Assembly (NCBI RefSeq): GCF_902652985.1
Contig: NC_047015.1
Location: 41,478,001 to 41,542,000, forward strand
Direction: 5' to 3'
DNA length: 64,000 nt
DNA from: Pecten maximus
Taxonomy: Eukaryota
In this document: positions 1 through 64,000 of the stretch, piece after piece
Layout of the letters: each line of letters opens with the position of its first letter
Numbering within the stretch: the first letter of the stretch is position 1
Program-made: the position numbers and the translations under genes
The notes under the pieces: model-generated
What the model saw: the letters and a program-made list of their open reading frames with translations, nothing else
Database searches by the model: none
What the model was told of the DNA's origin: nothing

Positions 1-1220
1 ATATTTTGGATAATGGAGGATGCGTGGATGTTATATACTGTGATTTAAGAAAGCCTTTGATAAAGTCCCTCATCAGCAACTCGTACATAAACTCTCAAAA
101 TATGGAATTGCTGGCCAATTTTCCTCTTGGATTACAACCTTTTTACTTGGAAGAAAATAACGAGTCTCAGTGAACGGTGAAACATCACAATGGAATCCAG
201 TAATAAGCGGTATACCACAAGGATCTGTGTTGGGACCACTTCTCTTTGTATTATATATAAATGATACGCTGACGTAATGAGCAATGAAACCGGAACTTAT
301 CTTTTTGCCGACGACACGAAAGCATTTAGAACAATTAATAATGAACAGGATTGTAAAATTCTTCAGCAAGATATATTTTCGTAAAACAAATGGTCAGAAA
401 CCTGGAAACTAAAATTCCATCCAGAAAAATGCAAAATGATGCGTGTCGGATATACAAATATGGATCCCTATAACTACAAACTGAAAGAAAGTGCTCAACC
501 ATTTGTTGACTCAGAAAAAGATATCGGTGTCACCATAGATAATAACTTTACATTTGATAAACAGATCTGCGACAATGGAGTACATAAACCCCATACAGCT
601 TTAAAATGTTATACACGGTTTTAGTAAGACCTCATATCGAGTATGCGGTCCAAGTCTGGTGTCTTCATCTGGTGAAATATATAGAAACAATAGAGAATGT
701 TCAACGTCGAGCAACAAAACAAGTTCCTGGTCTGTCTAATCTGTCATACTCTGAACGTCTGCAAAAACTGTCACTACCAATGTTAGCATATAGACGGTCT
801 CGTGGAGACATGATTGAGGTCTATAAAATCATCTCCGGAAAATATGACAAGGAAGTCGCAAAATTGTTTTCCGTAAATGTAGGGCAAATCACTCGCGGAC
901 TTAACTTAAAAATACATAAAGGATTCTCAAGATTAGATGTCAGAAAATATTCTTTCACGCAGAGAATTGTGGATATGTGGAATAGTCTCCCATTTGATGT
1001 TGTAAATGCCATAATTAAACAATTCGAATAAAAACTTGATGAACATTTGAAAAATCAGCCACAAAAGTACTGTTTCAAAGAGAAAATCAAGCTGTGAACT
1101 AAACAATTATCTACTACTAAAAAGTATTTCAATAACTTTATTACGAGCTGACAATCAAAGGATGTAAATCCTGTACATATTTCATGAATGCTGTCAGAAT
1201 AAATCTATGTATCTATGTAA
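1..1220 (+). mobile_element. Decayed CR1/L2-clade LINE, 3' part (reverse transcriptase domain, 3' UTR and tail)
   Basis: Frameshifted RT motifs [27 protein letters not shown] and YLFADDTK (about 50-320). The C-terminal ORF 606-1031 reads LVRPHIEYAVQVW...IENVQRRATK...RRSRGDMIEVYKI...FTQRIVDMWNSLP, typical of CR1 ORF2. AATAAA and a (TCTATGTA)2 tail lie at about 1198-1219. Confidence 0.9.
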
Positions 1221-3195
1221 AACAATTTGCTCTGTAAAATACATTTATTAATAATGCCAGCCCGTGTATAAAGCATATTGGAATCATATTAAAACAAATG
1301 TTCTGCGACAAGTTCAAATCATTTCGATACTGCTTAGATTAATAAAATTGTTACGAAGTTTGCTGTAGTAAATATAAGTTTTCAATTAAGTGTATTTTTT
1401 CAAGAGAAAATATATAACTTAATGCAATTTGTTAATATATATAAACATATCTAAACAATAATTATTATTTTCCTATGCTTCGGTAGAAACATGGATTTAT
1501 GAAAAAAGTGTATTGATTTCAAACTGTGGGCAAAATTAATATTCCACTCTCATGGGTTGATAAATCGACTTCAGCTTAAGGGGGATATGCTTGCATAATG
1601 CATTATCAACACTAAATACTAATCAATGTAACATGGAATAAGATATTAAAGGATTGTACTAAAGACATAAGACATTAACACCTTCAATACACCTTTCGTC
1701 ATTCTAGGACATACCAGTGATACTACGGGCACAAAGCGTCTATGACAAGTTTTAATTTGATTACTCCCTTAGGCCTGTTGGTGGTTTCCATTCATAACCA
1801 GTACAAGCAAATAATTTCATTTGAACAAAAAATTGATAGCTTTTGTTTAAAACTATGAATACGATTTCGGAGTAAGTTTCCAGAATGTTTAATCTAACCA
1901 AACTATCGATTAACCAATTTATGACACTACCTTAAATTAGCCCAAGGACTAAACAGCTGTATGATACTGTATTTTATTTTGGCTCTACTGTATCTATCTC
2001 TCGATTCGTATTATAAAGTGTTAATATCTTGTGTGTCTTTTGCAAACTCGTTAGAGTTCTGAACAGCTCCATACATTGTTCCTTCATCAATCAACTTTTT
2101 TCATCTTGTTATATTGCGTCATGTTGACCTTTAAAGTTTTTTTTTTTTTTAGAATTTAGCGGACTGAAGCCAATCAACATATTCCAAGATGACTTATTAT
2201 CTGTTTAATGTACTTTTGATGCATATTTTCGTGAATCTACTTGTCAACTTCTAAGGACTGTATTAAGTGTAACATTTGCAATGCTAGACAATGGGAAGGA
2301 GTGGTATATTTATAGACGACAAGAATTTCCTGTAACTATTGGTATTAATGGTTCACGTTGATCTCCTACTAGGACCTTGATCACCCGTGTGGGCGACACG
2401 GCATCATTCACTTTAGATATTTGTCACGCAACGGGACATGCTAGATACATACATCACTAAGGCACGGTGCCTCAAATAGTTACTGCTCCACAGACGAAGG
2501 CTACTTTGTTTATTTGGGAGCGAAAACATGAGGCCGCAAAAGGGCTACCGATTTGTTTATTGCCATAACGTAATCATTTTGCGGCACATTCTACTCTAAA
2601 CGATATCACGGAAGTTAGTCAGACTGCCACTTGTTAAACGAGAATAAATGCGTACAACAAAGAATGCAAGTTAAACAAACAAAATTAGGAGTAACTAATT
2701 ATACTTTTGAATTCATTGAATGCCATTGATATTTTGCAAAACTAAACATTTTTATTGTCCGTAACATCACATAGATGGTGTCGAGACGAAATCAAAGAAA
2801 CAATGTACGTCAAACAATATGCCGTGAGGTAGAAATGGCTTTAGATGTGATATTCTCTATAGCGTTACCATGGTAGCACGTTTTGCTTACATACATTTCT
2901 GCATGAAGCCAACAGTTAAATTCTGGAGAACAGTAGCAATTACCTTCTTTTTACCCAATTAAGGCGAATCACTTAATGTATAAATCGATAAGACAGAGAT
3001 TACACGTAAAGACTGCGCAATGTATAACAAAGCTTTTGATGGCGACGGATCGACAACTTATCAAATTACTATGGCGATCATCGAGGCAGCAACATACCCG
3101 CCAGTTACTATGGAAATGACATTGATGTTTTAACGGAGCTATGGCAACGTTGTTGATTAAAGTTTAGATAACATTGTCATTAATTTGGAACAGAA

Positions 3196-3410
3196 ATAGG
3201 GCAAACTGATACTAATACATTGTATATCGAAAAAACTGATACTTATACATTGTATATAGGAAAAACTGTTACTAATGCATTGTATATAGGACAAACTGAT
3301 ACTAATACATTCGATATAGGACAAACTGATACTTATACGTTGTATATAGGACAAAGTGATACTAATACTAATACATTGTATATAGGACAAACTGATAATA
3401 ATACATTGAA
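3196..3410. repeat. Minisatellite, 30-bp unit, about 7 copies
   Basis: AAACTGATACTAATACATTGTATATAGGAC-like unit recurs at 3203, 3233, 3263, 3293, 3323 and 3353. It explains the repetitive ORFs 3157-3390 and 3220-3483. Confidence 0.9.
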
Positions 3411-3551
3411 TGACGTTTCCGTACCTTCACAATTCATCTTTTCCTTCTATGACAACAACCAAATAGAGCGCAAAAATACTTAAACCATACCGTTATATTT
3501 GAAACGTGGCATATACATTAAACATCTTTACATACACTGCTGATATTATAA

Positions 3552-3990
3552 GGTAGGGCACCACGTTTACACGGACACATGACTTGCTAGGTTGTCGACT
3601 CTTACTGACAGGTCACCACGGTTACACGGACGCCTGACTTGCTAGGTTGTCGACTCTTACTGACAGGTCACTACGGTTACACGGACGCCTGACTTGCTAG
3701 GTTATCGACTCTTACTGACAGAGCACCACGGTTACACAGGCTCATGACCTGCTAGGTTGTCGACTCTTACTGATAGGGTATTACGGTCACACGGACGCTT
3801 GACTTGCTAGGTTGTCGACTCTTACTGACAGGGCACCACAGTTACACGGACTCATGACTTGCTAGGTTGTCGACTATTTGTGATAGGACGTCACGGTCAC
3901 ACGGACGCCTGACTTGCTAGGTTGTCGACTCTCGGTGATAGGACGCCACGGTTACACGGACGCTTGCCATGCTGGTTTTTGTAAATTTGC
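3552..3990. repeat. Minisatellite, 55-bp unit, about 7-8 copies
   Basis: Unit GGTCACCACGGTTACACGGACGCCTGACTTGCTAGGTTGTCGACTCTTACTGACA in tandem (GACTTGCTAG at 3581, 3636 and onward). Confidence 0.92.
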
Positions 3991-6052
3991 TGATACGACA
4001 CCAGAAGTACATTGCCAAGGTTCTAAACTCTCATTAATACGACACAATCTTTTTGCTAGGCTGCGCTGATGCCCATCTTTTTATTGCTTAAAACATCCAG
4101 CAGTTGAGTCTGTGTAAGAGGTCTGATCAGCGAAAACAACACAACATAGCAACACATATATAATACACTGGAATGTCAACTAAACGGTGTTAAATCTGTA
4201 ACAATTTACATGTCGATACAAAACGAGAACAGAGGTGACAACCAATATAGTTTATAATCGTGGAAAGTTAGTACTCCGGAATATTACCATGTCAGAAACC
4301 ACATGTCCCATGAAGAACGCGCCATTGTGTCACCCGTTAGGAATGTACAAGATTGTGAGAATGTCCTTTTTATTTTTGATTCAAAACAGCAATTTGAAAT
4401 ATTTCGATATTGAAATCCCAGACAAGATAAGCCATTGCTCACCATATCCTCACCATATTTTCTTACTTAACATAAATAATCAACGATGCTATCATTAGAA
4501 GGCAATGGGGATTTGTTAATTGTTACCGAGTATTATTTAACGATATAGTGTAATCAAAAGTAGCCACGTTTGTCATATTCCTAAGTTAGTAGAACATATC
4601 GTTAAGTGTATAAGAACAGTCTCATATCATTTATACTAATACACTGGGAAAGTAATTATGCAACAACAGGCCAGCTGTTGCTCTATGACATATATACTTA
4701 CGGTTACATATATATACCAGTAGGACTCCGATAAAAACACATCTCACATAGCTGACAGAATCACAACGTGCCATACTCGAATGAATCCAATTATCAACTG
4801 CTCACATCATTACAGTCGTTGTATCCATAGCGGTTAAGGTTAGTTGCCAAATACCAAGGAAATGATTCACGTGTTTTGCAAGTCAAACTGTTAGCCTTCT
4901 GATCCAACCGTCATATCTGTTAGCTTCTGATCAACGAGATCCAATTAGTGTTTATCGACGTATTTAATCGATAACTACAGGTAACAGTGGCAACAGTATG
5001 TACGCCAGAATTTCCTAGCGTGTGGCTGTTGTCTCATCGGGGTCTCATATGTTGTTGTAATCTTTTTTTCATTTGCACAATATATCGATAATGAAATGCA
5101 TTTGGTTTGCATTATCATATCATATCTAATATGCTGTCATTGTCACACTGTATTTATGTATTGCTTAGTTATATAAGCCAAAAAGGGAACAAATTGTCAG
5201 CAAATATTGGTACAAAGGCCTAGTGGCATAATCACAATATATATTTACATATGTATATCGCCCGCTGACCACACCATTTACATTTTACGGTTTCAACCAA
5301 GACAACGAAAACAGGCATTTGCCTTGTCACGCTTTGAGGTCGACGACATGAAAAAGGTTAGGCCTTGTAGCCAAGCATTGTCATAACATTGGCGTTTGAT
5401 TGATGGACTTCACTGCATTGTCATCTTTAACGTGCTGTGTTAGAATATTTTAAATTCACCGCGATCGATAAGCTGTTTAAGACCGAATGAGTAAATGCAA
5501 ATTGCTTGTTTACACGTCTTGGGTTGCGTGTTTCTTTCTGTGGAGGGGGTATCAACCTTTGGTATTCGACCCTTATGATGGAAACACAATGTCCATTGCT
5601 GTAGTTTGCTTGGGAGATGAGATAACGGGCGAGTAGATGTCACTGTACATATAGCTTGGACGTGTGATAGAACGTCCACTTAAGTCATGCCCTTAACGCC
5701 ATCATATCCCGAGGTGGTAATAGATTCAGCTCGGACTGACGACTACTTATGGATAGAAACCATTGATGGACAGGCATCGATTTCCTGACCAGAGAAGCAT
5801 GATTTGTCAACAAACACAACGAAGGTCACCGTGGAGGTTACGACGAAGGAAATGCCAGAAATATAATGCCTTTTAGACCCACCTGACAATGTCGTTATGG
5901 GTTTTATGTATTGTGAGTCCACCTTGTGGGCATATAATAAAAAAAACTATTCGCAATTAACTTAACAATGTACTAATATTTTCATATGCGTAGACATTAT
6001 TCGATATTATTATACATTTTATACTTGCTTATAAGTTGTATTGCTTATTGAT

Positions 6053-6265
6053 ACTGTATAGTTGGTAGTATTTGCGGGGTATTTATTTAGCTATATTCGC
6101 GATAAATAGGCAAAATACCTAACTCGCGAATATTATCATTGTATGTTTAGGTAATTATTCCAAAAAAATGAAAAGCCGATTTTGTGCGAAGGTTAAAACC
6201 ATGAGATAGTGTCAACTGGGACAACCGCAAAACGTTGGCCCTGCGAAATTAAACAAATATAAGTA
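6053..6265. mobile_element. Degenerate MITE of the TACTGTA...(TACAGTA) type
   Basis: Starts TACTGTATAGTTGG..TTTGCGGGG and ends with the decayed inverse CCCTGCGAAATTAAACAAATATAAGTA, with internal TCGCGA/CGCGAA motifs. Confidence 0.45.
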
Positions 6266-7649
6266 ATTAACCTCCTAAATGTACAAAAGACTCACGAATT
6301 ACTAGCATTTTAATACAAATCGAGAATTGTATGCATTAGAATCGAAAAAAAGGATTATAACAGCATGATACAGTGATATCGTCCTTCTTGTGTTCGTCAG
6401 TCATAGTAAGGGTCTAAAGAGTCTGGATAGGAAGGTACGACAACTCCATAATCTAATACGATTATAAATGTGTGACAAATGGTACCCTCCTTGCCTTACT
6501 GCCCTGGAGTATGCCGTAGCTTTATTCGTCTTGCTAGACAACACTGACGAATGGAGCTTGGAGAACAGTCAACAACAATCACGCTTTTTGCATTAGAAAA
6601 CAAACACTTTGGAATAATCAATATTTGTTTGACAAATTATCGGATACTACGTTAGGTTGTATTTTAGTGTGTGGTATAAATCAAATTAGAGTGATGGTGT
6701 ACAGTATCAAAAGGAAATGATGAGATGACACAAACAAAGGCAAATGTTGCTGTTTATATATTATGTGTACGGCCTGATTTATTTACCATGTAGACGACGG
6801 AAATGGCACCAAAAAAAGGCAGCGGTCACAGCAACAAAGGGAGGAATGATGCGTGTCTAACGACTGATAAGATTGTTAGATATATATTACATTTTTCTTA
6901 TTAGTCATTTCTAATGAAAGGGTCATGATAAAACTAATTTAGGAATTAGGAATGGGGCAGTGTTCTTTATAACTGAAAAAAAAACCCAAACATTATATAA
7001 CTTTGCACTGTATCATGCCATGCTAGATGCACAAGAGATCTTTATGATGTCTAAAATCAACCATTTAATTATATATCGTTTTCTATGTAAACATAATTAC
7101 ATTTGTCATTTGTATATCTTGCGCGTAGCTACGATCGTATGGACCATGCAAATACAAATTGTAGGCCAGAAAAATTGTACTTACCGTCTACATTGTATGA
7201 TTGGCAAAAACAGCCAAATTTAGGATATTCATCACCATCGACACTGTCTCACATTTAGGTTCTTCCCGTAGGCTGTGACCCGACTAAATGCTTAAAAATG
7301 GTACTTGTTGTCATCTGCGTTATGTAAGCATACATTGTAGTGGGTCAGTTCTAGAGGAAATACATGTACTATAAATCGGTCCTATTTTAGTAAGTGATGT
7401 TATAAAATAGCCGTATTGTGTTTGTTAGGATGATAAACAATAGCAATTAATCAACAGTGTTTTATCAATATGTACGTAACTGTAAGAAAAAAAAATCATG
7501 ATATTGACAAGTAATAACATTGTGTTGGAAAAGACGATCAACATTATAAAAATTCAACATATTTATTAATATATGTAAATTACTGCACTGTATTTTATCA
7601 TGAAGTTGTTGCTATCATGGTATTGCTATTTTGTGTGATCTACTCTATT

Positions 7650-7953
7650 AGTGTAGCCATACGTTATTATGATTTTGGTTAGTGTTGGTGTACCCATACG
7701 TTAATATGAATTCAGTGAGTAGTGGTGTAACAATACGTTAATATGAATTTGGCGAGTAGCGGTGTAGCCATATGTTATTATGAATTCGGTGAGTAGTGGT
7801 GTAGCCATATGTTATTATGAATTTGGCGAGTTGTAGTGTAGTTATATGTTATTATGAATTGGGCGAGTGATGGTGTAGCCATATTTTATTATGAATTTGG
7901 CGAGTAGTGGTGTAGTTATATGTTATTATGAATTTGGCGAGTGATGGTGTAAC
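7650..7953. repeat. Minisatellite, 37-bp unit, about 8 copies
   Basis: GTAGTGGTGTAGCCATATGTTATTATGAATTTGGCGA-like unit (ATACGTT at 7659, 7696, 7733). Confidence 0.9.
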
Positions 7954-8075
7954 CGGGATACACCACATGTGTGTATATTGATTAGAGTAACTGTACAGAA
8001 TGATAAAGAGTACCTATGGTGTAAATGCCCTTACCACATTGTCGAATAGAATTATTATGAAAATGTACATATTCA

Positions 8076-8695
8076 AGAAATAATTAACGATGATTCGTGT
8101 ATTATTGCAGGATATACAACGAGGACGAGAATATTTTGCAATTAAATTAATAACGAAGGCCGCAGGCCTGAGTTATTAATTAAAATTGCAAAATATTCGA
8201 GTCCGAGTTGTATATCCTGCAACAATCCACGAGTCAAAGTTGATTATTTCTATTCTACAACGTACTGTTTAGTTCTTAGATCGACATCTTTCTAATAGAA
8301 AAACAGCAAAGAAACCCCGAGAAAACCTTGTGATTTATTTCTTGAGTATTACATTATTTGTTGATAAAATATACAGGCAATACAGTTACTGCAATCAAGA
8401 GCATCTTTCATATGGCATTGATTTTGAAAATAAAAAAAGGGATAAAAAAAAGAAGAAAAAAAGTGGGCCTCCGTAGGATTCGAACTCGCGTCGTGATAAA
8501 AATTAATGAAAGACTAACCTATTAGCCCACTAGGCTATGGTGACCTTAAATAAAACGGGTGAAAATTAGATATATAAAATTGTTACAGCCGTGACTCCCG
8601 ACCGTGTAGTATTGGCACGAGCGTGTATTATTGGAAAATAATACATAATTTTAAACCAATCAAAACTGGCGTTGCATAGCAAACATGGTAGAATA
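8076..8695. mobile_element. Non-autonomous element with a ~175-bp terminal palindrome and an internal tRNA-like unit (class uncertain, possibly Crypton-like)
   Basis: Imperfect palindrome 8076-8251 centred on GGCC-GCA-GGCC. tRNA-like A/B boxes at 8463-8545 (-). The other end is TTTTAAACCAATCAAAACTGGCGTTGCATAGCAAACATGGTAGAATA. The Crypton-like label is inference from architecture only. Confidence 0.5.
8463..8545 (-). other. tRNA-like Pol III unit (pseudo-tRNA) inside the repeat
   Basis: Minus strand reads GTCACCATAGCCTAGTGG (A box) ... GAGTTCGAATCCTACGGAGGCCCAC (B box/T arm), followed directly by a T-rich run. There is no canonical anticodon arm. Confidence 0.55.
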
Positions 8696-10780
8696 CCGCG
8701 TAACAGTTTAGTTATAGTGATGAAATTCGTTTTGTTATGGTATAATAAAAGATACACGCTTTGCTGCGGTGTCATTATTTTTTGTTTTCATGTAGATAGA
8801 AACTATTACAATGATCACACGTTACTAGAAATGTGAAATAAAACAACACACTATCTCTGTTTAACAGTTTATTTATTTGTTAATCAGTCTACATATAACA
8901 TCGTTCAGTAATATTAATAGGACTTATCACAACCAAGTACACTACTTTTCGAACACATGTGTTAAGCGAGAAAACAGGTGAGTTGCTTGGAATTTTATAA
9001 GTACATCTTGTGTGTCGGTATAAATATGATGTTTTATCAATATAAACTATGCAACGATATGATGTGCTTTACAGTGAAGTAGATTACATAAATCTCAGAT
9101 TTTGTAAAGACATTTATTTTACCCTTAAGCTGACAGTTGATAATTTCTTATTACTTATGGATTCAAGTAGATTTTTATAATATATAAATCATTGATTCTA
9201 TAATATCGTTAGAGAAAAGTGCTTTTGAAATAGAATCGATGTCATTTGTATGAAAATTATATTCAATTAGACATGTATTAAATTTTCCGATAATACTAAT
9301 GATACTATGTATGAAAAAGACTTATAGTTTTAGTGAAACCATTATGTTGCAATATGATCGTTGAAGAAGTTCTCAATATATGCAGATACAGAAAAGTTGG
9401 ATGTATCATTTTCTGTCGACACCAAACAATTCTAGCACTGACGTCATGACAAGGGAGACAATGGTACTTATTTTATTTCTCTGGTTATCACATAATAACT
9501 CATTATTTATTATTTACTTCCATATTTATAAACAATACGTATCAAGCATTTAACACATAGTATTTGTGTATATACAATGTATCATATTGGTAATATCAAG
9601 TAATTGTAACCACTATAAATATATATTGTTCAAAATACTGGTATTAAGTTCAACAATGCGTACATGTGCACAGTTGTTTTTGTTATTACACTACGTATAC
9701 ACTTCAATAACTTTATAGATATATTCTCGATGTTTATCATTGTTATGAGAATACACTTATGTTCTTTACCTGGCCATTTCGAAACATATAACATTTGGTA
9801 TTTATATCCATTTGAATAAACCCTTCAATTATCTTATTCTTTATTCAAATTGTACTAATCGGCATTTTAATTAAAATGCCATAGCAGTCAAAATATGCTT
9901 TATCACACAAAACACGGTCGTCTAACCAACTATTCGTGTCTGAGGTTATATAATTATTGCCATTTGATAAGGTCAAATAAGAGATAGTTTGAGATAACCG
10001 AGACGTTGTACTATTTTATCCAGTAAGGAAGTGTGTAATATATCAGCGTTTGCCATATTAGGCCTGGAAACATGGAAGCACACAACTATGTATATTGCAC
10101 ATTCAAACATTGAGGCTCGAAGAATGAAAAGAAAATATTGCACTGTATCAAGCTCAAGCACTTTAACCGATCACTATATATGTGTATTTTAAGCAATTTT
10201 CAGTATGGAAGTCTCGTTAACATTTGCATCACGAGAGAAATTCTTCGTGCCGAGCTTGTTCCTCACATACAAGATATAAGACTCTCCTTTAGTTCTTTTT
10301 ACTGTATGTTATATGAAAGAATTCCTCCATGCTGAGCCGATATGGAGACATCATTACTTTAGTTTTTCGCCAGGTCGACACGTACGTACACATATATAGT
10401 TGATAAGATTGCCTACTTGCGGTCAATTTGGCTAACTGAACCACTTAACTGTACAAGCTAATTAATTCTCTTATGACCGACATCAGCGGATATCAATAAC
10501 ACTCGGGCAGCAGGTGGGATTTACTCAGTTGTTGCTTGAAATGAGTTAGTTGTCAAGAAGGTCATAGAAACGCCAATTTATGATAAACGGCATGTAAACT
10601 ATAGGGAATCGTCGTATAACATGATGTTGCCCCTGCTTGCTGCTTTCAAATGTAATTGAACAATTAAGCTCGAACATTTCTCGATATCGAAAGGAAAGCA
10701 ACAAAGGACGATTCATTTAGGGTTGAAGGTTGTATACACTCGAAAATCATTAATCTGATTTGCATTCCACCCGAATAATA

Positions 10781-13700
10781 CTACAAGTATATAATGGACT
10801 TCACGGTATAAAAACGGCGATAGTTCGGAGAAACTTCAGATTCAAACTGATTTAGGTTGCCTTCGAATTCGGTGAGGATTTTGGATAATTCGCTGCCGTA
10901 TGTGTCTTTGCTTGTGACACTAGCTGTAGGAGAGGGACAGCGACTATAGTCAGGAAGTGGATCTGTCGTGCGTGTGCACGTGTAAGGCGTACTTGATCTT
11001 GGTGCACTAGGCTTTGGTGATTGCACATTGTCTTGAGAACTCCTTCCAGATGATTTCAAGACATTTGCGTCAGACCCGAAGAATGCACTGTCATAGCTCT
11101 CACTGTCTACTCTGTGTTGTTCCTCCCTGGTATTGTTGTTTATGTTATCGTCGTAATCTGGTGGAACCTCGTCACCCGCCCTATAGTTCGACTGTAAGAG
11201 GACTTCGTTATTACGAACAATCCAATTCTCCACTGCAATGTTTGTTTTTGTTGGATAATATCCGTATTGATTGTTGGCAAGATCGCATTCTCCCGTTTCT
11301 TTGAAGCAGCAATCACACAAAAGTCCGTCTGTTTCCGATTCACAGTGGTTTCTGAGCGCCTCAGCTACTTCTAAATCGTAGTATGAGACATCATCTGTCC
11401 TTTCACTCTCCGTGTCCTTGATGTAGGCAGGGCATACTTCCTGTTGATCGGAATTGACGTAGTTAATATAAAGTGACTCTGTAACGCCCTGTAAAGGCGT
11501 ATACTCGGTTGATGAATCGTGTGAAGTCTCAACAACTGGTTGAGCGTATTCCGTTTGTTCTACCCGATTCACTTCCTTTGGTGGAGTTTCTGATACCAGT
11601 TTGGTCAGTGATTCCTAAAATCATATAACAATAGTATAAATTCTATCAAAGAAACAATAATAACGATAATTATATCACAGAAATATTATGTATTAAATAC
11701 ACGTTTTGATACAATATAAACACTATTTGAAGAAAGTTAAAAATAGTTTGCTCTGGAAATTATAATGAACCAATCATGTTAGCATAGACCGTATATCTAA
11801 TGTATAATTTTGATGACAATATGCCTCTTTAAAAGGTATCAAATAGCAAAAATGAATACCTTATAATTTTGAACAAACTGTGCAAAATGTCCAAACAGTT
11901 CTGAAGGCTCCATGTTTTCCATGTTCTCCCCAAACATGGAGCAAACACGTTTATAGACGTTATATGTGCGCTGATGCGATCGCCTCAACATCCAAATCTG
12001 TTCTTCACCTTCTTCATAAAAGTTCTAGTATACCGTTAAAGAAACCATCATTTTTATTTTTTAATAGGACGCCATCATCAATACAAGATAACAGGATACA
12101 GAGAAAGGAAATCACGTATATAATTACATTTGGTATGTAAGAAAAAGTAACATGTTAACTTCATTTGATATATATCGGGATATAATGAGTATTAACTATA
12201 AAGTGATATTTACTACCAAAGCTCCCAGAAGTATTATGAGTGAAAAAACTACAAAAAAAACCCCCTTGGAAATCCTTATTCAAATAACCAGAAATGCGAT
12301 TTCGGGCAGACAGAAACAAAGCGGAAACGTGGCAAAGGTCATTGGTAAATTTGGAATGTGGAACATGATAAAGGATACAATAAGGCGGTCTGTATGACCT
12401 CCCGTCGTCTGGTTCATGTGGTCGCCGACTGTCCGGATTCCATCGTCTAGTTCCTGGACCAGAGATGTCAGGCGAGAGAAGCTACCTGTGATAGGTAATA
12501 CAACACATACTCAACGCAGGCGATACTATGTGTTAACAGAACGTGTTCAACATTAACATGTAAACATGTTCAGCGTTTAAAACACCACGCGTTAAATAAA
12601 CTTTTGTTCAGTGGAGGTAATTAAACAGCAAAATATAAAAAAGTAGAGTCATAAACAATAAGAGTCAGACGTTAATATAAGATAAATCGTAAAAATATTT
12701 GTATATTAACAAGCATTGCATTTTTGCAAAAAAAAAAAAAAAAAAATGAAAAAACCCATCCATTTATGGTACGCAATGTTAAAATTGAGAAATATAATAA
12801 AACCATGACGTAATTATGTGGCTTTGTACAAGGCTTTCAGATCGGACAATAACTCCGTAAATTCGCATTGGGCATGTTCACAGCAGGGCAAAATTAAGGG
12901 TGAACTTATATAGTTAGAATGGTAAATGTACATACATTTATATAAATATATATTAATTGGTGTTATATTCATGTCATTTAATAGTTCGTGTTAGGCCAAG
13001 AAGAGAGTAAAAAGAAATATCTGTAGCTTATTCATAACTTTGATACCTTTGGCCACAGGTAACAATTCGAGGTCTCGGTACCAGTGAAGGATATCGGGAT
13101 GTTTTCGATTTATCATCGTAACGATGAAATCGAGGAGAGTCTGCGTCTTGTCACTTGATTTCATGTCTTTCAGCTGAAAACAAATGTTTTTGTTTTGTTT
13201 ATATCAATCTGCGTAATAAAAAAAATGAATGCAAGTCCGGACTATTAATTAAACAATCGTGTGACAAGCACTATACTGTAAGCGTACATATTTTAGCGGT
13301 AATATCATTTTAGCGCTTTTCGCGTTGGCAGTTTTGCGCTAAATTTTAAATTAGCTAATTGCTTTTTCTATATTCTATTAAGAAATAATCTTGAGGAGCT
13401 AAATTCAGCATTGTGCTAACGTCTTAAAAATGAAAATACGTTAAAACTTGAAAGCACCGAAGTCCGTTTACTGAACGACGTAATGTCGGTAATGACATTA
13501 ACACCAAAATTTATGTCTACAATCTGATGAAACATTTACCGATATACGTTTTGAAATAGTATTCATTTGTATATGTTAGTTGATGCTTAGCGATGTATAT
13601 TTTGATAAGCGATCTAGGTGTTTATATGGGCGACGTTTTACCGGTTATACATTAATATACAGTGTAGACTTAGTGATATACAATTTGATATACAGCCAAC

Positions 13701-16700
13701 TTACCGATGATAGACAAGATAGTTTGAAGCCCCGAATGGAACCTCTTTTAAAGGTATTGATGTAATTGCCGAGATACAGGATGATCTGGGTAAAAAAATG
13801 AAACAGGCTTGAGTTCTTCTTCAATGTAAACATAATTACGACAGCGTGTTTTCTAGATAATTGAAATATAAAACTTTATTAAGATTTGTTTTAAGGTAAC
13901 ATTACCTCGAACACTTTCCTGATCCGGTCACAGTTCAGCAAAGAAGATGCGGATTTGTGAATGCTATTTATCTCCTGAAATAGATACAAAGGTATTCATT
14001 TTATTCACAACACCTTCCCATGATATATCTTATGCAATTGAGTGTTCTGAATTTATTTCCAAAAGAAATAATTGTTGCAAAGTTTATCGACAGTTTAGCG
14101 TGCTGTACGACTTATCTCCCCTTTTCCTGTCGAACTACACTTACCGGTGAGAGGGCGTCAACTCTCTTCTGGAACTGATTCATGAAGGCCATACAACTCA
14201 GTTTTCCTTCCAGATCCGAAACGGATACTAGCTGTAAATAGTACATAATGTTACATATAAGAGTACTGCACTGGTTCCAACTATATCAAATATATTAATT
14301 TTTGAAATCATGTTTTAAATAAGTTAATCAAATTGAATTATTGAATTAAATGTTTATTATTTTTATTTAACATAAGTTGTCAGAATGAACGGCATGGTGA
14401 AATTTTACCTGAACCATGAGTTGTTCCGTTTCTGCCAGGTCATTATAGTTACACGCTAGTGACATCACGTCTCTCAGCTAATAAAGAAAGAAATGTTTGT
14501 TGTCATGGAAATATTAATAACCAATTAATAGTCTTAAGGTCTTTATTTACATGTATAACACGTATAACTGATCGAAGATACAGAACAGACAAAATGCATC
14601 TGAATCACTGTCAAATCACTGTCAATTATTATCAAATATGCTAAAAAAAAAAAAAAAAAATCAATACAGTATATCAAAACTTATCGAATGCAATTCTTAT
14701 ACAAATGTAAATAGGGTAAATATAATGTACCTCGGTCTCCGTTGGAATGAACCGCGACAGGAGTTCGGCACTGTCCGCATCCACTCTCTCAAAGTCATAT
14801 TTGTCCAGTGCTGCTTTCAGGGCCTCCGCTGTCAACCCAATCTTCCGCCGGGCTAGCACTGTAAGGTACAAAACAAATCCATATTGACAAATATCTCAAC
14901 CATTTAGTCTATTTAGCATATACATATTTTTAGATCGATAAAAGTGACTTTGTGTAATCATAATTCCATTCGATAGATACTTATATCTCGTGTTTCATTA
15001 TCTTTAAAGTCTATTGACATAGATATGTTGAAGCTGAATATAGAGAAAATATAATACTTTATCTTTGATGTGTCAACGCGGTGTTATTTACAACCTTTGT
15101 TTTTTAGCATACTTACGCAAATTATGTGCTCTAGAACTTTCCAGAAAAGTTCGTTTGTTTTCCCGGCGTCGACGTCGCGATTCTGGAAATGGGAATACAC
15201 CGTATTTTCTATATAGGTTTTAAAACACAAATATCACAAATGTCATCACACATAATTGAAAATTGGGAGATTATTCTAAATATCTATATTGTTAAAGGGA
15301 CTAAATGGTTAGATTTCAATAATTTCTATATGCATTTGATTTCCGGAAAGCGTTGTGATACTTGAAATTAAATTGTTTACAAAATTATGACACTTTTTGT
15401 GAAATATTGGCAATGTTTATCAACTTCGAATTATCGCTGAACAACATTTGTTGTTTACATCGGAGAGAGCCGAGTGCGTCACATGATTTCAGTATCCTCG
15501 CTTTCACCCGACGAAAATGGAATCGAGGTAAGTGTAAACATTTTGTCACGTGGATGTAGAACGTGATTACTTTGCAATCGGATGGTTTATACGGTCTCGA
15601 GGAGTACCGATCGTTATTCACTATTGTTGATTGAGAGCTCAAACAGATAAAAGTACGTATAACCCTCAGAAGTAGCATGTAAAATTTTGACATTCGGCAA
15701 TGGGGCCTCCAAAGGGGACTTCGTTTCGTTTATTGTGATGTAGGAAAACATTATTATTATTCATCTTTGAAGTGTTCATTCAATTCAATATCGTCCCAAT
15801 GTAAGAAATCGAAGTGTAAACTCAAATTGGAATTGCTATTTTGTATGACCGTAAGTGCTATGACGACGTAACAGCTATACAGTTGTAACCAGACATATAT
15901 GTCTCTGTTGTAACATACAAAAAAAATGCCGATCACTAACGTGATAGGCCTACCCAAAATTGAATTCGATTTAAATCTGATTAATGGAGATCTACATTGT
16001 AAATTGATTGCACTGAGAGCAATACACAAACTGTAGGTCTAGATATAAGAAAAAATAATTCAGTTTTACACAGAAATTGTAATTTATTCGACTGTTTGAA
16101 TCCCTCGGCCTTTCAGATTGACATCCTAATTAAAAATCGGAACCTTCATTGAGTTAGTAGTTTTTGCACTTAACTTTGCTTCTGTTTAATGATTGTAGTT
16201 AAAATGTTGTTGAAAGCCTTGTACGTTATTTAATGAATTATATAATTAAATATGTACGTTAAGAAATGGATAACACTGATACATGGTAAAAGATGGATAT
16301 GAGTATTGTTGATTATCTCATTTATATCAATAATGTATTATCTCACTTATATCAATTTATCATCGATATAAATGAGATATTTAATTCACAATACTGATGT
16401 CCATACTGTTTTAATAATTCAATGATTAGCTGACAGTCTCAATGATAGTCATGGATTGAGGAATTGGACTATTCTCAAGTTTACCTACATGTACAATTAT
16501 GTTCATTTATATGTTACATGTTCTTGTATTTCAGTCAACCTCAATATCATCTTGATTGGCAAGTCAGCAGAGCATGCAGTCTAATTATATATGGGTAGAG
16601 GTCAAGGTGACAGGAGTAAAGAAAATATAGAAATCGTGAAAATTTAAGCATTTCATTGGTAATCACTTTGTCTGTTTGCCCATACACATAAGCTGAATTA

Positions 16701-19700
16701 TCTTATTTCAAGGAAGTTGTTTTGACACCTGTGCAGTGAAAAGGTTTGATATAAAATCAAAATAAATTACATTACATCATTGAATTCATGGAAACCTTTT
16801 GTTTTATGTACCATATTTCATATGCAGCAGTTTTCACTGATACTGGCTTATGTAAAACAAGAGGCCAATTGGCCTTAATGGTCACCTGAGTTTTGAAATA
16901 TTCAATTTAATTGACCCTTTTTAGCCTCGCCCAGAAGGTCAGTCAGGGCCAACATGTGCATGCGATCAAGCTGTCATCCCATGCTGATAATGTTAATGAA
17001 GTTAGAATGAATTTCAATAGAAATCAAACAAATGCTGATCAAAATTGTGATTTCCCTATATAAATTTAGTCCCCCATCAGGGTCATGAAATTCACAATTT
17101 TTGTTAAAGACACCAGTATATGATTCTACCATATCTGCGAGCTGAGAAGATCTTTCAAATTTTAGTCAATTTGACCCTTTTTGACCCTGCCCCTCAGGTC
17201 CCTGGAGGTTGGGACTATGTAATCCACAGTTTTGGTTGACCTTTTGACCATGAAAGCTTACTGACAAATTGTTTAAAGACAAGCAAGGAAAGACGACGGA
17301 CAAAAGTCAGTTAGAATAGGTCACTTCATACTTCATCTCAGTTGACCTAAAGATCCAACCCTAATTTATCAGAATATCAACAGAACAGTGACTTATGATG
17401 TTGATAATACACTAAACAGTAAATGCACAGTACAATTTGTCTCACAAATAGTTTTGATATAGAAAACACTGAGAAAAGTCAAACATGCAAATAAAGAATT
17501 TACCACATTGTATTTATTGTCTTGCTCAGATGTAAGCATTGGCATCAATGACTAGAGAAAGTTGACTGCCATGACTAGTGACTTAACATCAATGACAATT
17601 GTTGGCATCAGTGATAATTGAGTGTTGACATCAATGACTATTGAGTATAATGGAGTGTTGACATACATGACTGGAGTATTATGGAGTGTTGACATACGTT
17701 ACTAATGAGTACTAGTGAGTGTTGTCATCCATGACTATTGAGTATTAGTGAGTGTTGACATAAATGACTATTGAGTACTACTACTAGTGAGTGTTGTCAT
17801 CCATGACCATTGAGCACTAGTGGGTGTTGACATCAATGAATTTTGAGAGTTTATAAATTACTTGTGAGTGTTAACATGAATATTTCAATAGTGCACACAT
17901 GTACAGCTATGAATAATCATTTTTGACTAAGCATTTAAATTTCAGACCAGACAATGTTGTTTGTCTCTTGAGATTATATAAATTTTGAAATTAAGGCTGC
18001 ACTGATTATCATATGACATTAATGGAATGGATAACAGCTAAGCTATTATAGTAACATTATACCAATAAACTAAATACTACTCAAATTTAAGTTACATTTC
18101 AAACATTTTTCTACTTTTGAACTACCTCTCCCAACAATGGTTCAAACTACAAGTGGACTAGATGTAATTCTTGAAAAAAAAAATGAGTTAAATCCTTTTT
18201 TTTTTTGCTATACCAGGTAATTCTCTTATTTTGCCCCGAAAGGTGCCACTCAGATGATGGTGACGCTTCATTTATGCAACATATAACATTGCCACATAAT
18301 TCTCCTGACCAAATTTCATCAAATCCATTTAATTGTTCAGGACTAGTAGAATTTCTAAAAGAGTTTCCATTCTGACCAGTGAACTAAAAAAATGTTAATA
18401 ATAAGACCATTACAAAGGGCAATAACTCTGCAAACTACTGTCAAAAACTACTGTCCAATAATTTCCATTTTTGAAGTTGTCTGAGATCTTGTCGATATAT
18501 GGCTGCTTATAAAGTTTTATTAAATTTGGTATATTCTGACATTTACTCAAGTTATTCAAATATTGTGTTCACAATGTTGACAGACGAATGCCGGACGCCT
18601 CAGTATGGCATACTCACCTTGGTCCTTCGGACCAGGTCAGCTACTAAACGTAAGGACAGATATTCAAAAGTAATAGTCTCTGGAACGTGATTAGTCTCAA
18701 AATGTCAATTATTCCCATTCATCTTAATTGGGATTTCTTCTCCTCTACCATTTGGGCAGTAGATGGTGGAGGAGCATGGGCTAGGAGTTTGAATCTTCTG
18801 GGATCTATTTGATGCAAGGGTTTTGGCTAGATATTCCAGTTCTATCTGTTATTCTGTTGGCCACTATCAGATTGATGAGTCCCTGGATGTGTTGGTATGT
18901 CCTTTCCACCTTGTACGGCACTTTTTGTCCTCCAAGAACTTTTGTGTTATAAATCCTGTGATATCTATAAGAAGAAGAAAAGATATTTTCTTACACAAAA
19001 TCAATGTAATTTCCAGTTACACAAACCAACAAAATGTGCAAAATTGGCAATATTATAATCATGCCTTATATTGAAACATAGCAGTCATTATTTATCATGC
19101 AAAGATGGCTCTTCACGATATTTTGTCTGATTTTTCATCAAATAATTCGCCTGTCAACATTTTCTCAACTTACATTCAAGCTTAATTAGCCTCTACACAC
19201 AATCAAGGCTTCTGCTGGGTCTTAAATATGTATACCAGTATCAATAGTTGAAAAATGTAAATTCAACACAACATATGTTGTGTTTCGCTTACGTTTTCGG
19301 GCCTAATGACTATCTTAAGGCATGATATTGTATATATGTGACATCATAATGTGGTATCCAAGACGTCAAATAAATGAAGCGTATGAAGATGGCCATTAGG
19401 CCCGAAAACACCATGGGAAATAACTAAACTAATTATGGTGTTATTGCATTAATTTGGTGAATCAATCACTATCAATATATAATGCAAAAAAAAAAAAAAT
19501 ACTAAATTCACGAAATTGATACTCCAGAAGTTTTTCAATCTCCAATTGCACAATATCTTACCAAATACACTAAGAATTCAGCAATTTTCAACAAGTGTTA
19601 AAAGTAGAGGATACATGTGTAACAGGAGATCAGGAGATAACGTAGCGTAAGCGGCCAGACCGGGGTTCCAACCCGGGCCTCCGAACACCAGCCGGATGCT

Positions 19701-22700
19701 CTACCAACTATTGAGCTACCTGGTCACTGATGATCGACTCAGTCCAGTCCCGCTACACATGCATGCAGCTCATGCATGAATTATAGTGGTCAAAACTGAT
19801 TGGTTCACTTATTCTGATTCAAATTATTAATTACAAAAAAAATCCATTATTGGTAGCTGCTAAACAAAAACAATATTTCAAATCCATTCATTTTAATTAG
19901 AAAAAAAAATTGTTATCGAAAATTGATCGGTTGGTGGTATCTGATTACAAACCAATACATGTATAGGAATTGGTTATGTTTTCAAACTGATTATATACAA
20001 TATGTGTCATATACTATAGACCAAAACATGTAATCAAACTTGACGCCTATAGATACGTATATATATCTACATTTTTTTGTATATCAATATGCAAATCATA
20101 ACGTAATAACAGTTCACAGTGATACATGACTTGTGTTGTATAATTATGAGAATTTTGAATGTTAATTAGCATCGACAGAAACTATTCCACGACTTTTTAA
20201 TTATACGACTCAATAAATAAATAATGTTCTTCCTTCGCATCCAAATGCTAATGATTTATATAAATATTTGTTAATTAATGGCCTCAAGGATTAGTAATTA
20301 ATTAACTATGAAAAATACCTAAGTGCGACTAGTAATAGTGTCGTCCGTAGTGGCTGCATGTACTCCATGTCGCCTGTGGTCATCTTCATTGCTTGGCTTC
20401 AGTTTCTTTATGACCAGATCTACATTATACGTACGCTCTAGATCTCAGGCTTGCTTTCAAAACTGTACAACGGAATATTAATAACACAATGTAAACTTAA
20501 TGTGTAATATACAGGCAGTCTAACAAAAGCATAAAGTCATCAAGTTTACTTTCTGGTATAATACGATTAATTTGACAAATGTCAAAATTCCCTCTTGGGC
20601 GCCCCCTTTGATTTGTATTCCCATTTAGGACATGTTGAGGGGCGAGTACAAAACCCGGAATGCACTCAGGCGTGAAGAGATTTTTGTTGATTTATTGTGT
20701 TTATTAGGTCATAATTCCGTTATTACTGAATGGATTTTTGTTCGGATACCAGCAGTAAAAGGGTTGATTTATCCCCTTTAAAATGGTATAAGTTATATTT
20801 AACAGTATCAAAAATTAGAAGTGAAAGTGGTGGCCGGAATGAACCCATACGGAAAAAAATGTCGATATTTACAACTGTTTTCGTTATAATAAATACCCAT
20901 ATCTCAAATATTACTGAACAGATTTTTGTTCGGGAACCACACAAAAACGGAGAATTTAGTACTCTTTCACATGATATAAACTGTTTGAATACATGTTCGA
21001 TATTACTTTCAAAAGTGGTGGCCGGAATGAATTGATGTGGTGTGAAAAAATAGCAAAATCGTCAAAGTTACATGTAAATTTCCATCTTTATTGGTCAATA
21101 ACTCTTTTATTACTTAACCGATTTCTGTTCGGAACACACTCTAGACAAGATAATTTTATAGGCTTTAAGCTGATATAACTTTTATTAATATTCATTACAA
21201 ATTCGGTGCAAAAGTGGTGGCCGGAATGAACCTAGTTGAAATTCACGGACGCCATTTTACGAGTATGTCCAAGCCGATACCACACTACGTCTATACTAAA
21301 ACAACATACTATATAGGCCTATACGGTACACCGGTCACCATGACCAGGTAACGGGCGGCTCGTTCACACCTTGATGAATATAATTAATCTTTAGATGACC
21401 GATGGCCGATGACTGTTAACTAGGAAGCCAATTATATACTACTTATAAGATAATCCAGTCCAAGACAGTGAATCAGTTCAAGAACCTAATGTTAGTAAAG
21501 TTAGTGAATCTAAAGAAGTAGACATATCAAACGATCTCAAAACCGACAAACAACAAATAACTGATAATATTCAAGAAGGTTTAGAAAATAAAAGTCAACC
21601 ATCAAATAAAAATCTGTCTCAGGTATGTTTAGCTAGATTAGTTTTAGAAAATAATGGTGTCACTTTTGTTGAAAATCAAAAAGCGTTCGTTGTATGTGGG
21701 AACAACAATTCTAAAGAAACTTGTCAATGTCCGTCTACTGGAACTTGTTACCATATCATGGCTGCTAGAATGAAAATGGGGGATGAAATTGTAGACAGTA
21801 AAAGAACCGTTAGTTTAAAACAGTTATCTAAAAACAGTTTAAAAAGAAACGATAAAAAATCAGGCAGAAAAAAACGAAGATGTAACGATTATGATAGGGA
21901 TGTAATTGCGGCACCTGATTCGGTTACTCTTAATCAAGATAATGATACAATAATGGTAGATAGTACGCCACCTAAAACGCCAAAATCTACGAAAAAACTA
22001 GGTCCATCAAAAACTCCTATTCAACAAATAAAGACTTCCTACAAATCAATCTATTAAAAAGGAAACTTTAAGTCCTGTAAAAAAGGAAACCACGTGTTCC
22101 AAAAAGAAATTAAGATTTCAGTTAGAAGATTCTGATACATGTAATATTAGCGAAGATAATGTACAACTTGTTAAAAAACGTAAAGTCGCTGATAACACAG
22201 AGTCGCTACACTTAACTAAATAACTTAAATGAAAGCCATAAACTTAAAATTTCCAATAAAGAATTGATTTGTTCTGATATTATAAATGAAGTACAATCAA
22301 TAATGTCTAAACAATTTCCTGGTTTGAATGGTTTTCAGTTGACAAACTTAGCTCCAGTATATGATTCAAATAAATGCAAATGGAAAAACCAAATAGCTTT
22401 TCAATCTGTAGTTTCACCTTCTGTTCAAATTCACCATAATGGAAGAGACCACTGGGTTACAAGTTTTCAAACAAGTAATGGAAATATATCCCTTCTAGAC
22501 AGTTTAGCATCAAAAGAAAATCATACTGTAACAGTTAATACTCCGTCAATCGAACTTCAGCTTTGTAGTATTTACGGTAATAATAAAAGTAGTATCCCAG
22601 TCAAAATTTTAGATGTACAGGATCAAAATAATGGCTACGATTGTGGGCTTTTTGCAATAGCTAATATGGTAGAATTTTGTTTTAAAGGTAATTCATTCAA

Positions 22701-25700
22701 ACAAAAAACTAACTTCATTTGAAATCAAATGCGGGATCACTTAATTTGGTGTTTAGATAAAGGTTATTTCATGCCGTTTCCACAGTTCGTTAAAATAGCA
22801 TCACAACTAAAAAAGGCAAGTAATAACAGTATCACAATAAATTGTAGTTGTTCTTGTGGGTTTCCAGATTGGATGGATGAAATGATTGGCTGTGACTGGA
22901 GAACAGGTAGGGTACATTGCAAAACGTGGAAACATAAAGAGTGTGCAAATCTTACAGAGTCTGAAGAACAATGAAACGAAAATAGAATAAAAAGATTACA
23001 ATAAAAAAATTAAATTCATTTAAATAAAACAATAAAGCAAAAATAAACTGACTCTATGAAAATAAAAGAATAAAAAAAAAAAAAAAAAATAATGGGCTCT
23101 TAAGTAGAACTGCGTCCACGTCGCAGAGCCTGGTAACATTCTAACATAATGGCTAAAAGTTCTACAGGTAATTTTTCCTTGCTCGAGTTACTTCCCTTGT
23201 ATTAAAGAACTAGCATGTAGCTTGTGTTGTTTTTACATTCAACTTTTGTTCAAAATGGCGTCCGTGAATTTCAACTAGGTTCATTCCGGCCACCACTTTT
23301 GCACCGAATTTATAATGAATATTAATAAAAATCATATCAGCTTAAAGCCTATAAAATTATCTTGTCTAGAGTGTGTTCCGAACAGAAATCGGTTAAGTAA
23401 TAAAAGAGTCATGGACCAATAAAGATGGAAATTTACATGTAACTTTGATGATTTTGCTATTTTTTTACACCACATCAATTCATTCCGGCCACCACTTTTG
23501 AAAGTAATATCGAACATGTATTCAAACAGTTTATATCATGTGAAAGAGTACTAAATTCTCCGTTTTTGTGTGGTTCCCGAACAAAAATCTGTTCAGTAAT
23601 ATTTGAGATATGGGTATTTATTTTAACGAAAACAGTTGTAAATATTGACATTTTTATTCCATATGGGTTCATTCCGGCCACCACTTTCACTTCTAATTTT
23701 TGATACTGTTAAATATAACTTATACCATTTTAAAGGTCATAAATCAACCCTTTTACTGCTGGTATCCGAACAAAAATCCATTCAGTAATAACGGAGATAT
23801 GTCCTAATAAATACAAAATATTATGAAAAATCTCTTCACGCCTGAGTGCATTCCGGGTTTTGTCCTCACCCCATGTTGAGGCCAATACCAAGCGATTCAT
23901 GCCGTGTTAACACTACGTGACCTTTCTTAAGCTTAATCTCGATATCAGTTGTTACCATTTATGATAATTATGTATCATCAAGTACTATCAAGTCATCATC
24001 TGGGCGTACACGACAGTTGATCTACGAAACATCGAAGTCCAGTGCTGTCAACTAACCTGTTCAAGGCATTAGCTTGGCCAAAGGAGGGTCTGTTTTAATC
24101 CCTTCGGTCTTTTTTAACTGATGCCATCTGCTTGCTCTGTCTCTAAGATACGTGTTCGTCTTTGTGAAGTTAAAATCACGTTCTCGATTATTCGTTTCTT
24201 CTTGCTCTCGGTTAAAACTGATTCAGGACCCTTCCACTTAGATCGGGTGTTCGCCATTTTTGTTATGATGTTTCCAATTTCCCGCATCGCGCATGCGCAA
24301 AGGTACGCAGAAGTATTTGTTTACACACATCGAAAAATAATAATATGAAATAACTACTAGGTTAGTCAAATTTATTTTATTTTTTTCATTAAATTTTAAC
24401 AAATTGTTATGGACACTTTTGAAATGTATAATTAACATAAAGTGCTTAACTTTTTACATCATTTTAAATCGTATATCCTTTTTTATATATTATTTAAGTG
24501 GAAATCTAGCCATTTAGTCCCTTTAATGATTTAGCATTTTCGCGTACATGTACTTAATTCCTATTGTCTGAACATTTTTCTAAATTTCTGAAACAGCAGA
24601 TGATCATTCTATGGTAGGTAGTGTAAAAGAAGGAATAAAAACTTTAATTTTACCTGGAAACTTGTTCTGTGTGATAGGTGGTTTTATCGCTTCAAGACGA
24701 AACGCTGCTTCAAAAGCGTCTATGTCTTCATCGCGTAGAACACATACACCGCTCAAGGTCTGAAATAAAGAACTTACACATACCAGATTGGTGCCATATC
24801 ATCATGTAAGGATATACAATGCGTGTATATTGTATCCTTAGATTAAATCAATTTTAAAAAATTAAAAAAACAACCTATGTAGAGTTAACTCGAATGTCTT
24901 CAAATATTTTAAATCCTAAAACAAAGTTTTTTTCTCTTTCAAGAATTTTCCTACACATGTGAGTTGGATTTAAGGAGCTACTACCTGGAAAATAGTGTCC
25001 TGCACATCGTGAAGGGGTTTCCAATAGAGAAACGGAAAGTTAGTCCCCGTGTTTGGTTTTCTTTGGGACCCGGAACATGGTGGGAGTGGCGGTGGATCTG
25101 CAACATCACATGAGTGTTCAGTAACGTGATGAACATGCGCCAATATGTATTGATTGATAAAGTCATGTCAATATGTACGTCTCGGTAAGGACATGTCAAT
25201 TAACGTTCAAAAACGAATCATAATAGAAGTAAAATAACGCTACGTCAATAATTAACGCCATACCAAAGAAAATAGATCAACTAGGACACAATCGTCAGAA
25301 AAGAAACTTACAACTAAAATAGCTCTACGTCAGTTTGTAACATTAATTATCACACCTAAATTTGATAATATGTCTGTAATAATATAGACGTCAATATGTT
25401 TGTACTTACCTGGGACGTTTGGGTGGGTACTTTCTTCACCAGTTAGTGACTTCACGGACGCGTTCCCCGAATCAATGACGCTTGAGTTCTTTATGCTCTA
25501 TTTGTAAAGAACACACTCGTGGGTACGAATAACACTTTGATATTAATACCGGATTTAAGGGATATTGGCAGAACATTTCAGGGACGAAATTAAACTGACG
25601 GTGTAAAGTAAACCTGCATGCGGAATATTATCATTAGGAAGTCAACAACTACATACTGTACTGATGTATGTAATGCATACTAATTGATTTCTATATTCAC

Positions 25701-36592: not shown

Positions 36593-39500
36593 GTGTAGTT
36601 TACTAGCTATACATTAACAGGTAGCAGTAAACAAACCACCGCTAACCATCGACAGTTTTAATCAATTAGTGGGACTAATTATCCCGAACAAGACATTATT
36701 CACCGTAAAGGAAAGTTAAAGTGTCAAGGTATTATTACAATACCAACAATGTACACACGCACAAGTACAAAATCAATCCTAAATGGTCAATTTAAAGGAA
36801 GCATGTTTACCCCCCACCATCACTAGCCGACAAGCAGGTAAATCACTTTCTCTGTTGGGGAGCTCTGCAAACAATTGTTTTGTTTTTCACAATTGTCCAC
36901 CAACATAGCAAGAACACAAAGGAAGGAGTCATCTGAACCAGCGAGACTTAAGTAAACCCAATCACCTTCACACATTATAAAATTCTACAGTACGTCTGGT
37001 GTATTGTTTCATTCATCAATTAACAGGTGTATCATACAAAGTATTGTTGCTTGACAGTAAGTGAGAGCCGACGTCCCAGGAGATAAATAAATCCCAATGA
37101 CAAATAGCTATACTATGTGAATGAAAAGCCGAGTATGGGTCTCCCATGAAGACGTTTCGGGTGTGATAATACAATTCACTTACAATAACTACATATATTA
37201 TATACAGCACAAATATTTTTGAAGAGAAAGGAATCATGATGAAATTTGTGTTGAAATATACGTGCCATTTGTTTCTCAGAAACCTGCCGATAATTCCAAA
37301 TCGTAAATTAAATCTTGGAAAAGATAGAGTGTGTGCTGAATAATAAAATACATATGTAAAACTGTATGATACAACAAAGACTTGTATGTCAGTGATGAAG
37401 TAAAGGACCAAAGTGTGGGAATCTAGAAGAGAAGCCATGTAATTAAAAATCGGACCTAATTTTTTGTTTGATGATATTAGCATCACTATTGAAATTCGTC
37501 TTTATGATGGATAATTCAAATTAGTATATTCTAATCGGGTACCAGTGTTTATAAGAATGAAATATGACATGCAGAGAAACAGCAACACTCGGGGAATAAA
37601 AAACAACGATCATTCTAAAGGCTGATAATTGTTTACAGAAGCCCTTCGCAACATGTGGTCGAAGTTAGACGTCTGAGAAGTGGAAAGACATATTGTGGTA
37701 GGAGAATCTGGTCTCTGTATCTACAAGGGGTATCGAGATTGACGTTTTGGTTCTCTGTGGTAGACACCACCTAAAGCCATTTTAGTAGCCTATCGAGTCT
37801 AACGCGTTCAACCACGCGTGCGGCGTCTAAACTGTCATCGCCTATGCGATATACCCCATTTGTCCCGTATAATCGATACAGGGACCGCCTTCACTGACAC
37901 AATTCCAAACCTACAGATGCACTTGCTGTCTACGTGGTGTCAGAAGTGACCCAATATAAGGTATGTCGCCGAGGATTATCCCGACACGCAAGCGATTATT
38001 CCAGGTAGTTGCCTATGTACATTTTGTACATATATGCGATGCATCAACCTTGAATATGTCGCTCAGGTGCAATAATTTAATCGTCCTGTCTTGTCGTACG
38101 TTCGGCATGCGTGAACGATCTGTCCTGGGACGGTCAGAAACTGACCCGATAGCACGTAAACGTGTATAGAAATTATTGTTTGTGTATCGGTGAACACCAA
38201 ACTAACGGGCGACAGCAGTTTAGCTGGATATCCATCAACAACACAATTGCTCTTCCCCATTGAATTTGTGCTTCACGTATGGAATCTACGATATTTTCTC
38301 ACAAAAATACCTTTTATTACCCTGTTTGGGTTAATTAAGCTTACAAAGTTGGACCATGACTTCGTCATATTTGGCTAATTTAAAGGTACGTGGTGGATAA
38401 ACCAGCTATCAATCTTATGACATAAAATTGTTACCATTTATCAAAGTAATCCAAGTACCCCAGTGTTAGAGCGTCTTACATTGCATATATCAATGAATTG
38501 GCAAGCAAGGATCATGTCGTTGTCTTGGCCAATACTAAAATGGTCGAAAGCATTTTTCTTTCAAGCGGCGGGTGAAGGAACCATCTGGAAACACTATATG
38601 ATATATGATAATCGAAGTTTCAAGAAAGAGATGACAATTTGTTTTTTTATAATGAAATTTGTTGAGATGAAATATTTTTGTCTTAATATTGTGTTTCTTA
38701 TTCATTGTGCAACATCAACCTACATATTTGAACTCGTAATTTAAAGCAAATAATACTTCTGAGAATATAAGATCATTTGACAGCAATCGTTTTTTAAAAA
38801 GTGAACCGTGTAAAACACTTCTGGTGAGGAACACTTAAGAGGCCATAGCACAGGTCCCTGGGAACTTTTGATTTTTATCAAGACCTACCTCATGTGTTGC
38901 CTCTAAGGTTGCTACTTGTTTTGGTCAAATTTGTTCGTAGTCGAAATTCCAATGTACCTGGAAATGCTCTTTCGTAGTCGAAATTCCATTGTTCCTTGAA
39001 ATGCTCTTTTAGGCCCATATACGCACAGTTGCCATTTCAATGTCCATAAGATGATAAAGTAGCCTACTTATATACGAATAGAGTCGGAAATGCGATGTAT
39101 ACCTTTTTATTACGCTGATACAAGGGCTAAAGTTGGTACGTCTTAACATGCAAATGTATTGCAACGGACAAGTTAGGTTTTCCTACATTAAGTGATTCAC
39201 AACCAAACCTTGGCAAATTGGATAAAATGTTACGCGATAATGAATAGAGAAAACGATTAGACTATAAGCTTATTTTCTACTGATGATCGTACGAGTTATG
39301 TCCCTTGTTGCACGTAAGTTGCTGGTACTATTAAAGCTAAATAGCCTATCTAGTGATATATGCCTAATTAATCACTACTCAAGTGCAATTTGACAGAAGA
39401 TTTTAATTTTAATTATGTTTACATACATGGTTAATAATGATAATGCATCTATTTTAACAATTCTACAATGAAATTGTATATGCATGTGTAGAGCAATAAC

Positions 39501-41225
39501 ATATGTTGAAAACTATATTAAGCATACACGTTTATAAATATCGTACGATTTTGAATTTAAATAAAATCAACCTTTCTATAAATAACATCTGTTCATCGAA
39601 AGACTTATTATTTTTTTTACAATATCACAGGAATATCGCCATAATGCGAATTGTATCGTCTGTTTACTTCCTTTGTTATATCTACCATGCGTGTATGAAT
39701 ACTTCCTTGGTGTTTTGTCATGTGTGTAGAAACAACAGTATTGTTGTGAAATTAGTTTCGCTAGCAAACATGATCAAGAAATGAAAAATAAATCAAGGGT
39801 ACAAGGATGACAAATCACTTAGAAGACAGGCGCTGGAAACTCAAAAAGATTGTACATCATGCACATCCCACCATCTTCACCATTACACGGACATTCAAGG
39901 ACATACAGGCTACTGGTGGGATAAGTAGACGTCAACGTCGCGCTACTCGCCTTGTCCTTCAGAAACACAGACTGGAGAACCAAACTATTGATATATTTAT
40001 CCTGTGCTTTATCACGTACATGTATGAATCAAAGACGTTTTCAACAATATGCGATTTTCGTGCATGTCTCCTCTCAACAAGGAAAATTTGTCATTGGTAC
40101 ATGTACAATGAGTTTTGCATTTATATCTTAATGTATTTTACTACAATGTGATAATATATTTATAGATTTGTTCCAACTGTGTACATTTATACATGTATTT
40201 GCATACCTGTTACAGTTTTCTGTGTATATTCGGTGGTTTCAATTTTGTCCGCCGTCTAACATTATATTATATAAATTCAAATTCAAAAAATATTTTATTA
40301 TTCCAAATATATACAAATACATGTTCAATATACATACAATCAATAAACCTAATTATATTAGAAAGGGCCTGTTTCCAAAATGGCCCCTTCTCTGATTCAA
40401 ATTTCCTGTTGGTGGTGCATTGCCCATGCCGTTGTGGTCACAAATCTATAAAGTATAAAGATTTAGGTCACTTGGTTTGTTTTTTATGGTTCCTCAAAGT
40501 TGTACCTTTCAGAAGCTGTCTAAGTGTTGATAAAATGTGCATGTTATGTAAAATGTTAATGAAAATCTAATCAAATTATGGTCACCGTAAAGAATACGTT
40601 CATGGCATGATTGTGACAAGAAATCATGTTTCCATCGCGCCATTTGGCTGTTTTATGGAAGAAACAATCTCAAAAATGCCATTTTCGATGATAACATTTT
40701 AGACACAAAAACTGTGTTTTTTAGAGAATACGCCCTTTTATGGGCGTTGGATGCAAACCAATTTTTATCCTATTAAACAGTACTTAATATGCTATTGATG
40801 AGAGGAAAAATCATCAATATGTAAGTGGTGGAACATTTTCAAATCTTGGGTTGAATTAGCCTATGGTTGAATTGCCGATTTTCCACTTTCTTTAGATAAT
40901 TAACAAAAACACGAGAGTATTTGCTCGGTATGTTGAGAATATGTACACAGATATGAAAAAAAGTGAGAGAAACACTTTTTCATAAAAAAAATCCAAGATG
41001 GCTACTTCACAAGTCCCCGTGGTTGAAGACATTGGCTGACAAATAGGCAGAACACCAAACAAAACTAGATCAAGATCAAAACACAGGATTTCCAACTAGA
41101 AAATGATCGCAGACATGTTCTCGTTCTGACGAACGCTTTTGTACGTTTTACCTACGATTTCTCTTCGTTTTCTCTTCGCTTCCCTTCTTTAACCGATCAG
41201 TTGACTTTCAACCCTCTCTGTGACC

Positions 41226-41410
41226 TTAATATAGGTTGATTTCTTGAGATAAATCTATATCGCCACATAAAAGTATATGAAAATTAATAAATCCCACACG
41301 ATTGTATATAGAAGTGATATGATGCCTAAAGGTAGAATATAGTGGGCACTGGAAGAAAAAATGAACCAAATTTTCAAAGTCTGCTCCACAAATGCATGAG
41401 CCATCAAGAT
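41226..41410 (-). mobile_element. Short CR1-type LINE fragment (ORF2 C-terminus)
   Basis: SCICGADFENLVHFFFQCPLY...ILLCGDIDLSQEIN is the same motif type as CACGAPGEEDTKHFFFQCPLY in the LINE at about 57900-57970. Confidence 0.75.
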
Positions 41411-42318
41411 CTATAAACATAATGTAAGATTCCAATAGTGTTATTCCTATCAAAATATATGATATTATATTAACATGTAATATTCTATGATTATAATAGT
41501 GATATTCCAAACTGCGTAACTTTAAATTAGCATACATGTACATGTCTAATGTCTATATATAATTAAGATTCTAATGGTGTTATTCCTATAAAAATGTGTA
41601 AATTTACATTAAAGTATATATACATGTAATTGTAGTTCTCAAATTATAATAAAGATTCTGATAACGTTGTTTTCAAATTATGAAAAGATATATTTACTTG
41701 CAGAATTCTAATGTTCTTACTTTTTGTATAACCTATCCATAGCAATATGTGATTAATACTATACTATAGAATTGATAAAATCTATATGCTAGTGTCTTGG
41801 TTTTCTTTAGTTGTCAAATGATTTCTACAGGTAAAATACAGGTAAAATATCTCGGGTAAATACAGAACATGTATGAAACAGACTATAATTACCCTCCCTT
41901 TGATGGTTCTGCCTATTGTTCTAAATATGCAGGCGTTCGGGGAACACACCACCTTAACAACCATCTGTACAAGGAGAAAAGGCTCGCTAAAGTGCTTAAA
42001 CCACTAACAAAACCAAAAACAAAATTACCCAAGACAATTATTGTTAGATTGGTTGTCCCCATACGTCTTTACATAGATTGTATTAAAACCACTAGGCCAT
42101 GAACCTAACTAAAGAAGGGAGAACGAAACTTTACATATATACATGTATATAGCTAAATCATTGAACCATATAGGGGTATAGGCTGTAGTATACACAGCGA
42201 CACGAGCCGACCAATACATCATACACAATATAGATTTTACTGTCAGACGTATGCATCTGTTGCCATGCTGTAGTGGTGAAGGACACATTATATCAAAATA
42301 TATATGCTGTAGCTGACC

Positions 42319-45300
42319 ATGACAGGTAGGTGATTTTGAATTAACAAGTAGCTTATAACTATCAATTTCGTTAGTGAGCATGTGCTGGTACCTTCGTTGA
42401 AAGTTAACTCACCACACACCATTGATTTAGCATGAGTTTTATATTTATTGTATAACGACAACTATTTTAAAAGTTTGCATTTACTATTGTATGTTAAATA
42501 TACATTATATACATGTAGGAGAGACTACCCCTGGCACAGGATATACTGTTAATCTTCAATAGACCACCACGAACGAAATGGTTTCAGGGCTTATCCACAA
42601 GTGATTTCGATAACCAGTTTATATCACTATGGATAGAATGTCACACTTGAGTGATTCCTCTTAGTTACAACTGTTGCCATTGACGTATGGCTGTTTTTTT
42701 AAGATGTGTGAAATAATTAGCTACCGATAGACGTTTCACTTACTGTGTATTAACTGTGTACATACTGTATACTATGGTGATTGAACTAAAGTGATTTCTC
42801 CTTCCGTTTAAACCATTTAAATATTATTTGGTGAGAAATGAAGCATACGTGTATGTTCATTTGATCATCCATAGCTTGAAAACTCTAATTACAGTATTTG
42901 GATGCTTATTTACCAGATATGTGAAATGTTATCTTAACTTTTCATCTTTATTTTTCATTTCCGATGTTAACCTGCTGTTAATGTTTCAGTTAAAACTTGT
43001 TCGATTTTTCGTTGGTTTATTTTACTATAACTAAATGCGTATAAGACGACAGGAGTAATCATAGTATAAGAAGAATGTTATCAATATTCTTAAAGTTAGA
43101 TATTTGCTACCCGTTACCTAGCCATTAGATGGCAAATAAAACACCAATGTCACCATTATTATGTATATTATCCTAGATATTATCGAGTATAAATTTATTC
43201 CGTAATTGAGATTGTCATTGAAAATATATTTATCTACAATGAGGATCAAATTAGAAACTGATCAGATATCATAGTGTTCAATTATTTCAATGTCATTGCC
43301 TATTGAAGGACATGCAATGTAAATCTAAAGAGGACAAGAGTAACAGAATAGTATATCAACGCTGGTACATTGGCAACAGCGTACATACACTGGTTTTCAC
43401 ACTGGATTTCACGAAAATATTGGACCCGTGGTGTTGATAAAAAAAGTCCTAAAATGATCGTTTAGAGTTATAAACGAAATAAAGAGGCAGAATCCGTTAG
43501 ATATTTGCCGGGAATCAGAAACTCACATTTTTCGAAGGTAGCTATATATATCGTAGGTAGCTTTTCGTAATGTATACACATAAACAATAGCCTATTACAG
43601 TGATATTCACTTCTGTGTGGCAGATCATACACCTTACCCTTAAAATGAAATGCATAATGACAACAAATTATTTTGCAGGACAATGGCGGGCGGTTGTGTT
43701 GTTTTTCAACAGTTTTATGGTGCTTGGGACTATTTTTGTCGTGGACACGCCGACTGCGCTACAACACGAGGTTATCAACAGTCCAGTAAGTCTGTTTATG
43801 TATTCCACCGATGTTCACCATGTCCATCAACTTTTAGATATATCCTAGACAGATCAAGCATGTTCTCCAACTGCCGTCAGAAAAAGCTTTATCTCAAGTC
43901 GATCAGTTACCTCTTAATAACACGAATACAAAACTAGTGGCCAATGAGACTGAGCTGAGTTCCATCGGACAATGTATGCCGTATGTGGGAAAGGTTTCAA
44001 CAATATTGCAAGAAAATGACAAGACAAAGTAAACCTTTAAAATGTGTTTGTTTATTTTTGCTCTGACGATATGATTTAACCTATCGTTGTGCTCAATTTC
44101 GCAGGATATCACAAGTGCTGGAGGTAATTCAAGCAATACAACATCAGATAATGGTTGCAAGGTGTGTCTAGGTTTAGGAGCGGTCCGGTATAACCTCTTG
44201 CACTCCTCACTACGATGGACGTAAGCACACATAATCCAAGATTATCTTAAACTTTCCTACGCTTTAATCCATGTCGAGGGATATTACGCATGTGCGAAAG
44301 GATATTCCATCCTTCATTTCGTGCACGTTATTAACATCAATTTAGAGTTGATCTAAACTCACGGTTGAGTAACAAATGTCTAATATAATTTTCCAGGTCA
44401 GCGATCCTGAGTCTACCCGTTGGCTATCTGATAGATAGACTCGGCAATGGTCGTAAGTATCATTTGGACCTATACACGACAGTTCACAGTAATTCACGAT
44501 TAAAATATTTTTATTGGAGGAGATAACACTATAACGTCAAACATATTTAGTAGTTCTAAGAAAGATAAACATTGTGGCAGGTATTCCTTTCCTTCCCCAC
44601 TATTTATTTATCAAGATCGTGTCCTATGTTTCTTGCAAAACATTTATTTTACAAAGCGCTATTGTCATTGATTGTTTTTTTAGGTCGGCAGAATATAATT
44701 TAATCTTGCTCGGTACAATAATTTTCATTAGCTTTAAAATGTTTTCGGCCCATAATGTGAGAGATTACGTTGCCTTTGGTAACATCGCTTTTGATTGGAT
44801 AATAAAGCTGCGTAATAATTTCTAAGAGAAAAGAGTCCATCAATAAAAGTGGATTTTTCACAGAAATTGTGTATAGTAAATTGAAATAGAACACTTAACT
44901 TGAATATGTGTTTATGTTACGGAGCAACCACCCCCCCCCCCCAAAAAAAAACCAAAAAAAACCCCAAAAAAACAAAACAGACAGTCGAGGTGTATTTTAC
45001 ATGGAGTATCGGTAGCTAGCTGTACACTCCGTGTTTTTTTTATAACATCAAAATTAAAGATATATATTCAGGAGATTATTAACATGTATTTTTATATAAA
45101 AAATAATCATTTTTGGTACGTGTCAAGAAGGATTGTATCACCCCGTTATCTTATAATGTTGAATGATGTTATATACGAATGATATGTCACGCTCCATGAT
45201 GCCTGACTCTTTATTTCGCAGGTTCGGCTATCCTGTTGGCTTCGCTCCCATTCCTAGGGTCGGTCCTGTTCGCCGCGAGTGCTGTGTCACATACTCCAAT

Positions 45301-48300
45301 AACTCTGGCCATGTATATAGTGATGGTGATAGGGAGGATTCTACTGGCGTTTGGTGAAACTCCTCTCTGTTGTGAGTAGTGCTGTAACCAGAGGAGATAA
45401 TGTTAATAATTAACAAATACAATAAGATTGACACGTGTTCCTTCGGCTCACAATCAATAAGATGAGGAAAAACAACAAAACAAAAAACTACGTTAAGAAC
45501 ATAATATGAGCCGCTATTTCAAAAGGATTAGTGTTTTCTCTATCTTTACTAACATCCGCAATGGGATGAAGGCACACAAAAAACTTAAAATCAAATTTGA
45601 CGTAGACAGTTTATACAATTACATCATTAAATATTATACATTATATAAAATAGATAAAGTGATTATAAAAACAACATCCGTGACAATGATAACACTGTGT
45701 AACCCTATTGCTGGATTGTTTATTGATATATACTTTAAAAAATCATCACTATATATCCTGGCCTTTGAGCGACTACAGCGTTTCTAGAGGGGAATTCTTG
45801 TACTCCCCTACATCCCTTACGGTAACAATGTTACATTTTAGATAATTTAAACCTTTCCTTTTTATATCTCCTTACTTTTGGCACCTCTCATAAGCAAGAG
45901 TCTAAGAAGAATCGACGACACAGCTGTATGATGCAATTTTATTGATTTTTCAGTATAATTGTTATGCTGTTCATTTTACTAAATTCATTTTAAAAAAATA
46001 GTCAGCAAAAACTGTGTTGTACGATCATCTACGTTTGTTTCTAGTTGTCCAGGGTCGAGTTGTCGCCCATTGGTTCTCAGAAGAATCCCTTTTGCCCCTA
46101 TCCTTCATAATACTTAGTCAACGTGGAGGCTCGATGCTTACATTCTTCGTCTCAGCAACTATTGCGGATAAACTTGGATTTGGAGTCGCAATATGGAGTG
46201 GTAGGTCATAATATTGTTTTGATGGTATAAACACGGAAGATATCAGTTAATTTATCTAAAAATCTGAAATATATCGCATTGTTATCTTAATGATTAGCGA
46301 TGTTTTATTGGCGGCAGATAACAGGAATATTTACCTAACTAATTGAAATATATCACATTTTATATAAACGATTCCCGATGATACAATCACGAGAGATATT
46401 TGTAAACGTTATTTAAGAAACAGAAATACTGTCTGTCACATTTTTATGTAAACGATTTTTAATCTTGTAATCACGACATATATTTGTAAAATATATCTAA
46501 ATTAGCTGATATATTATCATAATTTTATGTAAACGATTTTCAAAGTGGTTTTAATATGACCAGGAACATGTCTTTGTGGACTGGGTGTTGTATCAGCGAT
46601 CTTTCTAGCGTTGACTCTCCGGAAAGTCCAGACGAATCAGAACTCTCAGAAAACCGATATAAATTATACCGTAAGTGGACAATTTATATAACGTACATAC
46701 TTTTCAATGTTATTCAGCAGCCTTTCTGTTTGCTTTGATCTCTCCGCTATTAATATACCTCCCATTGAATTTGCTAGAATCTTGAGAATATTATACGTAT
46801 TGTACGTACATTAAAGTCTTGTTTTATCTTAAATACCTAATAAAGCAACCAGATAAAATGAGATAGATACACATTGATTAAATTGTGCCGTAATCCTACT
46901 AAGTGAAGTAAATTGCATAATCTTATCTATACTATATTCTTTGGTACTTGCAGACGTTAGCCGATATAAAGGCCGTCCCTAGAACATTTTGGGTGCATGT
47001 ATGCATGATTGCTTTGTTATATGGACAAATAATAAGTTTTCATGCAAACTTACCGTAAGTACTCCGTCTGCATAACCAAAACATCTCATGCTCATATTTA
47101 TGAATACATGTACTGTTACCTTATTCAATTCTTGTTATATCATCACGTGTGGCAACTTCTGTTCAAATGGTTCTGGATACCAATCCGATTACTCACACTA
47201 TTGTCTGATTAGCAAACCATATCATGGTATAGAAAAAAACACACGAATAACGTACTAGTAATACTTTTTTGTTTACACAATTTCCTGCAAGATAAAAACA
47301 TATAGCCCCTTTAATTGACACACATGCAAATTCCTTCACTTGAATGTTTTGCAAGTGATTTTTTTCATATGAAATTCACATGACAATTTCCATGTGAATT
47401 TCATGTGGAATTTTGTCGGTGTAGATTACTCCTGAAAAATTGTTTCTCTTTTGTTTATGATGATTTATGGGTCAGTTGTTATCTGTATATACTTTCAATA
47501 CAATGCTTACAGTTTATATGAATATTTGTAAAGTTAAATATCAACTTATCCGAAGGTAGCATTACCTTAGAAAAGATATAACAGTAATATTTTGGATAAA
47601 CACTACTAATATCTTATCTGATTTTCAGGCACAGAATTTTATAAAACGCACCCGAGTTAAGAAGTTTTCATGATACTTGTATAAGTAATATACTTAAGCA
47701 TTTACACTTTCTGAGTGTTAGTGTCAGTTGGAAGTGAAACCAAATGACATACTTACGTTAACATCGTTGGATTTATCTCCCTTCTCAATAATTTTTTTAA
47801 CATATTCGTTATGAAATATATCCTTTTATAAATCCTCAAAAATAGTTCGCTATATTGACACTAACATAACGCAGCCTTCTAACCCACGCGCATTCACCAC
47901 CTGCATGTGTCTCGCACACAGGAAAGGTCGCCCATAAAATAAACATAGTACAGTGTATTGATACATGAATGATGTTAAACATCTTTCTCCAGTAGTGGCG
48001 CTTGTAAGTTAAAAGAACTTATTGATTGTCATTCGCTTTGATCATGAATATATATATACATATATATACAAAACTGTAGGTATATTTTTTCAATCAAAAT
48101 GAAACCCTGTGGGTATAAGTCATTGTAATTTTGTACTAATTAATTAGCTTATAATATCTAGGGAACCTGTACCTAAACCTGGTTTAAATAGTTCGTTCAG
48201 GATATGTACCAATGAACAGGTATGTCTGAGGAGTTTGTTATCTTTATTACAGTGAATATCTACTGTTACAATACGGATTCTCTGCAACAACTTCATCCTA

Positions 48301-48529
48301 CATCACCGGTTGTGCCATATTACCTTTCCTTGCGGGTCCTCTCGTTGCTATTGCCTTGGTACGTGGCCTTTATATCATTTATCCCAATTGTAATATTTGT
48401 TATATTTTTAATTTGGGTCGTCAACATGCATTAAATCAGTCAATATTGGTTTTTGCTATATATTCAAACCCCGGTATGTTAAAATTTTGTTCATATGGCG
48501 GCGAAAGTCAAAACAAATAACCGGAAAAG

Positions 48530-48565
<36 letters not shown>

Positions 48566-51465
48566 TAACAGACTATGTTTTCCTGTTAATTTGACCAGGA
48601 ATTTGTAAAAAAATGTATTCGATAGTTACATATTTAATCTATGAAAATCATAGTAATTTGGTCATAAGATAACTTCTTAATCGATTTCATAGGGAAACCC
48701 CCTCCCCCCCAAAAACAAACAGGGATTGGTAATCGTTTTGACTCAAATGATGTGATAAATAGACGCGAAAAAAGTTACATTGGAATGCAAATTTTGCAAA
48801 ATGTAAGAAAAAGCAGCTTTGATGAAAAATATGAGCCAAAACAATTTATTCTACACTGTTCAAAAGAAATGTTATTGAAGAGTATAACAGGAGTTAACGA
48901 GCAATGTTGATATTTTGTGAACATTGATATATTTAAACATTAAAAAAAACCTATTAAATTTCAACAATGTAAAAAATATCAATGCTTACATTTTCAGAGT
49001 AAAACTCATTGCATTGGAGTTTTAGTGACTTGTGCAGCAGCAGTAATTATACCGTTGCTCGCTTTATTAGGATTTTGTCCATCCGTTCATCCACTTATTC
49101 TTACAATTAGTTTTGGACTCGCAAATTGTGTTACTGAGGTAAGTCTTATTTCAAAGTTCACCTACACAACTAATGAATTAATGAAAATATATAAATGAAA
49201 ATAAATAAAAATTGACATATTTAAAATGGTAAAATAAATTAATAAAAATCGTGTTAACAACATGTCATTTCTCCGGTGCACTCTTATAAAACAAATGTAC
49301 AACTGTATAAAATGATAATTTATTATGATTTCAGCTGGGTATGTGGCAAGTAGCGGTATTATTGGTGCCTAGTTCTTGTTTTGGAACTGTAACAGGGATT
49401 ATGTACTTCGGACGGAAACATCGTCGTAGGACTTACTTTACTTCTGGACGGATATTTACTACAGAAATACAACATGTACGTATATTAGCCGATCGGAAGA
49501 TGTTTATTTACATTGCTACATATTTCTAATGCAAATTCAACTCATTAAAGGGTAAATTTAGAAACCTAGAATATTTTGAAAGCAGTTGAACCGAACTCAA
49601 CATAATAGTTTCATCAGTCAATTATCAGGATTACATGTAGTAATGACCAATCAGATATCAGGTTAACATGTAATAATGACCAATCAGATATCAGAATTAT
49701 ATGTAATAATGACCAATCAGATATCAGGATTGCGGGCGGATTTTAGACATCTGCCTTTTTCTGTTCAGATGCAATAGAAGGGAATAGATAATGCAGTTGC
49801 TTTACTAGACTTTAACCAAATACACTTACCTTTTTACTTGAATATACATGTTATATGAATCTAATAAGCAAAATATAAAGGGCTACTCCAACAATGCTGG
49901 AATTATGTTGAGCTGGCCATCCAAAATGGCACTCTCTTATCATCAAGAAGACTATCATTACCTATAAGATTACGCTTCTGATCCCCATGCTCATTGTTTC
50001 TAACGACGCACAAATGTCTCATTGATTTAAAATGTAATAAGTAACAAAATTTGTGTTTTTGTTCACAATCATACATATTGTGAGATTGGGAAGGATATCT
50101 ATATAAAAGGTGATATAACACAATCAATAACGTTATTCAATGACGAATATACCTAGTCTGATTTATACCATCATTTCCGTGAACTGAGAACAATTGTTCG
50201 TATATTATAACAATGATTTAAATTTAACAGACGGGGAAATGAACACCCATTAGAGGGATATCATGATTTCTTCCTGGCGTTGGTAATCCTGACGTCACTG
50301 TCTGTCCTCTGTGGTATACTACTGAACGTTCTGGATATTAGAGACGTAAGTATCCGATGAAATGGTAATTCATCAATTAGTATATAGTCTTGTAAGTCAA
50401 ATTCTATTACAACACAGCCGAGTCATCAACTTTCACTTTGATCATAACATAAATAATGAAATACAAGGATGTAATGGGTTGTAGTATCGTTTGTTTAACA
50501 TAAATATTTGTAGAACAATACACTAGTTGCTGTCGGTTATCAATGTGTTGCGGGGCAAAAGACTAACTGATTTGAGATAAACACATTAATATCAACCGTA
50601 TTCGGAACACACTTTCTGATTTTCGATGTGGAACAAGATATGTATAAAGAGTAGTAATTCAAAATTTTAGTGCCCCGTCGTAAAATGGATGGGAGTTTTG
50701 GATGGGGTGGGATGGGGGGCTGGGGTGTTACCATCAGCCGTGCTGTCCTGTCCCATCCCGTCTTGTCCCGATGTAATGTGAACTAGCTATTCTGAGGAAC
50801 TACTGATGCTACCCTCACCAAACTGTGGTTCGGGGTGTCAAGTGGCAGCAAGTATTTATATGTATGTCTTGCATATATTTTCTACTTATTTTATAAACTA
50901 AATGAGTAACATATTAAGAGGGATAGGAAGTAATTGCAAATAAATAATGTATTCATTGATAAAGGGGGCCACAGCATAACTACAAATGGAATGAAATTGA
51001 CAGCATCCTTACCAGTTGCATAAAATACAAATGACTATTAGTGACATGAGTAAGACAAAATTGCATCGATACATTTACGGAGCTTTTGTAAATGAGATGA
51101 AAGGGATAGTGAAAATATATAAATTTCTGAAAACATTACTTTTATTTATAAGGTGAAAAACGCTTATTATGGCCACAATGTTAAAATAAAAAAGAATAGT
51201 CCTTAAATGATGATGACGTTATATTCGATATTTTTTTCTGATTTTGTATGTTTCTTGTATTACACAGACATGTGCAATAAACCAACTTATAGGGAGGTGG
51301 AAATACAAGACTGGCGAAAACATAAAGTTATTGCAGACAGGTGAAAATACAGAGAGGACAAATAAGGATACACCTGGACCTCACGTCACGAATACAGAAC
51401 AAGAGGAGGCTGAAAATATAACTGGACAGGAGGGACAAGAAACGTTAAAAATAATAAACGGCTAA
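42319..51465 (+). CDS. MFSD1: MFSD1-like major facilitator superfamily transporter, 13 coding exons, about 499 aa if one frameshift is corrected
   Basis: Exons (+): 42319-42325 (candidate ATG microexon), 43679-43785, 44105-44220, 44397-44452, 45222-45371, 46045-46200, 46564-46670, 46954-47054, 48253-48358, 48998-49138, 49335-49475, 50231-50345, 51268-51465. All are GT-AG and phase-compatible except for one extra A at 49416-49418. Motifs: WRAVVLFFNSFMVLGTIFVVDTPTALQ, CLGLGAVRYNLL, GYLIDRLG (MFS motif A), MVIGRILLAFGE, QGRVVAHWF, HPLILTI, LLVPSSCFGTVTGI. About 12 hydrophobic segments. AATAAA at about 51597. It may be a paralog rather than the true ortholog. Confidence 0.85.
48530..48562. repeat. 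Poly-C tract (33 nt) in a transporter intron
   Basis: Uninterrupted C run. Confidence 0.95.
49620..49731. repeat. Minisatellite, 33-bp unit, about 3.5 copies
   Basis: GACCAATCAGATATCAG at 49645, 49678 and 49711. Confidence 0.9.
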
Positions 51466-54400
51466 TGTCCGAAATGACCCATTGATAACATTCCAGGCTA
51501 TATGATTGAAATACACATAATGTTAAGTCTGTCTTAAATGTATTGTCATCAATTCTGTAATTGCACCCTCGGGTCTGTTAAATTGAGTAAACAATTAATA
51601 AATAAATAATATCTTTGTTATCGATTATGGAATGCAGAATACAAAATGTGCAATATGTTCAAGAAAACGGCATGAAGCAATAGAGATAATATGAATCTGC
51701 ACTTTACTTATTTCATATATATATAATTACTCTGTAATATTTATTTAACTATATCATAAAATAACTATTTTATGTTTATATCATCTAAAACATCAAGCTA
51801 ACAAAGTGTCTCTTACATCATTTATATTGCCTGATATACTTTTATAATATTATCAAGAAAACAAAAACAGTGATAGTTATTTGTGAAGATGCTGTTGCAA
51901 AAGGTTCGAAATTAAAGTACATTTTAAAGTGTTTTATTGTAAAATACAAATGGATAACCATTAAAAGGAAGACACTGACATTGATATTTTCCCTTTTAGT
52001 TCCTATTTTAACAGCAATTATCGACACGATTTAACTGATGGTTCCCGTGTTTACTGCAATTATTAAAAAGGAAATATAAATATTTGGTGTTCTAGACTAT
52101 TTTAGAGTATAAATATAAACATTTTTCTCATCAGTATATGCAATTTTAATGGCGTATGATTACGTAGTTCTTTCTCAATCCTGCCTTGAAAACGAAAGTA
52201 AAACAAGAAATATCTTTAAAAAAGACGAACGGCATAGTTTTAATGCTGGTGGTTGTAAACTGCTGGTAAAATAAATTAACGAACTAATGCCTTTCAGCAT
52301 GGATTACAAAGTTATATCAGTTTGAATCATTTTTGGTGATAATAAGATTGCATTTGAATCAGGAATATAACTGTATTAATGTGTCATTTGAAAAGATGCA
52401 CCCACTTATTCAGCTTGCATTCCTCAGAGAAACTATCATCATGTCTTAGATTCATATGTTCATCCTGAGTTCATATGCAGGAGCATTTCATATAAGCCTA
52501 ACACCAATCGTGTTTACGTAGTCAAATGTTTACAATTCTATAAATAGCTTTTCAGCCAAACATTCCACGAGATAACTTCAGCGGCCACGTGACTAATCAC
52601 GTGATCATCACGTGTTGGCCAAAAGGCGGCTATGTCTACTGTAACTAAACCAGCGACCGTTCGCAGATTCATATTTATTTGTATGTCGCTAGAATACGCA
52701 AGAAATATCAACATGAAATGAAGGCAAATTGTAACAAACTACATTGCCGTTTTTTATGAAGATTTTATTAAATAAGATTATTATTTGTTGATCCGTGACT
52801 GGCGTCTTGTTTGTCAAAACTATAGGCCTATATACAGTGTATGTCTCGTGGGACAGCGTGACAGACATGTTTTCTTGAATATATACAGAATAGGAATAGG
52901 AATAACCAGATTAAGAAATTTCATTTGATACAAATGTAGTTGTCTGACTATAAAATCCAATTTTAAATTTCTTATTCTATGATCTCAGACCCTGACGTTT
53001 CTCAGGGCCTTTGGCCCTTGGATTTTATGTATGCTTATTATTTCTATTTATTCATTTATTTTTGTAATAGTGATACTTTCTAGGTTCCACTAATAGTGAT
53101 AGTCATAGTCATCCTTATGCATGTATACTTACAAATCAGACAGCTTAATCTTGATCTCAATAGTTTAATCCAACAATAGTTTTTATCAAATGTAATGACG
53201 AAGTATGATATTAATGAAAACCTTATAGATATTTTTTATGGGGTGTTCAATCGCTAAACACTAAGGAAAATGAAGAAATATTCATTCCTGTTCAGGAGTT
53301 CATTTGTAACAGTAAAAGATTTTAATAATGTCCACATCTTGATTAGTTTTCAAACACCGCTGAGGCTACATCATTTTTTTGGGGAATTTAAAGTATCAAA
53401 TACACTTATGTAATCAACTGAAGTATTTTGTTGAGAAGTTAATTTGTCCGTCTCATTATTGTGAGTAAATGTCTATGATTTAACGCTGGAAAGGAATTGG
53501 TATAAGCTTTTAGCTTGTTTTCCAATCCTATATGTATATATGATTTGTAATCAGTTAAGTTAATTAGTACCAAGAAAAATATCAGCGATACTTAGCCATA
53601 AGGATAAGGGTTATCGGATAGTAGTAAATGGCCTGAAGTGATTTTGTTTCGCATTTTTAATCATTTCAAACAGTGAAATATCTATAATATATATGTTGTT
53701 GTACTATAGATGTCTTCTGCAAATCTAGTTGATGAAAATGATATATGGTATGTACAATATTCATTAAATAGTAACGAAATGAGATGAATTCAAAGTTTGT
53801 GTAAAATAGAGGTAAAAACCATGTAGTGTGGGAGAATGCAGGTAAAATCCAGGTAATGTCGGAGAACACAGTTAAAATCCAGGTATTGTAAGATATTTAT
53901 AGGAAGCAGACTATAATGAATGTCATAACATACCTGCCCCTATGTTATTTTTAAAACGTGGGAGAAAGGAGAACACACCAGCTCATCATTCGCGAATTTG
54001 AAGTCATTTCTACATCAGTGTTTTCGAAACCATGTTTTAAAATCTCAGTGTCTTCTCTACTGTCACCGCACGACCTTTCTACGGTAGGGTATAAAATGTG
54101 CTGCATATCCAAGCACGACTCAAAAGAAAGCAGCCACATGCTGGTGGTGCGATACAGACAGTAGTTCGTGGAATCTTTATATCATCTCCTTTCGAGGTCT
54201 GTTGGGTAACAGCTGGAAACCAGTGCTCGTCTAAAATAAGGGTTAAAAGCCTTAACTGCTTTACACCAGAGGCTGCATGACTTACAAGTGGGTCAGAGGT
54301 GAGATTAATGTGTGTGTAAAATGTTTTAATAAAAAAAAGCCTGTCATATTTACATCGCTACTGTTGCTACTTTGACCGGAGAGGCGGAACCAAGAGTCTT

Positions 54401-55117
54401 TATACAAACAAAATGTAGTTCCATCTTCAATACTTATTCAGTGAAATTGTTGGAGTGATTTTCATGTTTTGAACATTTAGGAGACCGTAAAAACATCGGA
54501 TTCATGTAAATATTACATTGATCTTGTAAATACCGACGGCGGAGAGTACTACCCATGGTATGCGGTCCCCGTCATTACTAAACACTGTAATGAGGCTTAT
54601 GTTGTTATGAAAAATGAATGCAATTTTCGCCAATTGTTTCTAGCACACTTAATGTAAATATATATAAATATTTCTGATTACCAATAAGGCTATGTACATG
54701 TATATATATGTCAGAGCTTCCTAACTTAGCAGCATATCACTGAATCCTAAACATTTTACCCGTATACACAGGGCAATGTCGACAGTCTAGTTTTCAATTT
54801 GATGTTGATTGTTCTCTTGAAGACGGGAATTGCAAGATAAATCAGTGGTTTTCCTTTGTCCCCTATCGGCAATATTGACATAAACATACATACTTTGATT
54901 CCCCGATCGCACTTAAAAAGGTATGGGGTCATATTTACGAAAACATGGGTTTCGCTTGGTACTCCTCCCATAATAAAGCCTCTCGCGCGCTTTCATATCA
55001 GCCAACAAGATTTATTGATATAAGTTGGTATAACTTGTTTCGAAATTGTTGTAATGTAAATAAAGTTAACATCAATAATGACACCGTTATGGTAAATCAA
55101 TAAAATAAATGTTAACA

Positions 55118-56072
55118 ATTGTGTTTTTATTTCAAAACGCTACACCTCATTAACCCTCAGATGGATTACTATCAAATTTGATGTGAAACATCATTGGGAG
55201 AGGGCCCTCATATGTTATATGAATGAGGTTGGTCCGACCCCTGGGGACAGAGGGACAGGACCAAAAAAGGGGAACTTTGCTGAAATTTTGCTTTACAATC
55301 CTACCCCTCATTTACCCTTTGATGGATTTCATCCTCATTTGGTGTGAAACAAAATTAGGGAAAGGCGGTCATATTTAAAAAAAAAAAAGAGACTGGTCCG
55401 ACCCCTATGGACAGAAGGACCCAAAAAGGGGAGCTTTGCTGAAATTGTGCTTTAAAATCCTACTCCTCCTTACCTCTTTGATAGATTTCATCCTCATTTG
55501 GTGTGAAAAACAATTGTGGAGGGCTTTCATATCTTTAGGTGATCTGACTCAAAGGATCAGGATGACCTATAGCCATCGTGTTTCGTCCGACGTCGTGCGC
55601 CGTGCGTCGTGCGCCTGGCGCCGTCCGTACGACTTTTTATTTCAGAACGCTACTCCGTCTTAACCCAATGCGGCTGATTTGACCCCTGGGGCATAAGTAA
55701 TGGGGGCACAAAAGGGGAACTTTGGTTATTTTTTGCTTTAAAACCCTACTCCTTCTTAACCCGTGGGTGGAATACATACTTCTCCTTAATGCCTTAATTT
55801 ACTACAACCATATTTAGTATAAAACATCATTGGGGAAGGGCAAGCCTAACTGACATAAATGAGGCTCGTCCAACCAATGGGGACAAAGGGGTATGCCCAA
55901 AAATGGGAACATATTTACTTAAATTTTGCTTCAAGCGAAAATGGATCAATTTTTTTTATCTGAAATGTAACTGGCTGCGAATAGACAATTTATGGTAATG
56001 GTGCTGGATTGAGGGGATGTCTCTGCTGTAAGTGTTTGAAAGATGACCGTTTAGGCCCATGGGCATCTTGTT
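55118..56072 (+). mobile_element. Helentron/HINE-like element(s) with ~160-bp internal satellite-like units
   Basis: Head TTTAGGTGATCTGACTC...GGATGACCTA plus a (CGTC/CGTG)n microsatellite at 55534-55630. Tail GATGACCGTTTAGGCCCATGGGCATCTTGTT ends at 56072. Units of about 160 bp (CTAC.CC.C.TTAACCC...GACCCCTGGGG...AAAAGGGGAAC) lie both inside and upstream (55140, 55301, 55460). Confidence 0.7.
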
Positions 56073-57659
56073 ACACTATATCAAGTTGATGACACTGCTT
56101 CTTTTTTTTTTTTTTATTTATTTATCATTTTGTTTATTTATTTCTTGTCAACATCAAAACAAACAGACGAAACAACAATACAATAGATAAATGACTTATT
56201 AAATAAACAGGTACATTACTTCTCAAATGTATATGACAAATCTTTATTGAAAAAATAACTTTGCACAAATGTATGGTATTTGATGGAGACACATGTAGAC
56301 ATTCTACTTGGTGGAGACATCTATTGATTTTGTGGAGATGGTATATAAAAATGTATGGATCTAAAATGAGTGTGTACTACGGGGTAGAATACTGGTTTAT
56401 CTATATACATTTATTCTTCACTACGTTTGATGTCTGTGGAGAGCTTACAGTCGTATGTCGGGACGCAAACCTCAACCAAACTGTGCATCCATCCGTTGAA
56501 TTACTGTCACTATCTAGCCGTAAAGGACACAGAAGTGTGATCAGTATAGTGATGTACTCAGGGATAATGACAGGTAATATTTACAGGTGTATCGTTTTCC
56601 TTTCATTTATTTTGATAATTTGTTTGTGCTTTTCGGTGTTTGATATTAACGTCAAGATTAATTTGGACGTTATTGTAATATGACCCGTGCTGTTTATAGG
56701 ACGTTAAACAAGATAACATTAATCTACCAATTGGTTAATATAGAAATATGTATCACAATGGGGTTGTTATGATCACATAATAATTGTACATTGTAATCTT
56801 GAAATATGTAAATCGTGTTCCGTGCCCCTTTTCAGTGAACCGTGACCATTTGTGTGGTACGTAACTACATACAATGGATTTGTTTTCGGTACAGCGATTT
56901 TCTAACATATTTATATTTCATGGGGGTTGATATATTACCATTAACGGATAGATGCTTACAGTCAAGTACACAAATACTACATATTTGTTTTTGGTATTCA
57001 ACGAGGATAGCTAATGACTTGATTTATAATGCACACATTCGAAAACTCATTATGGATTAAAAATAACTCATGTATGCATAGTATCATTTGTGCATACTGC
57101 TTGTAATCATTAATATTCTGTTCACGGCTTTGATACATGGGCACAATAACACGAGGAATCAGCTCGACTGTAGTGTGTTTCTTGGTCTGGGAGCGCTTCG
57201 CTAGTATATTATACGCTATATCTAGATGGACATAAGAAAATGGAATTAAAAAAAATAATAAAATGACATAAAATTTCTTGAAAAACGGCATATTTTGTCA
57301 GTGTAATACATTCCTTGCAGTTTTTGATTGTTACGATTATTTATATAGATAGTGTGGCCCAATGAAATCCATTAAACCAATTTCAAAATATTTTATTGAC
57401 AATATCTACATGTATGTAATACATAAAAATATTTATGCATGGAACTACAGCATTGTTAAAATGATCAGACAACAGGCTAAGCCTATATAAGTCTTCTTCC
57501 AGAAAAAAATTCAGCTTTGACCTGACAGAAAGATGTAACGCTCCCTCTTTTGATACTAACGTATAATCGTAAAGTATGAAAGTTAAATGTACGTATACTA
57601 GACTAAGACGATAAGAATTCATTCACACATCCATTCAAACATTCATACTAGAATGTTGT

Positions 57660-59110
57660 AACAATATAAAAAAGCAAAACTTGCTAGAGATAGAAATATA
57701 TATCTGTATACAAAGTATGTTTGCTACCAAAATCATGGTTCATAGAGTAGCGCTCAGAAGATCAAATATATAAGTTAACTTGATAAAGTATAAACTTATT
57801 TAAATGATCAGCTGTATTGAGGATACTGTATAATAAACAATGAAGATTTATATAACCTGATAAATTATAAATGGGTGTAATATGGTGTATTAAGTTGGAA
57901 TATAGCGGACATTGAAAGAAAAAAAATGCTTAGTATCTTCTTCTCCAGGTGCACCACACGCACAGGAAGCCTTATCCACCAGGTGATCTTGGAATCTATC
58001 ACTATTTAAATCACTTTTAAAATTCTTAAGTTGACATAAAATTATGTAAAGTTTCCTCGGAATAGAATTGATTAAAATTTCAGAAGCAATTCAAATTGAT
58101 AGTTGATTTTATACTACGTTTAAAATAAGAAACCGAAGTAGAGTCTCTTAAGGTACTGTCAAGTGCACTCCACATATTCATTATTGAAGGAAAGACATTT
58201 TTCATATAGCTAGTAGTTCGTGATTGCATTAGTATTAGTTTATTATTTTGTCATCTTGAGCTTAATGACTCTAGTTGTGTTTCCGTATATAAAATGTGAT
58301 GAGGAGTACCTCTTCTGAGATATTCAAGAAGGTCAGATTATGTTTTGGTACAGTTATCCCACACAGCATCAGAATATTCCAATACTTGTCTAATATATGA
58401 AGTATATATAAATTTTTTTTTATGTTTTTCTATCAACTGATTTTTTAGAACACGAAGTATACTTAGTCTATAGGTAGCTTTGTGATAAATATGTGAGATA
58501 TTTTCCACCCGTGTTCCTTTACTATTAAATGTTAGGCCTAGGTGATTGTGATATCCATGTTGTGCAAATAATCATAAATCATTCAAGTAGGTGTATATAG
58601 GTCATTATTATTGTGTACTATAACATAGAGGGATGTGTCATCAGCAAAGAATTTTATATTAGAAGTTACATTTTTTGTGATGTCATTAATGAAAAGAAGA
58701 AATATAAAGGGACCAAGGACAGATCCTTGAGGGAACTCCTGCAGATATAAGTCTAGTGCTTGATTTATAACCTTCAAAGACAACCCTTTGTTTTCTGTCA
58801 GATAGGTAAGCTTTAAACCAATCAACTAATCTACATTTAATGCCATTAGTTTTTAATTTGTGTAAAAGACCTGAATGCCAAACTCTATCAAAAGCTTCAC
58901 TTATATCCCAGAAAACAAAGCGCATATCTTTACTTGGTCCAAATTACTACTTATAGTATTATAGATATCAGTTAATTGATTTACTGTTGAGTCAGGGGGT
59001 CGAAAAACTGACTGGTGTTCATTTAACATATTATGAATAGAAATATAATTAAAAGTATATTTAAAAATAATCTTTTCCAACATCTTAATAAAGATAGATA
59101 TAACAGCAGT
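57660..59110 (-). mobile_element. Decayed CR1-clade LINE, 5'-truncated (RT domain to 3' UTR)
   Basis: Frameshifted ORFs: [70 protein letters not shown]. The C-terminal CACG...HFFFQCPLY lies near 57900-57970. Boundaries are approximate. Confidence 0.9.
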
Positions 59111-60399
59111 AACATTGGCAACTTTTAATTCTATGTAATCTGTTGTTTTTGTCTTAATTTGTGCCTAATCTCACCTTCATCCATAATTTGTCATCAGGAT
59201 ATACAATAACTGTTTTATATGGTATATGTGTGTTAGTAGTGTATTTTTTCTAAGACAATTGGATATAATTCATTTATATTATCATTAGCATTACAAACAT
59301 AAATTATCCCAAGCAACATTTATTTATCCATTGTTAATATCCTTACATTGAGCTTCATTAAAATTGAAGATAGTTTTTTTTATAAGGTTTAATTTTTAAA
59401 GTTTTAAAACAGATATAAGCTAGAATTGGACAGCGATCACTGTAAAGAGGACCAAGTACCTGTATTGAATTAAAATATCAACTAACTAACATTGTTAGTC
59501 ATTAAACCAACGCGTTGTACCAACATTCTACTGCATCGTCTAAGTATCAAAGTGTTGCGATTGTTATTTATTACACATGCAGATATCACATCTAGAAATA
59601 TATTATTATTTCATAAGTAAGTGATATAAGTATTTTATTATTTACTCTCTTTCTAGATCTTTAACCTTAGTGCGAGGAAGTATTTTTATTTCGCAGTAAC
59701 TTGAGCATAGAACGCGTTGAAATATATAAAATTATAAGCTGCCCTTCCTTAGTTCTCTGCCCACTGTCTTGGCTGCGTTCCGCTTACAAAGATAGAAGGG
59801 AACCATGCTTATTTTTTTATTGATGACCACAAATTATTGACATTTACGTTGTGTATTATGTAACCTTACTATTTAAAACATTTTCCATAATGAGATCGGT
59901 GCACACATGCGCAATTAGTGTGAATGCGCAGTGATTCTCTTTCAATTTTTTCGTTTCTGCTTTGAGTTTTCCCCTCAAATAAGATATGAATTGAAAATGG
60001 TAGAATAAACTAAAATTGAACGATAAAAAAATAAAATGATTCACATATCTTATAGTTATCGAATACAAATGATGATACTGTGGAACTTATATTTGTTTAA
60101 TGCTGTAGTTGACAACTTTTACCGTCTAATTGGAACCAGCTGGTTAGCGATTCTAATTATTGTCCGGCTGTTACACGTCTATTCGTATAACATTGCAAGA
60201 AGAATGTCGATTACATTTTTGATAACACTAAATACAAACACAAATAAAAATGTAAAGATAGGGAATGATTATTATGTTTGTATCTCTGTTACAGATAATT
60301 TGATAACATTAAATAAAAACACAAGTAAAAATGTATTCAAGCTGAAAAATGCCTGATCCTTTGAAAATCTGCGAACGGCGTTCTCGTACGCGGTACAAA

Positions 60400-63170
60400 T
60401 CCATCTTGGTCACTTTTACACATCATACATTCTTTAAAAAAAAAGCATCATTCTTGATAATAAAACTACGCTGTAGAGATTTCCATTCAGTCATTAGTTC
60501 TTTTGAGTCTTACATCCAAATGACTTTTATTTAAATATCTGTTCATGAAAACCGCACGCTCTTGAAATATATAATATAAGGTCGGCTAACATCCGTAGCC
60601 GTTAATGTTATATAATACTATATGTTATATTGACCTCCCATCCGTTACTTCTTCCTCGTGTAAATATCTACACCACATCTTTCGGAATATCCTTAATCGC
60701 TGGTAAACGTAAACGAGGGGTTCCGATTAGCACATAATGAACCCATTTTTTTTTAACTTATGAGATTTCATCTGTAGGTGTAAGTTTAGTGTATTTACGT
60801 AAGAATGAAAACATTAAATCTTAATTTGATCGCAGCAAAACACCCATTTTTGATGGAACATTCATCCTATTTCACAAGTAACGAAGTCATAAAACGATTG
60901 CACCACTTACACCTGATATATGTGTTGACAAACAAAGGTCGTGTCGTCGAAATTCCTTCACTACAATTGTTAACAACATCTAGATCTTTTTTGGTCAACT
61001 TGGAATGCCGTCAGTAGATTAAGTTTTAGCAGATCGGCAGCTGATTTTTAAAGGTAAATTGCTGCTGTATTCAGGAGTACTTGTTCGATAGTTGAGTCCC
61101 CGACACTAGTTCTGTTGATTCCGTATCATTTTTCCCTTTCCACCTTCCAATCCTCGGGTTTAAAACACAGTTCTGAAAGAGAATGAACATTACTTATCCA
61201 AGAAAGACAAATAGCGTTATAAATGCATTGTTGTTAACTTAACAGAACATATTTCGTCAAGCATACAACCAGGGCTCCAAAGAGATATACAGAATATGAA
61301 ATTGTAATAAGGATTTTATTTCTCATCGATGACATCCTTGCTGAATTTGGTAACCAGATCTCCCAACATATTGTTGTCACAACATTGATAGAAACTGTTT
61401 ATTCTTTGTTGACCGAACTCTTTTAATTTTGTACGAGGCTTTATGTTAGAACTGATAATGACAGGTAACATATACTCTACAAAGTCCTTCGATTTCATCT
61501 ATAGGTATATTGACAGTATTTTATCAACAAAAAGTACGTTATTAACCATGTCAATGAGGTATTTACACTTACTTGCATGTAGGTGAGAAACAGAATTATA
61601 GGTCTGTTCCGCGAACAATGATATCTCAATCTTCGTGTAAGCGTTTGACTGGCTAGCATTCGACAAGCCTCCTGCTGAATTGCCAAATCCTTACACTTTG
61701 ATCGATATATCGATGTCTACAGAACATACTTTGTTAGATTATATTAAACAAGGACACTACCGACCCTTTAACAATAGATAGCCACTAACCTCGATCTTTA
61801 CTTACTTCGTAACCAGAAATGCCATGTACTTAATTTTAAATTACTGATGTTTTATCTGTCTTTTAAAACACTTATATGAGCCGAGTTACATAAGGTCACG
61901 TGTCATACTAACGGCCATCTTCGCTAACCAAGGGTTACTCTACGCTAATCACCATTTCACAGGGAGAAATGGATATTAGCGTAGGGTAACCCTTGGTTAG
62001 CGAAGATGACCAACGGCCTTCAGGTCGGAAATTCGCGCCGTTTTTAATACCGTAATGTTGAATATATCGCAACAGCGATAAATGTTTTTTCCCTACATGC
62101 ATATATGTCAGCAGACATAAACAGAATAGCCCACTTATTTTACAGCCAAATTACATTTCGCGGCTGAGATAGGGCTGGCATTACCCCGTTTGTACTATGG
62201 CAGGAGGTCTGATTTTTGTCGACCCAGAATTTCGAAAGAGATCAAAATTCTTCAGATTACTACTGACCGGCATGATAAGCGTGGTATCTTCAATATCCTT
62301 ATTGTTCTTTTTCTTATTCTAACTACATTTTGTAGTAACATATACGCTTCCCCTATCGACGGTATTAACATGCCCAAACTGAATAGATATTCACGGACTG
62401 GTTCCTATTATTACGATTTCTGCTACAGATGCCGACTATAGAAAAATAACACAAAGTTTCGAGAGATGCAGGTTGATGGAGACCATGGAAAAGTTTAATG
62501 GAAGGCATCATGATCTAATTTGGAAATATTCATTGGTCATCCAAATCAATTTATTTCGTTGTTCGCCCTGGATTCATTGAATTTGAATTTCGTTATAATG
62601 TAGGCATTCTCTTATTTCACCAATCACTAAGCACCATTCAGCATCAAAATCTTAAAACAGACATTTTATATATAAACATGTACAGTTATTTAATTCGATA
62701 GATGCTTACTTCTCGGATATCCTGGACATTCATCACTAGGACGATAATCAAACCCGCGAACTTTACACTTATAATCACCAGGAAGAAATGCTGATATGAA
62801 TGCAGGACTTCTGTTACGTCAGTACTATGTAAAAGAAGAAACATAAAGTCAATAAGAGGGATATTATTACGTTACGTTACATCTACAGTTACTTTTTGAA
62901 TTAGTATACATTTTTAAATTGATAGCATTGTGTCAGCAAAATTTGTAGGTGTTACACAATTCTTCAATGGTGGCTTTCTAATGTTTTAGGTTGGAGTACG
63001 TTGAGACGTTTCTGCCGTTATTTCTCGTTGTTGCCACATAATCGGTTGAATGTCAGTGCCTAATCAGAAATCTCTGATTGAATCGATCTCTGAGTACAAG
63101 GATGATATTTCAAAATCTCCAAAGTTGCCGTATCTGCCTACAATATATCCAGTCTTCAAATACTGCAAAC
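60400..63170 (-). pseudogene. Heavily decayed coding relic, possibly DZIP3-type HEPN + STAND NTPase family
   Basis: Protein-like but stop-ridden minus-strand stretches. GRYGNFGDFEISSLY near 63100-63140 resembles the DFDISLLY motif of DZIP3-like HEPN domains. Other fragments are the ORFs 61316-61498 and 61495-61686. No intact Walker A motif was found. Confidence 0.25.
61916..62008. mobile_element. 93-bp hairpin MITE with 9-bp TSD
   Basis: CATCTTCGCTAACCAAGGGTTACTCTACGCTAAT ... ATTAGCGTAGGGTAACCCTTGGTTAGCGAAGATG. Flanks are ACTAACGGC (61907-61915) and ACCAACGGC (62009-62017). Confidence 0.85.
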
Positions 63171-63433
63171 TGCAATAAATGTATTCCGTCATCATCGATA
63201 ACGTGAGAAGCAAAAATGGACATAATAAAATTTATTTGTCATTTGTAATTTCTAATAGCACGTAAATACATATCTATATTTTCATATCACAACGAGTGAT
63301 TGACATTCGAAAGAAAAAAAAAAAAAATCACGAGGAACAAAATATTAGTTTTTAATATTCTCTGATGTGCTTTGAGGATTCCCTGTGTTTTATTTTATAT
63401 TATCACATTCTTCTATTTTCCTGATATTGACAG

Positions 63434-63561
63434 TTTGGTTTGGTTTGGTTTATTTTGTTTAGCGTCCTATTAACAGCTAAGGTCATTTAAGGACGGCCTC
63501 CCGTGCGTGCGACATGCATGCGTGTGGTGATTGCGTATGTGTGTTTTGGGAGGCTGCGGTA
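63434..63561 (-). mobile_element. 3' portion of a SINE with an (AAACC)n tail
   Basis: The minus strand ends ...ATGACCTTAGCTGTTAATAGGACGCTAAACAAAATAAACCAAACCAAACCAAA. A related tail TATGACCCGTGCTGTTTATAGGACGTTAAACAAG occurs at about 56680-56713 (+). Confidence 0.65.
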
Positions 63562-64000
63562 TTGACAGTCACTTTGTAAATTTTGTCTACTTTTCAGTTA
63601 TTTAGATATTTAACTCATTGTACATTGTGTAAGTTATAGCATAGAATAATACGTACACTTCAGGTTTCTTCAATATATATCCTGCAATAATTAAAAGGAC
63701 CGCTGGAGTGAGATGTCTCACGAAATACATGATCCCTCCGAGAGTTGCAACAGTGAATGGTTTGCTGATGATTATCAGAAGCTGCCAAGTGATTACCTAC
63801 AACATTTACACACAACAGAAGTATATACCAATGACCAAAGACTCTTATGGATGGTTTGCAATATCTACGTCATCTTTTTAACTTACCACGACTACAGTTG
63901 TCCCTATTCCATCCGCCATCGCTAGTATGAGAGGATGAATGGTCGGAAAGAACCCCAACATCACATAAACAATCACCATCCAAAGCATGCCACAAGTCAG

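What the first reader, a model, noticed from the sequence alone, without database searches (positions are those of the whole stretch)
10781..30097. Hidden 22-exon atypical formin: MWH-like DID, almost no FH1, altered FH2 actin-contact residue
Seen: the exons splice into one ~1000-aa frame that the ORF track largely misses. Only about 30 non-proline residues and a single PPPLPP separate the short post-FH3 helix from FH2, so the profilin-binding FH1 and most of the coiled coil are missing. In FH2 the lasso Trp, GNYxN and GFKL are kept. The conserved knob Ile (NLAI in FMNL, equivalent to Bni1 Ile1431) reads as Leu (RAHNLLLARRK). Established: FH1 drives profilin-actin elongation, and that Ile is needed for nucleation and barbed-end binding. 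Inference: the DID (SFVREFLRKPLSGISLLLSLLKAIQ...KRLLTDEHDCLLCL) looks closer to Drosophila Multiple Wing Hairs than to FMNL. This may therefore be an FH2-retaining MWHF formin acting as a capper, bundler or inhibitor, intermediate between FMNL and the FH2-less insect planar-polarity effector.
Basis: partly seen in the sequence, partly recalled or inferred. Interest (0 to 1): 0.75.

Follow-up and report, generated by a model that had tools for sequence, protein, structure and literature searches.

The report
An annotated scallop MWHF-type formin
This is a real, expressed 22-exon scallop gene for a formin of the already described MWHF subtype, already in public annotation as 'formin-like protein 3'; its very short profilin-binding region is normal for that subtype, and its one odd actin-contact residue is a mild change seen only in scallops.

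Summary
The minus strand carries 22 GT-AG coding exons (30094..10781). They spell, letter for letter, the 1002-aa public protein 'formin-like protein 3 [Pecten maximus]'. The gene is therefore missed only by a bacterial-style ORF track, not by annotation. Transcript-like contigs confirm 10 of the 21 junctions and show no extra exon between FH3 and FH2.

The domains are GBD-DID-DD, one PPPLPP track 18 residues before the lasso Trp, a full FH2, and a disordered tail. The knob Ile is Leu449.

The MWHF reading is supported. The DID tree groups it with an FH2-less beetle GBD/FH3 protein and away from FMNL (AU p = 2e-4). The same genome has a separate true FMNL. The FH2 tree agrees, but only weakly (AU p = 0.15).

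MWHF has been a published subtype since 2016 and includes an oyster member. In my sample one or two proline tracks are the family norm. Leu at the knob is conservative and occurs in all four scallops.

Extras: bivalve FH2 evolves faster than DID, FH2-less mollusc kin exist, and a C-terminal motif is conserved.

The parts
30011..30094 (-). coding exon 1 (aa 1-28; ATG at 30094)
   Evidence: Exact match to P0005. The contig loose end at 28389 equals window letters from 30013 on.
28227..28387 (-). coding exon 2 (aa 29-82, GBD)
   Evidence: Junction 28065|28227 in an X4 contig.
27927..28065 (-). coding exon 3 (aa 82-128, start of DID: SFVREFLRKPLSG...)
   Evidence: Junctions 27597|27927 and 28065|28227.
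27547..27597 (-). coding exon 4 (aa 129-145, TDEHDCLLCLK)
27056..27154 (-). coding exon 5 (aa 146-178)
   Evidence: No contig was laid on it.
26633..26782 (-). coding exon 6 (aa 179-228, DID/FH3)
   Evidence: X2 contig piece 26631-26737.
26265..26381 (-). coding exon 7 (aa 229-267, FH3)
   Evidence: Junction 26379(+2)|26631.
25922..26062 (-). coding exon 8 (aa 268-314, DD / start of helix)
   Evidence: Junction 26062|26265.
25771..25797 (-). coding exon 9 (aa 315-323, 27 nt)
   Evidence: Junctions 25797|25922 and 25497|25771.
25410..25497 (-). coding exon 10 (aa 324-353, disordered linker)
   Evidence: pLDDT below 50 for residues 332-372.
24985..25097 (-). coding exon 11 (aa 353-390: PPPLPP track and FH2 lasso)
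   Evidence: Junctions 25097|25410 and 24759|24985 in X2, the latter also in X4.
25078..25095 (-). the only polyproline track (PPPLPP, aa 354-359): a minimal FH1
25021..25023 (-). lasso Trp378, with Pro374 at -4 and Phe389 as second aromatic (features shared by FMNL and MWHF)
   Evidence: Features as described.
24654..24759 (-). coding exon 12 (aa 391-426)
   Evidence: Contigs of X1, X2 and X4. The loose end at 24654 equals window 15153-15182.
15117..15182 (-). coding exon 13 (aa 426-448, ...RAHNL), after a 9471-nt intron
14731..14858 (-). coding exon 14 (aa 448-490, knob helix)
14854..14856 (-). codon CTA = Leu449 at the conserved knob Ile site
14409..14477 (-). coding exon 15 (aa 491-513; EQL where other formins have EQF)
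14145..14231 (-). coding exon 16 (aa 514-542)
13906..13974 (-). coding exon 17 (aa 543-565)
13705..13785 (-). coding exon 18 (aa 566-592: GNYIN 13756-13770, GFKL 13720-13731)
13047..13173 (-). coding exon 19 (aa 593-635; Lys597 in DMKSS pairs with DTKST of FMNL3)
12379..12485 (-). coding exon 20 (aa 635-670)
11860..12024 (-). coding exon 21 (aa 671-725, end of FH2)
10781..11614 (-). coding exon 22 (aa 726-1002 plus stop): predicted-disordered tail
   Evidence: Six runs hold 49-78% of its sampled words.
10853..10894 (-). conserved C-terminal motif SELSKILTEFEGNL (aa 966-979), preceded by PDYS (946-949) and followed by the ...YTVKSIIYL end
   Evidence: Modelled as a helix at 964-976 but with low pLDDT.

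Best explanation
The region is the scallop orthologue of the MWHF (multiple wing hairs-related formin) subtype. This is a Diaphanous-related formin with the architecture GBD-DID-DD, short helix, one-track FH1, FH2, and a long disordered tail.

Shown: the gene is intact, spliced as annotated and transcribed, and it encodes a full-length FH2 of normal fold.

Inferred mechanism:
- The FH2 dimerises through its lasso and post and binds actin barbed ends.
- There is only one profilin-binding track, 18 residues from the lasso Trp. The protein is therefore expected to nucleate actin or stay on barbed ends while adding little profilin-driven acceleration. This would make it a 'permissive' elongator like Delphilin or fly DAAM, not a fast elongator like DIAPH.
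- This trait belongs to the whole MWHF subtype, not to this gene alone.
- The N-terminal GBD-DID probably gives Rho-GTPase-dependent targeting or regulation.
- The knob Leu449 is a conservative lineage change that most likely tunes actin binding without abolishing it.
For: Gene model:
- The exon chain is identical to public protein P0005, with all introns GT-AG.
- Transcript-like contigs join exons 6 to 12 exactly as annotated and run on into exon 13. They also support junctions 1-2, 2-3 and 3-4.

Domains and fold:
- Pfam gives FH2 at 219 bits, full length, plus FH3 and GBD.
- The AlphaFold model has pLDDT about 85-95 for residues 30-330 and 80-92 for 440-733.
- Foldseek's top hits are FMNL3 FH2 (TM by target 0.77) and FMNL1 GBD-FH3 (0.68).

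Subtype:
- In the FH2 tree, FMNL plus the MWHF-like rows form a clade at 99/98. The 15 MWHF-like rows (bivalves, nemerteans, an annelid, echinoderms) separate from the 2 FMNLs at 94/89.
- In the DID tree, a 17-row clade at 95/94 excludes FMNL and contains the FH2-less beetle protein.
- AU tests reject beetle+FMNL (p = 9.5e-5) and molluscs+FMNL (p = 1.9e-4).
- The genome has its own FMNL on another contig. Its exon reads [20 protein letters not shown]. It scores 43.7 bits to FMNL3, against 23.9 for the window's equivalent exon. For 3 of its 4 exons the best hit is fish FMNL2.
- The lasso has Pro at -4 and Phe as second aromatic, as published for FMNL and MWHF.

FH1 as a family trait:
- There are 1-2 tracks in 10 of 10 MWHF-like rows scored, against 5-9 in 3 FMNL or DIAPH rows. 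The anchors failed for 6 of 19 proteins.

Precedent:
- Delphilin, with minimal FH1, nucleates actin and binds barbed ends without accelerating elongation (passages read, PMC6004577).
Against: - On FH2 alone the AU test does not reject bivalves+FMNL as one clade (p = 0.149).
- The trees hold only two named FMNLs (a fish and a nematode). They hold no DAAM, INF or FHOD and no Drosophila MWH.
- The beetle protein is taken as an MWH orthologue by inference only. It is FH2-less and sits in an arthropod cluster of 432 members. No source names it so.
- The closest solved structures and all source names say FMNL.
- No biochemical data exist for any MWHF in the library searched. The elongation behaviour is therefore pure inference.
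- Bivalve FH2 evolves unusually fast, which leaves room for a changed function.
Confidence: 0.82

Rival explanations
1. The FH2 is losing its classic role. The protein would work mainly through DID and its conserved C-terminal motifs, as insect MWH does. The fast-evolving FH2 (knob Leu, EQF changed to EQL, one proline track) would serve at most as a capper, weak nucleator or side-binder. On this view molluscs are following, in parallel, the path that gave ecdysozoans FH2-less MWH.
For: - Domain identities are reversed in bivalves. Scallop-oyster is DID 51% against FH2 36%, and scallop-nemertean is 40-43% against 34-36%. Non-bivalve pairs keep FH2 above DID, for example nemertean-sea star 45-48% against 33-36%.
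- Within scallops FH2 (73-76%) is no better kept than the disordered tail (74-75%), and less than DID (81-82% in the two full-length pairs; 71% over the 222 alignable residues of the N-terminally truncated Argopecten model).
- The scallop stem in the FH2 tree is long, at 0.91.
- Leu at the knob is found in 4 of 4 scallops. Ile is found in at least 17 of 18 non-bivalve rows, in 3 of 3 oyster or pearl-oyster rows, and in 7 of 7 readable paralogues of this genome.
- Mollusc kin without FH1-FH2 keep DID and the tail motifs (P0012, P0013 Ruditapes, P0014 Patella).
Against: - 15 of 18 near-invariant FH2 columns are kept, against 0-3 deviations in controls.
- There are no indels over 361 FH2 residues in two of the scallop comparisons and 2 gaps in the third.
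- The model of the FH2 fold is confident.
- The post-region Lys597 is kept.
- Transcripts contain the FH2 exons.
- Ile to Leu is conservative, whereas the known dead mutant is Ile to Ala.
Confidence: 0.13
2. It is a divergent second FMNL, a lineage-specific duplicate of FMNL, and not a member of MWHF.
For: - The best solved relatives are FMNL3 FH2 (179 bits against 97 for DAAM1) and FMNL1 GBD-FH3 (66 bits).
- Sources name it and its orthologues formin-like protein 1, 2 or 3.
- The AU test on FH2 does not reject bivalves+FMNL (p = 0.149).
Against: - The DID tree and two AU tests reject it.
- The ML FH2 tree puts it with nemertean, annelid and echinoderm proteins, apart from FMNL, at 94/89.
- It has one proline track and no recognisable FMNL-type WH2/DAD pair.
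- The published work says MWHFs were often mislabelled as FMNL.
Confidence: 0.04
3. It is an annotation artefact or a pseudogene.
For: Within this genome, the FH2 exons score weakly against Pfam compared with other formin loci (29.9 and 27.3 bits).
Against: - There is no stop or frameshift, and all 21 introns are GT-AG.
- Spliced contigs exist in two runs.
- Orthologues of the same length exist in three other scallop genera.
Confidence: 0.01

Closest known systems
MWHF subtype of animal formins (Pruyne 2016, PMC5047451; passages read)
   Same: - The architecture is G-DID-DD-FH1-FH2.
- The FH2 is adjacent to, but apart from, FMNL.
- The DID-DD groups with FH2-less MWH-type proteins.
- The lasso has Phe as second aromatic and Pro at -4.
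- There is no canonical DAD/WH2.
- The subtype is reported in molluscs (Pacific oyster), annelids, echinoderms and sponges.
   Different: - Scallop-only Leu at the knob.
- The shortest FH3-to-FH2 spacer in my sample (120-123 residues).
- Fast FH2 divergence in bivalves.
- A conserved C-terminal motif (PDYS ... LSKILTEFEGNL ... SIIYL) that the paper does not report.

I could not check whether the oyster protein P0011 is the paper's oyster MWHF, because the accession list is in a supplement, which is closed.
FMNL formins (FMNL1-3; structures 4eah, 4ydh, 4yc7)
   Same: FMNLs are the closest solved structures. They share the lasso features and the overall DRF architecture.
   Different: - This genome has its own FMNL elsewhere.
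- FMNL has 5-7 proline tracks, against one here.
- The DID tree and AU tests separate them.
- FMNL has Ile at the knob.
Insect Multiple Wing Hairs (MWH), here represented by the beetle FH2-less GBD/FH3 protein P0009
   Same: The DID-DD is 35% identical over 277 residues, at 131.6 bits. They fall in the same clade in the DID tree.
   Different: MWH has no FH1 or FH2, whereas this gene has a complete FH2. That P0009 is an MWH orthologue is my inference, because no source names it so.
Delphilin / GRID2IP (functional analogue only; PMC6004577, passages read)
   Same: Both have minimal FH1 with a short linker to FH2. Delphilin nucleates actin and stays on barbed ends without speeding elongation.
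   Different: It is a different subtype, with PDZ domains and no DID, and it has two tracks rather than one. The scallop protein has not been assayed.

Membership tests
MWHF formin subtype | FH2 domain falls in a clade next to, but separate from, FMNL | tested here: inconclusive
   The ML tree of 25 rows separates the 15 MWHF-like rows, including the window's protein, from 2 FMNLs at 94/89. The AU test does not reject bivalves+FMNL (p = 0.149).
MWHF formin subtype | DID-DD groups with MWH/MWHF proteins and not with FMNL, DAAM or DIAPH | tested here: met
   In the 24-row tree a 17-row clade at 95/94 excludes FMNL and DIAPH and holds the FH2-less beetle protein. AU tests reject molluscs+FMNL (p = 1.9e-4) and beetle+FMNL (p = 9.5e-5). 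There was no DAAM in the set.
MWHF formin subtype | Domain order G-DID-DD-FH1-FH2 | tested here: met
   Pfam gives GBD at 13-183, FH3 at 194-327 and FH2 at 365-725. PPPLPP is at 354-359.
MWHF formin subtype | Lasso: second aromatic is Phe, and Pro sits four residues before the first Trp (shared with FMNL) | tested here: met
   FPFLYW at 373-378 and DTIF at 386-389. Alignment to FMNL3. Feature as stated.
MWHF formin subtype | No DAD- or WH2-like motif after FH2 | tested here: inconclusive
   No DIAPH- or FMNL-type DAD aligned. A conserved amphipathic C-terminal motif does exist (aa 966-979). It is modelled as a helix, but at low pLDDT, so docking is not supported.
MWHF formin subtype | Species also encodes a distinct FMNL | tested here: met
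   A locus on contig C15 (L008, L011) has FH2 and FH3 exons that are closer to FMNL3 and to fish FMNL2 than the window's exons are.
FMNL formins | FH2 and DID-DD inside the FMNL clade | tested here: not met
   On FH2 alone the grouping is not excluded.
FMNL formins | Long multi-track FH1 | tested here: not met
   One track here, against 7 in fish FMNL2 and 5 in nematode FMNL.
Insect/nematode MWH proteins | GBD/DID-DD only, with no FH1 or FH2 | tested here: not met
   A full FH2 at 219 bits, present in transcripts.
Active FH2 (actin-assembling formins in general) | Knob Ile (Bni1 Ile1431 equivalent) and post-region Lys | tested here: inconclusive
   Ile is replaced by Leu449 and the Lys (K597) is kept. 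Only Ile-to-Ala is known to kill activity. The effect of Leu has not been tested.

The most novel reading that the evidence does not exclude
Mollusc MWHF genes are repeating the ecdysozoan route from formin to FH2-less MWH.
- In pteriomorph bivalves the FH2 evolves faster than the DID.
- Scallops have swapped the otherwise near-invariant knob Ile for Leu and keep a single proline track.
- In a venerid clam and a limpet the FH1-FH2 block is missing altogether, while DID and three tail motifs (VExW, DSAFxGS, PDYS..EFEGxL) persist.

The conserved C-terminal motif would then be the real partner of the DID, as a cryptic DAD-like element. The scallop gene could also make an MWH-like isoform, because skipping from exon 9 or exon 11 to exon 22 stays in frame.
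Probability: 0.15. Interest if true: 0.55.

Novelty: new member of a known kind. Interest (0 to 1): 0.3.

Why it matters
As filed, it matters little. It is a correctly predicted gene of a published formin subtype, and public annotation only names it imprecisely (FMNL3 instead of MWHF).

Its modest value is comparative. In the library I searched, the formin sense of 'MWHF' appears in only four records, and no MWHF has been assayed. The data here give three testable points:
- The subtype as a whole has a one-track FH1 at a fixed distance from the FH2.
- Bivalve FH2 domains are drifting, and some molluscs lack them.
- A conserved C-terminal motif survives even where FH2 is gone.

These points bear on how insect MWH, a planar-polarity effector, arose from a formin.

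Tried and rejected
- The representative search with exon 19 alone gave 4 hits at E <= 0.001. Only P0002 was a formin. The other three (P0001, P0003, P0004) matched in 6-11 short stretches and I did not follow them.
- Searching the own genome with the beetle protein P0009 gave nothing. Exon-sized pieces are too short for that query.
- tblastn of P0009 against the window plus the FMNL locus gave only two weak hits (E = 0.044 and 0.61). Both were in the window and none was in the FMNL locus. This points the right way but is too weak to count.
- The findings search by words 'formin FH2 FMNL' met nothing.
- Docking of the C-terminal motif on the DID was not supported. AlphaFold models it as a helix at pLDDT of about 40-50, with the whole tail near 30. 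The MSA had only 25 rows and the tool returns no contact map, so this is no disproof.
- In one search my anchors failed for 6 of 19 proteins: Argopecten, both oysters, Lamellibrachia, the unnamed P0021 and Octopus DIAPH2. The knob pattern in that script misfired in 2 rows and found none in 1. Knob states in this report come from the alignment and from reading. Oyster FH1 (one long proline run about 100 residues before the lasso) is read by eye.
- P0002 (Argopecten) was left out of the DID tree because it lacks the N-terminus. P0008 was left out for the same reason. P0028, P0031, P0032, P0035, P0037 and P0038 were never fetched. No DAAM, INF, FHOD or FMN sequence was available for the trees.
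- I did not ask for supplements because they are closed. Pruyne's S1 Table (accessions) and S1 Text (alignments) could show whether P0011 is the published oyster MWHF and how long the published MWHF FH1 regions are.
Full report
WHAT IS THERE. The window has no N. Its GC content is about 30-40%. It lies on contig C1 of a 918-Mb genome with 3983 contigs. A bacterial-style ORF list shows only fragments of the gene on the minus strand.

Ten stop-free pieces were run against Pfam. They gave Drf_FH3 (30.2 bits) and FH2 (17.3 and 34.3 bits). Exon 19 alone was run against 1.84 billion representatives and gave one formin, P0002 (992 aa, 73% identical over the exon). Starting from P0002, the word-index search returned six proteins. 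Among them was P0005, 'formin-like protein 3 [Pecten maximus]', 1002 aa.

tblastn of P0005 on the window gives 100% identity wherever an alignment does not run into an intron. A codon-by-codon walk then reproduces P0005 completely. It uses 22 exons from 30094 to 10781, and all 21 introns are GT..AG. Whole-length analyses used the stored public protein P0005 instead.

The gene is not hidden, because public annotation already holds exactly this protein.

TRANSCRIPTS. Six runs that are probably RNA hold 49-78% of the sampled words of the last exon. Four runs were laid on 24600-28450.
- One 988-nt contig of X2 joins exons 6-7-8-9-10-11-12 at exactly the annotated junctions.
- Contigs of X4 give junctions 11-12, 3-4 and 2-3.
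- X1 gave one piece on exon 12.
- X6 gave nothing.

The loose ends equal window 15153-15182, the end of exon 13, and letters from 30013 on, in exon 1. In all, 10 of 21 junctions have contig support. Junctions 4-5 and 5-6 had no contig, and junctions 13-14 to 21-22 lay outside the stretch laid. No extra exon lies between FH3 and FH2 in the one contig that spans that region. Contigs cannot exclude rarer isoforms.

ANATOMY.
- Pfam places Drf_GBD at 13-183, Drf_FH3 at 194-327 and FH2 at 365-725 (219 bits, profile positions 3-372 of 372).
- An AlphaFold model of P0005 was built from a 25-row alignment and has a mean pLDDT of 66. It is confident for residues 30-330 and 440-733. It has one helix at 294-331. 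Residues 332-372 are below pLDDT 50 and the tail from 735 to 1002 is near 30.
- Foldseek finds FMNL3 FH2 first and also FMNL1 GBD-FH3.
- The only proline track is PPPLPP (354-359), 18 residues before Trp378.
- In the alignment to FMNL3, Leu449 takes the place of the knob Ile, and the Lys of D-M-K-S-S pairs with D-T-K-S-T.

WHICH FORMIN. Pruyne 2016 defines nine animal subtypes (passages read). MWHF is described as follows:
- The architecture is G-DID-DD-FH1-FH2.
- It lies next to FMNL in trees.
- Its DID-DD groups with MWH.
- Its lasso has Phe as second aromatic and Pro at -4.
- It has no DAD or WH2.
- It is present in oyster, polychaete, sea urchin and sponge.
- Its members were often mistaken for FMNL.

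The window's protein has the lasso features.

The genome has 30 FH2 exon matches, which I group into 11 loci. One locus, on contig C15, is a true FMNL. Its exon reads [20 protein letters not shown]. Another of its exons scores 43.7 bits to FMNL3, against 23.9 for the window's equivalent exon. For 3 of its 4 exons the best hit is fish FMNL2, and for the fourth it is a DIAPH1 by 2 bits.

Two further searches supplied relatives. They were oysters, a pearl oyster, nemerteans, an annelid, sea stars, a sea urchin, one fish FMNL2, one nematode FMNL, DIAPHs and plant formins.

In the FH2 tree (25 rows), FMNL plus the MWHF-like rows form a clade at 99/98. The 15 MWHF-like rows separate from the 2 FMNLs at 94/89. 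The AU test, however, does not reject bivalves+FMNL (p = 0.149).

In the DID tree (24 rows), a 17-row clade at 95/94 excludes FMNL. It contains the beetle FH2-less GBD/FH3 protein P0009, inside a 12-row protostome set at 99/99. AU tests reject beetle+FMNL (p = 9.5e-5) and molluscs+FMNL (p = 1.9e-4).

The N-terminal 335 residues score 131.6 bits to P0009 and 66 bits to FMNL1. P0009 itself scores 46 bits to FMNL1. P0009 sits in an arthropod cluster of 432 GBD/FH3 proteins without FH2. Calling it an MWH orthologue is my inference.

On this evidence I file the gene as MWHF. The DID evidence is strong. The FH2 evidence only leans that way.

IS THE FH1 UNUSUAL? Not within its family. My script counted tracks with at least four prolines.
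- It found 1 track in 3 scallops, Pinctada, 2 nemerteans, 2 sea stars and the urchin, and 2 tracks in one sea star.
- It found 7 in fish FMNL2, 5 in nematode FMNL and 9 in a DIAPH1.
- The last track lies 18-23 residues before the lasso Trp in 8 of the 10 MWHF-like rows. The exceptions are the urchin at 43 and Pinctada at 86.
- The anchors failed for 6 of 19 proteins.

Scallops are the extreme only in the short spacer, 120-123 residues from the FH3 motif to the Trp against 187-263 in non-bivalves. This reflects a shorter coiled coil.

The Delphilin paper states that mammalian formins have 2-19 stretches (passages read). It also reports that Delphilin, with two stretches and an 11-residue linker, nucleates actin and stays on barbed ends but does not accelerate elongation. 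That is the best available functional analogy. It is an inference for this protein.

IS THE KNOB CHANGE UNUSUAL? Yes, but it is mild. In a 25-row FH2 alignment, 18 columns are the same in at least 17 of 18 non-bivalve formins, plants included.
- The knob column is Ile there and in 3 of 3 oyster or pearl-oyster rows, and Leu in 4 of 4 scallops.
- The window's protein deviates at 3 of the 18 columns (I449L, F510L, A550S). Leave-one-out controls deviate at 0-3.
- Seven of seven other formin loci of this genome in which the knob exon could be read have Ile.
- The mutant known to abolish actin binding and assembly is Ile to Ala (passage read in PMC6337911). I found nothing on Leu.

UNEXPECTED EXTRAS.
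1. Domain rates are reversed in bivalves.
   - Scallop-oyster is DID 51% against FH2 36%.
   - Scallop-nemertean is 40-43% against 34-36%.
   - Nemertean-sea star is 33-36% against 45-48%.
   - Among scallops, FH2 (73-76%) is no better conserved than the disordered tail (74-75%). It is less conserved than DID (81-82% in the two full-length pairs; 71% over the 222 alignable residues of the N-terminally truncated Argopecten model). FH2 has no indels in two comparisons and 2 gaps in the third.
2. Three mollusc proteins keep GBD-DID-DD and the tail motifs but have no FH1-FH2. They are Ruditapes (1164 aa), Patella (622 aa) and an unnamed 699-aa protein found on a 2428-nt contig, which therefore looks like a transcript. 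They nest within the mollusc clade.
3. The tail ends in a motif conserved from molluscs to nemerteans: PDYS, then LSKILTEFEGNL, then a ...SIIYL-like end. Pruyne reports no DAD in MWHF. Silkworth et al. state that MWHFs have DID and DAD. My model gives no support for docking, so the matter is open.
4. By the exon lengths, skipping from exon 9 or exon 11 to exon 22 keeps the frame. No read shows such a joint.

VERDICT. This is a new, unremarkable member of a known subtype that is already annotated. The modest comparative leads listed above are the only novelty. In the library searched, 'MWHF' in the formin sense occurs in four records. No paper combines scallop, formin and FH2 in a relevant way, as 5 hits were all irrelevant by title.

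Noticed in passing
window 20639-23872 (inside intron 12 of the formin gene): A 3.2-kb insertion with about 620-nt terminal inverted repeats (arms 404 nt at 98% and 221 nt at 93% complementary). It carries plus-strand ORFs, one of which (22264-22722) looks like a Ulp1/C48 protease by eye.
   Followed up: partly
window 29562-29981 (intron 1): A tandem array (period 146, 2.3 copies, 95% matches; also read as period 46 x 5). Its units repeat the end of exon 1 and the first intron letters: translated, ...SIEGKWQIICNQVSSY against the exon's ...STEEKWKIIFNQ.
   Followed up: partly
P0012, P0013 (Ruditapes philippinarum), P0014 (Patella vulgata): Mollusc relatives that keep GBD-DID-DD and the tail motifs but lack FH1 and FH2. 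This could be a loss parallel to the origin of insect MWH, or these could be FH2-skipping isoforms.
   Followed up: partly
window 10781-11000 (aa 940-1002) and the C-termini of P0006-P0016: A conserved C-terminal module (PDYS, then an amphipathic LSKILTEFEGNL-type helix, then a ...YTVKSIIYL-type end). It is shared by molluscs and nemerteans. It is not reported in the MWHF paper passages I read.
   Followed up: partly
P0002 (Argopecten irradians model), residues about 400-520: The public model repeats the exon-16 peptide (LQLVSVSDLEAKLSCIAFM...) six times and lacks the N-terminus. This is probably a tandem exon duplication in that assembly or a model artefact. The window has one copy.
   Followed up: no
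P0017 (Lamellibrachia satsuma), within FH2: A five-fold repeat of DIDVTKGGEFETV is inserted in the FH2 of the annelid relative.
   Followed up: no
own genome, contig C6 at 33.80-33.81 Mb (-) and 33.90-33.91 Mb (+), and at 18.48-18.50 and 18.70-18.72 Mb: Two pairs of neighbouring formin loci, each with FH2 and FH3 exon matches. This suggests local duplicates among the 11 FH2 loci I count.
   Followed up: no
window 606-1031 (+): A 141-aa ORF whose sequence (…LVRPHIEYAVQVW…) looks, from recall, like the end of a retrotransposon reverse transcriptase. It was not searched.
   Followed up: no
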